IMG/VR virus record: IMGVR_UViG_3300042343_000347
DNA: 64,000 bases
From: a virus
Direction: 5' to 3' (one strand)
A program made the position numbers and the translations under genes. The notes beneath the pieces are model-generated. The model was not told the origin of the DNA, made no database searches, and saw only the letters and a list, made by a program, of their open reading frames with translations. Shown here piece by piece: positions 1 through 64,000 of the stretch. Every line of letters starts with the position of its first letter. Position 1 is the first letter of the stretch.

Positions 1-43
1 CACTCCCTTGCCCCCTTCGCTACGGACAGTAATGTTCTCACCC

Positions 44-226
44 TTACGCATGTTCCTTTTCCTTTTTTCCGGCAATAGTCAACAATGCGGCAATGCTAGC
101 CTCGAGGTCACCGGTCATTGTGTAAAGATCCTCGCTACTAAGGTTTTCGTTTTCTAGTGCGATCATGTAACCAAGAGTACTAAGAACATCGCTAACCTGA
201 GTCAGAGTAAGATTTTTATTAGCCAT
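44..226 (-). CDS. hypothetical protein
   Basis: 60 aa ORF in the minus-strand gene run. Confidence 0.6.
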   Translation of the reverse strand: MANKNLTLTQVSDVLSTLGYMIALENENLSSEDLYTMTGDLEASIAALLTIAGKKEKEHA

Positions 227-238
227 TTTGTGTCTCCT

Positions 239-1012
239 TTATTTAAGTTCAATACTAGCAACTTTCAATCTAGCAAAAATGTCATCACCAAACTTCCATC
301 CTTCGGGCATACTTGTCTGCATGTCCAATTCATTATCAAGTTTAACAGCCTCTTCGTTAGTAATCAAGACAATAGCCAAATTGTTTTTAATCATTTGGGC
401 AATCTCAGTAACAGGACATTTTTCCATAGTCATCGTTACCGCTTGATTATAAATCATGATACAAGGAACGATATGCTCACGATAAGTATTTTCCTTAGTA
501 CGGTTTACACTCTCGCCGATAGTGATAAGATGGTCAATGCTATCACTCTCAAGTAATGACCTCGCATTCTCTAGACCAAATCCATCTTCGTTGTCAATCA
601 AAAATCTAAAACGTTTGGCAATCTTTTCAAAGATGTTACGCTCACTAACCTCACGTGGTATAGGCTTGATTGCCTGTCCACGAACCTTTCTTACGATTGT
701 TTCAATAGATTCGATGATACTAACAAGTATCCAAAAATTTTCAAGGATATCACCGTCAAAATTGATAGTGATACATTTCTCATTATCCTTTCGTGCCTTT
801 TCAGAAAATCCCTGCTCCAGCATACGCTTTCGCATTTCGGCAATATCTTCTGATCGTGCTAACCAACCAAAGGTATAATGCTTCTTCTTGATTTCACATT
901 TGACACCGTTGTTGGTATAGAGTACGCAATTATTTTGCTCCTCGTATACACGTTCAGTGTAGCCACGCTCCTCACATGAGGACTTGAATATATTGAAACT
1001 AATAGCAGCCAT
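239..1012 (-). CDS. hypothetical protein with C-terminal EHIVP (His-Me/HNH-like) motif
   Basis: 257 aa; YREHIVPC followed by helical segment. Confidence 0.5.
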   Translation of the reverse strand: MAAISFNIFKSSCEERGYTERVYEEQNNCVLYTNNGVKCEIKKKHYTFGWLARSEDIAEMRKRMLEQGFSEKARKDNEKCITINFDGDILENFWILVSIIESIETIVRKVRGQAIKPIPREVSERNIFEKIAKRFRFLIDNEDGFGLENARSLLESDSIDHLITIGESVNRTKENTYREHIVPCIMIYNQAVTMTMEKCPVTEIAQMIKNNLAIVLITNEEAVKLDNELDMQTSMPEGWKFGDDIFARLKVASIELK

Positions 1013-1016
1013 TATA

Positions 1017-1286
1017 TTAGTTCATGAGGTAAGTGCTGATGATCCACTTAGCACGATTGATCGCCTGACGGCCGTCTTCGGCTCGCATACTATCAACTTC
1101 ACCGTATTCGGTGTTGATCATTTCCTGCGCATCGCTGAGGATGCTCATTGCCATCATAGCAGGGCCACTGAAACGAAACGTGAGACTGTCCTCGACCGCT
1201 TCACGCATCTGGGTCTCAGTGCAACCAAACATGCGAACTTGGCGTTTTTCTTGCTCGGTCAAACCACTGTAAATTGCTGTTGTCAT
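1017..1286 (-). CDS. hypothetical protein (early gene)
   Basis: 89 aa; GGAGA RBS and sigma70-type promoter directly upstream. Confidence 0.7.
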   Translation of the reverse strand: MTTAIYSGLTEQEKRQVRMFGCTETQMREAVEDSLTFRFSGPAMMAMSILSDAQEMINTEYGEVDSMRAEDGRQAINRAKWIISTYLMN

Positions 1287-1315
1287 CTCTATCTCCGTTC
1301 GTTCAGTATGTATAT

Positions 1316-1344
1316 ATTATGAACCCAATTAGCCCAAATGTCAA
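1316..1344 (-). promoter_or_regulatory. sigma70-type promoter
   Basis: TTGACA-17 nt-CATAAT. Confidence 0.75.
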
Positions 1345-1409
1345 GCCTTTTTTGTTGTTTTTTTGCTACAAAAAACCTATATAAATCAACGACTTACAAG
1401 AGCGGGATT

Positions 1410-2975
1410 TTACTGTACGGTTTTCACACCCTTGTAAAACTTGATAGCACCTTTTAACGACTTGTTATTCAACACGTTGTCCGGATACACAATGATATCC
1501 ATGATGCCGTCACCATCAAAGTCTGCCATTTCGGACATATGCTTATCAACATCATGCAATACAAACTTAGACAGATCGCCGATATCTAACTTTTTGAAAG
1601 TAGAGTCTTTCTGGTTGATATAGATACGACTGATCTCATTAGTCTTTCCTGGACCCACACTCATGACAAGATCATCATAACCATCTTTGTTGACATCGAT
1701 GCATTGCAGTCTGCCACCAGTGAGATTAGTTTCCCCGGGTATGTTTAGAGCAGTTCTAATAAGTTCCTTACCTTTGATCGTGTATGCAGTTAGTTCGACA
1801 TCAAAATTAAGATTTTCAAACTTTAATTCCGTACCGGAAGCATATAACGTTTTTAATGTGGGCATGTATGTGACACCTACAGAGAAGGGCTCACTATTAC
1901 CCATTCTAACCGTGCAAAGATTTTCAACTCCGCCCATAGTACCGGCAAGTACATGCTTACCTTTATACTCATAGACATCAACTGGTTTTCTATCTCCGGC
2001 GTAATTGATTATAGATTGACCAGACGCTATTAATTTCATCTCAGGGTTCACATGATTAGTAGGGAACCATGAACCATTCTCCATATAGTAACCTTCTACA
2101 CCATAATGTCCTCGAAAGAATGTTTGCTGTACCATCCTGTTCGATGATTTGTTATCAGTAGAATAGAAATTAAAAGTCACAGGACTGATGCCGGGAAGTA
2201 TACCATCGTGTACAGTATGTAAACTCACTCCATTCCACATATATTTGTGATTCTGTCTATAGACTCCTAGATCGCTGGGGAAGCCGGCAGCGGTGACGAA
2301 TTGTTTTCCATAATAGTCAACACCGTGACCTATGCTACCATAGTACTTACCTTCACCAGTCCTGTGCATCTTATACTTTTTGTTAGGTTGACTTACGTAA
2401 GCCACTACATAACCTGTGACTAACGAACCAGCATCGTTGCTCCTACCATCAGACTGATTAGTAGAGTAAAAGATATCTTTTAATCCGTCACCGTTGATAT
2501 CAAGTATAGAATAAATGAATCCAGAACACGATTGGCTATCTCTGGTTCCCTCGATATACTTTTCGCTAGCGTCAACAAACTTGCCTTCACTATTCAATTC
2601 ATAGATAACTGTCAAACTTTTGCAGGGCTCTGCTACATAACTACGCCATAATAGATCAGAACCTTTGCCCTTGTGAAAGGTCATGAGAAATTCAAGTTTA
2701 CCGTCATTGTTGAGATCGACTGCTATGCTACCTGCCACCTTAGCGGGATAATTTTTACCCGAAAGATCAAGCGGCGCGCTAGCGTGTGCAGGATCAAAAA
2801 ACCAGTACGTCAATGTAGGATCGGGGAAAGCACCTGCTACTTCTTGAAAGTAGTCTTTGGATACTACTGCGGCCTGAGTGACCGGGGCATTATTAGTAGT
2901 CGGGGCAGGATTACTTCCACCGCCACCGCATGCAGTAAGAATGATACTGCTAACAACATAAGCAACCTTGCGCAT
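1410..2975 (-). CDS. lipoprotein with FG-GAP/VCBS-like repeats
   Basis: lipobox ILTAC-GGGG; repeated DxNxDGxxD motifs (DLNNDGKLE, DINGDGLKD, DVNKDGYDD, DFDGDGIMD). Confidence 0.8.
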   Translation of the reverse strand: MRKVAYVVSSIILTACGGGGSNPAPTTNNAPVTQAAVVSKDYFQEVAGAFPDPTLTYWFFDPAHASAPLDLSGKNYPAKVAGSIAVDLNNDGKLEFLMTFHKGKGSDLLWRSYVAEPCKSLTVIYELNSEGKFVDASEKYIEGTRDSQSCSGFIYSILDINGDGLKDIFYSTNQSDGRSNDAGSLVTGYVVAYVSQPNKKYKMHRTGEGKYYGSIGHGVDYYGKQFVTAAGFPSDLGVYRQNHKYMWNGVSLHTVHDGILPGISPVTFNFYSTDNKSSNRMVQQTFFRGHYGVEGYYMENGSWFPTNHVNPEMKLIASGQSIINYAGDRKPVDVYEYKGKHVLAGTMGGVENLCTVRMGNSEPFSVGVTYMPTLKTLYASGTELKFENLNFDVELTAYTIKGKELIRTALNIPGETNLTGGRLQCIDVNKDGYDDLVMSVGPGKTNEISRIYINQKDSTFKKLDIGDLSKFVLHDVDKHMSEMADFDGDGIMDIIVYPDNVLNNKSLKGAIKFYKGVKTVQ

Positions 2976-3007
2976 AATCGATATCCATAGTTACAACAGA
3001 TATGACT

Positions 3008-3036
3008 ATGTTAACAGATTACATGTAAAAGGTCAA
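3008..3036 (-). promoter_or_regulatory. sigma70-type promoter for lipoprotein gene
   Basis: TTGACC-17 nt-TAACAT with upstream TG. Confidence 0.55.
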
Positions 3037-3203
3037 GACCCTCTGCCCGTTTTTCGGGTAACTGCAGGGCCGCCAAAACCCTTACTTACCTTACCCTTTT
3101 TTCCGTTATTAGGATTGAACTGTCCTTTATTATTCGCTTGTATCGCTTTCTTACGTGCTAGTAATTCTGCGATTGGGTTTTTTGTTTTATTATCTTCGCT
3201 CAT
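3033..3203 (-). CDS. small basic hypothetical protein (56 aa, not in ORF track)
   Basis: manual translation MSEDNKTKNPIAELLARKKAIQ...RKTGRGS; ATGA overlap with upstream stop. Confidence 0.65.
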   Translation of the reverse strand: MSEDNKTKNPIAELLARKKAIQANNKGQFNPNNGKKGKVSKGFGGPAVTRKTGRGS

Positions 3204-3997
3204 GTGAATATAGGTCCTTCTGTTTCAGGTCTCAACGACCTGTTATTTTTAAAACTAAAGTTCTTGCAAAATACGCTGGTGCACCAAGCATTATAATTAT
3301 TCCAACCTGGACCCCAGAAATCTATTCGCTTATACCCTTTATCTATCAAGTACTGTTGCAAAGTGTTATACTGCCAGCGATCACTGTTGTCCAATATGAT
3401 CAACGTATCGTCTCTTGCTCGTTCGACGGCTAACACACCGCTTAATGCTCTAGCCATACCGTCTAACACGATCACATCAAAATATCCTTGTGGATAATTA
3501 TATAAAGTGCTGGCGTAGCCAGCGAATTCGTTGTTAATCAATCCATGCCTGACATCGTGATCCCTGTCATCACTACGTATCTGCGGAAAGTTTGTAATGA
3601 AGTTGTTTACGACTTCCAATGCATCATCGTGTACTTTTGCATTTTGATCTACTACATGTATCACTGCATTAGGTGCCTTTTCTTTGACATGATCTACCCA
3701 GGTGATATCATGCTCGACACTAACTGTTTCTCTCACGTAATTGTTAAAGAATAGTGTGCTGTATCCACAACCATATTCGAATACTTTACTTTCTTTTGAC
3801 AATACATCTTTTAAGAATGCGATTGCTGGAAATGTCATCCACGGGGTCACACCTTCTTCATCGCAAGGATGATCATGGAACCATCCATGCTCTTGCAAAT
3901 ATAGGTATGCGTGTGTGCTTAAATGTGAACTAAGATCGTTGGTGAGACTTAAACGTTTTACACCTTCGTGTTCTACTAATACTATAGGTTTTTTCAT
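3200..3997 (-). CDS. class I SAM-dependent methyltransferase
   Basis: VFEYGCGYST motif I, SVEHD, FDVIVLDG, ILDNSD. Confidence 0.8.
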   Translation of the reverse strand: MKKPIVLVEHEGVKRLSLTNDLSSHLSTHAYLYLQEHGWFHDHPCDEEGVTPWMTFPAIAFLKDVLSKESKVFEYGCGYSTLFFNNYVRETVSVEHDITWVDHVKEKAPNAVIHVVDQNAKVHDDALEVVNNFITNFPQIRSDDRDHDVRHGLINNEFAGYASTLYNYPQGYFDVIVLDGMARALSGVLAVERARDDTLIILDNSDRWQYNTLQQYLIDKGYKRIDFWGPGWNNYNAWCTSVFCKNFSFKNNRSLRPETEGPIFT

Positions 3998-4398
3998 GTC
4001 TTTGCTGATTCAAGATATTCTAAGAAACTGCCATATAATGTGATCATCATGGCAATTTTACTATCATATATGCGTATATATGCTGTTTTAGCCTGCTGAT
4101 TTTTTAATCCTATATACCAAGGACATTTTATTTTTTTGCCTAGTTTCAGCGTGAACCTCTTTAGGTCTTCTTTTTTCAGACCTTTATGCTTGTCACCCAC
4201 AAACAAAGGAAAATCATAATGCTCTATCTCAGCGAGTGAGAAGGCATCCATACCGTCTTCAGTAAGGCGCAGGCCAGAACCACTGCGTCCTGTAGCCCAC
4301 CATTTAAATAACAAATCGTTGATTGAGTTTTTAGGTTGAGATAAGTCTATCTCTAGTATTTCTATCAGTGCTTGTGTGATAAGTTCTTTATTCTTCAT
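3994..4398 (-). CDS. hypothetical phage protein
   Basis: 134 aa, overlapping start/stop in operon. Confidence 0.7.
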   Translation of the reverse strand: MKNKELITQALIEILEIDLSQPKNSINDLLFKWWATGRSGSGLRLTEDGMDAFSLAEIEHYDFPLFVGDKHKGLKKEDLKRFTLKLGKKIKCPWYIGLKNQQAKTAYIRIYDSKIAMMITLYGSFLEYLESAKT

Positions 4399-4684
4399 CT
4401 GGGTAAACTTGTCTACCCTGGTTCATGAACACCACTGTAAACTTATCAGTTTTGAATTGATTGTTTAACTTACGACACAAGTTTCTAGCATGTCCTGGAT
4501 TACTGAAACTAGTCTTTTTATACTTAGGAGCCGCTTCGTTCGCTAGGTAATGCTGACTCTTGAGATTGATCGGTTGTCCCTCATAAAACACAGCCCAAAT
4601 ACCAGAAGCCTCTACTATCTGGTCGCACTTGTACGTTGTTTTGTCAACATGCTCAAGTATTATTTTTGGTTGTGTTCTGCTCAT
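4388..4684 (-). CDS. hypothetical phage protein
   Basis: 98 aa, coupled to neighbours. Confidence 0.75.
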   Translation of the reverse strand: MSRTQPKIILEHVDKTTYKCDQIVEASGIWAVFYEGQPINLKSQHYLANEAAPKYKKTSFSNPGHARNLCRKLNNQFKTDKFTVVFMNQGRQVYPDEE

Positions 4685-4884
4685 TTAAATTTTCCACCTG
4701 TAATCTCTACTTTGATAACTTCCTCAGTTTTTTTATCCTCATTATTAAGTTCATGTAGATCAGCAAGTAACTTCGCTATCTCATCCCTCAATACTCTAGC
4801 CTCTGACATGGGTAAAACAAGATCCTTAGACCTTTTGCTGTCCAAATGAGAGACTTTATCCATGAATCTCTTTATCTGAATCAT
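4681..4884 (-). CDS. hypothetical protein
   Basis: 67 aa; TAAATA 6 nt upstream of ATG. Confidence 0.7.
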   Translation of the reverse strand: MIQIKRFMDKVSHLDSKRSKDLVLPMSEARVLRDEIAKLLADLHELNNEDKKTEEVIKVEITGGKFK

Positions 4885-4889
4885 CTTAA

Positions 4890-5339
4890 TTATTTATGTG
4901 TTTTGGCCTCATCTTCTGATTTAAACGGACCCTCATAGGGGTATCGCTGTATGAAGATGTATTTGGGGCAAAAAACTGTCTGATTATGTCCATTTTGATC
5001 TATATTAAACCATCCTGCTACATGATAACACTTGCTTTTTGTCGTTTTTGTAAAGATATGTAACTTACGCTTGACATCAAACATATTGTTATATGTCTTG
5101 TTAGTAGTAGGATATTCAGGATAAGGCATCTCTACCTTAGTCCTATTACTCTTCATAGGTTGAAAACTAATCTTAGTCTTCTTTTGTATATCCTTAGTAT
5201 TGTTAAATTGTAGTGTGCTACCATTGATCATGACTTCATAGCCCGCGCTATTGGCCTGCACATTACCTACTTTTTTCTCACCGTCAGTCACGACCCAATA
5301 TTGGTCTTTGATGATTGGTTTCGCTATTAGTTCTGTCAT
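4890..5339 (-). CDS. hypothetical phage protein
   Basis: 149 aa with GAGGA RBS. Confidence 0.75.
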   Translation of the reverse strand: MTELIAKPIIKDQYWVVTDGEKKVGNVQANSAGYEVMINGSTLQFNNTKDIQKKTKISFQPMKSNRTKVEMPYPEYPTTNKTYNNMFDVKRKLHIFTKTTKSKCYHVAGWFNIDQNGHNQTVFCPKYIFIQRYPYEGPFKSEDEAKTHK

Positions 5340-5348
5340 ATTTCCTCT

Positions 5349-5951
5349 TTACGTTATCTCTATGAAATTAAAAATCTGTACTATCCTAGCATCTTCATCT
5401 TGCTCTCCGAACACCGGGCCTATGCCATGGAATTTGTTAGCAGGATATAGCAAGAATCTATTATAAACAATGTTTGATACAGTGTGTATAGTCCATTTAT
5501 CTAATTGGTTAAATTCATTATTTTGAATAATATGCTTAAGATGCTCTTTGCTCAATGCTCTATCTGAGTTGGTTGACTTTTGGTTATAAAAGATAGTACC
5601 GGGGGTGTCTTCTCTGTTTTTAGAAAGATACAACACACCCGCATAATAATTGGCATCAACGGAATCCGCATGTAACAAGTTTGATGATACCGTACCTTTT
5701 TTACTAATCCTAAAAGAACCGTTATCCATCTGTCTCAACTGGCGCATATTCTTATTTAGAATCTTAGAAATTTTCACATCGATCCAAGTAGGGGAATACG
5801 TATCCTTGCTCATTTTTCCTGGCCAAGGTGCATCACCAAACTTATAGCCTGATGATTTTTTATCTTCGTAATATTCGGAAGACAAAGCCATATCTCTGAT
5901 ACTATCAGGATCATCATAGAAATCATCGATTATGATTAATCCTAAATTCAT
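5349..5951 (-). CDS. 2OG-Fe(II) oxygenase superfamily protein (DUF6445-like)
   Basis: IIIDDFYDDPD N-terminus, HxD (HAD), AGVLYL, NR..LY...FHG, distal R. Confidence 0.7.
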   Translation of the reverse strand: MNLGLIIIDDFYDDPDSIRDMALSSEYYEDKKSSGYKFGDAPWPGKMSKDTYSPTWIDVKISKILNKNMRQLRQMDNGSFRISKKGTVSSNLLHADSVDANYYAGVLYLSKNREDTPGTIFYNQKSTNSDRALSKEHLKHIIQNNEFNQLDKWTIHTVSNIVYNRFLLYPANKFHGIGPVFGEQDEDARIVQIFNFIEIT

Positions 5952-6172
5952 TCTGATATGCTCTCCCAAAACAATTCGTTATCCTTGACATTTGCTATGG
6001 GTTTGAGCCAACCTCTATCAATACAATCTAGTAAAATTGATTTATATTCCCTAGGACATTTATCACTAATTTCAAACCCTGCTCTAGGTGCCATAACTAA
6101 TCCATCGATAATATGAAACTTTGGATCACCCGATTTAAGAGTTCGAATAGATGTTTGAGTAACCTTAAACAT
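5948..6172 (-). CDS. hypothetical protein
   Basis: short ORF coupled to neighbours. Confidence 0.6.
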   Translation of the reverse strand: MFKVTQTSIRTLKSGDPKFHIIDGLVMAPRAGFEISDKCPREYKSILLDCIDRGWLKPIANVKDNELFWESISE

Positions 6173-7175
6173 TTGCCAACTCACCTGTATAAGGATTGTT
6201 CAACCACTTTGCATAACTATCAGCCTGGTCGCTGATCTTTTGCAATTCATACTTGCCACAAAACTTCATGAAGTGAACACCAACTTGCGGTGTCGTCTTG
6301 AGGCGCACACCTGTAGTGATGCTAGCATCAACTATCTGCTTAATTTCATCAGGCTGCGCAGTCAGATCAATCAATAATCTATTACGTTCATAATCTTCAC
6401 GTACACGATGTTCGACACCATCGGGGTCTACCCAACGCTGTAGCATCATGTTGTTCCAATTAAAGCCCTGCTTAGTGCGGTCAGCATATGCTTCGATGAG
6501 ACCGACTTTGTTCTTGCTACCCTTAGTACGCACTCCAGGATAAGCACTGAACACATTATCACCCGCGTCACCGCGCATGATCTTCTCAAACAATACAAAT
6601 TGTGGATCACCAAGCAACTTGGGTTCTTTAGTCTTTTTATCTTTGACTGGCTTACCCTTGTCATCAAAATAACCTTCAAGAGTAATTAGTTGGTTTGCGA
6701 CACCGTTGTACTGCTTGACGTTGGGTGCGATCAATTGAATATAGTCTGTGTCGCTACTGATGATCACATGTTCATCGTTGGGATGTAGATGTACGAATCG
6801 TGCGATGAGGTCGTCTGCCTCAGCACGTTCATGTCGCAACACACTTACGTTAGTCTTCTCACGCAAAAACGTAGTGAACATATCATACGTTTCCCAGAAC
6901 ATCTTATTTTCTTCTGCTTCTGCCTCAGTGAGGCTTTGCTCTGCAACTTTACGATGTGCCTTATAAGGTGCATACACATCCTTGCGCCAACTACGACCCT
7001 CAAGACAGAATACGACATGATCGATTCCATATTTGCGAACAGCCTGATTGACACTTGATAATGTCAAGTGCAGAGCCATGCCGATCTTTTCCCAAGTATC
7101 GCTATTGCGACTGGCAACATGTCGGGCACGGAAAAATGTATTAGCAGTATCAATCAGAGCATATTTCACAATCAC
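6165..7175 (-). CDS. 5'-3' exonuclease / T4 RNase H-like
   Basis: LIDTAN, WRK..Y..YKAHR, EADDLIA, SSDTDYIQL, GDAGDNV motifs. Confidence 0.9.
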   Translation of the reverse strand: MIVKYALIDTANTFFRARHVASRNSDTWEKIGMALHLTLSSVNQAVRKYGIDHVVFCLEGRSWRKDVYAPYKAHRKVAEQSLTEAEAEENKMFWETYDMFTTFLREKTNVSVLRHERAEADDLIARFVHLHPNDEHVIISSDTDYIQLIAPNVKQYNGVANQLITLEGYFDDKGKPVKDKKTKEPKLLGDPQFVLFEKIMRGDAGDNVFSAYPGVRTKGSKNKVGLIEAYADRTKQGFNWNNMMLQRWVDPDGVEHRVREDYERNRLLIDLTAQPDEIKQIVDASITTGVRLKTTPQVGVHFMKFCGKYELQKISDQADSYAKWLNNPYTGELANV

Positions 7176-7202
7176 ACCTATTTAGTAGAATAATATACGT
7201 AT

Positions 7203-7231
7203 ATTATACTAGGTGTTTGCGAACATGTCAA
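7203..7231 (-). promoter_or_regulatory. consensus sigma70 promoter
   Basis: TTGACA-17 nt-TATAAT. Confidence 0.85.
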
Positions 7232-7249
7232 CTAACTTAGGTACAGCCT

Positions 7250-8293
7250 TTACCCAAAGTTAAACAACATGATACCTGTGGGTTCGACTTTGTTTTTGGA
7301 CAGTACCATTATGCTTTCATCTGTATTCAGATTTGATTTGGCACTAGGTCGTACCTTATTCTTAAGGTCAGTGGTCTGTATATGATGATAGCCCAAACTT
7401 TTTGCCAAGGATAAAGTATCCTCGTACAATTTATAATTTGAAAAATTCTTTATGTTAACTAGCAATTTACCTTCAGCAATTAGATATTTGTTGATGTTCA
7501 CCAATGTGGGCTTAAGATAATTGTCTAGCCATTGTTGATAAGTAGTTCCGGGTTTATACGATTGATTACCTACCCTATAATCTTCAAGATTAAAATATGG
7601 AGGACTACTAAAAGCCAATCCAATCGTGTTCTCCCATTCAGGCACATACACCTCACTACCCTGGCATCGTATGTCGTATTTGCTATCTGTTAGGTTGGCT
7701 GTATCATAATCCTTTGCCATTTCAAATAATCTGTCAACCAACAAGTTATTAGGATCTGTCCCATAATACTCTACTTTATTTTTGATTGCGCTTAGTAATC
7801 TTACACCCCAACCACAACTAAAATCATAATACTTGTTATTCACATTGTAATATTTCAATATGTGGTCGGCAGTCTGCATTGGAAAGTTGCTCGGTTTCAT
7901 AGCAACTCCCCCACCAGAAATTCTTAACGCCGTCTCTAAATTTTGTATATCAGTATTTGTTTTTGGATACACTTTTTCACTGGCTAATGTGCGGCTATAA
8001 AAATATTTTATCAGATCATTTGACTCAAATACCTCTTCTATGCTCCAGCGAGGGGTTTCAAGTTTTACTTTTGCCATCAAATCTTTATAGTAATAGTTGG
8101 CTATATCACCTATCGCAGTACCACCGCGCTTTACGCTTTTCAAATTTTCTTTTACAAGGTTGTAGTCGGGTTTAGTATAATACTGTTGTTTTAATTCAAT
8201 ACACTTTTCAACAGGCAGGTCATAATAATGGTCGGTGTACAAAACCTTACCAAGATGTTCAATGGTATATTTTTTCTTAGTGGTTTTAGCCAC
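7250..8293 (-). CDS. amino (N4-C/N6-A) DNA methyltransferase
   Basis: YDFSCGWGVRL SAM motif, GTDPN, catalytic FSSPPY. Confidence 0.85.
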   Translation of the reverse strand: MAKTTKKKYTIEHLGKVLYTDHYYDLPVEKCIELKQQYYTKPDYNLVKENLKSVKRGGTAIGDIANYYYKDLMAKVKLETPRWSIEEVFESNDLIKYFYSRTLASEKVYPKTNTDIQNLETALRISGGGVAMKPSNFPMQTADHILKYYNVNNKYYDFSCGWGVRLLSAIKNKVEYYGTDPNNLLVDRLFEMAKDYDTANLTDSKYDIRCQGSEVYVPEWENTIGLAFSSPPYFNLEDYRVGNQSYKPGTTYQQWLDNYLKPTLVNINKYLIAEGKLLVNIKNFSNYKLYEDTLSLAKSLGYHHIQTTDLKNKVRPSAKSNLNTDESIMVLSKNKVEPTGIMLFNFG

Positions 8294-8308
8294 GATACTT
8301 TTATGTTA

Positions 8309-8752
8309 TCAACTGATTTCGGTTCGTCCGTTACCCAAATCTCGTTGTCTGATTACTCTGAGATTATCTGCGTTCCTGCGCTTTTCTGGGTCTGCTATCT
8401 CTTGCTCATACATCTCAAGTGCGATGTTACGGCAAACTGCTTGAAACCAGCGATCTACGATCTCGTTGTCGGTATCAGTCTCGCTTTTCTTATATCCTGA
8501 CTTAATTAGATTAAGAAGGAACTTATCGTTCCAATCTAATTCAAAAGCGCCGTTGTTGATGTTGTTGGGGTCAATGTCTACTCTATTGATAGCGATATAA
8601 GGATCACCATCTTTAGTGGCCTGCTCTTTGGGACTGAGTTTCTTTTCAGTTTTTTCTTTCTTAGGTTTGGAGGAATCCTCGCTCGGTGGATTCGGCCTCG
8701 GCTCTGGTTTTTTCGCTCCTAACCCAAAAATACTTTTAATCTTATTGAACAT
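8309..8752 (-). CDS. hypothetical phage protein
   Basis: probable start MFNKIK; GAFELDWND motif. Confidence 0.7.
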   Translation of the reverse strand: MFNKIKSIFGLGAKKPEPRPNPPSEDSSKPKKEKTEKKLSPKEQATKDGDPYIAINRVDIDPNNINNGAFELDWNDKFLLNLIKSGYKKSETDTDNEIVDRWFQAVCRNIALEMYEQEIADPEKRRNADNLRVIRQRDLGNGRTEIS

Positions 8753-9329
8753 TCTTAGCCCTGGTAATAGCGCCACGCACCGCAGTTTGTAACGCATTGT
8801 TTAAATCTACATTGTACTTATTGTTGGCAACTACGTAACCAGAAATTTCTTTAATGTCATTGAGATTAATTTTCAAGTCGAATCCATCTCCCGTTTTATG
8901 CAGATTACGAATGACCGTTTCTTTGTCAACAAGAAAACACCCATCGTTTCGTAATACTATTGTAATGTCGCAAATTAATTCAGGTTCTAACATGTCCTTA
9001 TTATTCGTGCCATTACTATTTGTAAATTTGACAATGAATGTTTTTCTGCTTTTACCATTCTTTTTATACATGCTTTGACTTAACTGGCTTTTTAACTCAA
9101 TAGTAGTATTATGTTTTGGCCAATCAAAGTCTTTGTGATCCTCTCTCACACAAATTAATGAGGAATCTTGCATAGCAATTAATTCTTCGCAGACGAATCC
9201 CTTTAAAAATCTGAGTTGTCTGTCATTCAACTCTTCTAGGCTATTACCAAAATTAATGATAAATTGCCAGTCGTATTTTTTAAGATCATTGATTATTTGT
9301 TGCATATTCATATAGTTTAAAACTTGCAA
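8742..9329 (-). CDS. putative PD-(D/E)xK nuclease-like protein
   Basis: KGFVCEE...KDFD...IELKS arrangement. Confidence 0.4.
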   Translation of the reverse strand: MQVLNYMNMQQIINDLKKYDWQFIINFGNSLEELNDRQLRFLKGFVCEELIAMQDSSLICVREDHKDFDWPKHNTTIELKSQLSQSMYKKNGKSRKTFIVKFTNSNGTNNKDMLEPELICDITIVLRNDGCFLVDKETVIRNLHKTGDGFDLKINLNDIKEISGYVVANNKYNVDLNNALQTAVRGAITRAKNVQ

Positions 9330-10317
9330 GATTTTTAGCCTTGCTTTCGCACATTATATCAGCCCATGAACGATGTGTCAATGCCCAATTATTTACTGCT
9401 TCATTCCAGTAGTAATCACTATGAGCGCGTAGTTTCTGTTTGTTATGGCCGCTTTCTAGTAGTGTAGTCAAGCACGGACGGCTGACGGTGCAGGCACTTG
9501 GTAGATGCTCTTCTCTACTGACACTATAGTGTATGACAGGGCGCACGCCACGCCAACTATCAATAACCATGCCAATACGGGGATCAGTTTTTTCAATGTA
9601 TTCTCCTGTTTTAATCCAATTGTGATGAATGTCGAGTACGATAGGAACAAGGTCAGCCAACTCTAGGCACGAATCGAGACCCCACGACATTTCTTCGTTT
9701 TCGATTGTGAGTCCATTTCTTGCTTCGGGGCTGAGTCTGTTGTAGGCCCGCCGGATGCCTTCGGGACCTTGGCGACCACTGATGTGGACGTTGATTTTAA
9801 TGTCCTGAAATGATTTACCATACCCCATGAAACGGGCCATATCTGCATGATATTCGAACTCCTCGATACTCTTATTTACTACCTCAGGACGATCACTTGC
9901 AAGAACAACAAACTGATCAGGGTGAAAACTTAGTCGTACATCATTGGCACGTGCAGTCTCACCTATAGGAGCCATCCAACGTTCTAGTGTATCCTGTACA
10001 TCTCTACGTAACCAAAAGTCTTTGTACTCATCCATTGTATAGAAACTAAACATATCGCTTGTGATACGCAACATACGTAGTTCATGCGGTAGTTCTGCTA
10101 CCTTTTTGACAAGCGCATGGGTATTGAGGATGTTGCGTTTGGCTACATCAATGATCTTGTCTTCAACTACTTGCCGCGATTTTTGACGTTTTGCCCACGC
10201 AAAAGTCGTGCCACCTGTGTTGAGGCCCTCGGTGCTAGCGATCTCGCCTTTTTTATTGATCTCTGCCCATTTGCAGGCAAAGCCAATGCGTTTGATATTA
10301 ATATTGAAGGTAGTCAT
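9286..10317 (-). CDS. uvsE: UV-damage endonuclease UvsE/UvdE
   Basis: RIGFACK, RITSD, RLSFHPDQF, HISG, IENEE, LDIHH, HYS, AHSD, MCESKAK. Confidence 0.92.
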   Translation of the reverse strand: MTTFNINIKRIGFACKWAEINKKGEIASTEGLNTGGTTFAWAKRQKSRQVVEDKIIDVAKRNILNTHALVKKVAELPHELRMLRITSDMFSFYTMDEYKDFWLRRDVQDTLERWMAPIGETARANDVRLSFHPDQFVVLASDRPEVVNKSIEEFEYHADMARFMGYGKSFQDIKINVHISGRQGPEGIRRAYNRLSPEARNGLTIENEEMSWGLDSCLELADLVPIVLDIHHNWIKTGEYIEKTDPRIGMVIDSWRGVRPVIHYSVSREEHLPSACTVSRPCLTTLLESGHNKQKLRAHSDYYWNEAVNNWALTHRSWADIMCESKAKNLASFKLYEYATNNQ

Positions 10318-10323
10318 GATATA

Positions 10324-10352
10324 AATATAACACAATAGATTATGAATGTCAA
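10324..10352 (-). promoter_or_regulatory. sigma70-type promoter for uvsE
   Basis: TTGACA-17 nt-TATATT, ATG 6 nt after the -10. Confidence 0.7.
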
Positions 10353-10361
10353 CACCAACTT

Positions 10362-11066
10362 ATGAAGTATGAGCCAAATCAAAAATACACTTATGTGACT
10401 AATGGGCAACGCAAGATTTCTATAGACTTCATGGGATTCTTGAATGGGGGCGGTACGTGGGGAAGTGTAAGGTTCATAAATACTCTCCAAAAATATTATC
10501 CTAACAAGTCTTTCCAAAAATGTTTAGAATGGTGCAGCGGCCCGGGCTTCATAGGCTTTGAACTATTATCTAATAATATTTGCTCAGAGTTAAGTTTTAT
10601 GGACATATATCAGCCTGCTTTGGACAACATAGCAGAGACTATAAAAAATAATGGACTCACTGACAAGATAACATTGCATAACGTAGGAAAACTGTCAGAA
10701 TTATCAGGAGAAAAATATGACCTGATATTGGGTAATCCTCCATGGCACAAAAAAGCCCCTGCTAGATTCGCTATCAAAGACGGTGAATATAATGGGGATT
10801 TCATGCGTAGAAATGTAGACGAAGGACTAGTGATACACAAAGAGTTTTTCAATCACGTGGGCGACCATTTAAATGAAAAGGGAGTGGTCATCATTAGCGC
10901 ATTAGACAATCGATATGACGATCCTAGACATATAGGGGTCAGCATACATGACTTCTATTCTATGGCCAAGAATACTCCGCTAAAATTGATCGATATTTAT
11001 TATCCTGATAGAGACTTGTCTAAGGGCTATTCTACCACATATTACGCTGTATTTGAAAAAAGGTAA
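10362..11066 (+). CDS. small SAM-dependent methyltransferase (HemK/PrmC-like, NPPW)
   Basis: LEWCSGPGFIG, MDI, YDLILGNPPW. Confidence 0.75.
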   Translation: MKYEPNQKYTYVTNGQRKISIDFMGFLNGGGTWGSVRFINTLQKYYPNKSFQKCLEWCSGPGFIGFELLSNNICSELSFMDIYQPALDNIAETIKNNGLTDKITLHNVGKLSELSGEKYDLILGNPPWHKKAPARFAIKDGEYNGDFMRRNVDEGLVIHKEFFNHVGDHLNEKGVVIISALDNRYDDPRHIGVSIHDFYSMAKNTPLKLIDIYYPDRDLSKGYSTTYYAVFEKR

Positions 11067-11072
11067 TTTCGA

Positions 11073-11078
11073 TAAATA
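11073..11078 (+). promoter_or_regulatory. phage late promoter-like TAAATA
   Basis: TAAATA in short intergenic gap upstream of ATG 11101; same motif precedes many genes. Confidence 0.55.
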
Positions 11079-11100
11079 CTACATATTTAGGACTATAAAC

Positions 11101-12255
11101 ATGAATTTCAGAAAACTTATCAAACTAGTGACCGAAGGGGTCAGCCCTTTCAGTAAAAATCTCAAAGTCATGAGCCTTGACCAATTCGTGGATAGTGAAG
11201 GCAAGGACGAAAAAGATGTTGAAGAAGCCAAATTATCGGGAGTCGCTAGTCGCAAATTTGATAAAGATGAACTTACAGCATATCTAGACAGAATTATCGG
11301 CAAAAATAAAGAGAAACAGGACAAATATCAGCGCCCATATATACACAGCGGCAATATACCTATCGTCAATGACGAAGGTAAGAAATATGACCTAGATGCC
11401 CTTCGCAAGACTTTCTCCGAGCGTCCCGCAAAGATTCTCAAGCAAAACGAAAAGATGCAACACAGCGACGGCACATCAAGCATTTTCTTCAATGTTGGTC
11501 TCCCTGCACTAAAGGGACTTGCCGTTGATGAAGACACCGGTGAATTTATAGTGATTGATACTTGTCCTGGCGCAGGCGCATGTAAGACATTCTGCTATGC
11601 TATGAAGGGTGGTTATGTTCAATGGAAGGCTAGCAGTTTGGGTTCAACTAAGATGCTTAACTTCTTGTACAATGATCCAGACGGTTTCATGGCTAAGTTA
11701 AGTGAAGAGATCGACCAAGCAGAGAAAAAGTACGGCAAGAAGGGTACCAAAGTTGTTATTCGTTGGCATGATGCCGGCGACTTCTTTAGCCCACAATACC
11801 TAGAAATGGCATACGATGTTGCTAAGAAACATCCTGATGTTGACTTCTATGCATATACTAAGATGGCTAGTGTAGCACAGGCGGCACGTCCTGATAACTT
11901 TAAGATGAACTTCAGCCAAGGTGCGGCTACTGGTCAAGAAAAGAAAATCGATTTCGTTAAGACTAAGAACAGTCGTGTAGTTCCTAAAGAACTATTTGCC
12001 GACGCATTAGAGAAGGATGAATCAGGTAAATGGCAATATAAGAACCCAGAAGCAGAAAAGGCTGTCAAGGATCGTATCGCTATCAAGTATAGTCTCAAGC
12101 CAGAGTCGGTCATCACTTACGATGAGATGATGAAGAAGCCGGCTGATAAAGATCCAGAAGCCAAAGGTAAATGGAATGTTATCGTCAAGCCGGGTGATGG
12201 TGACGATGCTGCCAATCGTAATGACGTATTGAGCAGTTTACTTCTTATTCACTAA
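11101..12255 (+). CDS. GP88-family (radical SAM-like) protein
   Basis: TCPGAGACKTFCYA cysteine cluster, IRWHDAGDFFS, FYAYTK. Confidence 0.7.
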   Translation: MNFRKLIKLVTEGVSPFSKNLKVMSLDQFVDSEGKDEKDVEEAKLSGVASRKFDKDELTAYLDRIIGKNKEKQDKYQRPYIHSGNIPIVNDEGKKYDLDALRKTFSERPAKILKQNEKMQHSDGTSSIFFNVGLPALKGLAVDEDTGEFIVIDTCPGAGACKTFCYAMKGGYVQWKASSLGSTKMLNFLYNDPDGFMAKLSEEIDQAEKKYGKKGTKVVIRWHDAGDFFSPQYLEMAYDVAKKHPDVDFYAYTKMASVAQAARPDNFKMNFSQGAATGQEKKIDFVKTKNSRVVPKELFADALEKDESGKWQYKNPEAEKAVKDRIAIKYSLKPESVITYDEMMKKPADKDPEAKGKWNVIVKPGDGDDAANRNDVLSSLLLIH

Positions 12256-13084
12256 CCTTCAATAAGTCTTTCAATTCAAATAAGTGCTTCATGTAACGGC
12301 TAGGATTATCTAGCACACTTACTGCGGCATCACCTTTCCTTCGAGGTCCGTACTTAACATCAAACTTGACGTTATTGACTTCCTTGTACATCTCTACCAT
12401 AGCGTTCACTGTAGTACCTACTCCGTGCCCTAAATTCTCAAGGCTATTTGCAGGTTCTTCGATAGCAGTCTTCAATGCTTCGCAAATCTCTAACACATGA
12501 ACATAATCACGAACACATGTGCCGTCTGGGGTATCATAGTCGTTACCGAATATAGTAAACTCACCCTTAGTTTCTGCCCACATTAGGTTCAGCATCAACC
12601 CATCAGGGTTAGTGGGCATCAATCCATAACTAGCACCGATCACATTATAGAATCTAAACATGCTAAAATCTTTAGGATGATGATTAGTGCAGTATTCCCG
12701 CACACAATCTTCCGCCGCCCGCTTACTGATACCGTATGCACTCTCACATAATGCGGCTGCACCGGTACTAGCAAAGATGAAATTATTAGTAGGTACTTTA
12801 TTCAGTACGTTCATAGTACCGTTCATGTTAGTGATATAATACATGATGGGTATGCGTTCACTCTCACTAACGTTGACCATAGCAGCCAGATGTATCACAG
12901 CATGATATGGTTCTGTTTGATCGGGAATAGTAAACAATCTGTTGATGTCAACATTATAAAATTTGCTTATCGGGACGACAGGATCTCTGATATCAAGACC
13001 ATGTATCTCGTATTGTCCTTCTAACATCTTGCATAGATGACTACCGATATAGCCTGAGCAGCCTGTTATTAATATTTTTTTCAT
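12245..13084 (-). CDS. galE: UDP-glucose 4-epimerase-like NAD-dependent epimerase
   Basis: TGCSGYIGSH, HLAA, YGISK (YxxxK), RFYNVIGA, DGTCVRDYVHV. Confidence 0.9.
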   Translation of the reverse strand: MKKILITGCSGYIGSHLCKMLEGQYEIHGLDIRDPVVPISKFYNVDINRLFTIPDQTEPYHAVIHLAAMVNVSESERIPIMYYITNMNGTMNVLNKVPTNNFIFASTGAAALCESAYGISKRAAEDCVREYCTNHHPKDFSMFRFYNVIGASYGLMPTNPDGLMLNLMWAETKGEFTIFGNDYDTPDGTCVRDYVHVLEICEALKTAIEEPANSLENLGHGVGTTVNAMVEMYKEVNNVKFDVKYGPRRKGDAAVSVLDNPSRYMKHLFELKDLLKVSE

Positions 13085-14415
13085 ATTCCCTCAAATAAGT
13101 TCGTTGATTCTAATTTTTCTACTGGTTGAAAAGTAGGATCTTTAGTCAAGTATGTATTGTCATCTGTGTAGATAACACTGAATTTATGCTTGTTGGTTAA
13201 GATACTACGCACATCATCGATGCAAATTATTTTTCTACCTAAACTTTGTATGAACTCACTATGTTGCACTGTATTAAAATTACAAATCTGTGCAGTGTTG
13301 TTATTGCTTTGTTTGCCTTTGAAATCATTGAAGCATTCATTCCACTTATGAAACACATCTTTTTCTCTATTACGATATGCTTCTAATATATCATTAGAAT
13401 ACCAAGTCTTAGCATCAGGAACATTATTATATAAATCTAACACAGTCTTAGCCATATTCTTTTTGTTGACTGTAAAAAAATGACGGCTATCAAAGTTTTG
13501 AGTCCAGCGTTGATTCTCTAATACTACTGTAGGCATCTGTATCATCTGTTCATAAAAAGCCATGCCATAACTCTCTACAGTGCTAGGGTTGAATGCTACC
13601 CTTGCGCCAGTGATGAAGTCTACCTTCTCTTGTCCTACAATGCTAGCACGAACATCATAGGTAGCACCGATCTTAGCCAGTCTATCTTCAAACTTCTTAA
13701 CACCATTAGGACTAGTCATTACTTTAGCGGGTAATTTAGTTTGTTCTATCAAATCGATAAACAGTTCAGGATTCTTACCTTCTTCCCAACGACCAATAAA
13801 CAATACACCTTCACGTGGTTTGTGATGTTCTTCTAACAATCCTTGCTCCGTGACGGGGATAGGTAAATGCCAAGCATTGTCAAATTGATGCTTATTGAAC
13901 ATGCTCTGTGTACCTACATAGATACCATCAGTCTGTAACTGTTGACGCATCACCACATTTGTATTGTACAAGAATGGATTCTTTGTGTCTTTGAACATTT
14001 GACTTTCAAGGTGTGTATACGCAATAATTTGTATAACATCCTCGAGGCCCATAGTACTAGCGACTTGTACAGTCTCGTATGTATTACAGATAAATGCATC
14101 ATATAGATTGTGTTCCAATGCTTCTACAATAGCAGTACGGAAGTTGGCCATGCGCTCATAGCAAAACGTATCACCATACATGAATATATTACTATGAAGA
14201 GTGTATGGCAGTGGTTCTAGTGGGGCAATGATGTTCGCTTTCAATGACTCGACAAACTCATTATCTTTAGGTTCTTTATCTGTAATGATATCGACTTTGA
14301 TATTATGCTCGTCCATCAATTCACAAAAACTCTTTGTAAATTGACCTATACCACCATGAGGTATCAATGTTTGATAACTCACTAAGAAGCCGATTCGTTT
14401 ATCGTAGGTTCTCAT
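13081..14415 (-). CDS. GT-B glycosyltransferase (GT4-like)
   Basis: HGGIG N-terminal loop, FIGRWEEGKNP, ESYGMAFYE (Ex7E). Confidence 0.8.
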   Translation of the reverse strand: MRTYDKRIGFLVSYQTLIPHGGIGQFTKSFCELMDEHNIKVDIITDKEPKDNEFVESLKANIIAPLEPLPYTLHSNIFMYGDTFCYERMANFRTAIVEALEHNLYDAFICNTYETVQVASTMGLEDVIQIIAYTHLESQMFKDTKNPFLYNTNVVMRQQLQTDGIYVGTQSMFNKHQFDNAWHLPIPVTEQGLLEEHHKPREGVLFIGRWEEGKNPELFIDLIEQTKLPAKVMTSPNGVKKFEDRLAKIGATYDVRASIVGQEKVDFITGARVAFNPSTVESYGMAFYEQMIQMPTVVLENQRWTQNFDSRHFFTVNKKNMAKTVLDLYNNVPDAKTWYSNDILEAYRNREKDVFHKWNECFNDFKGKQSNNNTAQICNFNTVQHSEFIQSLGRKIICIDDVRSILTNKHKFSVIYTDDNTYLTKDPTFQPVEKLESTNLFEGI

Positions 14416-14798
14416 TCTTCCACTTTAGTAATTTCTAACTCACAATCGATGATCATCTCGCATTCATCTTGTACCCAACCGTGATCGCATTCGAGGTCAA
14501 GCCAACTATTGCCCTCTTCAAAAAATTCTTCTAGCCACTCTTGTGTTTCTTCATCACATTCATCCATGTCATGCTCTTCCCAACAGCCGTCAGTAGTTTC
14601 TACTAGTTCAGATTCATAACCACAATCATAGATATTCACACCGGCTTCGATATCAGGAGGATTATCATCCTCAGTCTCTACGGTGAACTCACCCCAACGC
14701 CATCCAGTCTCAATCATAATACGATTGTCACCTTTATAAAGGTAATTACGTTCAATGATTGACTTCTTCCATGCGGGTTTTACACTCCAAGTTGCCAT
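14412..14798 (-). CDS. acidic hypothetical protein
   Basis: 128 aa, E/D/W-rich. Confidence 0.7.
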   Translation of the reverse strand: MATWSVKPAWKKSIIERNYLYKGDNRIMIETGWRWGEFTVETEDDNPPDIEAGVNIYDCGYESELVETTDGCWEEHDMDECDEETQEWLEEFFEEGNSWLDLECDHGWVQDECEMIIDCELEITKVEE

Positions 14799-15046
14799 TA
14801 TACGTTTCCTTTCAATTTAGCAATAAGATATTCATCTTTATGATACCAGCGATATTCAAACACAGGTTCGCCTGGACCTGTCCACATGGCTACTTTTCTA
14901 TATGCGAACTGTAGCCATAACCTTTTATCTGATAGCCAGCAACGTTTAGGTAACCAAGCGAATCGCAAGGTAGTACCTATACTATGGTGATCAAAATGAT
15001 CCCAATCATCTACTCTATCTCTACTGTTATAGAATGGCATTACCAA
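14798..15046 (-). CDS. hypothetical protein
   Basis: 82 aa, FAWLPKRC motif. Confidence 0.6.
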   Translation of the reverse strand: MVMPFYNSRDRVDDWDHFDHHSIGTTLRFAWLPKRCWLSDKRLWLQFAYRKVAMWTGPGEPVFEYRWYHKDEYLIAKLKGNV

Positions 15047-15249
15047 CTCTCTACGTCAGTAATGTCTAACTTTACCATCTCTTTAGGATCAAACTCAATT
15101 GTTACTGACGGTCCAATACCGCTAGGTGATGATTGCTTCCAAACAATTTGATTAACTGCATCATACATATCGAACACTTCTCTAAGTTTTTCAAACTGAT
15201 TGCGAGTGATCACAAATTGTTGTTCTTTTGATATAACACCTTCTGTCAT
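15040..15249 (-). CDS. hypothetical protein
   Basis: 69 aa ending DITDVESW. Confidence 0.65.
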   Translation of the reverse strand: MTEGVISKEQQFVITRNQFEKLREVFDMYDAVNQIVWKQSSPSGIGPSVTIEFDPKEMVKLDITDVESW

Positions 15250-15250
15250 G

Positions 15251-16108
15251 TTATGTTCCCCATTCGTTCTTAAACAATGGTACTTGCAGTCTATCGCTGT
15301 ACCTCAAACCATTCTTCATAGCAAAGTTTGCTACTTGTCTATTATTAAGACTGTACACACTTTCTACACCGCCTACGGGCATGACATACACATTACCTGT
15401 AAAACCTTCACTGCGATAAAGTTCTGTGACTTCTAATACTTCGTCCATATCTTCTTGACTTGCGATAACAAACTTAAGATATACATGACCTGATTCTTGA
15501 TATTGTAAAACAACATCAGGTCTGATCGCACGTTCACGCTTTTCACCACTAACACTGAGTTTTGCGCTTACGCTAAACGTGATACTATCATAACTGCGAC
15601 TGCTGAACGGATCACCCTCAGCCCAATCATATAAAAAGTCTACAAGTTCAGGCTTTAGTTTCTGACTACCGTTAGTCTCAAACGTGATCTCTTTAAGATT
15701 TTTCATGAAGGGATGACTGAGAAGTTTAGGATACATCTTCTGCCATCCTAACAGTGGCTCACCGCCTGTGATGACTAAGTGTTCGTCTCGCCACTCTTTG
15801 AAGGGGAGGATATCTTTGATTGAATCAGCGATGCCATCAACTGAGACACGCGGACTAAGATGCTTGAACCTAGGATCCCAACTAGCATAACTGTCACATC
15901 CGGTACTAACCAGTGGTAAATCTCTATAAGATTTATATAACTTTGCATCGACAGCATGACGTTCATTAGTTTTTTCTCCTCTGGGCATACCGAAACCATC
16001 GCAAGTGAAGTTACAGCCGAACGTTCTTAGAAAGACTGAAGGCACGCCCATGTAGCGACCTTCGCCTTGAATACTGTAGAATAGTTCACTTATCTTGATT
16101 GAGTTCAT
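15251..16108 (-). CDS. queE: 7-carboxy-7-deazaguanine synthase (radical SAM)
   Basis: ELFYSIQGEG, FLRTFGCNFTC...CDS with long insertion, ITGGEPL, FETNG, SDRLQ. Confidence 0.9.
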   Translation of the reverse strand: MNSIKISELFYSIQGEGRYMGVPSVFLRTFGCNFTCDGFGMPRGEKTNERHAVDAKLYKSYRDLPLVSTGCDSYASWDPRFKHLSPRVSVDGIADSIKDILPFKEWRDEHLVITGGEPLLGWQKMYPKLLSHPFMKNLKEITFETNGSQKLKPELVDFLYDWAEGDPFSSRSYDSITFSVSAKLSVSGEKRERAIRPDVVLQYQESGHVYLKFVIASQEDMDEVLEVTELYRSEGFTGNVYVMPVGGVESVYSLNNRQVANFAMKNGLRYSDRLQVPLFKNEWGT

Positions 16109-16496
16109 TTAAATACCTTATTAATTCTTTATCTGTAGGTTTCACACTGTAGTTCTGTTTAAAGAATATCTCATAACTATCACTACCGTATTTACCAATA
16201 CCATAGAGTATATTAGCATTTATTTTGTCCCAAGTCAAGTAATCACGGCTCATACCACGCAACCTTTTTTCCCTGATATTATACATACCAAGAGGCTTGA
16301 TGATATCGATCACTTGTTCTGGTGTACTATTTAGGAGACTTCTTGGGTTTGGAAACTTTTTTAGGAACTTTGGAAGCACGTACTTTACTGGCTTTCTTCC
16401 CGTTTGGTTCAGCATGATCACTCCTACCATGTGTTCCCATTCGTTCTTTATCTGTTGCTGAACCATTAGATCGTCTCTTAGTGCTTTTACCTTCAC
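16086..16496 (-). CDS. HhH-GPD DNA glycosylase (MBD4-like)
   Basis: IMLNQT, LGMYNIR, LYGIGKYGSDSY helix-hairpin-helix, PTDKEL. Confidence 0.8.
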   Translation of the reverse strand: MKVKALRDDLMVQQQIKNEWEHMVGVIMLNQTGRKPVKYVLPKFLKKFPNPRSLLNSTPEQVIDIIKPLGMYNIREKRLRGMSRDYLTWDKINANILYGIGKYGSDSYEIFFKQNYSVKPTDKELIRYLNELNQDK

Positions 16497-16665
16497 TTTG
16501 CTTCTCCCTGTATCTCAACACGCCATCTACTATGCCATATTCAGTAGTCTCTGTGACCAATCGCCAACCGTCAAAAACTACTATTTTTTCAGTGGTTTCA
16601 CGCTCTAAAAATTGCTTGAATTCTGATAGGCTATTATACTTTAATTTTTTAGGTATATACATCAT
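16327..16665 (-). CDS. hypothetical protein; C-terminus overlaps glycosylase gene
   Basis: N-terminal half fills the gap 16497-16665; Lys-rich tail overlaps next ORF by ~170 nt. Confidence 0.5.
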   Translation of the reverse strand: MMYIPKKLKYNSLSEFKQFLERETTEKIVVFDGWRLVTETTEYGIVDGVLRYREKQSEGKSTKRRSNGSATDKERMGTHGRSDHAEPNGKKASKVRASKVPKKVSKPKKSPK

Positions 16666-16928
16666 TGAAACTTGAGTTTGTACCAATTCAGTTCAGCATC
16701 AGAATATAAGTATATCCTAGTTCTATGATTGTCAGTCAAAAAAGCCCAGGTATATTTTTGTTTAGGATTTAAAAATTTTAATTCTCTACCCGGGCCAAAT
16801 ACTTGCCAGCACCATTCACGTATCGTACAAAAATCATGACCATCTTTATGAGGGTGGACGAACTCTAAGCAGTACCCAAAGTTCGCACCACCGGCAAATC
16901 TACGATCTAATTTTTGTATGATTATCAA
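16662..16928 (-). CDS. hypothetical protein
   Basis: probable TTG start right after PRTase stop; REWCWQVFGP motif. Confidence 0.6.
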   Translation of the reverse strand: MIIIQKLDRRFAGGANFGYCLEFVHPHKDGHDFCTIREWCWQVFGPGRELKFLNPKQKYTWAFLTDNHRTRIYLYSDAELNWYKLKFQ

Positions 16929-16929
16929 A

Positions 16930-17454
16930 TTACCACCAGTCTTCCCAAGGGAACACACACCATTCGGGATTCTCGGCTTTGTTGATCGCCAGGCCAACAA
17001 AGTCTGTCTCAAATTCGCTTGCTTGATTTTCGATCAATACAGCAAACCTGACATTCTTATGCCAAACACTAGCCCATGCTGTTTGTTCTTTAGGTAAGCA
17101 ACCGCCTTGCCAATCGCTAACAATATTTTTAAATGTATTGCCAGTGTCATTGATGTCGTCAACAATCAAGATATTCTTGCGCATAGAAACATCCCAGCGA
17201 CTCTTATATGTCTCTTGCTCTTCAGATGGAACAGTGCCAAATGCGTCCTCTGCCATCCATAGATTAGACTCAGCAGGATCTAATGCATAGAAAGGAATGT
17301 TTAGGTAATGACTAAGCATCACGCCAGGAATCAATCCTCCCCTAGTCAAACCTACAATATAGTCAGGTCTGTAGTCGGCAGTATACATCTGACGCACGAT
17401 TTCTAGAACCCCGCCCTTGACGAATTCATCTGTGTAATACATTTGTTTATCCAT
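16930..17454 (-). CDS. type I purine phosphoribosyltransferase (xanthine-guanine PRT-like)
   Basis: IVGLTRGGLIP, PRPP loop ILIVDDINDTGNT, WCVFPWE C-terminus. Confidence 0.85.
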   Translation of the reverse strand: MDKQMYYTDEFVKGGVLEIVRQMYTADYRPDYIVGLTRGGLIPGVMLSHYLNIPFYALDPAESNLWMAEDAFGTVPSEEQETYKSRWDVSMRKNILIVDDINDTGNTFKNIVSDWQGGCLPKEQTAWASVWHKNVRFAVLIENQASEFETDFVGLAINKAENPEWCVFPWEDWW

Positions 17455-17456
17455 AA

Positions 17457-17648
17457 TTACCAATGCCTCATTACGTTTGCTATGATGAATAGACATGTTA
17501 TCACATGTAACACTACCCATGAAGTTTTTAGGAACAATGCGATACGGGCTTCACGCAAAGTAAGTACAGGGACTCTAGGGCGATCCTCGTCGGTCTCACC
17601 CATTAGATGCCCTGTTGCTCTAGCCCAAATTTTTACTAGACTGTTCAT
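17457..17648 (-). CDS. small membrane protein
   Basis: C-terminal hydrophobic helix. Confidence 0.6.
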   Translation of the reverse strand: MNSLVKIWARATGHLMGETDEDRPRVPVLTLREARIALFLKTSWVVLHVITCLFIIANVMRHW

Positions 17649-18094
17649 GCTTCGTAAATTGCGCTGTTTGCACCATGTTCGGCACATTCTACACGCACAC
17701 AATAACAACGATTGTTAGATTTCTCGCGAATTAAGTTATCAGCATAATTAAAAGCATGTTCAGCAAATTTTTCTGCGCCCACACCATTAAAATATGTAAG
17801 TTTTGCCAACCCCAATTCTTCTAAATGTTGAAAATCTGCAACGTGCGGGTCTGCTGTATCTAAACAAACCTTATGATCAAAACTGTCTTCTAACCATTTC
17901 TTTAAATCTTTAAGACCCCCGAAATCTACAGCCCAGTTTTTATCATCTAATGTCTCACATCCAAAAGTAAACTTGAATGATAAACTATAGCCATGCAATA
18001 AATGACAATGACTATGCCCTGCATTGGGCTGTCTAAAGACTGCCGATAAACCTATGTTGTGTCCGTATGTTTTTGTTGAATAGTACTTTGCCAT
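17645..18094 (-). CDS. queD: 6-carboxy-5,6,7,8-tetrahydropterin synthase
   Basis: CHLLHGY (CxxxHG), VDFGGLK, FDHK, AEKFA, terminal E...NSAIY. Confidence 0.9.
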   Translation of the reverse strand: MAKYYSTKTYGHNIGLSAVFRQPNAGHSHCHLLHGYSLSFKFTFGCETLDDKNWAVDFGGLKDLKKWLEDSFDHKVCLDTADPHVADFQHLEELGLAKLTYFNGVGAEKFAEHAFNYADNLIREKSNNRCYCVRVECAEHGANSAIYEA

Positions 18095-18126
18095 CTCTAG
18101 TCTCCTTTACTAATGAGCAAGTTTGA

Positions 18127-18167
18127 TGGCGGCAGAATTTATAAATCGGGATGACGCCAAGACCGAT
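18127..18167 (-). ncRNA. preQ1-I-like riboswitch candidate (H-type pseudoknot) in queD leader
   Basis: AUCGG-UCUUGGCGUCAUC-CCGAU-UUAUAAAUUCUGC-CGCCA: 5-bp P1, 13-nt loop starting U and ending CAUC, A-rich tail, loop UGGCG pairs with CGCCA. Confidence 0.55.
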
Positions 18168-18171
18168 GTGA

Positions 18172-18339
18172 TTATACGCTTTTTACTTCGTATTGTTCGC
18201 TAATTTTAGTAGTCAATGTTTCCCATAATGGCTCTAGTGCATTACGCGGATCCAACTCTACTTCTTGATCAGTGATACAAGATACATCATAATTGACGAT
18301 AACCTTATCACCTTTGTTATTCTCAAATGTTAACTTCAT
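18172..18339 (-). CDS. hypothetical protein (55 aa, not in ORF track)
   Basis: manual translation MKLTFENNKGDKV...YEVKSV; AGGAG RBS, ATGA overlap. Confidence 0.65.
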   Translation of the reverse strand: MKLTFENNKGDKVIVNYDVSCITDQEVELDPRNALEPLWETLTTKISEQYEVKSV

Positions 18340-18548
18340 ATCCATCTCCTAACTATCACTGTTCCATATCTGTACATATGTGTCTCACAGCCTATTCTGT
18401 CAGTAACACTGTGTACTAATTGTATCATCTTTGCGCTGTTTCCGCAAATGATTTCTAATGGGAATTCGCCCTGATTCATCAATATAAAGTTCTCTACCAT
18501 AGGTTCGACCTCACTATGTCTGACACCGTGTAGGTCTAACTGATTCAT
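18336..18548 (-). CDS. Smr-domain-like small protein
   Basis: LDLHGV...EIICGNS. Confidence 0.6.
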   Translation of the reverse strand: MNQLDLHGVRHSEVEPMVENFILMNQGEFPLEIICGNSAKMIQLVHSVTDRIGCETHMYRYGTVIVRRWI

Positions 18549-19021
18549 GGCTTATCAGAGTACCTTTTTTGATTCTCTGCTTCCCATACACGCTCACGCA
18601 AGTTAGTGCTACTGAAACTATGATCGCGGCTATTAAACACTAATTCAATATTACGCTTCTCGCAGATAGCACGACCAGTAAATTCACTTTGCATATACTC
18701 TACACCTAATATACGAACATCAAGGGGTAGTGTTAGCAAAATATCTTCAAGGTCTTTTTCACTATTATAAACTACGATTTCGTCAACGAATCTATTTGCA
18801 CTAAGTTGAATCTGTCTTTCTACCAGGCTTTGTATGGGAGCATTCTTTTGAGGTCTGTCCCAACTCGCATTGTTTTGTAAACCTGCGATTAGATAATCGC
18901 AATGATTCTTTGCTTCTGCAAGCATAGCAACATGACCTGCATGTAACAAATCGAATTGGCTGAACGTGATACCTATCTTCAACCCTTTATCTTTTAATTC
19001 TTTTATTTTATTGAATATCAT
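18545..19021 (-). CDS. cytidylyltransferase (glycerol-3-phosphate CT / TagD-like)
   Basis: FDLLHAGH (HxGH), ER..QL...VDE, RDHSFSST. Confidence 0.85.
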   Translation of the reverse strand: MIFNKIKELKDKGLKIGITFSQFDLLHAGHVAMLAEAKNHCDYLIAGLQNNASWDRPQKNAPIQSLVERQIQLSANRFVDEIVVYNSEKDLEDILLTLPLDVRILGVEYMQSEFTGRAICEKRNIELVFNSRDHSFSSTNLRERVWEAENQKRYSDKP

Positions 19022-19254
19022 CTTTTTAATTCACTCCAAAATTGTTTCTTATGTTGCTCTTCAAGCCAAACATCTTCATCAGTGAATGTAGGTTGTCTTT
19101 TGAGCATTTCCTCTAAAAGAAATTTGATCTCATAGAGTTCTTTTTTAGTCTGCCAAGATGTCCATCCGTCATTATAAGGGCTACAGATTTCTCCATGAGC
19201 CTTAATCAATTGCATTTTAATGCTATCTGGCTCTATTGGTTTCCTGTATCCCAT
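19018..19254 (-). CDS. hypothetical protein
   Basis: coupled ORF; SPYNDGWT motif. Confidence 0.65.
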   Translation of the reverse strand: MGYRKPIEPDSIKMQLIKAHGEICSPYNDGWTSWQTKKELYEIKFLLEEMLKRQPTFTDEDVWLEEQHKKQFWSELKR

Positions 19255-19420
19255 TTGCGACCTTATTAGTATCAATGATGATGTCCATTGCTTGACGTAG
19301 TAACTGTTCGATAGTCACAAGTTTCTGTTCAGTTTCCCAAACTTTCTTGTGCTGTAGTTCTAATCTAGCCTCTAATTCACATACTTTAGAGAATAGTTGA
19401 TCGTTAAAGTCTCCCATCAC
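19223..19420 (-). CDS. hypothetical coiled-coil protein
   Basis: 65 aa directly after folE. Confidence 0.55.
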   Translation of the reverse strand: MMGDFNDQLFSKVCELEARLELQHKKVWETEQKLVTIEQLLRQAMDIIIDTNKVANGIQETNRAR

Positions 19421-20097
19421 TTACAGCCCTTCATTGCGATATTCAAAAACTCAGCACGGGCAGCAGGATCGTTCTTGAATCCACCACCAAGACGGCTTGT
19501 GACTGTGCTACTACCTGTATCCTCTACACCACGACTCTTCACACAATAATGTTGTGCATCAATCATTACAGCAACATCTTCTGTGCCTAGGATGAATTGT
19601 AATGTGTGGAAGATTTGTTCTGTGAGGCGTTCTTGAATCTGTGGACGCTTGCTGAAGTATTCAACGATTCTGTTGATCTTGCTGAGTCCCAATACTTTAT
19701 CCTTAGGTACATATGCTACTGTAGCAAGACCATCGATGACAACAAAGTGATGTTCGCAGTTGCTTTGTACATTGACATTACGCTCAACGACCATCTCGTT
19801 ATACTTCATCTTGTTATCGACCGTAGTACACTTAGGGAACGAATCATAATCTAGTCCCCAGAAAATCTCATTGACATACATTTTAGCGACACGCTTGGGT
19901 GTATCGATCAAACTGTCATCGGTCAAGTCTAATCCTAAAGCCCTCATGATCTCAGCAAAGTTACCTTCGATGATATCAATCTGTTCTTTACGATCTAGAT
20001 TGCGCTTTTTGATTGGGGTTTCAACACCCATTTTGACTAGGTGTTCATGAACCTGTTTGCCAAGTTCTGGGTCTGTTTTTGTCTTATTGTATGACAT
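19417..20097 (-). CDS. folE: GTP cyclohydrolase I
   Basis: DTPKRVAKM, SNCEHHF, GLSKINR, PQIQERLT, HYCVKSRG. Confidence 0.95.
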   Translation of the reverse strand: MSYNKTKTDPELGKQVHEHLVKMGVETPIKKRNLDRKEQIDIIEGNFAEIMRALGLDLTDDSLIDTPKRVAKMYVNEIFWGLDYDSFPKCTTVDNKMKYNEMVVERNVNVQSNCEHHFVVIDGLATVAYVPKDKVLGLSKINRIVEYFSKRPQIQERLTEQIFHTLQFILGTEDVAVMIDAQHYCVKSRGVEDTGSSTVTSRLGGGFKNDPAARAEFLNIAMKGCK

Positions 20098-20105
20098 TTA
20101 GTTTC

Positions 20106-20882
20106 TCCTTCCTTACACGGATATGTTAAATTTTGCATTGATATGCGGTAGAACTATTTGTTCTGCGAACCCTTTAAACTGTTCTCTACTTGGATGAGTA
20201 GCCCTGTATCGAACTTCTAGATTACTATGATTTCTTAAATGCTCGGGCAAACATGCGAATCCAGAATTCAAACACCAGTCCCAACATGTTTTGACTGGTA
20301 AGAAATTACTCCAGTCTATCATATCGTAAAGATGTTTAACGTTTGGATGCTTCATCATAGATTCTTCAGGTAAACCTGCTTCATTAAATATAGACATGAA
20401 GTATTTTACGTTGACAGATTTAAGATACCACTGAGTCCTCACTATATGTTCTAATGCATATATGCAGGAACCTACAGGGTCATAGTAGTTTTTGATATAA
20501 GAGATTGTATAGTTATCTTCTTCCCAGGGACGCAGGGAAACCCAACAACCTTCATCGTTGTCTATGAAACGAAATGTGAATCTAGACTTAAATCTATCTG
20601 TATCACTGTGATAATTTTCTAGCCTATGAATGCTAGACCACATCACGCCTACTAATAGTTCTTGGGGATTAGATGATTTCAGAGCAGTCTCTACACCGTG
20701 AATGACGGATCGACTGATGTACCCATTACCTGCACCGTTAACGGCATAATTATATAAGGGTAGGTTTAAAGATTCGGCTACATAGTTTGGCCAAGCGATT
20801 CTGCCTTCAGTAGGAATACCCTCAGTAAAACTACAACCACTTACTATTAACTTTTCTAACATCGTCCTTCCTTACGCGGATA
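20106..20882. repeat. 18-bp direct repeat (17/18 identical) at 20106-20123 and 20865-20882 containing the RBS
   Basis: TCCTTCCTTAC(A/G)CGGATA twice, flanking ORF 20113-20862. Confidence 0.75.
20113..20862 (-). CDS. SGNH/GDSL-like hydrolase-fold protein (paralogue 1)
   Basis: GCSFT block I, NYAVNGAGN block II, C-terminal HP. Confidence 0.6.
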   Translation of the reverse strand: MLEKLIVSGCSFTEGIPTEGRIAWPNYVAESLNLPLYNYAVNGAGNGYISRSVIHGVETALKSSNPQELLVGVMWSSIHRLENYHSDTDRFKSRFTFRFIDNDEGCWVSLRPWEEDNYTISYIKNYYDPVGSCIYALEHIVRTQWYLKSVNVKYFMSIFNEAGLPEESMMKHPNVKHLYDMIDWSNFLPVKTCWDWCLNSGFACLPEHLRNHSNLEVRYRATHPSREQFKGFAEQIVLPHINAKFNISV

Positions 20883-20900
20883 AAATTTGTAAATCAACTC

Positions 20901-20927
20901 GCTACCGTTGTGTAGCATATGTATTTA
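20901..20927 (-). promoter_or_regulatory. TAAATA promoter-like motif followed by 5' hairpin
   Basis: TAAATA-CATAT-GCTAC ACAACG GTAGC. Confidence 0.55.
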
Positions 20928-20930
20928 TAT

Positions 20931-21674
20931 CTAACTGATATAACCCTTACTTTTTAAATGGGGCAATATCACCTTATCTACAAACATCTTACTAATAGCA
21001 GGCGTAGGATGCTGTGTTTCATCGAACTTCATACCTTCTCTTTTACCCCAATCATACATGTTCTTTATGGGTAGAACGTTACTATAATCTATCTGATCGC
21101 GCAGATATTTTACGTCTGTATGATTATTATATTTCAAATAATCATCACCGTCTAAACTGTCGTAGTTATATGTAGTGAAAAAATATTTGATATTGTGCAT
21201 TTTTAAGAACCATTGAATGCGCAAAATATTTTCTATAGTGTTTATGTACAGACCTATATCATCATAATAATGTTTATAATAAATCTGACTTAATTCATCA
21301 CTCCAGCCCGGATGCATCAGATAATTATTCTGTTCAGCACCTACGCTACACGGTTGGCTGTAATACCAGTTGGTTGATTTGTGCGGATCCCACTGATAAT
21401 AATCTACAGGTTCATGCGTCAGATATACAGACTTTCTAGATACTCCCGACCACATCACTCCCACTAGTAGATTTTCAGGTTTGTACTTTTGCACAGTCAA
21501 GCATTGATTGACTCTGAAGATCACACGTTTAGAAATAATGTCGTTACCTGTGCTACCTGCACCGTCAAAAAAAGCCTGCATGTCTAATGCATCACGCAAG
21601 AATACAGGCCAGTTATCGCCGGGTACTTGTGTGAAACTGCAACCTGCTGATATCAATATTCTAGGATTTGCCAT
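20931..21674 (-). CDS. SGNH/GDSL-like hydrolase-fold protein (paralogue 2)
   Basis: [19 protein letters not shown] shared with 20113 ORF, QHP. Confidence 0.6.
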
Positions 21675-22689
21675 TTACAAAAACACCATTATACTGTTGC
21701 GTTACGCGGACAAAAGTCGTACACTTGCTAAGATTTTTTAATGTATGCGCACCTACATACGTACATGTGCTACGGATACCTCCCAGTAAATCTAGTACTG
21801 TGTTATTAACAGGACCACGATATGGGACTACGACCGTTCGCCCTTCGCTACTACGATAACTTGCTATACCGCCGTTGTGCTTGTTCATAGCAGTATCAGA
21901 ACTCATTCCATAGAATGTAATTTTTCCATCTTCTACGGTGCCGCCACCTTCGTCATGTCCGGCTAACATACCACCAAGCATGACGAAATCTGCCCCTGCG
22001 CCAAATGCTTTAGCCACATCGCCTGGGCAAGTACACCCGCCATCAGCAATGATATGTCCCCCAAGCCCATGCGCCGCATCGCTACACTCAATGATCGCAC
22101 TAAGTTGCGGGTAGCCAACCCCAGTTTGTATCCTAGTTGTACATACCGATCCTGGCCCGATTCCGACTTTAACAATATCTGCTCCTCGTAGTATCAATTC
22201 TTGTGTCATATCTGCGGTAACAACGTTACCTGCAATGATTGTACAATGCGGAAATGCTTCGCGCACTTCTTCTACATAATCACCGAAATGATCGCTGTAT
22301 CCATTGGCAACATCTATGCAGATAAAATGAATCTCAGGATAACTATTGATGATACGGCTTAGTCTTTGAAAGTCTTTCTCATTAGTACCTGTGCTTACTG
22401 CTAGATGATTACCACCGATCTTGCCGATCGTATCAGAAAACTGATCTTCAGTATATGACTTAACAAGGCATGTGAACATACGATGTTCATATAATGCTTC
22501 AGCCATTCCTAGAGTACCTACACCATCCATGTTAGCGGCCATGACTGGAACACCTGTCCATTCAAAACCGCTATGCTTGAACTTGTAAGTACGATTCAAA
22601 TCGACTTCTTTACGACTAGATAGTGTGCTACGCTTGGGGCGTATCAATACATCCTTGAAGTCTAACTTGATATCTTCTTCGATACGCAT
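21661..22689 (-). CDS. guaC: GMP reductase
   Basis: [64 protein letters not shown]. Confidence 0.95.
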
Positions 22690-22692
22690 TTA

Positions 22693-22881
22693 TTAAGCCT
22701 TTGCTTCCTTACGTGCGTTCTTAGTAGCAGTGATTTCGTTACGGCGTGCCTTTACAGCCTTAGCAAGTTCACCAAGGGCCTTACGTGCGCGGGTACCGGC
22801 AGCGTTATTGCCCTTCTCAAACTTCTCATGTTCAGCAAGATATGCTTCCAAATGTGTGTTAATATCGTTATGTGCGCTCAT
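22693..22881 (-). CDS. histone H1-like Hc1-domain small basic protein
   Basis: FEKGNNAAGTRARKALGEL motif. Confidence 0.7.
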   Translation of the reverse strand: MSAHNDINTHLEAYLAEHEKFEKGNNAAGTRARKALGELAKAVKARRNEITATKNARKEAKA

Positions 22882-22893
22882 ATTTTTCTCCTA

Positions 22894-24066
22894 TTAATAT
22901 TTGCTTTCTCTCGTATGATTACGATAATCCGTACTCATACGCAACCATTGCTCACCCTTACCTTCAAGGATGTCACAAATTCTATCTATCGTCTTGTCAG
23001 TCCAGTCACTTATTTTACCCATGTATTGACTTTCAACAAAAATAGCATTGTTTAGTTTGATCAATGCATCAGTCTTAGACCATGGCACATACATACGTGA
23101 ATGATCATTAGCGAATGTCTCGGGGAAACTGCGATATGCCGGATACACTACGTTGCATCCTAATGCATCTGCTTCGCTGACAGTATTACTCACCCAGTCT
23201 TGTAATGCACAGTTGAACAACACACGGCTGTCGTTCAATAAACTATAGTAATCATTCTTGTCGAGATCGCTATAAATTGTAAGTTTACCTTGTTCTTCAA
23301 GGCGTAGTGTACGTTCCATATACGAACTGTTATTGCTACGTAACTTTGCGCCACTCAATAATGCAAACTCTACATCTTTGTGAATCTTAGTATATTCTTC
23401 AATGATGTCCATGTAGAAGTCAGGCTGTTTCTCTTGATCCCAACGTGCGGCAAACACAACACGCAACTTACGCTTGTCGAAAGGCTTGATCTCTTTGACA
23501 CGACCACGAACTTCTTCTTTACCAAATGCAAGACCACTGATATTATAGATCGGAGCCTTCCAGCCTGCGACCTTCATATGCATGACCATCTCTTCATTGC
23601 TAGCCAATACGCCATCAACGAACTCGTTGACCATTTCTTCATACTTGCGCATGAAGCCTTGCATATCCCATACGTGCAAGAAGTCATCAGGGTCGATAGT
23701 CTGTGCTAGACAACGAACGTAGACCTTAGGGCGATACTCTTTAGGTACTTGCTTGAGAATATAAGGGATGCTGTCAATACCACTAGTATACATGTCTTCA
23801 AAATAGATGACATCTTCGCTTGTGACTTCACCGATTTTCATCAATCTGACAAGTTCAGCCATCTGTGTGAGGCTGTAATATGTTCGACCATGTGCATCAA
23901 GCACTTGACCAGTAACGATGCTCTGATCGTTGCTCAATGTCTGACCATTGACTAATTGATAGTTGATATCTCTACGCTTGAATACACGTTCATTCCAGTC
24001 TTGCAACTGTAATGTATATCTTGCCTTGTAGGGTTCTAGACCCATGTAGTATAATTTACGCATCAC
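22894..24066 (-). CDS. GT-B glycosyltransferase
   Basis: FAARWDQEKQP, LQDWVSNTVSEADALGC (D/E x7 E), N-terminal LEPYKARYT. Confidence 0.75.
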   Translation of the reverse strand: MMRKLYYMGLEPYKARYTLQLQDWNERVFKRRDINYQLVNGQTLSNDQSIVTGQVLDAHGRTYYSLTQMAELVRLMKIGEVTSEDVIYFEDMYTSGIDSIPYILKQVPKEYRPKVYVRCLAQTIDPDDFLHVWDMQGFMRKYEEMVNEFVDGVLASNEEMVMHMKVAGWKAPIYNISGLAFGKEEVRGRVKEIKPFDKRKLRVVFAARWDQEKQPDFYMDIIEEYTKIHKDVEFALLSGAKLRSNNSSYMERTLRLEEQGKLTIYSDLDKNDYYSLLNDSRVLFNCALQDWVSNTVSEADALGCNVVYPAYRSFPETFANDHSRMYVPWSKTDALIKLNNAIFVESQYMGKISDWTDKTIDRICDILEGKGEQWLRMSTDYRNHTRESKY

Positions 24067-24829
24067 GCCTCTCTATATCTGCTTCTATACATTCAACACC
24101 ATATTGTACTTCAAGTATGTGACAAGGTTCATCATAATTATTCTGGCCTTGATGCCACACTTTTTGACCAATCACATATTCTTCATTGGGATGTTTAGTA
24201 ACTTTTATTATACTCTGATTATATTCAGTTACAATATCGCATTTACCCTTAAGTATATACCAATGTTCACTTCGGTTGAAATGACGTTGCATACTCAATT
24301 GTTTGCTTGGTTCGATCACTAATTCTTTTACTTTATAACCCGGTTTATCATCTAACACACGATAATAGCCCCATGGTCTGTGAACTTTCGGGTTCTTCCA
24401 TTCTGCTAATATCCAACTACTGCTATTGATTTTTGTAGTACCACCTACCCCGAATATAAACTCAATATTATCATCATTGATATCCATCTCAGGAATATTT
24501 TCTTTTGTGCGGTCACCGCCATTAGCAAATATAATTCTACTGTGTGGGTATTGTTTACGAACTAATCTTAAAGCATCTTTTGCGCTATTGTCGCTGTCAT
24601 CAAATGATATGACATCATGCACGCCTTTTAATTCGCTGATGATGATGCTACGGTCTTCAAACTGCATGAAAGGACGTCCTTTCTTGCGTTCTAACCAACT
24701 GTCAGAATTGACACCGACGATTAAGATGTCTCCTAATGCGCCGGCGTTTCTGAACAACTCAATATGCCCAGCGTGAAGGGGGTCGAAACCCCCTGTCACT
24801 AAGACAACCTTAGGCGTTCTTTCCTGCAT
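24056..24829 (-). CDS. cytidylyltransferase fused to mannose-6-phosphate isomerase-type cupin
   Basis: GGFDPLHAGH, ANGGDR, NSSS then RPWGYY, LSMQRHFNRSEHW, ILEVQYG..EADIER. Confidence 0.85.
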   Translation of the reverse strand: MQERTPKVVLVTGGFDPLHAGHIELFRNAGALGDILIVGVNSDSWLERKKGRPFMQFEDRSIIISELKGVHDVISFDDSDNSAKDALRLVRKQYPHSRIIFANGGDRTKENIPEMDINDDNIEFIFGVGGTTKINSSSWILAEWKNPKVHRPWGYYRVLDDKPGYKVKELVIEPSKQLSMQRHFNRSEHWYILKGKCDIVTEYNQSIIKVTKHPNEEYVIGQKVWHQGQNNYDEPCHILEVQYGVECIEADIERRDA

Positions 24830-25013
24830 CAAACGCCCACATGTCTTTTGCGTCTTTCCCGGCAACGAATTTACTAAACTGACGATAAGCAAAACTCCTA
24901 TTGTCATAGAGAGTCGCCTCGTCATACTTGTAGCCGAAGTCCTTACAGAAATTTAGATAATTTTCCAAATCATCAAAAATCTGCCTTACTCGGTTCTTGT
25001 CGTTCTTTGCCAT
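24810..25013 (-). CDS. hypothetical phage protein
   Basis: AGGAG RBS; IFDDLE.YL.FC..FGY.YDEA motif. Confidence 0.7.
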   Translation of the reverse strand: MAKNDKNRVRQIFDDLENYLNFCKDFGYKYDEATLYDNRSFAYRQFSKFVAGKDAKDMWAFDAGKNA

Positions 25014-25074
25014 GTTTATTGCACTCCTAGTTAATTTAAACACAAGTTAATGATAACAGAAAGATATTCAAAAA

Positions 25075-26085
25075 TCAAATATCTTTCCACCCAGCCTGAC
25101 GAATCAAATGAAGCGCCCAGACGTGATGGCCAGTTTTGGTAGGATGATTGCTATGATAGACTAATCCCTTAGCAACCTTACCAGCAATATAATCGAACAT
25201 GAAATTTACCTTGTTTATCTGATCTTCCATCCAATTCATTGGTAACAATAGTTTAGGACCAACAGATTTCGAATAGGCGTCAGTTTCGATAGCGTTCAAG
25301 ATATACGGGGGTTCTACATCAACGTTGACTAATTTGCCCGTATAAACGATCCAGGTAGGATCGATTATCTTAAAATTATAATCTCGTTTAGGTGTAGCAA
25401 TCTTGGTGAAATTTCTCCACATGATACCTTCTATAGGACATGCTTTGAAATTAGCAAGCATATTATGGAAACTCTCAAAGAACAGTTCATCATATGATGC
25501 TAACCAATCCAAGATGTGTATCTCGCGCTCTTTGGGAATGTCGTACCATTTGCTGATAGCAGTGTGCGAACGGAATAACTTAGTCCATGGTAGGACTAAT
25601 TCTCGACCAGGCTCTGTCATCTGCATTGCTACATAGACTTTCTTGTATCCTAATGTTGCAACGTGCTTCAATATTCTTTCGAGGTCTAGATGCATGTATA
25701 GATTGCAATTGCCGGGAATAGCAAACTGATACAAGTCCCAACCCATGACTTCTGCAATTCTAGGACCAAAGCATCCTTGCAATTGATTACGGAAGTTAAA
25801 TTTGCCGATGCCGGTGCCTATACCATCTAGCGCCTCGCCATATGTCCAACTCTCTCCCACATTGACAAACAATGTATCACTGCCCCTTATCACATGAAAC
25901 TCTGTATTTTCTGCAGGAATTTGAATGTGCATGGGCTTCATATTGTCGTCAGTGACCAATATCTTTTTTGCGTTATTTAAAAAAGAATTTTCACTCATGA
26001 ATAATGAGTTCATATCGTATTCGCGATATGTTGATTTTTCTATCAATTCAGGTTCTGGGTGCAGACCTGTCTTTGGATCCCACAT
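25075..26085 (-). CDS. SGNH/GDSL-like hydrolase-fold protein (paralogue 3)
   Basis: NVGESWTYG, FAIPGNCN, SNHPT..GH. Confidence 0.55.
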   Translation of the reverse strand: MWDPKTGLHPEPELIEKSTYREYDMNSLFMSENSFLNNAKKILVTDDNMKPMHIQIPAENTEFHVIRGSDTLFVNVGESWTYGEALDGIGTGIGKFNFRNQLQGCFGPRIAEVMGWDLYQFAIPGNCNLYMHLDLERILKHVATLGYKKVYVAMQMTEPGRELVLPWTKLFRSHTAISKWYDIPKEREIHILDWLASYDELFFESFHNMLANFKACPIEGIMWRNFTKIATPKRDYNFKIIDPTWIVYTGKLVNVDVEPPYILNAIETDAYSKSVGPKLLLPMNWMEDQINKVNFMFDYIAGKVAKGLVYHSNHPTKTGHHVWALHLIRQAGWKDI

Positions 26086-26086
26086 A

Positions 26087-26563
26087 TTAAATAACCACTC
26101 TCATATTAGGTTTTGTTGTATTGTACGTGATCGTAGCGCCATTCTCGCCGTCTTCGCTTACTGTGATCTCAATCTTGCGATCTGGATATCTAGTGGCGAT
26201 TTGTTCGTAAAGGTCATCACTGATCATCTCACAACTCTTGTAGTCTAATGACAATACACCTTGTGCGCTAGAATACAACCCTTCAAGCCACCTTTTGAAT
26301 TGAATGAATTCCACATCTCTGTCGTTATGGAAAACTTCAATGGCAACAGTAAAATGAAAAATATGCCTATGCGGGTAACCCAAAAACGATACATCATATT
26401 CATCTCCAGTCTTAAGTTTAGGATCTTCTAATGCGGCAGGATACTTATGAATACCTTCTTTACGGAAGGTAACCCAGATCATTCTAGAAGCCTGATCTTT
26501 AATTCTACGTCTAGTTTCTGCCTTGGCCAAATTGGCCTGATAAATCACTGGATCCTCGCTCAT
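26087..26563 (-). CDS. dpdL: DpdL-like T-fold protein (QueD paralogue, putative CDG decarboxylase)
   Basis: EGIH, LGYPHRHIF matching LxxxHRHxF, SCEMI, VSEDGENGA; located in the deazaguanine locus. Confidence 0.65.
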   Translation of the reverse strand: MSEDPVIYQANLAKAETRRRIKDQASRMIWVTFRKEGIHKYPAALEDPKLKTGDEYDVSFLGYPHRHIFHFTVAIEVFHNDRDVEFIQFKRWLEGLYSSAQGVLSLDYKSCEMISDDLYEQIATRYPDRKIEITVSEDGENGATITYNTTKPNMRVVI

Positions 26564-26736
26564 CTATCATCTCCTAAATCTATAGTTTCATGTTTTTCTT
26601 CCCACTCTTGACGGCGCAATCTACGCAACTGATTGACTATATCTGCCATCTTTTGCAGGTCCTTATTATCGGTACCGCTCTCTAATTGTTTTAATTGATT
26701 CTCTAACAATCTAATTTGATATGCGTATGACGACAT
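26560..26736 (-). CDS. hypothetical protein (58 aa, not in ORF track)
   Basis: manual translation MSSYAYQIRLLENQ...TIDLGDDR; ATGA overlap with next gene. Confidence 0.7.
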   Translation of the reverse strand: MSSYAYQIRLLENQLKQLESGTDNKDLQKMADIVNQLRRLRRQEWEEKHETIDLGDDR

Positions 26737-26738
26737 AT

Positions 26739-28277
26739 TTAATTCTCCGTATTTTTAGACATCAGATCATCTGTGTCTTCAATTTCCTCTATATAATCTT
26801 CAGTACTTTCTTCTACTGAAAACAGTTCATCAAACTTAGTCAAAGCATTGACTGTCTTTTTGCCACTGAATCCTTGACTGCCTGATTTCATTTGCATCCA
26901 GAATCTATCATACTTATCAATTAAGTTGAGACTTCGCTCCCTATCCTTCAATGAGAATATCCCTTCAACGATATCACTGAATCTGATCTTCTCAAAAATC
27001 TCGTTCATGACCATTGCAGGAACGATACCCTGATCATATGATTTGTTACCGTCTTGTACCGCAGTGATATGCTGATAGACATTATGGGCTTGCAACAATG
27101 TATAACTCAATGTATCCCAACTTGTCTTAGTCTCTTTACCATGCGCACCCAAGAATCCAACACCTCTATAGCACAAGTCACGAACTAGCATTCTATCAGT
27201 GATAGGGCTGTCAGTGAATGTTTTATGGATACCGTCAGCCAATACAGCAATACTGAATTTCCGATTATCGTTTGCATAATCTTTGTTTTCAGCCGTTTTT
27301 TCCATGCTGTATGACCACTTAGTATCATGTTCGATGTTGTTCTGAAAGTATGCTAATCCCTTAGCCGCACTATAGAACGGGCTTGCGCAATCGAATGTGA
27401 TCTGGAAGTTTGGATTGTGATGCTTTCGAATCGCTCGTTGAATATCACTGAACAATACTGCATATTCTAAGATGCTAGTACCCAAGCAGTGTACAAGATC
27501 GTGCTTGCCTGGCTCAAGTAATCCATCATGAATCATGATCACAAGACGGCGTAGCATCAAATGAATATCAATCTTATTCTGACCACCGAATGCCCAACCA
27601 TTGAAATGATTGTCTGGATAGATGTTAGGGTCACAATACTTCTTCATCTCTTCATACCATTTATCACTCTGTGTATGATTGAGACCCTGCAATACGTTTA
27701 AGAATTTGCAATTACCATTACGGTTATTGATGAAGTATTCGTTATTAATATGTGTAGCCTTCACCGCATCTTCGATTGTGCGAATGCCGTGTTTGTCAAA
27801 TAGATGTTGATTGCGAATAGTCTGTGACGGAACGTCAAGACACATGCCATAATCCATGTATGTATCCATCCAGTTCAATACTAACTTGCGTTGCTTCATA
27901 GCCTTAGGACAGTTAGGGTCTTTCCAGTCAGCAGGCCATTGACCCTTCATGATCTGAAAACCACCACTATCACCTAACATAAACGTACCTTGTTCACGCT
28001 TACGAATGATGCTTTCAGCAGGGTCATCAACAGTAGTGTCGAGATTAGCGTGACCTGCTGAATATAACGCCCACTTATATGTGTATAGTCCTTGCTTGCT
28101 ATTCAAGAAATTCAAACATTCAACATCGCCGTTAAACCCTTGGGGAATTCTAGACAGATCAAAATATTGTTGACCTTCACGCTGTTTTCCCAAACCAGTG
28201 ATGAAGAAACTAGACATAGCGGGCAAAAATAAAGCCCAATCATTATTGTGTGAATTCGATAGATTTATTTGTTCCAT
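26739..28277 (-). CDS. dpdA: TGT-superfamily base-exchange enzyme (DpdA-like DNA guanine transglycosylase)
   Basis: GDSGGFQ, CLDVP, VLQG, WAFGG, HCLG, TFDCASP, AHN: TGT catalytic motifs in order. Confidence 0.7.
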   Translation of the reverse strand: MEQINLSNSHNNDWALFLPAMSSFFITGLGKQREGQQYFDLSRIPQGFNGDVECLNFLNSKQGLYTYKWALYSAGHANLDTTVDDPAESIIRKREQGTFMLGDSGGFQIMKGQWPADWKDPNCPKAMKQRKLVLNWMDTYMDYGMCLDVPSQTIRNQHLFDKHGIRTIEDAVKATHINNEYFINNRNGNCKFLNVLQGLNHTQSDKWYEEMKKYCDPNIYPDNHFNGWAFGGQNKIDIHLMLRRLVIMIHDGLLEPGKHDLVHCLGTSILEYAVLFSDIQRAIRKHHNPNFQITFDCASPFYSAAKGLAYFQNNIEHDTKWSYSMEKTAENKDYANDNRKFSIAVLADGIHKTFTDSPITDRMLVRDLCYRGVGFLGAHGKETKTSWDTLSYTLLQAHNVYQHITAVQDGNKSYDQGIVPAMVMNEIFEKIRFSDIVEGIFSLKDRERSLNLIDKYDRFWMQMKSGSQGFSGKKTVNALTKFDELFSVEESTEDYIEEIEDTDDLMSKNTEN

Positions 28278-28280
28278 ATA

Positions 28281-28949
28281 TTATATCCCTGATTTTATTT
28301 TATCGTAAAAGTCTATACCTGTCATGAAATCATAATCAGGCTGTAAATAATTAGATACATTTTTCTTTGCTTGCTTATCTCTATTATAATACTTTTTGAG
28401 GTAAGTTAACAGCACTAATTTTACCGGACTGTCGGTATTTCTGTTATATCGCGATTCTAAGTCAGTGTTCCATAAAGTTAGTTTTTTACCCAATCGATGT
28501 TGAACAAAACTTTTGAATGAGTCGGTGTAGTTATCATTCACTCGTATAAAGGTACAATTATCAGAATTTAATCCATTTAAAAAGTTCACTTGTAGTTCTG
28601 AGTGTTCGTCTAATGCACACTGATTGAATACGTAACATAATAACGCATCATTGTTCAATCGAACCGGGGTGTCGCTAGGGTTATTCTTCCTGTAAAAATG
28701 TTCGACCACTCCAGACATCCATCTTTCTAGAGGATCGCGGATAAGTACCAACATTTCTTTTTTCTTTAATTCTTTATTGGTTAGAAAATTATCATAGTGC
28801 CAATTAAAGTTATGCATTAAAATATATTCAGTGAATGAACTTGCATTTTTGGCTATAGGAATATAAACAAATCGCTCATCGTCCGAAACTACACAATGAC
28901 CGCGATTTTCAAATCCTATCTTGGATAATGTACCCTTTATCTTACTCAT
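28281..28949 (-). CDS. sulfotransferase family 2-like protein
   Basis: YIPIAKNASS (5'-PSB), IRDPLERWMSG (3'-PB). Confidence 0.7.
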   Translation of the reverse strand: MSKIKGTLSKIGFENRGHCVVSDDERFVYIPIAKNASSFTEYILMHNFNWHYDNFLTNKELKKKEMLVLIRDPLERWMSGVVEHFYRKNNPSDTPVRLNNDALLCYVFNQCALDEHSELQVNFLNGLNSDNCTFIRVNDNYTDSFKSFVQHRLGKKLTLWNTDLESRYNRNTDSPVKLVLLTYLKKYYNRDKQAKKNVSNYLQPDYDFMTGIDFYDKIKSGI

Positions 28950-29628
28950 GTTGAGGACCTTTATAAAACGTTAGTGTTTTAATAAAGTCATAGTCCGGCT
29001 TTAAGTAATCTTCTACTATGGCATTATATTTTGGGTAATCTTGAAAAAACTTTTTGAGTTTTTTAAGATTATTTTGTTTACCCGGCCTATCTTGAGTACG
29101 ATTGAACCATAATAGTTGATTCTCTTCTCGAAAGGCTCCGAAGTATGGATTTTCTGTGCCTTTCTTGTCCCAAAAACTATAGTTTTTATTTAGATCATTG
29201 ATGATAAAATATTTTAGTGTATCTTTATAGTTATCATCGAGGAACATAAACACGCACTCATCGGTGTCTAATCCTTCAAGGTAATTTACCTGTAGTTCAC
29301 TATGAGGATCTAATGCAAGTTGATGTAAAATATAGTGCATATTATTTTCTTGCATCTCAAGTTGTTGTAGATGAAAATGATGCACGATTCCCGAAAACCA
29401 TCTAGATAAAGGATCTCGTAATACTACTAATTTTTTCTTTTCTTTTAGATTTTCATTAGACTTAAAGTTATCTGTCTCGGTCCAGCCGCACATATAATTT
29501 AAAATCTGTATGGTATATCTACTGGCACATTTAGGCAATGGAACATAGATGTAGTCAGTATCATTCGCCGGCGTACATTTACCTAAGTCCCAACGTGCTA
29601 TCCTAGATTTAGGTGCTATTATTCTCAT
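28942..29628 (-). CDS. sulfotransferase family 2-like protein (tandem paralogue)
   Basis: YVPLPKCAS, LRDPLSRWFSG, HSELQVN shared with neighbour. Confidence 0.7.
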   Translation of the reverse strand: MRIIAPKSRIARWDLGKCTPANDTDYIYVPLPKCASRYTIQILNYMCGWTETDNFKSNENLKEKKKLVVLRDPLSRWFSGIVHHFHLQQLEMQENNMHYILHQLALDPHSELQVNYLEGLDTDECVFMFLDDNYKDTLKYFIINDLNKNYSFWDKKGTENPYFGAFREENQLLWFNRTQDRPGKQNNLKKLKKFFQDYPKYNAIVEDYLKPDYDFIKTLTFYKGPQHE

Positions 29629-29941
29629 CTTGTACTAATTTGATAATGATATCTAATTTCTCTTTAGCATCTTTTACTGCTGGATATTCTTTAGCGAGTT
29701 TTTCGATACGCTCATCTTCAACCATCTTTTTCTTAGCCCAGTCCATGATAGACTGCAATTGAGGGTCAGATGATAATTCTACCGAGTTGTCGATCTTGTA
29801 CCAAGATCCGCTAGCATTATCACATACCTCGAACTGCTTCGTGTTTCCGTTCCAACGCACTTGTCCACTCTGTGCTGGCAGTAGATATTGTCTATCTACT
29901 TGCCAGACTATGGGATTCTGATATGAATGGATCTTTATCAT
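29609..29941 (-). CDS. hypothetical phage protein
   Basis: GQVRWNG..FEV and WAKKKM motifs. Confidence 0.65.
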   Translation of the reverse strand: MIKIHSYQNPIVWQVDRQYLLPAQSGQVRWNGNTKQFEVCDNASGSWYKIDNSVELSSDPQLQSIMDWAKKKMVEDERIEKLAKEYPAVKDAKEKLDIIIKLVQDENNST

Positions 29942-30660
29942 TTTGCCTGTGCGGGGAGCAGATAGCGATATGTCGCACACAGTCCCTTCACAGTGATTTC
30001 AGTTGCGCCCTGATCGCTGATCTTGACTGTCTTATCGCCGGGCAAGTCCATGATGCTCATGAATACCTTTACAGGCCATGCCCACGAACGACTCAATGTA
30101 CCTTCTACATCAGGGTGAAATACAAAGTTACCGCTGTGTGTTGACGGGTCACCAAAGTAAATCTTAAGATCGCCCTTGTCAGTCTTAGTAGTGAAATGAA
30201 TCTCTTCGCTGTTTGCTTGAGCCTGCTTCTTCAATCGCATGATACCTGCAACAGTAGGTTCGAACTCAACGTCCCACTTAGCGCCCTTGAACTTGACATC
30301 TTTGACTTTTTCTTCGATGATAGCCTTGCCCATCAATCGATAGTCATTGACGAAATCACCAGCCTTAGTCTCAAAGTGAATAGCAGTAGGGACATCGTCC
30401 TTGTTACGTGTAACATTGATGACTGCATGTTCATCATAATCATCAAAACCAAGAATAGTCTTGAGTTTGCCTAAATTAGGCATACCGAACGTACCAATGA
30501 ATTCTGCTTGAGGAGTATCAAAAGTACCCTCAACGATAACGCTCTTGTCTTCTGCGATAGCAGAGATTACTGTCTGCTTGTCAGTACCTGCGACCTTGAC
30601 GAGTTCGATGACCCCCAAGCCAAATGTATGTTGAATCAAATCTTGTAAATTGTCTTTCAT
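29938..30660 (-). CDS. putative DNA sliding clamp (gp45/PCNA-like)
   Basis: 240 aa beta-rich, directly downstream of PolB, ends YRYLLPAQ like clamp C-termini. Confidence 0.55.
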   Translation of the reverse strand: MKDNLQDLIQHTFGLGVIELVKVAGTDKQTVISAIAEDKSVIVEGTFDTPQAEFIGTFGMPNLGKLKTILGFDDYDEHAVINVTRNKDDVPTAIHFETKAGDFVNDYRLMGKAIIEEKVKDVKFKGAKWDVEFEPTVAGIMRLKKQAQANSEEIHFTTKTDKGDLKIYFGDPSTHSGNFVFHPDVEGTLSRSWAWPVKVFMSIMDLPGDKTVKISDQGATEITVKGLCATYRYLLPAQAK

Positions 30661-30703
30661 GTGTTTCCTCTTTGTGTTAGATATTTAGGTAGAATCATTG
30701 TGT

Positions 30704-30732
30704 ATAATAGTGGATTTTATTGCAAAAGTCAA
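30704..30732 (-). promoter_or_regulatory. sigma70-type promoter
   Basis: TTGACT-17 nt-TATTAT. Confidence 0.6.
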
Positions 30733-30739
30733 ATACTTG

Positions 30740-33445
30740 TCATCCAAAACTAAACAAATCATCAAATGTCGAATTGGTGTCTGTGTTCTCTTCTAGTTCC
30801 CAATTCAACACTCCTAGAAGGTTATCGATCTTTTTATCGACCAATGTTTTTTCCATAGCACTATCATCGAATGGTAGTTCTATGAACCAGTTTGGTAATC
30901 GCAATTCATCAGTGGGATATGCTATGCTTGTGAAGTTCAACGGATTAGGCTTTAGTTTACATACCACTACCTTCATACCATCGACCATCTTCATGCTATA
31001 GTTGTCACCATTTACACGGCGTAGATAATTCCAGTTCAATGCCGCGCGAACGTGTCCGGGCATATTAGCCTTACCTGTCTTACTATTTGCTTCAAGATCA
31101 CCATATGTAGTTAAGTTGTTGACACTCTTGGGCGAACCCTTAGTCCAACTATCTTGCTTACCAAGTTCGATCTTGAATTGCTTGATGCGTTCAATGACAT
31201 CCTCTCTAGTCTTACCTGCGAGGACCATCTCAAGCACTTCAAACAAGAAGTCTTGCACATACTTGGGAGTATCTGCTCGTTTCAAGTCAAGACCCATAGC
31301 CTTGATCTTGCCTTGCTTCCCATCTTTGTCTAGTCGCTTACCTTCTTTATCATAGATGTTGATAGCATAACGCTTCTTAGTGATGAACAAACTACGATCA
31401 CCGACAAGTTCTCGACCACCTTTGATAACGCTTAATTTGCGGGGCACATGAAATGACCGTTCCATGAAACTGGGGAAGCCTTCGTTGACTTGATCAGCGA
31501 CACTATCATATAGAGCAACAGCCAAATCTTTATTGAATTCGACTTCGTTATTAGCGATCTGTTCTTTTAAAATAGGATACGCGCTAAAGTAACATGAGTC
31601 AGTATCACCATAAACGATTGAATCACCAGTATGATCATACTTGCCTGCAATGATCTCATTGATATGCGAACTCATATGTTTCACAATCTGGCGACCACTC
31701 AATGTGACGCTCTGACCTATGCGCTTATCATAGAAACGACAATGCTCGTTCAACAATGCACCATATGCAGAGTTAAGCAAAATCTTGCGAACCAATTGAC
31801 GCTTATCCCAGTATTCGATATCTTCTTTCGTTTTGCTCTCTTTTAACTTCTTCTGCATGTCTTTACGATCACTATACCAGCGTGTCAATAGTCCTGGGAT
31901 CACGCCTTCTTGATCGCTACGGAAGATAGTACCATTCGCGCTCAAGATATATGGCTTGTTGCTGTCAAAGATCAATTTCCATACTTCTGCCGCAGACATC
32001 TCTACGCTCTCGCCACTCTCAAAGTCAACTGTGAGCATAGTACCACGCTCTTGATTCATGACTGCTTCATATTCAAGACTGCCGAACAAGCCTTCCCAAA
32101 GCAACGAACTCATCTCAAGATCATCATCTTCGTCATAGCGTTTCTTTTCGCTTGCTAATCTTCGTGCTTTCTCAGTGAGGTGATGCTCAGTCAATGTAGG
32201 ACGCAATTGTGCAACGATAGTCTCGGGAGCCATGTTCAATGAACGAATGGCGCTAGGATACAGACTGTTGATATCGATAGCAGCCACATATTCGTGTATG
32301 CCTTTCTTTGGCACAGCGACATATGCACCGGCTGCAGCCATATCACTTTCTTTTGCATTTCTCTTTTTATCAGGAACCATCATGCCGCGCTCATGCGCTT
32401 CGTTCATGATAGCCATCTCAATCATCGCTACTGAACCCATGACTGTTGGCAACAGTACTGTATTCTCATGCGCTAGTGCGTTAGCAAGATCAAGGAACTT
32501 GAGTTTGTTGTGGATCTTTACAAGCAACATAGTATCCTGTCTGTTGTATTCAATAAACTTCTTGAAGTCCTTGTTATAGAGTTGGTCAAGAGTACCTTCA
32601 TACTGTGTCTTATTCTCACCGACTTCCATCTCACCGATGAAATCTAGTTTATAACTGTGACGGCTTTCGTAGTTGTACTTCTTATACAACTGTAGATAGT
32701 CCATATGAATACGACCAACAAGGTCATATGTCACTTCTTCTTTGCCGAAACGTTCATATGTCCTTGATTTAGGAGTCTGCCCAAGCAAGCAGAATTTGCG
32801 TGTATCATCTTTGCTCATGATACGTGTGACACGATTGACCATGTAGGGTATATCGTATCCTTCTGAGTTCCAGCCTGTGAGTACGTCTGCATCTTTGATC
32901 AACTCAAAGAATGTCTCAAACATCTCAATCTCTGACCTGAACAATATAGTATTACCTAAGTCAGTAGTCAAGTCATGCGCAGTTTCATCGCTCATGTGCT
33001 TGGGCGGGATAGCAAGTGTGACAAGTGTATCTTGCCAATCCAAGTACATTGAGATAGCCGTGACCGGATTGAAAGGATCACTCGTTGGACTAAAGCCCTT
33101 CTCTGGGTCAAAGTCTACCTCAATGTCAAAGAAACATGTATGGAGTTTTGGAGGCTCACTGCCTAAGTAGTTTTCACTTAGACAGCGGAACACCACATTG
33201 ATGTCCGATTCAAACAGTTTCTTATTGCTGTGGATTCGTTTTTCTTTTTCGAACTCAGTACGCTTTCTTGTGCTGAAGCGTGATATGGGATCGCCATATA
33301 TACTGCGATATTTACCCTTAGGGTCAGTATAATACAAAGTATAGTTGGCAGGAAACTCGTTGTATGTGCGCTTGCCGTCAGGCTGTCGCTCTACGACAAA
33401 TATCCTGTCGCTGTCTCTATCGTGAATCGCGTCAACGTAACTCAT
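30740..33445 (-). CDS. family B DNA polymerase
   Basis: ExoI FDIEV, ExoII GWNSEGYDIPY, ExoIII YNRQD, DINSLYPS, KILLNSAYG, YGDTDS, KKRY. Confidence 0.97.
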   Translation of the reverse strand: MSYVDAIHDRDSDRIFVVERQPDGKRTYNEFPANYTLYYTDPKGKYRSIYGDPISRFSTRKRTEFEKEKRIHSNKKLFESDINVVFRCLSENYLGSEPPKLHTCFFDIEVDFDPEKGFSPTSDPFNPVTAISMYLDWQDTLVTLAIPPKHMSDETAHDLTTDLGNTILFRSEIEMFETFFELIKDADVLTGWNSEGYDIPYMVNRVTRIMSKDDTRKFCLLGQTPKSRTYERFGKEEVTYDLVGRIHMDYLQLYKKYNYESRHSYKLDFIGEMEVGENKTQYEGTLDQLYNKDFKKFIEYNRQDTMLLVKIHNKLKFLDLANALAHENTVLLPTVMGSVAMIEMAIMNEAHERGMMVPDKKRNAKESDMAAAGAYVAVPKKGIHEYVAAIDINSLYPSAIRSLNMAPETIVAQLRPTLTEHHLTEKARRLASEKKRYDEDDDLEMSSLLWEGLFGSLEYEAVMNQERGTMLTVDFESGESVEMSAAEVWKLIFDSNKPYILSANGTIFRSDQEGVIPGLLTRWYSDRKDMQKKLKESKTKEDIEYWDKRQLVRKILLNSAYGALLNEHCRFYDKRIGQSVTLSGRQIVKHMSSHINEIIAGKYDHTGDSIVYGDTDSCYFSAYPILKEQIANNEVEFNKDLAVALYDSVADQVNEGFPSFMERSFHVPRKLSVIKGGRELVGDRSLFITKKRYAINIYDKEGKRLDKDGKQGKIKAMGLDLKRADTPKYVQDFLFEVLEMVLAGKTREDVIERIKQFKIELGKQDSWTKGSPKSVNNLTTYGDLEANSKTGKANMPGHVRAALNWNYLRRVNGDNYSMKMVDGMKVVVCKLKPNPLNFTSIAYPTDELRLPNWFIELPFDDSAMEKTLVDKKIDNLLGVLNWELEENTDTNSTFDDLFSFG

Positions 33446-34061
33446 TCTTTATTCTATTATAAATTTGTTCTGCTTGCAACCTGTTGCTTTCCATACCGGG
33501 ATGCCTGCCGTCTAATGCATAGTCATCCATTATCAATATCATATCCCAGAAATTTTTTAGATTCAGTGTGCTAGGTGGTCTTTCTTGACAACCATCTTGT
33601 ACACCATGAAAATAAAAATTCTTTATATTTCTTGAGGTCAGATACAACTCTACGTGCTGTATGGCTAACCAATTGTACCAATAATATTTTTCTTTCAAGA
33701 AAGGCTCATCGATCTCGGACATTATCAATCTTTTATGCTCAGGCGTGTCCTTGTTAATCAACGTAGCGTTTCCTTCTGACATATCATTAAATTGATGACA
33801 GAAATACCTATCAAAATATGAGAAGGCAGTGATAACTATATCGTCAGGATATAGTTCTGCTTTAAGAACCTTCATCATGATCGCTAGATTACCTATACCA
33901 GCATTGGCTAGGTTGACACACTCTATTCCCAGTTTATTAGCGACCATGTTGGGCCAGCCCAACTTGCTAGGTGTCAGTGCCGGGAGATTAGGGGGTATAT
34001 GACAATCTGGTAGTGCGTGTCCATATACAAAAGAACACCCGAACGTCACTAATCTAGGCAT
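33432..34061 (-). CDS. SGNH/GDSL-like hydrolase-fold protein (paralogue 4)
   Basis: FGCSFVYG, NLANAGIGN, DGRHPG (DxxH). Confidence 0.6.
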   Translation of the reverse strand: MPRLVTFGCSFVYGHALPDCHIPPNLPALTPSKLGWPNMVANKLGIECVNLANAGIGNLAIMMKVLKAELYPDDIVITAFSYFDRYFCHQFNDMSEGNATLINKDTPEHKRLIMSEIDEPFLKEKYYWYNWLAIQHVELYLTSRNIKNFYFHGVQDGCQERPPSTLNLKNFWDMILIMDDYALDGRHPGMESNRLQAEQIYNRIKNELR

Positions 34062-34344
34062 TCAATACCCTCACTAATCCTACAGTGTCTATGACCGTCA
34101 ACAACATATAATTTGCTAACATGCCAAAACTACTACGTGTCCATGCAGCCCATGCATACATAGCGCACCCCATTATCCACAATGTGTATAACAATACTAA
34201 AGGTGGATTAGGTACAGTCAATGCCATCAATAATGAACAGCCTATGCTGATCATCCAGGCTATGACTTCTATGAAGAAACGGAATCGATTGGATCTGTAA
34301 TCGTCAAGTATCCAATTGAAAACGTCACGAAAAATATCGATCAC
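34054..34344 (-). CDS. small multi-pass membrane protein
   Basis: three hydrophobic helices. Confidence 0.7.
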   Translation of the reverse strand: MIDIFRDVFNWILDDYRSNRFRFFIEVIAWMISIGCSLLMALTVPNPPLVLLYTLWIMGCAMYAWAAWTRSSFGMLANYMLLTVIDTVGLVRVLNA

Positions 34345-34601
34345 AATGTTTTCCCGACTGTCTCCAAGATAGTGTTGAGTTCTTCGTTTTCTTTGTTAGT
34401 CTCACCTAGTCGTGCCTTATAGGCTACGCGAATTGCCTTCTTAAGGATGCTTGGCTTGACTTCAAGTTCTTCTGCGATAGCCTTGACTGTATCAGTCAGG
34501 CCCTCTTGCAATGTCTCAACTTCTTGCATGACTGCCATGCCCTCGTTGATAAGTTGCGTGAGTTTGATTTTTGCTTCGTTATTAAAAGTGCGTGTTGACA
34601 T
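34341..34601 (-). CDS. dsDNA-binding protein (T4 DsbA-like)
   Basis: 86 aa helical; KAIAEELEVKPSILKKAIRVAYK. Confidence 0.55.
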   Translation of the reverse strand: MSTRTFNNEAKIKLTQLINEGMAVMQEVETLQEGLTDTVKAIAEELEVKPSILKKAIRVAYKARLGETNKENEELNTILETVGKTL

Positions 34602-34628
34602 TAGATTACTCCTCTATGTGAATTAGTT

Positions 34629-34657
34629 AGTATACTACACTGTTGTAAATAAGTCAA
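34629..34657 (-). promoter_or_regulatory. sigma70-type promoter
   Basis: TTGACT-17 nt-TATACT. Confidence 0.7.
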
Positions 34658-34674
34658 ACTTTTTACGTCCAAAC

Positions 34675-34923
34675 CTATTGATATTTCAGTTTTAGGAACA
34701 TATATTCCTCTTCTTTCATGGAAATGATTGCATCTTTGGAACTTGTGAGTTTTACTTTATAACCAAATGTTTCAAACTTCCTAAGTACTTGCGTTTTTAT
34801 CTCTTCGGGTCTAGTCTTAGAAAAATTAGTAACTAGATAGTTCCTGAATTCAGGATCCATACTATCCACCTTTTCATAGATATAAGCCCATAACCATTGA
34901 TTTTTATTTAGGCTGACTAGCAT
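34675..34923 (-). CDS. hypothetical protein
   Basis: 82 aa ending FLKLKY. Confidence 0.6.
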   Translation of the reverse strand: MLVSLNKNQWLWAYIYEKVDSMDPEFRNYLVTNFSKTRPEEIKTQVLRKFETFGYKVKLTSSKDAIISMKEEEYMFLKLKYQ

Positions 34924-35503
34924 CTAGGATTAATTTTTTGATGACTTTCTCAATACCGGGATTGACATGATATACATGCTCGACCATATGCTTCCTAATA
35001 TAGTTTCGCATGTACTTGTCGTCATGATTAGACTTGTCTTCTCTCCACTCTAACCCTTTACGCATACACCAGTCAATGAATTCTTGTTTGGGATTTAGCA
35101 AGAAAGGTCTGTGTACATTTTTACGTGTATCGGGAATAACTTTAGGTTCTCCGTGCATAGCAGACCAAATATATGTCTCAATGCAGTCGTTCAAATGATG
35201 ACCAGTGACAACATATTCAAATTGTTCTAAGAAACGATAACGCTCATTGCGCCAGTGTTCTTCCCAACTATGATCTTTGGGTTTTTCGTTACGGATATAA
35301 CCAATATGTAATGAGATGTTTCTACTACTACAATGATGGAAAACAAAGTCGTAAGCATTGTCGCTGGCTTCAGTACCGTGATGAAAAAATGCCGCATCAA
35401 CTTCATGATTGTTGCTCAGAAAATCTAAGATGGCAACGCTATCCACACCACCGCTAAATGCGACAGTGATTTTTCGAGGCAACTTATGAAGTAATTGGAT
35501 CAT
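34904..35503 (-). CDS. tilS: tRNA(Ile)-lysidine synthetase, catalytic domain only
   Basis: PP-loop AFSGGVDS, RNERY, TGHHLND..ET, RPFL, EDKSN...YMRNYIR. Confidence 0.85.
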   Translation of the reverse strand: MIQLLHKLPRKITVAFSGGVDSVAILDFLSNNHEVDAAFFHHGTEASDNAYDFVFHHCSSRNISLHIGYIRNEKPKDHSWEEHWRNERYRFLEQFEYVVTGHHLNDCIETYIWSAMHGEPKVIPDTRKNVHRPFLLNPKQEFIDWCMRKGLEWREDKSNHDDKYMRNYIRKHMVEHVYHVNPGIEKVIKKLILDASQPK

Positions 35504-35509
35504 ACCTAT

Positions 35510-35538
35510 ATTATACGATATAGGATATGGATTTGCAA
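35510..35538 (-). promoter_or_regulatory. sigma70-type promoter for tilS
   Basis: TTGCAA-17 nt-TATAAT, ATG 6 nt downstream. Confidence 0.65.
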
Positions 35539-35541
35539 CTT

Positions 35542-35925
35542 TTATTGGAAAATGTGGTGATTCTTTTCGCCGTAAATCTTGATGTATTTTCCGGCTAGCA
35601 TATCTGCCATGCTCTCGACTGGGCTGCCGGGATAACTGTCCCCGTGATCGACCATGTCTAATTCACCCTGACGAACGTGAACCAATTCATGAAATACGGT
35701 GCGTAATATGTCTACAAGGTTTCGATTTTTAGCATAAACCCAAATAGTATCTCCACCGATCATATGCCCACCGGTATGATGGTTATTCTGGGCTTCTTCC
35801 GTATCCATGCTTAATTCAATCTTGGGCGGATCGCTAATATTGAGTTTGCCGCATGCCCACTTAGCAAATTTATTTACTTCGCTAGGTATGTCTGCTCTGG
35901 ATCTGACGAAATCTTCTGTGCGCAT
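35542..35925 (-). CDS. zincin-like metallopeptidase domain protein
   Basis: RTVFHELVHVRQ (HExxH) and downstream E..AD. Confidence 0.65.
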   Translation of the reverse strand: MRTEDFVRSRADIPSEVNKFAKWACGKLNISDPPKIELSMDTEEAQNNHHTGGHMIGGDTIWVYAKNRNLVDILRTVFHELVHVRQGELDMVDHGDSYPGSPVESMADMLAGKYIKIYGEKNHHIFQ

Positions 35926-35930
35926 TGTAG

Positions 35931-35938
35931 TATTTATA
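35931..35938 (-). promoter_or_regulatory. T4-type late promoter
   Basis: TATAAATA 5 nt upstream of ATG. Confidence 0.65.
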
Positions 35939-36713
35939 CTTTGTACCCTTTGGCAACCATAGCATCACGTATCAATAATGCTAACTGCATATGTCCTTGA
36001 ATTCCCGGATGTGGATCTTCGCCACTCACCCTACCATACTCCCAAAATGGTTTAGCATGGTGTAATTTAGGATCTCTGATATCGTCTAACACGTTGAAGT
36101 TATTGTATAACGCATCCCTGTGATGTTCGGGCCAATTATGCCATAAATGACTTTGATGCCAAATATAAAATTCTTTCACCCCAAAAGCATCAAACATTCC
36201 TTTGAGTGCATAAGCATAACTGATAGTTCTATAAAAATCTTCTATAGGATGAGTTTCTGATATCTTTCTTGTAGCCTCTTCCCTGAGTTCTCGCAATCTT
36301 CCTAGGCTTCTATGATGCCTATCGTAAGTATATTGTATGTCTGTGCAAACTACATCGATCTTACAATTAACCCAGTAAGCCTGATTATCTTCCCATGCTT
36401 CTTTAGTACTGAGTGGATCATATTTTTCAAATCTAGACCACTCAGTAAATTGAATCACAGCAACAGTCCGCGCTAATTCTTCGGGTGTTTTGCTTAACAA
36501 CCAATTATAAGTTTTTCTTAATACACGTTGATTACTTCCACAACCGTTAGCAAGGTTGTAAACTTCATCAGCATGTAATAATGACCCTAGGTGATGTGGC
36601 CATAATAAAGAAAGCCTTCTATCATGGTCAGGTAAACCATTATGGGCATGAATAAAATGTGGTTCTAGTCCCCCACCCGCAGTCCAACTGCATCCATTAG
36701 TATATAGTATCAT
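35934..36713 (-). CDS. SGNH/GDSL-like hydrolase-fold protein (paralogue 5)
   Basis: NGCSWTAG, NLANGCGSN, EDPHPG..GH. Confidence 0.6.
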   Translation of the reverse strand: MILYTNGCSWTAGGGLEPHFIHAHNGLPDHDRRLSLLWPHHLGSLLHADEVYNLANGCGSNQRVLRKTYNWLLSKTPEELARTVAVIQFTEWSRFEKYDPLSTKEAWEDNQAYWVNCKIDVVCTDIQYTYDRHHRSLGRLRELREEATRKISETHPIEDFYRTISYAYALKGMFDAFGVKEFYIWHQSHLWHNWPEHHRDALYNNFNVLDDIRDPKLHHAKPFWEYGRVSGEDPHPGIQGHMQLALLIRDAMVAKGYKV

Positions 36714-36732
36714 GTAGATATTTATTTACGTA

Positions 36733-37320
36733 TTATTTTGCTAATGGATTTTCCCAAGCCTTCTTGATCTTGTCGTCTACTTTTCTCTCAAGTTCCTTCA
36801 ATTTAGCATCTGACTCACGTTCTAGGGCTCTGATTCTATTCTGTAGATCACGCTCAGTATCACCTAAACGCTTATCGCTTTGATTCACAAAACCACGAGT
36901 ATCACGGTCTAACTCACGACCTCTACGCTCGGCTGCATCAACTGCCGCTTCGACACGATCTATATCCGCTTTTAGATCACTTCTGATACCGCGGGTCATG
37001 TCTTGATTCTGTTGAACCAGTATGACTAAACTTTCTTGACTCTTTTCTAACTTAGTCAATCGTGTCTCAATAGCAGTAAAATCAGGGCTTACATAATTAG
37101 CGATAGCATCCTTCATGTTCATGTAATCTTTATAAAACTCAAACGTAGCATAAAGACCACCGAGTACTGTTGATAATATACCGGCTGCTATCATCAATTT
37201 AGCAGGGGTGAAATTATAACCACCTACGCTGATGACTGTGTTCTCACTTAGATATTTTTCTTTAGCCGCTTCAAGTTCATCTACTTTAGCGTCAATGTCT
37301 GTCTTCTTTTTATTTGTCAT
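36733..37320 (-). CDS. membrane-anchored coiled-coil protein
   Basis: single TM helix then long heptad region ending NPLAK. Confidence 0.75.
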   Translation of the reverse strand: MTNKKKTDIDAKVDELEAAKEKYLSENTVISVGGYNFTPAKLMIAAGILSTVLGGLYATFEFYKDYMNMKDAIANYVSPDFTAIETRLTKLEKSQESLVILVQQNQDMTRGIRSDLKADIDRVEAAVDAAERRGRELDRDTRGFVNQSDKRLGDTERDLQNRIRALERESDAKLKELERKVDDKIKKAWENPLAK

Positions 37321-37334
37321 TTTTTATTTTCTCC

Positions 37335-37520
37335 TTAATCCCAGAAACCCTTTTTTGTTTCTTCTAAGTAGGCTTGGGTTCTTAATTTAATACTACTAGG
37401 TGATGATGGTACACCCATATAGTTCGTTATGATCTCTCCCTTGCATCTTTCATATTCTTCTTTTTGCTCAGGTGTCATGTCCTTATAATCTTTAAATTCA
37501 TACCATTTTGGTTTTCTCAT
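37335..37520 (-). CDS. hypothetical protein
   Basis: 61 aa in operon. Confidence 0.55.
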   Translation of the reverse strand: MRKPKWYEFKDYKDMTPEQKEEYERCKGEIITNYMGVPSSPSSIKLRTQAYLEETKKGFWD

Positions 37521-39280
37521 TTGTATTGTGCCTCCACCATTTTATTATAAGTATCTGTGTTACCCTTTTCTAAAAAGTACATGCTACGCTTGTTGTCAGA
37601 AGGCACTTGATTTTTGTATATCTCTTTAGGTGCATAGAAAGATGTATCTCTCAATGCAAGTTGTAGATATGAATTATATCCTATAGGTTGCATCATCATT
37701 CTGTCTAAACTGATGCCCATAGACAATTCATTGTTTTGTGCATTTTTGTTTAATGGATTTTCTTTTTGCTCTGTGCTAGAACTATTATTAGTTTTTGTGT
37801 TGTTCTCTATGATTTCAGTCAATGGGTTAGCACGATTAGTTAAAAAATTGTTAGTGAATAAAACGTTCTCTACTTCTGCACTACGCAATCCAGTCATAGT
37901 AGTTGTTTGCACACTAGATGTTGATTGTGTAACTACCGGCTGTATCGATATCATAGATACCTGTGTGTCTATTGATTGTGCAGATTGATTGTTGTTTGAA
38001 ACATTCTGTTGCACACTTGCATTATTACCCATCATGACTTGGTTATTAACTGCACCAAGATTTTGCTGAGTGTTAGATGCTAAAGGTATACCCTGAGCAA
38101 ATGAAGAACTTTGCACATTACTTTGTTGTGTTATACTAACTTGTTGCGTGGCTGCTTGTATGCTTGCATTAGACGATGTATTTGCTACTGACATAGCAGT
38201 TTGTTCTGTGGCTCGCACAGCAGATTGTGCTACATCATTAGCGGCTTGTACAGCAGTTGTAGCAATCGCTTGTTCTTTCTTTTCATTGTTCTTGATCATA
38301 GTCAGTATTGATGAAAGACTTGGTCCACCGGAAGTAGAACTACCTTGTTGTGGTGCAGAACCTGAACTTGCTACATTGTTTGATGAGCCAGGAGGAGGTT
38401 GTGATCCTGGTGGCGGCTGTGATCCAGACGGAGCCGGCTGTGATGATCCACTTGGTGGTGGCTGACTAGTAGATGCTGTAGTTGTAGTCGTACTGCCGGG
38501 TGGAGGAGGCTCAGAGCCAGGTGGGGGAGGTGAACTATATGCAATCTGTTGTTCTTGCTGTTTGGGTTCTGACTCCGGAGGCGGCTTGCTAAATGTATCT
38601 GCTATCTCTATAGGACTAGATGTTCCTGTGTTAGTTGTAGTTGTTGTAGGTGTAGGTGATGTTGATGTTTGCTTAACGCTATAATTCAATGATAAAGATA
38701 TATCTCGTACCCTAGGACCATAATAACCACTCCAAAAATTCATGTCACTACCCGTCCATGATATAGAAATGTCACCTAAAGAATTTAGTTGATATGGACT
38801 ACTAAAAGTTTCAGTGCCTGTAAAGGTCTGAAAGGTAGCACCGGTATTTGTCAAACTATAATCATAGTTGTAGTATTCTAAAACTTTTCCTGTATTATTT
38901 GTAAGACTGCCATATACGTTTAATGAACCTCTAGTTCCAGAAGGATTATTTAAATCATTATATATCTTCCAAGAGTAATTAAAACCACCTACACTTATAC
39001 CTTGTCCGCTCAATACTGAATTGATCGCTATTATCTGACTTACTGTATACGGCATGTAACTAAAACGAATCGTATTAGTATCAGTGTTGAATGCTGGAGA
39101 AGGACCGCCACCAGTACCCTCTACTTGACCTAATTGAGTAGCATTCATGTAAATAACATTACCCCATTGTGTGGGATCCACCAAATTTGGTGTAGTCTGT
39201 ACACTACCTGTATTGGTGTTTATGTTTTGCGCACAGACTACGTTACTAACTAGCAACAATAAGGCTAAGAGTTTTTTCAT
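37517..39280 (-). CDS. secreted protein with beta-rich N-domain and Pro/Ser/Gln-rich linker
   Basis: signal peptide MKKLLALLLLVSNVVCA; QPPPGS repeats. Confidence 0.75.
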   Translation of the reverse strand: MKKLLALLLLVSNVVCAQNINTNTGSVQTTPNLVDPTQWGNVIYMNATQLGQVEGTGGGPSPAFNTDTNTIRFSYMPYTVSQIIAINSVLSGQGISVGGFNYSWKIYNDLNNPSGTRGSLNVYGSLTNNTGKVLEYYNYDYSLTNTGATFQTFTGTETFSSPYQLNSLGDISISWTGSDMNFWSGYYGPRVRDISLSLNYSVKQTSTSPTPTTTTTNTGTSSPIEIADTFSKPPPESEPKQQEQQIAYSSPPPPGSEPPPPGSTTTTTASTSQPPPSGSSQPAPSGSQPPPGSQPPPGSSNNVASSGSAPQQGSSTSGGPSLSSILTMIKNNEKKEQAIATTAVQAANDVAQSAVRATEQTAMSVANTSSNASIQAATQQVSITQQSNVQSSSFAQGIPLASNTQQNLGAVNNQVMMGNNASVQQNVSNNNQSAQSIDTQVSMISIQPVVTQSTSSVQTTTMTGLRSAEVENVLFTNNFLTNRANPLTEIIENNTKTNNSSSTEQKENPLNKNAQNNELSMGISLDRMMMQPIGYNSYLQLALRDTSFYAPKEIYKNQVPSDNKRSMYFLEKGNTDTYNKMVEAQYK

Positions 39281-40431
39281 TACTCAAACCAGCCCTTACT
39301 CTTACCTTTAGGTACCTTTTTAGGATTTGCTTCCCACGATACTTTTGCTTCTTCACCGATCTTACCTTCATATGGACAAGGAGTTCCGGCTGCCATCATA
39401 GCATCAAATACACGACGGTCTTGACACATAGCCGCTACAGCCGCTACTTTCATGCCCATGTCGTATAATGTCTTGGATAACTTTAAGCGTTCGCAATTCT
39501 CATCACGTAATGTAGAACCAAAACTTATACCAAGAATCTGTGTCTGTGCCGCACCTGAAACACCCGTTGTACATAAGTCAGCATTACCACCTGACAACAT
39601 TGCAGGAGCAATCGCTGTTGGTGGAGGTTGAATGACTTTCTGTGTGACAGTTGTTTCATTGATGTTGCGATTAGTCATCTCGCCTTGTTGTATGTTGACG
39701 TTTGTGTTACTGCTAACGTTGTTATTTGTATTAACATTGTTAGATGTTGAAGTGCTACTGTTGATGTTTCTGTTAGTCATATCACCGGTATTAACGTTAG
39801 TATTGACGTTATTATTAGTGCTTGTGCTAGTAGAAACATTGTTGTTATTATTGGTAACACTACCGCTCATCACATTGTTATTAGTATTAACAGATGTGCT
39901 AGCATTGTTATTATTGTACGTCATAGTACCACTATTGATGTTATTGTTGGTATTGACGGATGTGCTAGCATTGTTATTGTTATAAGTCATAGTACCGCTG
40001 TTGACATTATTGTTATTATATGTCATAGTACCGGTATTAACATTGTTATTGTTATTAGTCATCGTACCATTGTTGGTATTTTGATTGATGTTAGTAACAG
40101 TACCACTTTGAATGTTATTGTTTGTATTAACATTCGTTGATGTACTTGTGTTATTGTTATTATTGTTACTATTAACCGTACTAATGCTAGTACTATTATT
40201 ATTAGTAGTAGTCATGTTTGTAGTGTTAACACTACTGGTACTATTACTTGTGCTATTCGTATCAACTAAAGAGGTAGTTGTATAACCTCCTTGGTTGATA
40301 GGAGTAGTGGTACTAGTTGTCGTGCCACCACTAGTAGCCTGAGTGCTTGTATTTGTTGTGGTTTGTGCATATGCCGGAACGCTGCCTATAAAGGCAGCGA
40401 TTGTGGCCAACACAAGGATCTTTTTTATCAT
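39280..40431 (-). CDS. secreted Asn/Thr-repeat protein with Cys-rich C-terminal domain
   Basis: signal peptide ending AYA; (N)SGTMTYNNNN repeats; C-domain LCTTG..NCERLK..MCQD..TPCP. Confidence 0.8.
   Translation of the reverse strand: MIKKILVLATIAAFIGSVPAYAQTTTNTSTQATSGGTTTSTTTPINQGGYTTTSLVDTNSTSNSTSSVNTTNMTTTNNNSTSISTVNSNNNNNNTSTSTNVNTNNNIQSGTVTNINQNTNNGTMTNNNNNVNTGTMTYNNNNVNSGTMTYNNNNASTSVNTNNNINSGTMTYNNNNASTSVNTNNNVMSGSVTNNNNNVSTSTSTNNNVNTNVNTGDMTNRNINSSTSTSNNVNTNNNVSSNTNVNIQQGEMTNRNINETTVTQKVIQPPPTAIAPAMLSGGNADLCTTGVSGAAQTQILGISFGSTLRDENCERLKLSKTLYDMGMKVAAVAAMCQDRRVFDAMMAAGTPCPYEGKIGEEAKVSWEANPKKVPKGKSKGWFE
39760..40140 (-). repeat. imperfect coding tandem repeats (GTMTxNNNN units)
   Basis: recurring gtcatagtacc / ttgttattgtt blocks. 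Confidence 0.7.
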
Positions 40432-40447
40432 TTTTATTGTTCCCTGT

Positions 40448-40488
40448 ATAAGCCGAAGAGGTTTTACCTCTCGGTATGCTTATATTTA
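40448..40488 (-). promoter_or_regulatory. TAAATA promoter-like motif followed by long 5' hairpin
   Basis: TAAATA-TAAGCATACCGAGAGGT AAA ACCTCTTCGGCTTAT. Confidence 0.55.
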
Positions 40489-40518
40489 TGCGGAAACAGT
40501 GTAAAAAAGACTCAGCAG

Positions 40519-40710
40519 TTAACGGCGGCGATTGCTAGCGAGGGTTATCAACTTCTGCATGTTGTCAAACAAATCAGGATCTAAACTATATAGGTCTTGC
40601 ACCCACTGTTTTAAATCTATTTTTCTTAAATTGCGGCGTATGTCTGCCGCCTCACGATCATAGATGTCTAAGTCATCCCATTCGTTTTTTGGTTTATCAT
40701 GATCGTGCAT
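40519..40710 (-). CDS. hypothetical protein
   Basis: probable start MHDHDK. Confidence 0.55.
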   Translation of the reverse strand: MHDHDKPKNEWDDLDIYDREAADIRRNLRKIDLKQWVQDLYSLDPDLFDNMQKLITLASNRRR

Positions 40711-40894
40711 CCAAGAACTCCAACTGTCCGTCATTGAATATATGTAGCATGCCGGGATAGTCAGCAAACTCAAACACATATCTAATATCACCGCGAGTAG
40801 TAATCGCAGTACCTACAATCACACCGGCTGCCTGATATGTGCCACCTACTTTTTGTACCTTGTCACCTATTTTAAATTTAAAATCAGTTGTCAT
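40697..40894 (-). CDS. small SH3-like hypothetical protein
   Basis: FKIGDKVQKVGG.Y...GVIVG...RYVFE...LHIF. Confidence 0.6.
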   Translation of the reverse strand: MTTDFKFKIGDKVQKVGGTYQAAGVIVGTAITTRGDIRYVFEFADYPGMLHIFNDGQLEFLDARS

Positions 40895-41124
40895 ACGTAA
40901 TCCTTTAGTCCAAAATGTGCGCGAATCTTATCACCGTAACTTTTATAGGGATAACTGCTATCTTGTTCAGCAATCTTTGCACACTCTTCAATAATATTTT
41001 CAGCGAACCTTTGTAATCTCTCTGAGTTCACTTCGGGGTAAGTGCTACCGCCGGTCTGTAAAGCAATCTCATAGACCTTGTTGGTCATGCCTTTTGGTTT
41101 GTGTCTGTTGTAATCGTAGTTCAT
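40891..41124 (-). CDS. hypothetical protein
   Basis: RFAENIIEECAKI...IRAHFG motif common in phage ORFs. Confidence 0.65.
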   Translation of the reverse strand: MNYDYNRHKPKGMTNKVYEIALQTGGSTYPEVNSERLQRFAENIIEECAKIAEQDSSYPYKSYGDKIRAHFGLKDYV

Positions 41125-41130
41125 GATACT

Positions 41131-41158
41131 ATTTTATCATGAATATTGAAAATGTCAA
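41131..41158 (-). promoter_or_regulatory. sigma70-type promoter
   Basis: TTGACA-16 nt-TAAAAT with extended TG. Confidence 0.55.
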
Positions 41159-41162
41159 TATT

Positions 41163-41618
41163 TTATTTGCACCAACTCTGCTTTGCTTCACCATAATACT
41201 CACGGGCATAACCCTTATTGATGAGTAACATGCGTAAACTCTGGCCATCGATGATGACATCGCCCAATACACGACCACCATACTTGTCCCAATCCATTAG
41301 TACAATTTGTAGTTTCTGTGCTTTGGATATGCTATCTTTAGTGAAGTTAGTAGCAGCCTTGCCCAATAAATCTTCGCTCTGACATTGTGCGCGGTGTCCC
41401 TTCTCAGGAGTATCGACACCGAATACACGAATACTAAGTTCTTTCTTTAGTGGATCTGGTAAGAAGGGTGCTTGGAAAGCAACAGTATCACCGTCTATCA
41501 CACGCAAGATAGTTGCGTCATAAGTTACACCGGGCTTTTGTTTTTGAGCAAAGGCATCAGTAACACTTAGTGCAAGTGTTACAGATAATAAAAAACCTAC
41601 GATCTTACTTGTCATCAT
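41163..41618 (-). CDS. thermonuclease (staphylococcal nuclease-like), signal peptide
   Basis: RVIDGDTV, IRVFGVDTPE, DKYGGRVLG, KGYA. Confidence 0.9.
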   Translation of the reverse strand: MMTSKIVGFLLSVTLALSVTDAFAQKQKPGVTYDATILRVIDGDTVAFQAPFLPDPLKKELSIRVFGVDTPEKGHRAQCQSEDLLGKAATNFTKDSISKAQKLQIVLMDWDKYGGRVLGDVIIDGQSLRMLLINKGYAREYYGEAKQSWCK

Positions 41619-41991
41619 AGTCACCGGCGAATCCTGACATATAACGATCACCCTTAATCTTCATGTCTGGTTTAGCGGCTGCTTGTGCATTGATAACTGA
41701 CATCAATCCTTCTAGGCTCTCTATCGCCTTATTCTGCATCATCTCTTTTTCTTGAGGCTTAGCGGTCATGTATTTCTTAACGAATGTAACAATATCCGGA
41801 ATATCAAGCATATGCTTGCTACCATCTTTGAATCTAAATTCGTAATTACCGTCTGTGTCTACGGCTTTGCGCATCTGCATTAGTATGTGAGGAATCTTAT
41901 CTAGATCAGCATCCTGCGCAGGGGCATCGTCTTCATCGTCCCAGTCGTTTTGGGGACGCTTTTTCGCTTCAATAACTTCAAAAATCTTCAT
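41605..41991 (-). CDS. hypothetical late protein
   Basis: MKIFEVIE leader; TAAATA upstream. Confidence 0.7.
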   Translation of the reverse strand: MKIFEVIEAKKRPQNDWDDEDDAPAQDADLDKIPHILMQMRKAVDTDGNYEFRFKDGSKHMLDIPDIVTFVKKYMTAKPQEKEMMQNKAIESLEGLMSVINAQAAAKPDMKIKGDRYMSGFAGDYDDK

Positions 41992-42051
41992 GTCTAATCC
42001 TCACAATAGTATTATGTATTTATCAAGCCACTAATTATAACATGGATCTTG

Positions 42052-42876
42052 TTACTTCAACTTAGTTTTGGTAACCTTCTGTAATAGTGCCCAGGCCTCT
42101 TCTTCTTTTCCGGCTGCTATGAGTTTCTTCATCAAAGCCCATAATTCAGGGCTAGCGATTTGCTTGAATTTTATCATTTCCATGGCCCCTAGATTACCCA
42201 CATATGACGCTTCATTTGTTTTTTTCTGGCTTCCGATCCATTCTTTTGCGGCAGGTCTTGTTGGAGGTTCTGCGACAAATTGCTTTAGTCTACTATATGT
42301 TTTGTTGATCTGTTCCTCTGTCGCTTCTCTATCGCCGCTGTTGTCGATAATGCTTAGAAATTTAAATATATTAGCAAAACGACCTATATTGTCCTGAACA
42401 TCATACCAACTATTAGTCACTATTTTATCAGGAACAGTTCTTGATCTCATTTGATTGCGTTGTCTTGCTACGTCAAGTTTGGTGTTCACTACCACTAGAT
42501 AACAATCATATCCTAGTTGTTCAAAATTCTTTTTAAGATTGGCAATCTTATCATAATCATCGCCGGTACCGTCTATATGAATACCTAGTCTACCCTCAAG
42601 TGCAAGATCACTTTTTTTGCTTGTGATCTGTTTGGCTCTTGCTCGTACTGTGTCACGCTTTTCTTTTTCTTCAGGGGGCATCTTGGGATCGATGTCGTGT
42701 TTCTTCATCATGTATTCGAATGCTACGTCACTATTGATTGTGACCAAACCCATAGCATTCAGTCCTAAACGGTCTGATACATAACTCTTGCCGCTGCCAG
42801 GGCCACCGATAACAAATACTACCTTAAAGATAGCAGGGTCGTTGATACCTTCTTGTACGAATTCACTTGCTCTCAT
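42052..42876 (-). CDS. P-loop kinase (AAA_33 / zeta-toxin-like)
   Basis: GGPGSGKS Walker A, INSD, IDGTG, RNQMRSRTVP. Confidence 0.8.
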   Translation of the reverse strand: MRASEFVQEGINDPAIFKVVFVIGGPGSGKSYVSDRLGLNAMGLVTINSDVAFEYMMKKHDIDPKMPPEEKEKRDTVRARAKQITSKKSDLALEGRLGIHIDGTGDDYDKIANLKKNFEQLGYDCYLVVVNTKLDVARQRNQMRSRTVPDKIVTNSWYDVQDNIGRFANIFKFLSIIDNSGDREATEEQINKTYSRLKQFVAEPPTRPAAKEWIGSQKKTNEASYVGNLGAMEMIKFKQIASPELWALMKKLIAAGKEEEAWALLQKVTKTKLK

Positions 42877-43451
42877 TTCACACCTATCTTCATATATCTT
42901 GTGTAACTTGTTTCTGGATCTGTAAAATCTTTACTACCTAAATAATTTACTTTACGCATTGGAAATAAATCTGTAAATTGTTCTAGGTCTGCTATTTTTG
43001 TTACTGCCCCGCTTGCTTGGTCTCTTCCTTGAACTATCACTCTATATCCATCTGGTACTACATTATACCAAGTGGACTTCATGTCATTGACACTAGTATT
43101 GATTATGATTCCGGGCTTGTCATATATCACATCTCTAGCATCAGTATTTAAAAATATCAACTTCCCCGGTTTAAAAAATGGTTTCAGCAACTCGTGGCTA
43201 GTTTCAAGTTTATCTTCGTCATTTTCTACTAATACGATATGATCAAATATCACACCTTCTTTTTGCAATAACATAGCAAGGTTACCATACCAACTACCTA
43301 ATATATAGATAGTTCTAGCGCATTTCCCGCCTAATCCTTCTTTTAATTTTTTGCATAACCAAGTCTTGCTTTGTATAAGATCATCCGTGAAGCTACCTTC
43401 CAGTGTGTCCGGGCTTGATTCTTCTATTTCTGCAAATTCTACGATACGCAT
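42873..43451 (-). CDS. Rossmann methyltransferase-like protein
   Basis: SKTWL, YILGSWYGN, VEND, IINTS, RYMKIG. Confidence 0.6.
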   Translation of the reverse strand: MRIVEFAEIEESSPDTLEGSFTDDLIQSKTWLCKKLKEGLGGKCARTIYILGSWYGNLAMLLQKEGVIFDHIVLVENDEDKLETSHELLKPFFKPGKLIFLNTDARDVIYDKPGIIINTSVNDMKSTWYNVVPDGYRVIVQGRDQASGAVTKIADLEQFTDLFPMRKVNYLGSKDFTDPETSYTRYMKIGVK

Positions 43452-43466
43452 TATATTATTTATCTA

Positions 43467-44102
43467 CTACTCCCTGATCGCAAGGTCTATAAAACGCTGT
43501 TCATATCTGCTAAAATTAGACCAAATCTCTATTATGCTATCAGGGATCACGGGTAATTCTTCATACTTGAACAGTCTAGTGATGAATTGATAACGCCTGT
43601 CATACTTGATCTTGGGGTTGGGTATATACCAACTAGGGGGAAGGTGATCAAAATAGTTATTTAAATTCCCATGGTCGACTGGTACCGGTAGTTGATAGCC
43701 CTTGAAAGTCAGAATGCTTTCATTGTCTTTCTTTATCTTTAGTGAAGTTCTGTTTAAAGATATGTTGTCGTGTTTTTTATAGATTAACTTACAGTGATTG
43801 TCACCACCACGCCAAGCCATCGTGTTCTCTATCAAATCATCAATGTCTATGCCGACATCGTGAAGTAATATTTTAATTATTCTATAGTCATCTACATCAA
43901 TGGATGCAGTACCGCTCAGATAGTGATTTAGTATTATAGAGCAGTCATTGTTTAGATTTGTTGCAGGAAAATTCTTTAAATAACCATCATAAGAAAATAC
44001 ATGATTAGTGAATTTGCCGAATCTAACCGGCATCGCGTTTATCTTATAGCCGTATTCTTCAAATAATAGTCCGGCTTCTCGCACATCATCCGGAAAGTTC
44101 AT
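43467..44102 (-). CDS. hypothetical protein, possible prim-pol N-terminal-like domain
   Basis: SIDVDD (DxD), GGDNH, LPPS. Confidence 0.35.
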   Translation of the reverse strand: MNFPDDVREAGLLFEEYGYKINAMPVRFGKFTNHVFSYDGYLKNFPATNLNNDCSIILNHYLSGTASIDVDDYRIIKILLHDVGIDIDDLIENTMAWRGGDNHCKLIYKKHDNISLNRTSLKIKKDNESILTFKGYQLPVPVDHGNLNNYFDHLPPSWYIPNPKIKYDRRYQFITRLFKYEELPVIPDSIIEIWSNFSRYEQRFIDLAIRE

Positions 44103-44106
44103 GCAA

Positions 44107-44547
44107 TTATGCGCGTTCTTTCTTTAGTATGCTCTTGATCATCCAAGCATGTTTAGCATGTGCATCCATGCGTTCTGCGATATAGTTCTCTATACCATAA
44201 TTGTTTTCATTTTTAGCGTGACTCATGCATTCACCTAAACAATGTAACACTAATTCATTATCATGTAACAACTCTGCAAACATTAGTTCTGCTCTTGGGA
44301 TCATGGTCTGACCTTTGATATCGCTCAATTCAACAAAACGTTCCATGCTTCCTGGAGTATAACTATCAAGTGTTCTGATATATTCAGCAGTCTTATCTAA
44401 TGATGCATATACTTCAGCGTATAAATTACCGAAGAAATCGTGATACTGAGGGAAGTTTGGGCCCTCAACGTTCCAGTGGAACTGTTGCGCTTTGATCACA
44501 AACGCATAACTATTTGCTAATAAATGTTTTAAACTATCTGCTAACAT
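44107..44547 (-). CDS. dps: Dps / ferritin-like protein
   Basis: FHWNVEGPNFPQYH, DKTAEYIR, HAKHAWM. Confidence 0.92.
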   Translation of the reverse strand: MLADSLKHLLANSYAFVIKAQQFHWNVEGPNFPQYHDFFGNLYAEVYASLDKTAEYIRTLDSYTPGSMERFVELSDIKGQTMIPRAELMFAELLHDNELVLHCLGECMSHAKNENNYGIENYIAERMDAHAKHAWMIKSILKKERA

Positions 44548-44553
44548 ATTCTT

Positions 44554-44694
44554 TTACCTTTTACAAATCTCGTCACTTACTCTAGTCTTATATATCTCAG
44601 GAAATATTCCATGTATCAATAGTATGATCGCCCATCTCCAGGCTCTATATAAATGTTGAAAATATCCTATGTTATTTTCCTTTAAGTGACTCAT
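44554..44694 (-). CDS. small DUF6356-like protein (46 aa, not in ORF track)
   Basis: manual translation MSHLKENNIGYFQHLYRAWRWAIILLIHGIFP... Confidence 0.55.
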   Translation of the reverse strand: MSHLKENNIGYFQHLYRAWRWAIILLIHGIFPEIYKTRVSDEICKR

Positions 44695-45292
44695 TTCTTT
44701 TTACTTCGTTTTGCAAACCTTTCATTATAGAACTTTCTTTAGTAGGCTTGTCAAATTCTTTTTTAGTAGCACGAACTATACCGCTGAAACGTTTGTTGCC
44801 GCGTTCGAAATCACCTTCTTTGTCTGCTTTACTTGCATCAGCGCCTGCGGCTTTTTTATATCTTGCTAATGTTTCAGGACTTAATTCATCAAGTTGTTCT
44901 TTATCTGTGCCTGCTGATTTAGGTGTGAACTTGCGATAACTCTGACCCATGCCGCCCGGTGTGTTAATTTTTTCACCTAATGGTTTTTCGATTACTTTTT
45001 CCATTGGGCTCTTTTCGATTCCTAGTCCTGAACCACCAGTAATACCTGCGCTATAACCTTCTTCTACAGATTTAGCCTTCATCGCTTTGCTCAATGCAAA
45101 CAATGCATTATAGAATTGCTCTGTCTTATATGCAGCCTTGATGAATTCTTCGCTCTGTATCATATCATTGAAATCTTTTGCAAGTTCTTTAACATGGCGC
45201 TTTAACATTTCTAATGGAACAGTGCCGTAACCAGGTACATTTACCTGGAAATCATTTTGCTCATTCTGTAATCCTTTTATGATACTACTCAT
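44672..45292 (-). CDS. modular hypothetical late protein
   Basis: segments delimited by xxE; ELSPETLARYKKAA module; SSI(I/M)KGLQNE repeated at both ends. Confidence 0.65.
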   Translation of the reverse strand: MSSIIKGLQNEQNDFQVNVPGYGTVPLEMLKRHVKELAKDFNDMIQSEEFIKAAYKTEQFYNALFALSKAMKAKSVEEGYSAGITGGSGLGIEKSPMEKVIEKPLGEKINTPGGMGQSYRKFTPKSAGTDKEQLDELSPETLARYKKAAGADASKADKEGDFERGNKRFSGIVRATKKEFDKPTKESSIMKGLQNEVKRNESLKGK

Positions 45293-45849
45293 TATTTGTC
45301 TCTCTTACTCTTAGTTGCTACATTCTTTGCTTTACCGCTACGCTCTGGATTAGGATCTTCTCTACGCTTACGTGCTGCCGCGCTTGCACGACCCTTCTTG
45401 CCTAGGCTATGTGCTTTGCTTTGTGGCAAGCACTTGGGCTTACCCTCACTACTACTACCTCTAGCACATGAGCCACGAATCTTTCCATCTGGGCCGAAAC
45501 GAACCCACTTCTCTTTAAACCACTTGCGTAAATCTTCTTCTAGTTCTTGTTCACTTAGTTTCTTTTCTAAGCCTTGAACATTTGTATTCTTGTCTGGTTC
45601 TGGTGCTAAACGCTTTTTAGCATCAGGCATAAACTTGTCTATAGTCTTTAGTGTTAACGGACCTAACACGCCATCAACATCTAAGTTAGCATTGAACTTA
45701 TCGTTTAAGAAATTTTGAATCTTACGTACACGCTCATCGCTTATCTGATCTTCGCTGACCTTTTTGCAACTACCAGGTGTGTTGGCTTTGGTACCTGGCA
45801 CACGCCTGTAACCTTTCCAACATGCTTCTAGTATTTGACGATATCTCAT
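45292..45849 (-). CDS. modular late protein with peptidoglycan-binding-like segment
   Basis: EACWKGYRRV module, IQNFLN...LDVDGVLGPLT, EEDLRKWFKEKWV module. Confidence 0.65.
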   Translation of the reverse strand: MRYRQILEACWKGYRRVPGTKANTPGSCKKVSEDQISDERVRKIQNFLNDKFNANLDVDGVLGPLTLKTIDKFMPDAKKRLAPEPDKNTNVQGLEKKLSEQELEEDLRKWFKEKWVRFGPDGKIRGSCARGSSSEGKPKCLPQSKAHSLGKKGRASAAARKRREDPNPERSGKAKNVATKSKRDK

Positions 45850-47006
45850 TTCTTGCTACTATTGCCCCAATTGCTTGCGCCAACTTTACGGCACTTGACT
45901 AATGCACCTGATGCATAAGCACTAGGCCATACTTTATAACGGCTCTTGACTTTATTGTAACATGCGTCTTTTTCTTCGTCAACTTGATCTTCCGCTACAC
46001 CTTGCTGTTGGTTAGAATTGCTAAACAACGAATCGATTACTTTTTTGCCACCATATAATATGGCCAACACAATACCAGCAGGGATAGCAAATTTAAAAGC
46101 CACCTGGGCTAGTTCCATGATTGTTTTTTCTTCCAGTGCTGTGCCCACTTTGGCAGTTATGGCCTTGGCAATGTCAGCCGCAGAAGATCCAATTTCGTAG
46201 GCACCTAGTCCAACCCCAATTTTATCTGCATTCTTGGCTGCAATCTCTGCACCAGATTTAGCAACTGGTGCGGCCGCTTTCGCTGTAGCCTTACCTGTAT
46301 TTTTAAGAACTTGTGCAATTTTAGGTGCCATTGTAATTACTAATCTAGCACCTGCAGCCAATATCGGCGCAAGTTCATTTAATTGTTCTTCTTTGGTTAG
46401 TTCACGGCCAATGATTCCGCCGCCGGTACCACCTACTGCACCGCCGATAATTCCACCAATTGGGCCTCCAACTGCGCTACCTGCCACATGGCCAGCAATT
46501 CCTCCAATAGTACCGCCTGCTAATTCACCTTTCCAGCCTTCTTCAAAATTGCTCATGCCACCGGCGATAACACCGCCCTCTTGCATATATGTTTTGTGTT
46601 CTAGATATTCACGAACTGTGTTTAGATAGTCACTGGCTTTGATGATTTTCTCTTGTACCCAACCCTCTAGACCCTCGTCTTCTGAAACCTGATGTATCAT
46701 CTTATAGATTTCTTTAGCATTCTGTGCCGCATGGAATAAGTCGCTACGTGCCATCTCTACTTCGTGATCTCTACGATCCTGATCTTTAGGTATGAATCCG
46801 GGCTTTAATTTCTTCCCTTGTCCGGGGACTAGTATAAGGTCTGCTTCATTGACTTCTGCTTCACTGACTTCAGACTCATAGAATTTCTTCTTGGTCTTCT
46901 TACCCTTGAATAGTGTGCCCTCACGCTTCTGAGTGCCACCCATGGGCATCGCAACGCTTGCTACTGACCCTGATGTTGTGCTTTCATAAATGTCTTTGAT
47001 TTTCAT
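45846..47006 (-). CDS. modular late protein with glycine-zipper segment
   Basis: MKIKDIYE leader; LEGWVQEKI module; GxxxG zipper; KDACYNKVKSRYKVWPSAYASG module. Confidence 0.65.
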   Translation of the reverse strand: MKIKDIYESTTSGSVASVAMPMGGTQKREGTLFKGKKTKKKFYESEVSEAEVNEADLILVPGQGKKLKPGFIPKDQDRRDHEVEMARSDLFHAAQNAKEIYKMIHQVSEDEGLEGWVQEKIIKASDYLNTVREYLEHKTYMQEGGVIAGGMSNFEEGWKGELAGGTIGGIAGHVAGSAVGGPIGGIIGGAVGGTGGGIIGRELTKEEQLNELAPILAAGARLVITMAPKIAQVLKNTGKATAKAAAPVAKSGAEIAAKNADKIGVGLGAYEIGSSAADIAKAITAKVGTALEEKTIMELAQVAFKFAIPAGIVLAILYGGKKVIDSLFSNSNQQQGVAEDQVDEEKDACYNKVKSRYKVWPSAYASGALVKCRKVGASNWGNSSKK

Positions 47007-47077
47007 GACTTAATTCCGTAATAATATAGTATTTATCTATTTGTCCATGTACTGACTAATAGATTATAAATAGACTT

Positions 47078-48472
47078 ATGGCCATAAACTACAATCATCC
47101 GATATATGCAAAACAAAGGGGTACAGAGAAGTATAACGCAGTAGCGCGTAAAGGACTACCAACAAGGGAAGGATTTGATGCACTAAATCCTACTATATGT
47201 AGGACTATATTTTCAGACGAAATCAATAAAATCACGCAGGGCAAGACGCATTACTCTCTTGCTAAAATGATTCCTGTATTATTCGAAGGACATTATACTG
47301 CAGGAAGAGACCCTAAAAAACTACTTGAAGACCTATCAGATATACCTGATTCGATATTAAATGAGATACGACAAAAAGAGAGTTTCCTGATATATGAACA
47401 TGGCGATCCGGGTGAAGGCTTTCTACATAGACTCTTTAAAAATGTTTGTATTTTAAACAAGATACCTACATCTCAGATAATCATAGTAAGTCATGGTCAG
47501 GACTATAAATTTTTAGTACCTAAAATAGCAGGAATATACGGATTAGAACCTTGTCACGTAGTATTATATAATCACTTTGACTACTGGATGAAAACAAGAT
47601 TCATCAGAGAATTTGAAGCATACAACATAGATATACGAACAACAAAAATCAAAGGACCATTAGAAAATGAGAACCCTGAAAAAATATATCTAAATCTTAA
47701 CCAAGCATGGAGATTACACAGGGCTGCATTCATAAGTCATTTGAATGATGCTAAGTTATTAGATTATGGATACAACAGTTTTGTAGGAGTTCCTGAAGTG
47801 TTGTTGGGTAATTGCTTCATATCTTCAAATGAACAACCGTCTTTTGAGATAACAGACATACGTGAGATCGATCATCCGTTGTACAAAAAATACTTTCACG
47901 GAGATGATGATCAGAAAAAATGGGCTACGCTGACTTATCATAATCAACGATTTTTTAAAGAACCCTTAAGATCGTCTATATTAAATGGTATGGATATATA
48001 TGATAAGTTTCCTATGTTTGTAGATAGTCATAAAAATAATATCTACGAAAGTCCTGATAAGGTTAGAACGTTGCTTCCTTACTTAAAGAATAGTTATTTC
48101 AGCATCATCAATGAGACTTACTATAGCAAGGATTATGACGAACAGATAGGCAATAAGTATTGCAGATTTTTGACTGAAAAAACATATAAAGCAATCGCTT
48201 GTAGACATCCATTCATCTTGTTGACTGTAGCCAACTCTTTAGAATTATTACATGACATGGGATATCAAACATTTCACCCATATATAAATGAGGATTATGA
48301 TAAAGAGACTGACGATACCACAAGAATGATCATGGTAACAGAAGAGATAAAGAGATGGACTACTTTAGACAAAGCCACTCTTAATAACTATCGCAAAAAA
48401 TTAATTGATATCGTGGAGTATAACTACGATCTCTTTATTAATAGAAAAAAATACGTTTTCAGATTGATATAA
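47078..48472 (+). CDS. hypothetical protein, glycosyltransferase-like C-terminal domain
   Basis: LNLN..WRLHR, FSIINET, FLTEKTYKAI..HPFI, LHDMGYQTF. Confidence 0.5.
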   Translation: MAINYNHPIYAKQRGTEKYNAVARKGLPTREGFDALNPTICRTIFSDEINKITQGKTHYSLAKMIPVLFEGHYTAGRDPKKLLEDLSDIPDSILNEIRQKESFLIYEHGDPGEGFLHRLFKNVCILNKIPTSQIIIVSHGQDYKFLVPKIAGIYGLEPCHVVLYNHFDYWMKTRFIREFEAYNIDIRTTKIKGPLENENPEKIYLNLNQAWRLHRAAFISHLNDAKLLDYGYNSFVGVPEVLLGNCFISSNEQPSFEITDIREIDHPLYKKYFHGDDDQKKWATLTYHNQRFFKEPLRSSILNGMDIYDKFPMFVDSHKNNIYESPDKVRTLLPYLKNSYFSIINETYYSKDYDEQIGNKYCRFLTEKTYKAIACRHPFILLTVANSLELLHDMGYQTFHPYINEDYDKETDDTTRMIMVTEEIKRWTTLDKATLNNYRKKLIDIVEYNYDLFINRKKYVFRLI

Positions 48473-48474
48473 AA

Positions 48475-48498
48475 TAAAAGCCCCTTACGGGGCTTTTA
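48475..48498. terminator. bidirectional rho-independent terminator
   Basis: TAAAAGCCCC TTAC GGGGCTTTTA between convergent genes. Confidence 0.85.
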
Positions 48499-48507
48499 TG
48501 TTTTGGC

Positions 48508-49374
48508 TTATTGTGCCTTCTTTGCTTCTTGCTCTTTGATATACATAGGACCTATGTTATCCATCAAGTACTGCTGATTTTCCATACAGAACACATAACT
48601 ACCTGAGTGACGCAATAGAACTCGCTTATCGACCCAGATACGGCCGCCTAAGTCACGCCAGTTCTCACAGAAAGTCCAATCCTCGCTATAGTAACGATTC
48701 TGACGAACTGCTGTGTCAAAGTAAGTCTTAAGATGCTTATCATACTTAGGATCAAGACCGATGTCGTTCTTATACTGCTTGACCGCAGGGTGACCGTTCA
48801 TCTTTTCAAATACGTGCTTCTTCATCAATAAGAAACCTGTACCTGCTTTGCTTACTTCTTGTAGTCCATCTGGACCTTCTTCGGCTCCATCAAATCCATT
48901 GACTACCCACTTGATAGGCATAGTCTTCATTGGATATAATCCACCGATAACATCTACGTTACGATTTAATAATACTAACAAGTGCCATGGTTCCCAGCCG
49001 ATATCAGCATCGACAAAGAACAAGTGTGTCGCGTCTGGCATATCGAGGAACTTGGCAGTAAGTGTATTACGTGCGCGGCTGATCAAACTCTCGTTGACCA
49101 TAGTCTCCAGTGTCCAATCGATTCCTAACTGTCTTGCAGTATTCGCCCATTTAATGAAACTCATGAAGGTGGATTCTGTAAGCATCCCGCCATAACATGG
49201 CATCGCTATATGAACTCTAGTAGTTCTCAAAAAATCGACATTGACTTGTATCTGTTGCTGTCCGGGCTGTTGCTGCCCATCTGCTTGGGGAGCCTGCTGC
49301 GCCTGTGCAACAATCTCTTGAACCTGTTCTACTGGAACAGTCTTCTCTTCTGCTTTAGTTTTTTTGTTGGCCAT
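48508..49374 (-). CDS. GT-A fold glycosyltransferase
   Basis: IAMPCYGG, SLISRARN, FVDADIGW (DxD), GTGFLL, SEDW.FC. Confidence 0.8.
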   Translation of the reverse strand: MANKKTKAEEKTVPVEQVQEIVAQAQQAPQADGQQQPGQQQIQVNVDFLRTTRVHIAMPCYGGMLTESTFMSFIKWANTARQLGIDWTLETMVNESLISRARNTLTAKFLDMPDATHLFFVDADIGWEPWHLLVLLNRNVDVIGGLYPMKTMPIKWVVNGFDGAEEGPDGLQEVSKAGTGFLLMKKHVFEKMNGHPAVKQYKNDIGLDPKYDKHLKTYFDTAVRQNRYYSEDWTFCENWRDLGGRIWVDKRVLLRHSGSYVFCMENQQYLMDNIGPMYIKEQEAKKAQ

Positions 49375-49409
49375 ATTTCCTCTCAAACTTGTACAGTTAT
49401 TTACTGTTG

Positions 49410-50210
49410 TCAGAGAGTGCTGATTTTTTTCTTATACGTTTGATAGTCTACCATTTCTAATAATTTGTTAGCCCAAAGAGTATTAGTGATAGGTCCTGCA
49501 TGTATTAAATCTCTAGCGACATCTTGAAATGTCTCTATTCCGTCCCATTGAATGATATTAGTATTGTAACCTTCATTTTCTAGTTTAATATCCGCCATCA
49601 AGTTTAACTCTATCACCTTGATGTTCATAGTGGATAGATATTCCAATGTCAATTTTCTATAAAAATGAGAGTGACTTACAGGCAATTCATGCATGTGTAA
49701 TGTCTTGAATACTTCGTAATCATACTGAAAATGAAAGTCTTGCATAGGGTTATAAACTGCATACTGACCTTCTTTATGTACCAATGCATATCTATTGAAA
49801 TGAGGCCATTGCAGAATGATTGCTTTGGGTTTAATATGTACCTTATTAAGGAACATAGTAAGATTATAATATGTGGTGTTGACTGAAGAGCCTTTTAATC
49901 CTAGATTATAATAATCCAATCCAAGATTCTTGGCTAATATATAGGGGTACGTCTCTTCCAGTTTTTCTGCGTGACCATCAGTTGTACTGCATCCAGTAAC
50001 CAATATATAATCATCGTTTAAATCTTGTATCTCTTTACATCTATGACCATTACTATTATAGTCATAGGTTATATCTAAGTCTTTATATCGCCAGTTTTTT
50101 ATTTTTGCGCAGTTATTTTCAAACTCTTCGCGCTCGCCCTTAAAGTAATAATAACGATTGTATGGTTTGGAATGCCCTATGAAACCATTCTGAAAATAGT
50201 TATAAATCAT
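49410..50210 (-). CDS. SGNH/GDSL-like hydrolase-fold protein (paralogue 6)
   Basis: YNSNGHR, TGCSTTDG, NLGLKGSS, ARDLIHAG (DxxH). Confidence 0.6.
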   Translation of the reverse strand: MIYNYFQNGFIGHSKPYNRYYYFKGEREEFENNCAKIKNWRYKDLDITYDYNSNGHRCKEIQDLNDDYILVTGCSTTDGHAEKLEETYPYILAKNLGLDYYNLGLKGSSVNTTYYNLTMFLNKVHIKPKAIILQWPHFNRYALVHKEGQYAVYNPMQDFHFQYDYEVFKTLHMHELPVSHSHFYRKLTLEYLSTMNIKVIELNLMADIKLENEGYNTNIIQWDGIETFQDVARDLIHAGPITNTLWANKLLEMVDYQTYKKKISTL

Positions 50211-50902
50211 TAATTCTCAGGTAGATAGTCTATCGCTTCTTTGACTTCGGGCTTCTTTCCGTCTTTCTTCATACTGATAGCAATCGCTGCCTGCTGTGCA
50301 GGATTAGCAGCCTCAGTCTGTGCGCCCATACCTGCATCAAGTAATTTAACTACATTGGTTGCTAGTTTTTGATTCTTTTGTGTAGCAGGATATAGGCTCA
50401 TTACCATTGCGGTCTTTTGTCTATCATTCAATCCAGGCCATGCATTACGTATCTCAGTTGCGCTCTTGATTCCTGGACCGAATTCTACTGTTGGTAGATA
50501 ATCAATGTATGCATGTTTACTGAAAGGTTGTAAATCTTTACCAGTCCATGGTTGAAAATAACTAGGACTGCCATCTTTCTTAGTACCACCTGGTTTAGGT
50601 TGCTCAGTTCTATCTTTTTCGCTACGCACAAAAATCAATACATCACTATCAGGATCATACTGGCTTGTTATCTCTTCTGGTTTGAAGGGACTTTTTACTT
50701 GAACAAAACGTCCCGGTGCAACGCCTGCAAGTTTTGCTAGTTTCTCTTTGATTTCAAAGGGAAAAGGTCTTGCTTTTTGATCGTTAGTCGCTGCCACATA
50801 AACATCCGCTCCCGGAAAGGCTTCTAATGCACTCTTATACAATGCATAATGTCCTGCATGGAAAGGATGAAAACCACCTGGCATGATGACTATCTGTTTC
50901 AT
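50210..50902 (-). CDS. HIGH-family nucleotidyltransferase (cytidylyltransferase-like)
   Basis: PGGFHPFHAGH, SEKD, SATEIR. Confidence 0.7.
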   Translation of the reverse strand: MKQIVIMPGGFHPFHAGHYALYKSALEAFPGADVYVAATNDQKARPFPFEIKEKLAKLAGVAPGRFVQVKSPFKPEEITSQYDPDSDVLIFVRSEKDRTEQPKPGGTKKDGSPSYFQPWTGKDLQPFSKHAYIDYLPTVEFGPGIKSATEIRNAWPGLNDRQKTAMVMSLYPATQKNQKLATNVVKLLDAGMGAQTEAANPAQQAAIAISMKKDGKKPEVKEAIDYLPEN

Positions 50903-50903
50903 A

Positions 50904-51290
50904 TTAATAACTCAACTTAACAAAATTAACAACACCGCCCGCAAAATCAACGATTTTGGCGCGCATGTAAACGAAATTACCTTCTATATTAGTATAGATG
51001 CTTGCGTTGCTTGCATCATAAGTATCGCTGCCTGTGGCTGAATTAGCATTAGCCACTAGTTCATATACCTTGAACCATTCAGCATTAGAACTATTACTAT
51101 TTAAACTTGCTTCAATAACGATGTTCGCGCTACAATTAGACAATCTGATATTGACTGTTTGTAGGTCTTGGTTTCCTAGATAATATGCAGCCGCGGGCTG
51201 TGCATTACCCGTAACTGTATAAACATTGGCAGTACCGCCGCCGTTATAAGTTGTCTGCGGTAATAATTCAAGTATAGTGACCTGACTCAT
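50904..51290 (-). CDS. hypothetical beta-rich virion-like protein
   Basis: GNFVYMRA motif; late gene context. Confidence 0.65.
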   Translation of the reverse strand: MSQVTILELLPQTTYNGGGTANVYTVTGNAQPAAAYYLGNQDLQTVNIRLSNCSANIVIEASLNSNSSNAEWFKVYELVANANSATGSDTYDASNASIYTNIEGNFVYMRAKIVDFAGGVVNFVKLSY

Positions 51291-51457
51291 TATGCTTTCA
51301 CCGCTTCAACAACGATGCCCTCACCCGCGAGTTCTTGGGCCACTTGTTCTAATGCGGCCAACGTCTCTGGTGTAGCAATATCTGCACTGTCTTTATCGTT
51401 GTCTTTGACTATCTTGCTGAACTTTATGACAACGACATCTTCTACGATTTTAGCCAT
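51290..51457 (-). CDS. hypothetical protein (55 aa, not in ORF track)
   Basis: manual translation MAKIVEDVVVIKFSKIVKD...VVEAVKA; GGAG RBS and TAAATA upstream. Confidence 0.7.
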   Translation of the reverse strand: MAKIVEDVVVIKFSKIVKDNDKDSADIATPETLAALEQVAQELAGEGIVVEAVKA

Positions 51458-51490
51458 AAATACTCCATTCTATTAGAGTATTTATCTATA

Positions 51491-52186
51491 TCACTTCTGT
51501 TTCTGTAGAGAATATGATTTCCCTAGAAAATCACCAAACCATATACCCAAGATAGATATCATCCCGGGGTCGTTATAGTCTATATAGTACGATGTGTGCA
51601 TATATCGGTATGTACTCTGCGGATATTTATTAAGCATCCTGACCATCCCGGGACTGAAACGTATCTTGTCCCCGTACATATTTCTCAAGTCATTGACCTG
51701 ATCTTGAAAATCTACCGGGCATTTCCTACCTTTAAAGAAAGTTCTGTGCTTATATTTAGGTTCTTTCTTAAAGAACAATGTATCTGAAGTTTTGATGTAT
51801 GCTTCACTAAACTTGAGTGAAGGATCTATCACAACTAATGTCTTGAGCATGTCTAGATCATTACTGAAAAAACTGATATTATTCCCTTGAATCCTACACA
51901 TGAAGGTTTCGTTATTTCTATTATTCTTCCAATCAAAAAACTTTTCTATCTGCTCGAAATTAATATGATCGTATGTCTCTTCAAACCTACTATTTAAAAT
52001 ACTGATTCTATACTGATTCCTATTAGCCTTAGTATTTTCAAGTTTTTTCTTGAATTGGTCAAGGGTGTTGGTATAATAAGTATAGGCAGCACCCATGACT
52101 TTTAATTGTGCGCGATATTTGTATTTGCCAAAATACAAACCAGTGCGGTCATCAATTGTTAACTGTAATGATTCCATCATCTCCAA
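51491..52186 (-). CDS. hypothetical protein
   Basis: 231 aa; LYFGKYKYR motif. Confidence 0.7.
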   Translation of the reverse strand: MEMMESLQLTIDDRTGLYFGKYKYRAQLKVMGAAYTYYTNTLDQFKKKLENTKANRNQYRISILNSRFEETYDHINFEQIEKFFDWKNNRNNETFMCRIQGNNISFFSNDLDMLKTLVVIDPSLKFSEAYIKTSDTLFFKKEPKYKHRTFFKGRKCPVDFQDQVNDLRNMYGDKIRFSPGMVRMLNKYPQSTYRYMHTSYYIDYNDPGMISILGIWFGDFLGKSYSLQKQK

Positions 52187-54419
52187 CCTTTGCTGTCATT
52201 TTATTCGTGATGGCAAATTCGATGTTGTCTCCTACTAGATTTACCATGATGCTAGCATTGTTGATCTTTTCAAAGAGAATCTTCTTTGAAAGAGGTACAC
52301 GCAACAATTCATCGATCTTACGTGCTAATGGACGTGCGCCCATCTTGCTATCGTAACCCTTGTCAGCAAGATATTCAACGACCGGTTCGCTTAAGTTAAG
52401 AGTGATGTTATGCTTCTCAAGCAATGCCTTTTTGACATCCTCAGTGAATTTGATAACGATCTTCTTGATACTCAGCGTGTCCAACTTCTTGAACTTACAG
52501 ACCTTATCAAGACGGTTTCTAAACTCAGGCTTGAAGAAGTCCTTGAATGCCTTGTCATCTTCACCGGTCTTTATCATGTCACCGAATCCGATAGCGTTTC
52601 GTTCACCATCTGCACTGCCCAAGTTACTGGTCATGATGATGATAGTATTCTTACATGACACTTCCTTACCATTGCTACCTGTGACGCGCCCTTCATCAAG
52701 GATCTGCAAGAAGATGTTGAAGATGTCAGGGTGAGCCTTCTCAACTTCATCAAACAACATTATGCTATGCGGGTTCTTGCTCAAGTCACTGATCAAGCGA
52801 CCACCTTGTACTTGGCTATCACCGAATCCAACATAACCAGGAGGAGGTCCGATCAATGCGCTAACTGTATGTTTCTCGCTATACTCTGACATATCATATT
52901 TCAATAATGGCATGTCAAGATTCTTGCTCAACAACTTAGCAAGTTCAGTCTTACCTGTACCAGTCGGGCCCAAGAACAAGAAACTTGCGATAGGCTTAGT
53001 CTCGTTGTTGATTCCAGCAAAACTTACATAAACACGATCCAACACTTCGTCTACTGCTTCATCTTGACCATATAGTTTAGCCTTGACATTACTTTCAAGG
53101 TTAGTGATGCGATCAAAATTATCTCCCGACAACTTATCAGCAGGAACTCCAGTGAACTTCTCTACTTGATCAAAAATCATTTGCTTAGTGATGTCTGCGC
53201 CCTTGTTCTCAAGAACACGCTGTTTAGCACAGGCTGCGTCAAGCAAGTCAATGCTCTTGTCGGGATTTTTACGATCATGAATATAACGACCAGCCATTTC
53301 TACTGCGCTTTCGATTGCTTCGTCAGCGATCTTGACATCATGGAAGTCATTCAATCGTTCGCTCAAACCGCGCAAGATACGAACAGTAGTATCAGTGGTA
53401 GGCTCATCGATTGCTACACGATAAAACCTGCGCATCAATGCACGATCCTTCTCAAAACTTTCGTAGAAATCTTCCCAAGTCGTGCTTGCGATGATCTTCA
53501 ATGTACCCTTAGTGATAGCAGGCTTGATCATGTTAGCAAAGTCAACACTGCCGTTGCTACTGCTGCCAGCGTTTTGCATCATATGTGCTTCATCGATGAA
53601 TAGGATAGCCTTCTTCTTAGTATTGAGTGCCTCCATTACCTGCTTGACCTTCTCTTCAAAATCACCGCGATAACGACTACCGGCTAACAAACTACCGATC
53701 TCAAGACTATACAATTCATGATCCTTCAAGAACTCAGGAACTTCATCGTTGACGATGGCACGTGCGATACCTTCTGCGATAGCAGTCTTACCTACGCCCG
53801 GATCACCTACCATCAATACGTTGCTCTTGAAACGCTTGGCGAGTACGTTGATGATATCATCGATCTCTTTGTGACGACCGATCAATGGCTCAAGTTTATC
53901 TTTTCTTGCTAGATTAGTGAGATTGATGGTATGTTCTTCTAGGATCTCTTCTGCTTGGCTCTCAGTGAAGACAGAACCATGCTCACCGCCCTTATAATGC
54001 TTTTGCCAATACGGGAAGAATTCTTGCTTGGACACACCATACTTCAACAAGAAATAATGTGCATGACTGTTGTTTTCGCTAGCGATGCTAAAATACAAAT
54101 CGATAGTAGTAACTGTCCTGCGACCGCTGAACAATACCTGCGTCACGCTACGATTCATCACACGCTCAAGGCTGTTAGTCTTTTTAGGAACAGCATTTGG
54201 TTCTTTGCCTACAATGCTTTGCAATCCCTTGACATAAGATGCGATCTCATCCGACATAAGATCGACATCTACTCCAAAACCGATCAGACATTTCTTGAAC
54301 GGACTAAACGTGACTAATGCCAATAGTAAATGCTCTATAGTCACGTATTCGTGATTATGCTCTTTGGCAAATGCGATTGCCTGTTCGATGATGTTTTCAA
54401 TTTCGGGTGATGTATTCAT
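52152..54419 (-). CDS. clpA: ATP-dependent Clp protease ATP-binding subunit ClpA
   Basis: Clp-N (HEYVTIEHLLLAL), two AAA+ domains GDPGVGKT and GPTGTGKT, IGF loop, GARPL. Confidence 0.93.
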   Translation of the reverse strand: MNTSPEIENIIEQAIAFAKEHNHEYVTIEHLLLALVTFSPFKKCLIGFGVDVDLMSDEIASYVKGLQSIVGKEPNAVPKKTNSLERVMNRSVTQVLFSGRRTVTTIDLYFSIASENNSHAHYFLLKYGVSKQEFFPYWQKHYKGGEHGSVFTESQAEEILEEHTINLTNLARKDKLEPLIGRHKEIDDIINVLAKRFKSNVLMVGDPGVGKTAIAEGIARAIVNDEVPEFLKDHELYSLEIGSLLAGSRYRGDFEEKVKQVMEALNTKKKAILFIDEAHMMQNAGSSSNGSVDFANMIKPAITKGTLKIIASTTWEDFYESFEKDRALMRRFYRVAIDEPTTDTTVRILRGLSERLNDFHDVKIADEAIESAVEMAGRYIHDRKNPDKSIDLLDAACAKQRVLENKGADITKQMIFDQVEKFTGVPADKLSGDNFDRITNLESNVKAKLYGQDEAVDEVLDRVYVSFAGINNETKPIASFLFLGPTGTGKTELAKLLSKNLDMPLLKYDMSEYSEKHTVSALIGPPPGYVGFGDSQVQGGRLISDLSKNPHSIMLFDEVEKAHPDIFNIFLQILDEGRVTGSNGKEVSCKNTIIIMTSNLGSADGERNAIGFGDMIKTGEDDKAFKDFFKPEFRNRLDKVCKFKKLDTLSIKKIVIKFTEDVKKALLEKHNITLNLSEPVVEYLADKGYDSKMGARPLARKIDELLRVPLSKKILFEKINNASIMVNLVGDNIEFAITNKMTAKVGDDGIITVNN

Positions 54420-54439
54420 AAGCCTCTCTTTTAAAATAT

Positions 54440-55225
54440 TTATTTGCTACGATTGCGCAAAATACTATCTATGATTTCGTTATCTATTATATCGGGAATA
54501 TAGGGTTTTAGCAAGATGTATTGGTCTCCGTGATTAGCGGTGTTGACTATGGGCATACCATAACCTGACAATCTAATGCTTTGAAATGGTTGTGTTTTTG
54601 GTTTTATAGTTACATTTAATTCTTTTCCCGATACTGTCTTGAAGTGAAAGTCTGTACCAACAATCAAGTCTAACACATTGATGCTATGATTGCAATAGAG
54701 ATCATTACCTCGCCTATCAAATCGTAGATCAGGTAACATGTTGAATTCTACTATCAATACACCACCATCCATGACGTTATCAAAACGCATTTGGTCTTGA
54801 TTGTTTGCACCCGGGGGAATTTTGATATCTATGACCTTTTTACCGTTCATAGTACCTAATTCTAGTATCTTATTAATACCGTGATAAGCATCTTGTAATG
54901 TGATATCTACACGGGTTCTATAGACTTGTTTTCTGACGCCCTTAGGACCATTATGATCACGGAAGACTTGTCCAAACAAATCATTTAGATCGAAAGGCTG
55001 ACCGTTGAATCCGAACCCACCCGGAAATCCTTGGGGCATTGGATTATCGTATTGTTGTCTTTTTTGTGGATCGCTCAGTACATCGTATGCTGTTTGGATC
55101 TCTTGAAATTTATGCGTGTCACCGCCCTTGTCAGGATGATGCTGACTTGCTAATTTGCGGTAGGCTTTTTTGATATCATCGGGTGTAGCATTTTTTGCAA
55201 CACCCAATGTTGCATAATGGTCCAT
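54440..55225 (-). CDS. dnaJ: DnaJ/CbpA-type co-chaperone
   Basis: J-domain with HPD, G/F linker, C-terminal domain, no Zn finger. Confidence 0.9.
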   Translation of the reverse strand: MDHYATLGVAKNATPDDIKKAYRKLASQHHPDKGGDTHKFQEIQTAYDVLSDPQKRQQYDNPMPQGFPGGFGFNGQPFDLNDLFGQVFRDHNGPKGVRKQVYRTRVDITLQDAYHGINKILELGTMNGKKVIDIKIPPGANNQDQMRFDNVMDGGVLIVEFNMLPDLRFDRRGNDLYCNHSINVLDLIVGTDFHFKTVSGKELNVTIKPKTQPFQSIRLSGYGMPIVNTANHGDQYILLKPYIPDIIDNEIIDSILRNRSK

Positions 55226-55242
55226 TCTTTATTATAAATCAA

Positions 55243-55554
55243 TTAAGGATGAAAGTCAACGTTTTGATCATCCCATTTATTACTGCGATATGGCTTTCTC
55301 GGTTCTACATCAAAATCATACTCTGGTTTTCTACGTGCAAACTTTTCAAGTCCTGTAGCACCGAAACCTCCTAGCACGATCCAAGCCATAGTTTCATATA
55401 TAAATGCATCCATTTTATAGTTAAAAAACAAGTTCGCTATGAAAGCCACAACACATAAAATAAAAGCGATAAATGTTATCACTCTTTTACTCGACACCGA
55501 TTCACTGTCATGGCTATCGGCTAACATTGTTTTCATATTCTGACGCAAACTCAT
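55243..55554 (-). CDS. two-TM membrane protein
   Basis: SSKRV then two hydrophobic helices ending GLEKF. Confidence 0.65.
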   Translation of the reverse strand: MSLRQNMKTMLADSHDSESVSSKRVITFIAFILCVVAFIANLFFNYKMDAFIYETMAWIVLGGFGATGLEKFARRKPEYDFDVEPRKPYRSNKWDDQNVDFHP

Positions 55555-55561
55555 CGTTTCC

Positions 55562-56101
55562 TCAGATTCTTGCTATGTCTAACAGATGGCGTATCTCTTC
55601 ATCTACATTTGTATAAATCTTTTTGCGAGATAGTCCTGCGATATGACGCATCTCATTTAACTCTTCTTCTTTATTTTCTATCTTTTTATATTCTTCAGGA
55701 TTTAATATCATGATCTGTTTTAAAACATCAGTATCAGCGTCATAATCATCTTCTTTGAAACTCACAGTATAATCCTTGACTTGGATATCAGTCAAGGTTT
55801 CTAAATCTTCAAGCACTCTTATGATCTTTTCAGGGACGTTTGATCTACGTTTCATCTCAACGAACACCAGCCATTTGCCTGGTTCTATCTCACCATCACT
55901 CACACTTGAATCAAGTATGAAATCATATCCTATCTCAAGCCATGCTACTAAATCTTTGGCTGCGAGTTTGCTATTAGTCTTGAATGTTAATGTGACTATA
56001 TCACTATCTTCGCCCATTTTAGCGGCATACTCATCAATAGTGATCTTAGGGTCTAACTGCCCTTTCATGTCATGGTAATTTAAACCTTCGTTCAGTTTCA
56101 T
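55562..56101 (-). CDS. hypothetical phage protein
   Basis: 179 aa, IDEYAAKMGED motif. Confidence 0.7.
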   Translation of the reverse strand: MKLNEGLNYHDMKGQLDPKITIDEYAAKMGEDSDIVTLTFKTNSKLAAKDLVAWLEIGYDFILDSSVSDGEIEPGKWLVFVEMKRRSNVPEKIIRVLEDLETLTDIQVKDYTVSFKEDDYDADTDVLKQIMILNPEEYKKIENKEEELNEMRHIAGLSRKKIYTNVDEEIRHLLDIARI

Positions 56102-56111
56102 ATGCGTTGCC

Positions 56112-56693
56112 TTATACAGTGGCTTGATCTACCTGAGCCTGATCTTGCGCAGTCCCTTCAGCATTACCACCTACACCTTGTTTATCTAAATCTTCAGAAT
56201 ATGCATCATCAAGTTCATCGAGGTCAATAGTAGAACCTGCTAGGTCTACAGAACCTTCCTTGATATCGTCCATCAGATCATTGGGAATAGTGATCTTCAC
56301 TAGCCAAACTTCACGCTTGACTCCTTTTGGATAGTTAGTACCGGGTACTAGATCCTCATAGTCTTTTACTTCTACAGGGACATCGACCTTAGTCTTTTCC
56401 CATTTAACATCACATCCTACAGCAAGCAGTCTTTTGACTGCTTTAGGATCTGGCATGAGTTTATAAGGCCACATGAATATGCAACTAGTATTATATCTAC
56501 CTACATCTGGGCCTTGAACTAGTTCACCTAATTCCCAGTTTTTAAAAGCGTAAATGTCTAGTTCATCTATGACACGCTCAAAGTCCAATACCATGGATAT
56601 TGCTCCGTCGCTGGTCATGATGCCTTTGACAGTGCTTACTATGCTGACGAAATCTACGTCATTAAACCAATTATCTGCAACTTTATGGGTCAT
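56112..56693 (-). CDS. hypothetical phage protein
   Basis: LDFERVIDELDIYAFKNW..GELV.GP; TAAATA 4 nt upstream. Confidence 0.7.
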   Translation of the reverse strand: MTHKVADNWFNDVDFVSIVSTVKGIMTSDGAISMVLDFERVIDELDIYAFKNWELGELVQGPDVGRYNTSCIFMWPYKLMPDPKAVKRLLAVGCDVKWEKTKVDVPVEVKDYEDLVPGTNYPKGVKREVWLVKITIPNDLMDDIKEGSVDLAGSTIDLDELDDAYSEDLDKQGVGGNAEGTAQDQAQVDQATV

Positions 56694-56878
56694 AATGTAT
56701 TTATCACTAAAGAAGTTATATAAGAATTCATTAATTCTGGGTACAGTGATATATTTATCAATAAATGCTGTTCAAACACATAGCAAATAATACACAGTCA
56801 CATACCCGTAAATACACAAGAGATAGCAGATAATAGTTATCTCTATCTCTATAGATCGAACTTACAGGAGATTTACGC

Positions 56879-57637
56879 TTGAGCAAGAGAAAAACTGGGG
56901 CTTTAAGAAAAGAGCAAAACAGGCAAATGCAAAACTATCAAAAAAACTTCTATGTCGCAGAAACGATAGACTTCAGGGAAGAATATAAGCGACAACGTAA
57001 ACAAATCGAACTGCTACCGCAGTCAGTCAATCAAGAAAAATATATCCTATCACTAATCGACAGAGACTTAGACATCGTAGTTGTATCCGGTCCGGCTGGC
57101 ACTGGAAAAACATACTTGGCGATGCTAGCCGCGATCAAGTCCCTAAGAAACGGAGACTGCGATAAGATCATATTGACTAGACCTGCGGTGGCGGTCGATG
57201 ACGAGAAGCATGGTTTCTTGCCCGGAGACTTAAACAGCAAGATGGAACCCTGGGTACGTCCATTGCTAGATGTATTGAAAGAATACTATAGCATGAAAGA
57301 ACTGATCCACATGTTAAATGAGCAAATCATTGAGATAACTCCACTGGCATTCTGCCGTGGTCGAAACTTTAAGAACAGTTGGGTCATACTTGATGAAGCA
57401 CAAAATGCTACACCAAGTCAATTAAAAATGTTGATGACACGCATCTGTGAAGGAAGCAAAATAGTCATCACAGGCGACATCGAACAGACAGACAGACGAA
57501 CCGCTGACAACGGTTTACTTGATCTGACAAGTAAACTTCAACAGACTCCTGTTGCTGGTATCGGTGTGTGTGAGTTTGAAACAAGAGATATAAGGAGACA
57601 TAAGATTATAGAGCATATACTTAAACTCTACAACTAA
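56879..57637 (+). CDS. phoH: PhoH-family ATPase
   Basis: GPAGTGKT, TRPAV, GFLPGD, RGRNF, DEAQN, TGDIEQ.D; TTG start with AGGAG. Confidence 0.93.
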   Translation: MSKRKTGALRKEQNRQMQNYQKNFYVAETIDFREEYKRQRKQIELLPQSVNQEKYILSLIDRDLDIVVVSGPAGTGKTYLAMLAAIKSLRNGDCDKIILTRPAVAVDDEKHGFLPGDLNSKMEPWVRPLLDVLKEYYSMKELIHMLNEQIIEITPLAFCRGRNFKNSWVILDEAQNATPSQLKMLMTRICEGSKIVITGDIEQTDRRTADNGLLDLTSKLQQTPVAGIGVCEFETRDIRRHKIIEHILKLYN

Positions 57638-57641
57638 AAAA

Positions 57642-57666
57642 AAACGGGGAATTTATTTCCCCGTTT
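57642..57666. terminator. hairpin terminator between convergent genes
   Basis: AAACGGGGAA TTTAT TTCCCCGTTT preceded by A-run. Confidence 0.7.
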
Positions 57667-57931
57667 CTCTTCTTTTTGCTAATTCAGGCCCTTCTTTTTC
57701 AAGTTGGCTTATTGCTTGAGGATATACCTTCTTATAATATTCATGCAGTTGATCGAAGGTCCTATCTAATCTATTTCCTTCTACTACACATTTTTCTACT
57801 TTACGCAATCCATAATCTAATATGATATTGCTAGTAGATGCATCACTGGTACGCACACGCTTGACGAACCTTGCTTGTTCATCAATCTGTCCACCTGGTT
57901 TACGATAAAAACTAATCAATAGATAACGCAT
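57653..57931 (-). CDS. hypothetical phage protein
   Basis: MRYLLISFYRKPGGQIDE. Confidence 0.65.
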   Translation of the reverse strand: MRYLLISFYRKPGGQIDEQARFVKRVRTSDASTSNIILDYGLRKVEKCVVEGNRLDRTFDQLHEYYKKVYPQAISQLEKEGPELAKRRETGK

Positions 57932-57932
57932 G

Positions 57933-58313
57933 TTACTGCTTATCAAAAGTCAAATCGATAGTGCCGCCTTGCTCAAATTGATTCCAAGCAAGTAATTCTT
58001 TACCACCATTAGTAGTCTGTACAAAGATATTATAATCAGCATTTGCAGTCATCTTGATAGTTTGTGCATTTGGATCCATCCAACCACGATCTACCCATAC
58101 GCCGGCAGTAGGTCCAAAACTACATGATCCTTGCATGAACCAAACGTTTGGTTGCTGCCAGAACTTTAATGCATTAGTGTTGTTAGGATCACTGGTAGTA
58201 TTTGACCAACTCTGTCCAGGACTGATTGTAGTCAAATCTCCTGTGGTATTGTGTGTTACCGTGATATTATAATCAGTATTATTGTGAATAGTTAATGTTG
58301 CTTGCCAACTCAT
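57933..58313 (-). CDS. small beta-sandwich-like hypothetical protein
   Basis: 126 aa Thr/Asn/Trp-rich; GAGGAG RBS; TAAATA upstream. Confidence 0.65.
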   Translation of the reverse strand: MSWQATLTIHNNTDYNITVTHNTTGDLTTISPGQSWSNTTSDPNNTNALKFWQQPNVWFMQGSCSFGPTAGVWVDRGWMDPNAQTIKMTANADYNIFVQTTNGGKELLAWNQFEQGGTIDLTFDKQ

Positions 58314-58341
58314 GTGAATCTCCTCTGCTCTATTTACTAGA

Positions 58342-59265
58342 TCAAGAAGTCAATTCAATTAATGTTGCAGCCAAACTGATCTCGGGGATACCAACAAGCG
58401 GCAAGTTCGCAAGACCATTACGAATATGAATGATTGCAGTATCACGCGCCGGATTAGTTTTGCCCCACAAGTCAAGATTGTCATACATCCATTTATAGAT
58501 GTCTTCAATTCTTGTAGGATACAGACCTATGTATTCCATCAATGTCTGACGACCTTCTTGCACCTTACCATCTTTGAACAACGCTACTGCTTTGAGTAGC
58601 AATTCGTCTTCGTTGGTTGCCTCATTGCTAGGACGTGTCAGGCTACCTGTTATGCTATTAGCCTGTAACTGATTCAAACATTTACGTAGATCGGGATAAG
58701 TTGCACGAATATATAGATCCAACACTTCAAGGTCGAATTCAACGTTCTCAGTAACTAACACCGTCGCGGCTCTTGCTGTGAATTCAGTCATATCGGTCTT
58801 AGCGATATGAAACTCATGGCAACGACTCTTTAGTGCAGGAATGATCTTGTGTCTATAGTTACAAGTCAGGATATAGCGCACAGTCATGTGATACGCTTCC
58901 ATATCATTTCTCAAGGCGGCTTGCGCCGGGGGTGTGAGATAGTCCGCTTCGTCTAACAGCACTACCTTGAACTTGCCAAAAGGCATAGTCTGCACAAAAC
59001 TGTTGATCTTCTCACGTAGCATATCGATACCATTCTCACGGCTTGCGTTTATCTCAAGCACATCAAAATCTTCGACACCCAGTTCGTTGATCAATACTTT
59101 AGCAAGAGTGGTCTTGCCTGTACCTGGCTCACCACTCAATAGCAAATGCGGGATGCTTTCTTCTTTGATCCAATGTTTTACTGTTTGTTTCTGTTGTTCA
59201 TCAACAAAAACATATTCTTCGACCTTGCTAGGTCTATATTTTTCTACCCAGAGATTATTTTTCAT
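58342..59265 (-). CDS. clamp loader ATPase subunit (RFC small subunit / T4 gp44-like)
   Basis: WVEKYRP, GEPGTGKT, INAS, LDEAD, AQAALR, SRC, DLRK. Confidence 0.92.
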   Translation of the reverse strand: MKNNLWVEKYRPSKVEEYVFVDEQQKQTVKHWIKEESIPHLLLSGEPGTGKTTLAKVLINELGVEDFDVLEINASRENGIDMLREKINSFVQTMPFGKFKVVLLDEADYLTPPAQAALRNDMEAYHMTVRYILTCNYRHKIIPALKSRCHEFHIAKTDMTEFTARAATVLVTENVEFDLEVLDLYIRATYPDLRKCLNQLQANSITGSLTRPSNEATNEDELLLKAVALFKDGKVQEGRQTLMEYIGLYPTRIEDIYKWMYDNLDLWGKTNPARDTAIIHIRNGLANLPLVGIPEISLAATLIELTS

Positions 59266-59945
59266 TCTTTCCTATCACCAAAAAGTTGCAGTAACGATAA
59301 GAATATATTAATAAAATTCAAGTACAATGTCAATGCACCTTGGACTTCCTCGACATGATCACTAGTACTACGGGTAACAATCTCACGAATCTGCTGTGTA
59401 TCGTATGCTGTCAACCCAAGAAAAATAATAATGGCCAAAGCACTAATAACCATAGCAAATAAACTACTACCGATAAAGATATTAACAATACTGGCAATAA
59501 TAATGGCAATGAGGCCCACAAACATAAACCTACCAACACTATCAAGATTGTTTTTAGTAAAGTACCCATAAAAACTCATTACTCCGAATAAAATGGCTGC
59601 TCCCATAAATGCACTAACTATACTGCCCATCTGAAATACAGCAAAGATAGTTGCGAAACTCAGTCCCATCAATGCCGCGAATCCATGTAGAAGCAATAGG
59701 GCAATGTTTCTATCTGGTCTAGCGTTCAATGCTAACGTTACACCAAAAACTGCCGCTAATGGAGCAAAGATCACGATCCACTTAGTGAATCCTGTGAAAA
59801 AGAATTGTAGTAGTTCCGGGCTAGTGCCTACAAGATAACTTACGATCATCGATGTGATGACTGCTAGGCTCATGTTTTGATAAACTTTGGCCATAGCAAG
59901 ATTGATTTCACTTGCTGATTTATATGGATGTGAGATTGTGTACAT
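59262..59945 (-). CDS. Bax inhibitor-1 / YccA family membrane protein
   Basis: seven TM helices; AYDTQ, ALTLYLNFINIF. Confidence 0.9.
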   Translation of the reverse strand: MYTISHPYKSASEINLAMAKVYQNMSLAVITSMIVSYLVGTSPELLQFFFTGFTKWIVIFAPLAAVFGVTLALNARPDRNIALLLLHGFAALMGLSFATIFAVFQMGSIVSAFMGAAILFGVMSFYGYFTKNNLDSVGRFMFVGLIAIIIASIVNIFIGSSLFAMVISALAIIIFLGLTAYDTQQIREIVTRSTSDHVEEVQGALTLYLNFINIFLSLLQLFGDRKE

Positions 59946-59948
59946 GAT

Positions 59949-60302
59949 TTACTCCTTATCACTCATTGTATAATCGTCTACTGGCTCATCACTTACCAGT
60001 AAGACATCGTTTGGATCGACTTTGCGGATTATTTGTTCTCCGTCATTGTCTTCGATTTTGATGCCCCTAGTCCATCTACCATGGGCTATCATGATATACT
60101 GCCCTACCTTTACATCTTTCTGCTCAGGACCCACTGCATACACCTTACCCCAACGAGGTCTGATACCGGCGCTCTTTGTGTCATCGTTGCGGAGTACAAT
60201 ACCTCCTGCACTGATTCGCTCACCGAAATACATTTCTGATACTATGATAGTATCGTTCAGTGGAACTAACTTAGAGACCTTATAAGGGTTGATGTTTGCC
60301 AT
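59949..60302 (-). CDS. groES: GroES-like co-chaperonin
   Basis: PLND.IIV, SAGGIVL mobile loop, GKVYAVGP, VKVG. Confidence 0.8.
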   Translation of the reverse strand: MANINPYKVSKLVPLNDTIIVSEMYFGERISAGGIVLRNDDTKSAGIRPRWGKVYAVGPEQKDVKVGQYIMIAHGRWTRGIKIEDNDGEQIIRKVDPNDVLLVSDEPVDDYTMSDKE

Positions 60303-60304
60303 TG

Positions 60305-60628
60305 TTACTTACTCTCCTGTGCTTTGATGTTTTCTACTTCAATATCATCGTCTAATGATGTTTCTAAATCCAACTCATCTTTAGTGAGTTGTTGCTTAGG
60401 TTGCTGTGTCTTAGTAGTCTTGACCGGTTGTGCTGATTTATTGCCAACTGTCTTTTGGTATTTTTCCCCGACTTTCTGTGTTACAGGAACAACTACTTTA
60501 CCGCTGCCGTCAATAGTGTCACCTCGGGCATTCACTTTCATGTTACCTACGGCGCGCACTCGCTCATTTTTGGCTGCTAATGCTGCCATATCAATAATTT
60601 TACCCTGTGCTGTTCTATGCTGTTTCAT
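60305..60628 (-). CDS. hypothetical phage protein
   Basis: RAVGNMKVNARGD motif. Confidence 0.7.
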   Translation of the reverse strand: MKQHRTAQGKIIDMAALAAKNERVRAVGNMKVNARGDTIDGSGKVVVPVTQKVGEKYQKTVGNKSAQPVKTTKTQQPKQQLTKDELDLETSLDDDIEVENIKAQESK

Positions 60629-60637
60629 GATTTACCC

Positions 60638-61144
60638 TCATTTTAAAAATTCTTCGATATCAAGATCGTAGTACAGACTATTTATTTTGTGGATTCCTAT
60701 CAAATACAAAACAAAACTAGACACACTGGATCCACGACCCACTCCCCAAACTACATTGTTTTCGCGCATAGTGTCTACTAGATATTTAAGGTATCGTAAT
60801 AGATCAAACATGTCACGCTCTTGGAACAATAATAGTTCCATACCTGCGCGTTGCAGTTCTTCATCATTACTGCATTGTTCCAATATAAACTGTGCTATGT
60901 CTAGTTGTTTATATTGTTCCGGCATGTGCCAATTGTTTTGATTTTTTGTATCGAACTCTACGACCGAGACCTTAGGATCAACATAATGTATAAATTGTGG
61001 TACTTCTACTAAATCTAAAACTTCAGGAAACAGTACTTCCGATTCCAATAAAACTCTATATAACTTTTTTTCGGGATCTTTCAGGTAAAGGTCGCAGAGA
61101 TCATTCTCATCGTATATCAATTGACCATAGACATCTTTGCGCAT
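60638..61144 (-). CDS. stand-alone fragment homologous to DNA polymerase III alpha (DnaE) palm N-segment
   Basis: WGVGRGSSVSSFVLYLIGIHKINSL.Y.L. Confidence 0.75.
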   Translation of the reverse strand: MRKDVYGQLIYDENDLCDLYLKDPEKKLYRVLLESEVLFPEVLDLVEVPQFIHYVDPKVSVVEFDTKNQNNWHMPEQYKQLDIAQFILEQCSNDEELQRAGMELLLFQERDMFDLLRYLKYLVDTMRENNVVWGVGRGSSVSSFVLYLIGIHKINSLYYDLDIEEFLK

Positions 61145-61158
61145 CTTATAATGATACG

Positions 61159-61704
61159 CTATTTTCCCGTCCAAGTCAACTCTAACTCTGCCCAATCATC
61201 AGATTTATGGTCAAATAAATTAACGATCTTATCCTTTTTGTTTTTTTGTATTTGCACACACATAGTGGGTGTATTCCACCAGTGATTACCGCTAAATTCT
61301 GCTTCTGCGGTTTCATTTGATAATTCAAACTTGATGAGATTGCTTAGTTTGCTACCAAAAACGATATCAGTCATAATGATTCTCTCTTCCATGATAGCGT
61401 TGCATTTATTCATCAATATCAAACCTACGATTTGATCGTATGGTTCTTCAGGTACGAGGCAAACCTTCATACCCGCTTTGTTATATTTGTCTATAGCATC
61501 TTTCTCTTTGTCACAGACGAATATACAATCTTCAATAACACTACCTATAAAATGAGTTATTCTTTCTACTGCTATATTTTGATCGTTAGCGTCTAATGTA
61601 TTAATAGTCATTATAGCAGTCATCTCATATAAGTTTACCATATACTTGTCGCCGAAATGCACAGCAGTCATAAACGTAAACTCTTTTTGTATCTTACTTG
61701 ACAT
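61159..61704 (-). CDS. hypothetical phage protein
   Basis: PEEPYDQ motif. Confidence 0.7.
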   Translation of the reverse strand: MSSKIQKEFTFMTAVHFGDKYMVNLYEMTAIMTINTLDANDQNIAVERITHFIGSVIEDCIFVCDKEKDAIDKYNKAGMKVCLVPEEPYDQIVGLILMNKCNAIMEERIIMTDIVFGSKLSNLIKFELSNETAEAEFSGNHWWNTPTMCVQIQKNKKDKIVNLFDHKSDDWAELELTWTGK

Positions 61705-61705
61705 A

Positions 61706-61939
61706 TCAACCTTCTTTAGTGATTCTCACTTGACCTTCGATATTTTGTTTCTTGATCATTTCATTGATCTTCTTTTGATACTCAGATCGATAACTTTCAA
61801 TTACCATCTTTATCTGATGTATCAATGGACCATTACCGGTTCTGTATGCGAAGGTTAACTTTTGGTGCAAACTAGAAATCGTGTCTTGCAACTGTTCTAT
61901 TGTTTTATCTGAGAGATCGTTAATGAATGGGTGTTCCAT
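61706..61939 (-). CDS. hypothetical coiled-coil protein
   Basis: MEHPFINDLS N-terminus. Confidence 0.7.
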   Translation of the reverse strand: MEHPFINDLSDKTIEQLQDTISSLHQKLTFAYRTGNGPLIHQIKMVIESYRSEYQKKINEMIKKQNIEGQVRITKEG

Positions 61940-61942
61940 ACA

Positions 61943-63988
61943 TTATAATATATACCATTGGCCCGTCGCACCGCCCACTGCGCAATACAATTCTATGTTA
62001 GTATTGATTGGTAATGAGTATGCTGTGTTGACTGCCAATAAGTCTATCCTTGCTCCAGTGTTAGGATATACCTTTAGTGCGTTGGTAGCATTGATATTTC
62101 TTACGATGATTCTTAAACCTGCCTGAGCGGCTGGTAATTTAACACCGCTACCGCTAGTAACGGTTTGTACGATATTGATGGATGCTAGTAGATTGGCAGC
62201 ATCAGCCTGTGTGCTACCTGTCGCTACGATACCTGTAGTGACTCCTGATACGTAGAAGCCGTTTGCCAATATATTAGCATTTGAGAATATATTACCGGTG
62301 ACTGCTACTTGCCCTGATACCTCTATGTTGCCGAATATTGAATTTCCGTTAGCAATAACATCTACACAATTAACTGCACCTGCTATATTAGCAGTGCCTG
62401 CTATGACGTTACCGAAGATACCTGCATTTGCTGAACTGACTAGGCTCAGTGCATATATCGCATTTGCGATTACATTGCCGTTAGAAACAATCTGTGTGCC
62501 TGAAGTTAAATTACCTACTAATGTATTGCCGCCTATGTTGACATTACCTAATAGGTTTGCAGTTCCTGTGACTGATAGGTTTGCTGTAGCATTAATATTA
62601 CTACCTTGTAATGTACCACCGGATACTATGTTACCGGGAACAGACAGAACATTAGTAACATTATTATATGTGAAGCCTGCTGCCGCACCGAAAGTGCCTG
62701 CATTGTTAAATTGTACTTGCGTATTAGAACCAGCAACCAACCCGCTACCAGATCCGCCACCAGCAGACCATGCTAGATTACCGGTGCCATCTGTGACCAA
62801 GAAATAACCATTCACTCCACCACCGATACGTATATCAGCAATATTAGGAATGACCGCGCTAGTCGTAGTCTCTGTACCAGGTATCAACGGTATCTGTCTG
62901 AATATGTTCTTACCTTCATAAACCGTAAAGTCTAATGGATAAGAAGAATCAGGAATGTGAGTCAATACACCTTCATATGTTGGACCAGCAATGCCATTAT
63001 CTATAGTTTTGCTGATAGTAATACTAGTGCCAGATACTGACTTTACATAATATACTTCGCCGGCTGTGACATTAGCATTGGCTGTACCGGCGCCAGTGAA
63101 TATGATAGGATAATTGACTGCTATGTGAGTCATACCCGAAGCAGGATCGACACCGATAACGTTAGGGCTTGTTGTTGATATAACGTTCTTGTCAAAACTA
63201 TTTCCTGAATAATTATCCACAGCAACAAACATGTAACTTACAGGATTTAATGTAAAGTTTCCTGTGCCGCCTACAAGATTTATATTACTTGCAGCCTGAA
63301 AATCAGATGAGATTTTGAAATGAGTAGCGTTCGCGACATTGCTTACGTAATAAGTAGCACCAGACACAATGTTTGGTTCAAAACTATTACCTGTGAAGAC
63401 TACAGGTATGCCGGGATATAGTGCAGTTGTACTAGTGGTTACTAAGTAATCAGTCGCAGTAGATGTAGTGATATCTAATGTAGACGCTGTTAAGTCACTG
63501 ACACAGACAGTGCCTATAACATCACCTAACTGACCAGTTGTTGGCGGAGTTCTTTTCTGAACTTGTGCAGTCTGCATAGGTCTATTGATAGGCTGAACAT
63601 ATAATGTATTGCCGCAATCTACGCTTGATACTAATAGATTTAATTGTGTCACATCATAAGGAAAACTCAATGTGACAGCGCCATTTGGATTTGAACTGTT
63701 CTCGGTCAATGTCCAACCATAGTTATTTTCAAAGACTGCTTCTGCTGGGAACGTGATAGAGAAGTCTGCTTGAGCATTAGGACGTCCTATCTGTAGTGTG
63801 ACGTTGCTTTGTGTTTGTGTAGGAGCCCAATTACCGAATTGTAGTAAAACGTTTCCTGATAGATTTCCATACTGCACATCGCCCAGTGACAAGTCCACAG
63901 TCACTAAATTAGTGAGGGCATTACCTAAATTATACGTAGTAGAGCGAAAACCTAAAACGCTAGCATTAGATATGAGTGCATTAGCCAT
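61943..63988 (-). CDS. tail fibre / virion structural protein
   Basis: G/N/V/T-rich beta repeats, LVTDGTGNLAW, GSNTQVQFNNAGTFG, two YYV-containing repeats. Confidence 0.7.
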   Translation of the reverse strand: MANALISNASVLGFRSTTYNLGNALTNLVTVDLSLGDVQYGNLSGNVLLQFGNWAPTQTQSNVTLQIGRPNAQADFSITFPAEAVFENNYGWTLTENSSNPNGAVTLSFPYDVTQLNLLVSSVDCGNTLYVQPINRPMQTAQVQKRTPPTTGQLGDVIGTVCVSDLTASTLDITTSTATDYLVTTSTTALYPGIPVVFTGNSFEPNIVSGATYYVSNVANATHFKISSDFQAASNINLVGGTGNFTLNPVSYMFVAVDNYSGNSFDKNVISTTSPNVIGVDPASGMTHIAVNYPIIFTGAGTANANVTAGEVYYVKSVSGTSITISKTIDNGIAGPTYEGVLTHIPDSSYPLDFTVYEGKNIFRQIPLIPGTETTTSAVIPNIADIRIGGGVNGYFLVTDGTGNLAWSAGGGSGSGLVAGSNTQVQFNNAGTFGAAAGFTYNNVTNVLSVPGNIVSGGTLQGSNINATANLSVTGTANLLGNVNIGGNTLVGNLTSGTQIVSNGNVIANAIYALSLVSSANAGIFGNVIAGTANIAGAVNCVDVIANGNSIFGNIEVSGQVAVTGNIFSNANILANGFYVSGVTTGIVATGSTQADAANLLASINIVQTVTSGSGVKLPAAQAGLRIIVRNINATNALKVYPNTGARIDLLAVNTAYSLPINTNIELYCAVGGATGQWYIL

Positions 63989-64000
63989 GTCATTGTTTAA

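Follow-up and report, generated by a model that had tools for sequence, protein, structure and literature searches.

The 77-nt leader of a phage queD gene contains a small H-type pseudoknot that competes with a helix over the queD start codon. We propose that this leader controls translation in cis as an RNA switch from a new family specific to phages, and that it most likely works as a riboswitch that binds a metabolite; we put the probability of this reading at roughly 0.6. The gene lies in a 64,000-nt stretch of viral DNA (IMG/VR record IMGVR_UViG_3300042343_000347), the whole of which is referred to here as the window. Both helices of the pseudoknot covary among related phages, the knot and the start-codon helix are mutually exclusive, and the motif is linked exclusively to queD and restricted to phages. 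Judged from comparative sequence data, it is a real, strongly conserved and phage-specific RNA switch candidate from a family outside Rfam. More tentatively, we suggest that it may represent a new phage-only riboswitch class, in which a scaffold of the class I preQ1 (preQ1-I) type with a rebuilt binding pocket recognises a ligand other than preQ1 and activates queD translation.

Phage-borne riboswitches that serve the phages' own pathways are, to our knowledge, rare. Our literature searches found no description of a queD-leader pseudoknot or of a riboswitch for 7-deazaguanine DNA modification, and riboswitches go unmentioned in a 2023 survey of the 7-deazaguanine pathways of phages. If the proposal is correct, a phage pathway for 7-deazapurine DNA modification or nucleotides would have in this leader the first RNA sensor of its own, and OFF logic would prove convertible to ON on the smallest riboswitch scaffold known, perhaps with a new ligand. 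The positions of its parts and of the surrounding genes are given in Table 1.

Table 1. Parts of the queD leader and associated genes in the window
Feature	Sequence	Position	Strand	Remarks
P1 5' strand	AUCGG	18163..18167	minus	covariation
L1	UCU	18160..18162	minus	first base varies; C invariant, U nearly so
P2 5' strand	UGGCG	18155..18159	minus	within P1 loop; covariation
L2	UCAUC	18150..18154	minus	closes the loop; last C (18150) invariant
P1 3' strand	CCGAU	18145..18149	minus	covariation
L3 (tail)	UUAUAAAUUCUGC	18132..18144	minus	
P2 3' strand	CGCCA	18127..18131	minus	directly after CUGC; covariation
Sequestor 5' strand	GCCAUC	18125..18130	minus	overlaps four of the five P2 3' bases
Conserved block of window-type platform	CAAACUUGCU	18116..18125	minus	nearly invariant in 33 leaders
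Shine-Dalgarno sequence	GGAG	18102..18105	minus	inside conserved block AAAGGAGACUAGAG
Sequestor 3' strand	GAUGGC	18090..18095	minus	contains AUG (18094-18092)
queD, controlled gene		17645..18094	minus	QueD-like 6-carboxytetrahydropterin synthase (PTPS family), 149 aa
GMP reductase		21661-22689	minus	E 1.5e-141 to human GMPR2
DUF6071 paralogue, second		20931-21674	minus	E 1.8e-9; adjacent to the first
DUF6071 paralogue, first		20113-20862	minus	E 1.3e-4 (below Pfam cut-off); beside folE
FolE		19417-20097	minus	
Purine PRTase		16930-17520	minus	
HhH-GPD glycosylase-like protein		16086-16496	minus	
QueE		15251-16108	minus	

A conserved pseudoknot precedes phage queD

The leader (minus strand, 18171-18095) fills the gap between the stop codon of a 57-aa ORF (18172) and the queD ATG (18094). 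A direct check of the window found its sequence, and its place before a phage queD, exactly as quoted in an earlier sequence-only reading of this DNA. The QueD protein matches Pfam PF01242 (E 1.6e-14) and the QueD-like PHROG (E 1.2e-39), and has the motif CxxxHGY instead of CxxxHGH. Folded alone, the leader has an energy no better than that of its shuffles (z = 0.10). A single sequence such as this proves nothing by itself, and the test therefore had to come from relatives.

An IMG/VR search with the QueD protein led to at least 594 loci, of which 80, with 79-85% identity, were examined. The motif precedes queD in 77 of these 80 QueD-anchored viral loci (the exceptions are L050, L052 and L060), and three loci of the set are cut by the locus end. 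In a pattern search for more viral contigs, 79 of the first 100 were true matches to our covariance model R1. Altogether, 157 motif-bearing loci were collected, with 123 distinct motif sequences. The alignment used for covariation (A3) holds 89 distinct sequences and was cut 5 nt after CUGC, which solves the problem that MAFFT and model-based alignments place a gap after CUGC and so break the register of P2.

Within these 89 sequences, 89.6% of the P1 and P2 cells are paired (65.6% when shuffled), 215 cells are changed on both sides (82 in shuffles), and the covariation score is 0.577 (0.172 in shuffles); for each of the three measures, none of 500 shuffles scored as high, and slid registers reached a covariation score of at most 0.156. 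Double changes are found in eight of the ten pairs, the other two being the G-C pairs at the top of P1, which are invariant throughout. The three outer pairs of P1 covary, as in columns 6-32 (CG 55, AU 27, UA 7), and all five pairs of P2 are changed on both sides, as in columns 23-48 (UA 27, GC 26, AU 8, CG 8). Furthermore, the QueD-anchored set, to which no P2 filter was applied, has 217 of 240 P2 cells paired. The 5-bp P1 and the 5-bp loop-tail helix (UGGCG/CGCCA) named in the sequence-only reading are thus borne out. The covariation alignment of queD leaders from related phages that it had put forward as a check has now been run; it supports both helices and, with the 77/80 loci, a conserved H-type pseudoknot in the phage queD leader.

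Read 5' to 3', the motif begins with P1 (NNNGG/CCNNN) and continues with an L1 of N-C-U plus 0-7 additional, variable bases, a P2 5' strand of 4-7 nt, UCA[U/A/C]C, the P1 3' strand, an L3 with the consensus [U/A]UA[U/C]AAA[C/U]UCUGC, and the P2 3' strand. Thirteen columns of the alignment are invariant and four nearly so, mostly in loops, and some nine invariant bases of L1, L2 and L3 are placed around the P1-P2 junction. Among the 123 unique motifs, the first base of L1 is A in 49, U in 45 and C in 29, and C10 is invariant; L3 is 13 nt long in 115 and 9 nt in 8, with its A, A, A, U, C, G and C invariant or nearly so. All 89 aligned sequences have C in the position that adjoins the P1 3' strand on its 5' side, and the base in front of this specificity-like C is U in 80, A in 22 and C in 21 of the 123. 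The loop opening with U and the A-rich tail of the earlier description survive in part: the window's loop does open with U, but relatives have U, A or C there, and the tail is partly A-rich but ends in an invariant UCUGC.

We propose, from the sequences, that P2 may extend beyond a U.C mismatch through the pairs C18153-G18133 and A18152-U18134. The first is C-G in 89/89 sequences, and the second, paired in every one of them, is A-U in 86 and G-C in 3; the three G-C cases form a single clade, so that their support for the extension is suggestive only. Such an extension would leave an L2 of 2 nt, [U/A/C]C (UC in the window).

P1 of the window begins 4 nt after the UAA stop of the 57-aa ORF, and translation of this ORF would melt P1. 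An H-type pseudoknot in that place could be a recoding signal that stimulates read-through or frameshifting at the stop. We regard this as hardly credible, since the ORF is present in only 4 of the 157 motif-bearing loci, a conserved upstream frame is absent, and the motif is linked to the downstream start codon rather than to anything upstream. Moreover, the motif begins the transcript in many other loci. In 24 of the 123 unique leaders a strong sigma-70-type promoter lies ahead of P1, with 5-20 nt (mode 7) between the end of its -10 box and P1, which puts the motif at the start of the transcript there, and most relatives have a promoter rather than an ORF in front of it. In the window itself, a perfect TATAAT (18171-18176, minus) overlaps the stop of the 57-aa ORF, 3 nt before P1. 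A consensus promoter scan reported no -35 box for it, and a transcription start from this element would fall within P1.

P2 and a start-codon sequestor exclude each other

The P2 3' strand and the bases that follow it have a conserved alternative partner, the start-codon region. Because four of the five P2 3' bases of the window are common to both helices, P2 and the sequestor are mutually exclusive. Of 115 leaders, 83% can form at least six contiguous pairs including the AUG; with the 5' segment shuffled, the share is 15% (maximum 24%). Compensating changes occur across platform types, with CAUC/GAUG and CAUUG/CAAUG, CCCAUAA/UUAUGGG where the second codon is Gly, and AGUCAUC/GAUGACU where it is Thr. 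Sequestors other than that of the window include GCCAUUAU/AUAAUGGC and UGCCAUUGUU/AACAAUGGCA, as well as GCCCAUAA/UUAUGGGU with a Gly and AAGUCAUC/GAUGACUU with a Thr second codon.

RNAalifold, applied to the 33 full leaders of the window's type, predicts exactly P1 plus the sequestor helix. The AUG of the window is 98% paired in the unconstrained ensemble (P(unpaired) 0.02), and the median P(unpaired) of the AUG across 115 leaders is 0.07. With the P2 strands withheld from pairing, the Shine-Dalgarno sequence of the window becomes 96% unpaired, a rise that is partly built into the calculation by the constraint. Exclusion is partial in one further platform type, whose Shine-Dalgarno sequence is covered by a hairpin, (C/U)CUAUG...CAUAGG, that shares only 2 nt with P2.

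The sequence-only reading had placed the platform elsewhere, in a pairing of GGUCUU with GAGACU over the Shine-Dalgarno sequence. This pairing is complete in only 7 of the 33 window-type leaders, its changes are uncompensated, and we have abandoned it. In a sister group, the blocks CAAACUUGCU (18116-18125) and AAAGGAGACUAGAG (18095-18108) change together to CAAACUUACU and GGAGGCAAGAG (alignment A4). We found no consistent pairing between these two co-changing blocks, nor a consistent helix between CAAACUUGCU and GGAGACUAGAG.

Several other kinds of control were considered and rejected. An intrinsic terminator was ruled out, there being no terminator-like site on the minus strand. Reading TGCTATAAT in the type-b hairpin together with the TATAAT (18176-18171) as a promoter would leave the covariation of P2 inexplicable at the DNA level. 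A T4-type late promoter in the TATAAAT of L3 was also discarded: the window has 4 copies of TATAAATA where 7.3 are expected, which is no enrichment, and L3 is variable, TACAAAC being one of its other forms.

We are now able to propose a mechanism. The pseudoknot, with its P1 of 5 bp and its P2 of 4-7 bp plus the two suggested pairs, would act as the sensor. Without ligand the sequestor hairpin would form, burying the AUG and leaving queD untranslated; a ligand-stabilised knot would keep the shared strand in P2, free the AUG and the Shine-Dalgarno sequence, and turn translation on. We infer a small molecule, rather than a protein, as the stabiliser of the knot. The ON direction follows from the four shared bases, since a ligand-stabilised knot should free the start site; this is thermodynamic reasoning, and co-transcriptional folding could alter the outcome. 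The leader combines two general marks of a riboswitch, a conserved 5' UTR structure and mutually exclusive pairings in the platform.

A folding device that needs no ligand would use the same two helices. The knot would form first during transcription and permit a brief period of translation until the stabler sequestor took over or, in an alternative form, the leader would respond to temperature, Mg2+ or upstream translation. The energies in the window are compatible with this, the sequestor duplex (-8.2 kcal/mol) being somewhat stronger than P2 (-6.6), as is the ORF that ends just before P1. Even taking both forms together, we consider such a device very unlikely, because a purely kinetic or thermal mechanism needs no such number of invariant unpaired bases, and because it is a promoter that stands before the motif in most relatives.

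The motif accompanies queD and is confined to phages

Model R1 finds a single copy in the window (60.5 bits; next match 8.8 bits) and five large relatives have one apiece (55-62 bits; next match 15 bits). A QueD homologue, 35-90% identical to that of the window, lies downstream of 155 of the 173 regex matches, the remainder being either truncated loci or bacterial contigs matched by chance in GC-rich sequence. Apart from queD, the neighbours of the motif vary: of 157 loci, 32 have QueE downstream, 40 have FolE upstream and 21 have a PRTase nearby, and in two near-complete genomes queD and its leader are 50-65 kb away from folE and queE.

A protein-binding site, recognised by QueD itself or by a phage translational regulator as in the T4 gene 32 mRNA leader pseudoknot, has to be weighed at this point. 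Conserved loop bases and a pseudoknot would suit a protein equally well, and phages of comparable size employ translational repressors. Nonetheless, the motif travels with queD alone while its neighbours vary, and occurs once per genome, so any protein partner must be QueD or a conserved host factor. Furthermore, invariant bases packed closely at a junction, among them a C as in preQ1-I, are typical of small-molecule pockets. We therefore judge a protein site to be distinctly unlikely and retain the metabolite-binding switch as the preferred reading.

A restrictive pattern gave 94 matches in 185,579 prokaryote genomes, approximately the number estimated for chance. Five of these are real motifs, all on MAG contigs, and the two that were checked have phage-like neighbours. 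Searches of 50,697 cultured phage records by blastn, using the locus and two motif variants, yielded nothing beyond noise and matches to QueD coding sequence. Among cultured phages the closest QueD, 55% identical, belongs to Synechococcus phage BUCT-ZZ01, where the gene overlaps the upstream gene and has no leader. The operon of this cultured T4-like cyanophage (locus L299; ON615601.1, 64514-76957) encodes QueE, a xanthine-guanine PRTase, a hypothetical protein, QueD and FolE in overlapping genes, and the phage could serve as a strain without the motif in comparisons of the pathway.

One related locus carries a degenerate second motif (L203:5-54, plus strand; 28.6 bits), with CCUGG for CCCGG and CUUCGC for CUCUGC. 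It precedes a gene for a 309-aa class I methyltransferase-like protein, about 1 kb upstream of the intact copy (999-1050).

Relation to preQ1-I and other riboswitches

The queD leader resembles the preQ1-I riboswitches in being a small H-type pseudoknot that leads a queuosine-pathway gene, with control at the level of translation. Its P1 has 5 bp and is closed by G-C pairs, P2 joins the P1 loop to the 3' tail, L3 starts A-rich, and the P1 3' strand has a C directly on its 5' side, following U or A (here also C). Examples of types I-III of the class come from B. subtilis queC, T. tengcongensis, C. antarcticum and E. coli. All preQ1 switches known to us turn genes off, and the wiring of the queD leader implies the opposite, ON. 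Unlike in preQ1-I, its P2 3' strand is without a Shine-Dalgarno sequence and competes with a start-codon sequestor, which gives the ON logic. P2 comprises 4-7 bp plus the proposed 2-bp extension, rather than about 4, and the earlier reading was right to call it extended. L3 has 13 nt (10 nt in the refined model, ending UC) and ends in the invariant UCUGC, and the motif is confined to phage contigs, in genomes without QueC.

No family of Rfam 15 matches the window or 14 diverse relatives (E<=1 in the 14 loci). The Infernal search with the Rfam PreQ1 model, suggested in the sequence-only reading, came out negative: RF00522 has no match at E<=10 in window positions 17950-18350 and none at gathering level (39 bits) in the whole window. 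In the genomes of the five relatives it gives weak matches of at most 16.5 bits, none of them at the motif (E<=10). The motif itself scores below about 10 bits with the PreQ1 model.

In all class I types, a conserved L1 uridine, U6, reads N9-H of preQ1, and an L3 adenine beside P2, A30, reads N3/N2; ahead of the specificity cytosine, which adjoins the P1 3' strand on its 5' side, type I has U and types II/III have A (PMC11625349). Of the class I pocket features, the queD leaders keep the specificity C, which is a predicted ligand contact, and the G-C floor. In place of U6 they have U, A or C as the first base of L1, and the invariant C and nearly invariant U that follow could substitute for it. 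In place of A30 they have an invariant C beside P2, and their three conserved adenines lie mid-L3. The class I match that had been claimed for this leader consequently stands as regards the order of the parts and the longer P2; membership of RF00522 and the equivalents of U6 and A30 are lost.

The leader could still be a divergent true preQ1-I member that senses host preQ1 (or preQ0) and differs only in its longer P2 and tail. The U, A or C before the invariant C recalls the signatures of type I (UC) and of types II/III (AC) (PMC11625349). The order of parts, the G-C, G-C end of P1, the A-rich start of the tail and the queuosine-pathway gene downstream are also as expected of such a member. 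We consider it unlikely nevertheless: the window motif and the five relatives lack an RF00522 match at E<=10 (gathering 39 bits), the pocket has U, A or C for U6 and C for A30, the leader is wired ON where known preQ1 switches are OFF, and the phages cannot make preQ1, with QueC in 0/5 genomes.

The proposed logic of the queD switch is similar to that of the V. vulnificus add adenine riboswitch, in which a ligand-stabilised aptamer captures the sequestor strand and turns translation on. The add aptamer, however, is a three-way junction with another ligand, whereas the queD leader shares a strand of its pseudoknot and mainly buries the AUG, not the Shine-Dalgarno sequence. SAM-II, SAM-V, preQ1-II/III, guanidine-III and fluoride riboswitches are likewise minimal pseudoknot aptamers with a 3' strand linked to the ribosome-binding site; the queD leader differs from them in its lack of an Rfam match, its conserved bases and its gene association.

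Pathway context and candidate ligands

A QueC-less deazapurine gene set spans 15251-22689 (minus) of the window, which also encodes a cytidylyltransferase-like protein and glycosyltransferase-like proteins with weak matches only. FolE and QueE are present in all five large relatives and the PRTase in three. Neither QueC nor a Pfam-detectable TGT was found in these five, the TGT Pfam model being too distant from DpdA3-type transglycosylases for the missing match to prove that DpdA3 is absent. The set FolE, QueD and QueE stops at CDG, and the absence of QueC from all five genomes supports the earlier statement that the phage alone cannot make preQ1. Similar gene sets are found in QueC-less dDG phages (PMC10516641) and in the CDG-PRPP route of tubercidin biosynthesis (PMC6112128), and that of the window resembles both.

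The ligand, like the ON direction, we can only infer. In class I preQ1 riboswitches, the position of the invariant C is the one that pairs with the guanine-like side of the ligand, and this suggests a ligand with a guanine-type face. A ligand that lacks a free N9-H would be in keeping with the loss of the equivalent of U6, the N9-H reader of preQ1-I, although this is speculation. Biosynthetic genes seldom carry ON switches, and it must be conceded that no ligand makes obvious sense for an ON switch on queD. The ON logic favours a precursor or signal over the end product, and guanine/GTP or the FolE product dihydroneopterin triphosphate seem the more sensible choices; CDG, 7-deazaguanine and host preQ0/preQ1 may also be among the candidates. 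The ligand would point to the control point of the QueC-less deazapurine pathway. The motif is abundant in lake and marine viromes, and this abundance, its small size (~45 nt) and its clear covariation make it easy to test; it would also supply a compact ON switch for synthetic biology.

Finally, two proteins encoded near folE deserve mention. The DUF6071 paralogues are left as candidates for a DpdA replacement, and the second of them (20931-21674) has no match in the PDB or in cultured phage records. Further upstream, a 62-aa protein (22693-22881, minus) resembles the chlamydial histone H1-like Hc1 (PF07432, E 2.1e-14), which is unusual for a phage and recurs upstream of queD in 11 related loci.
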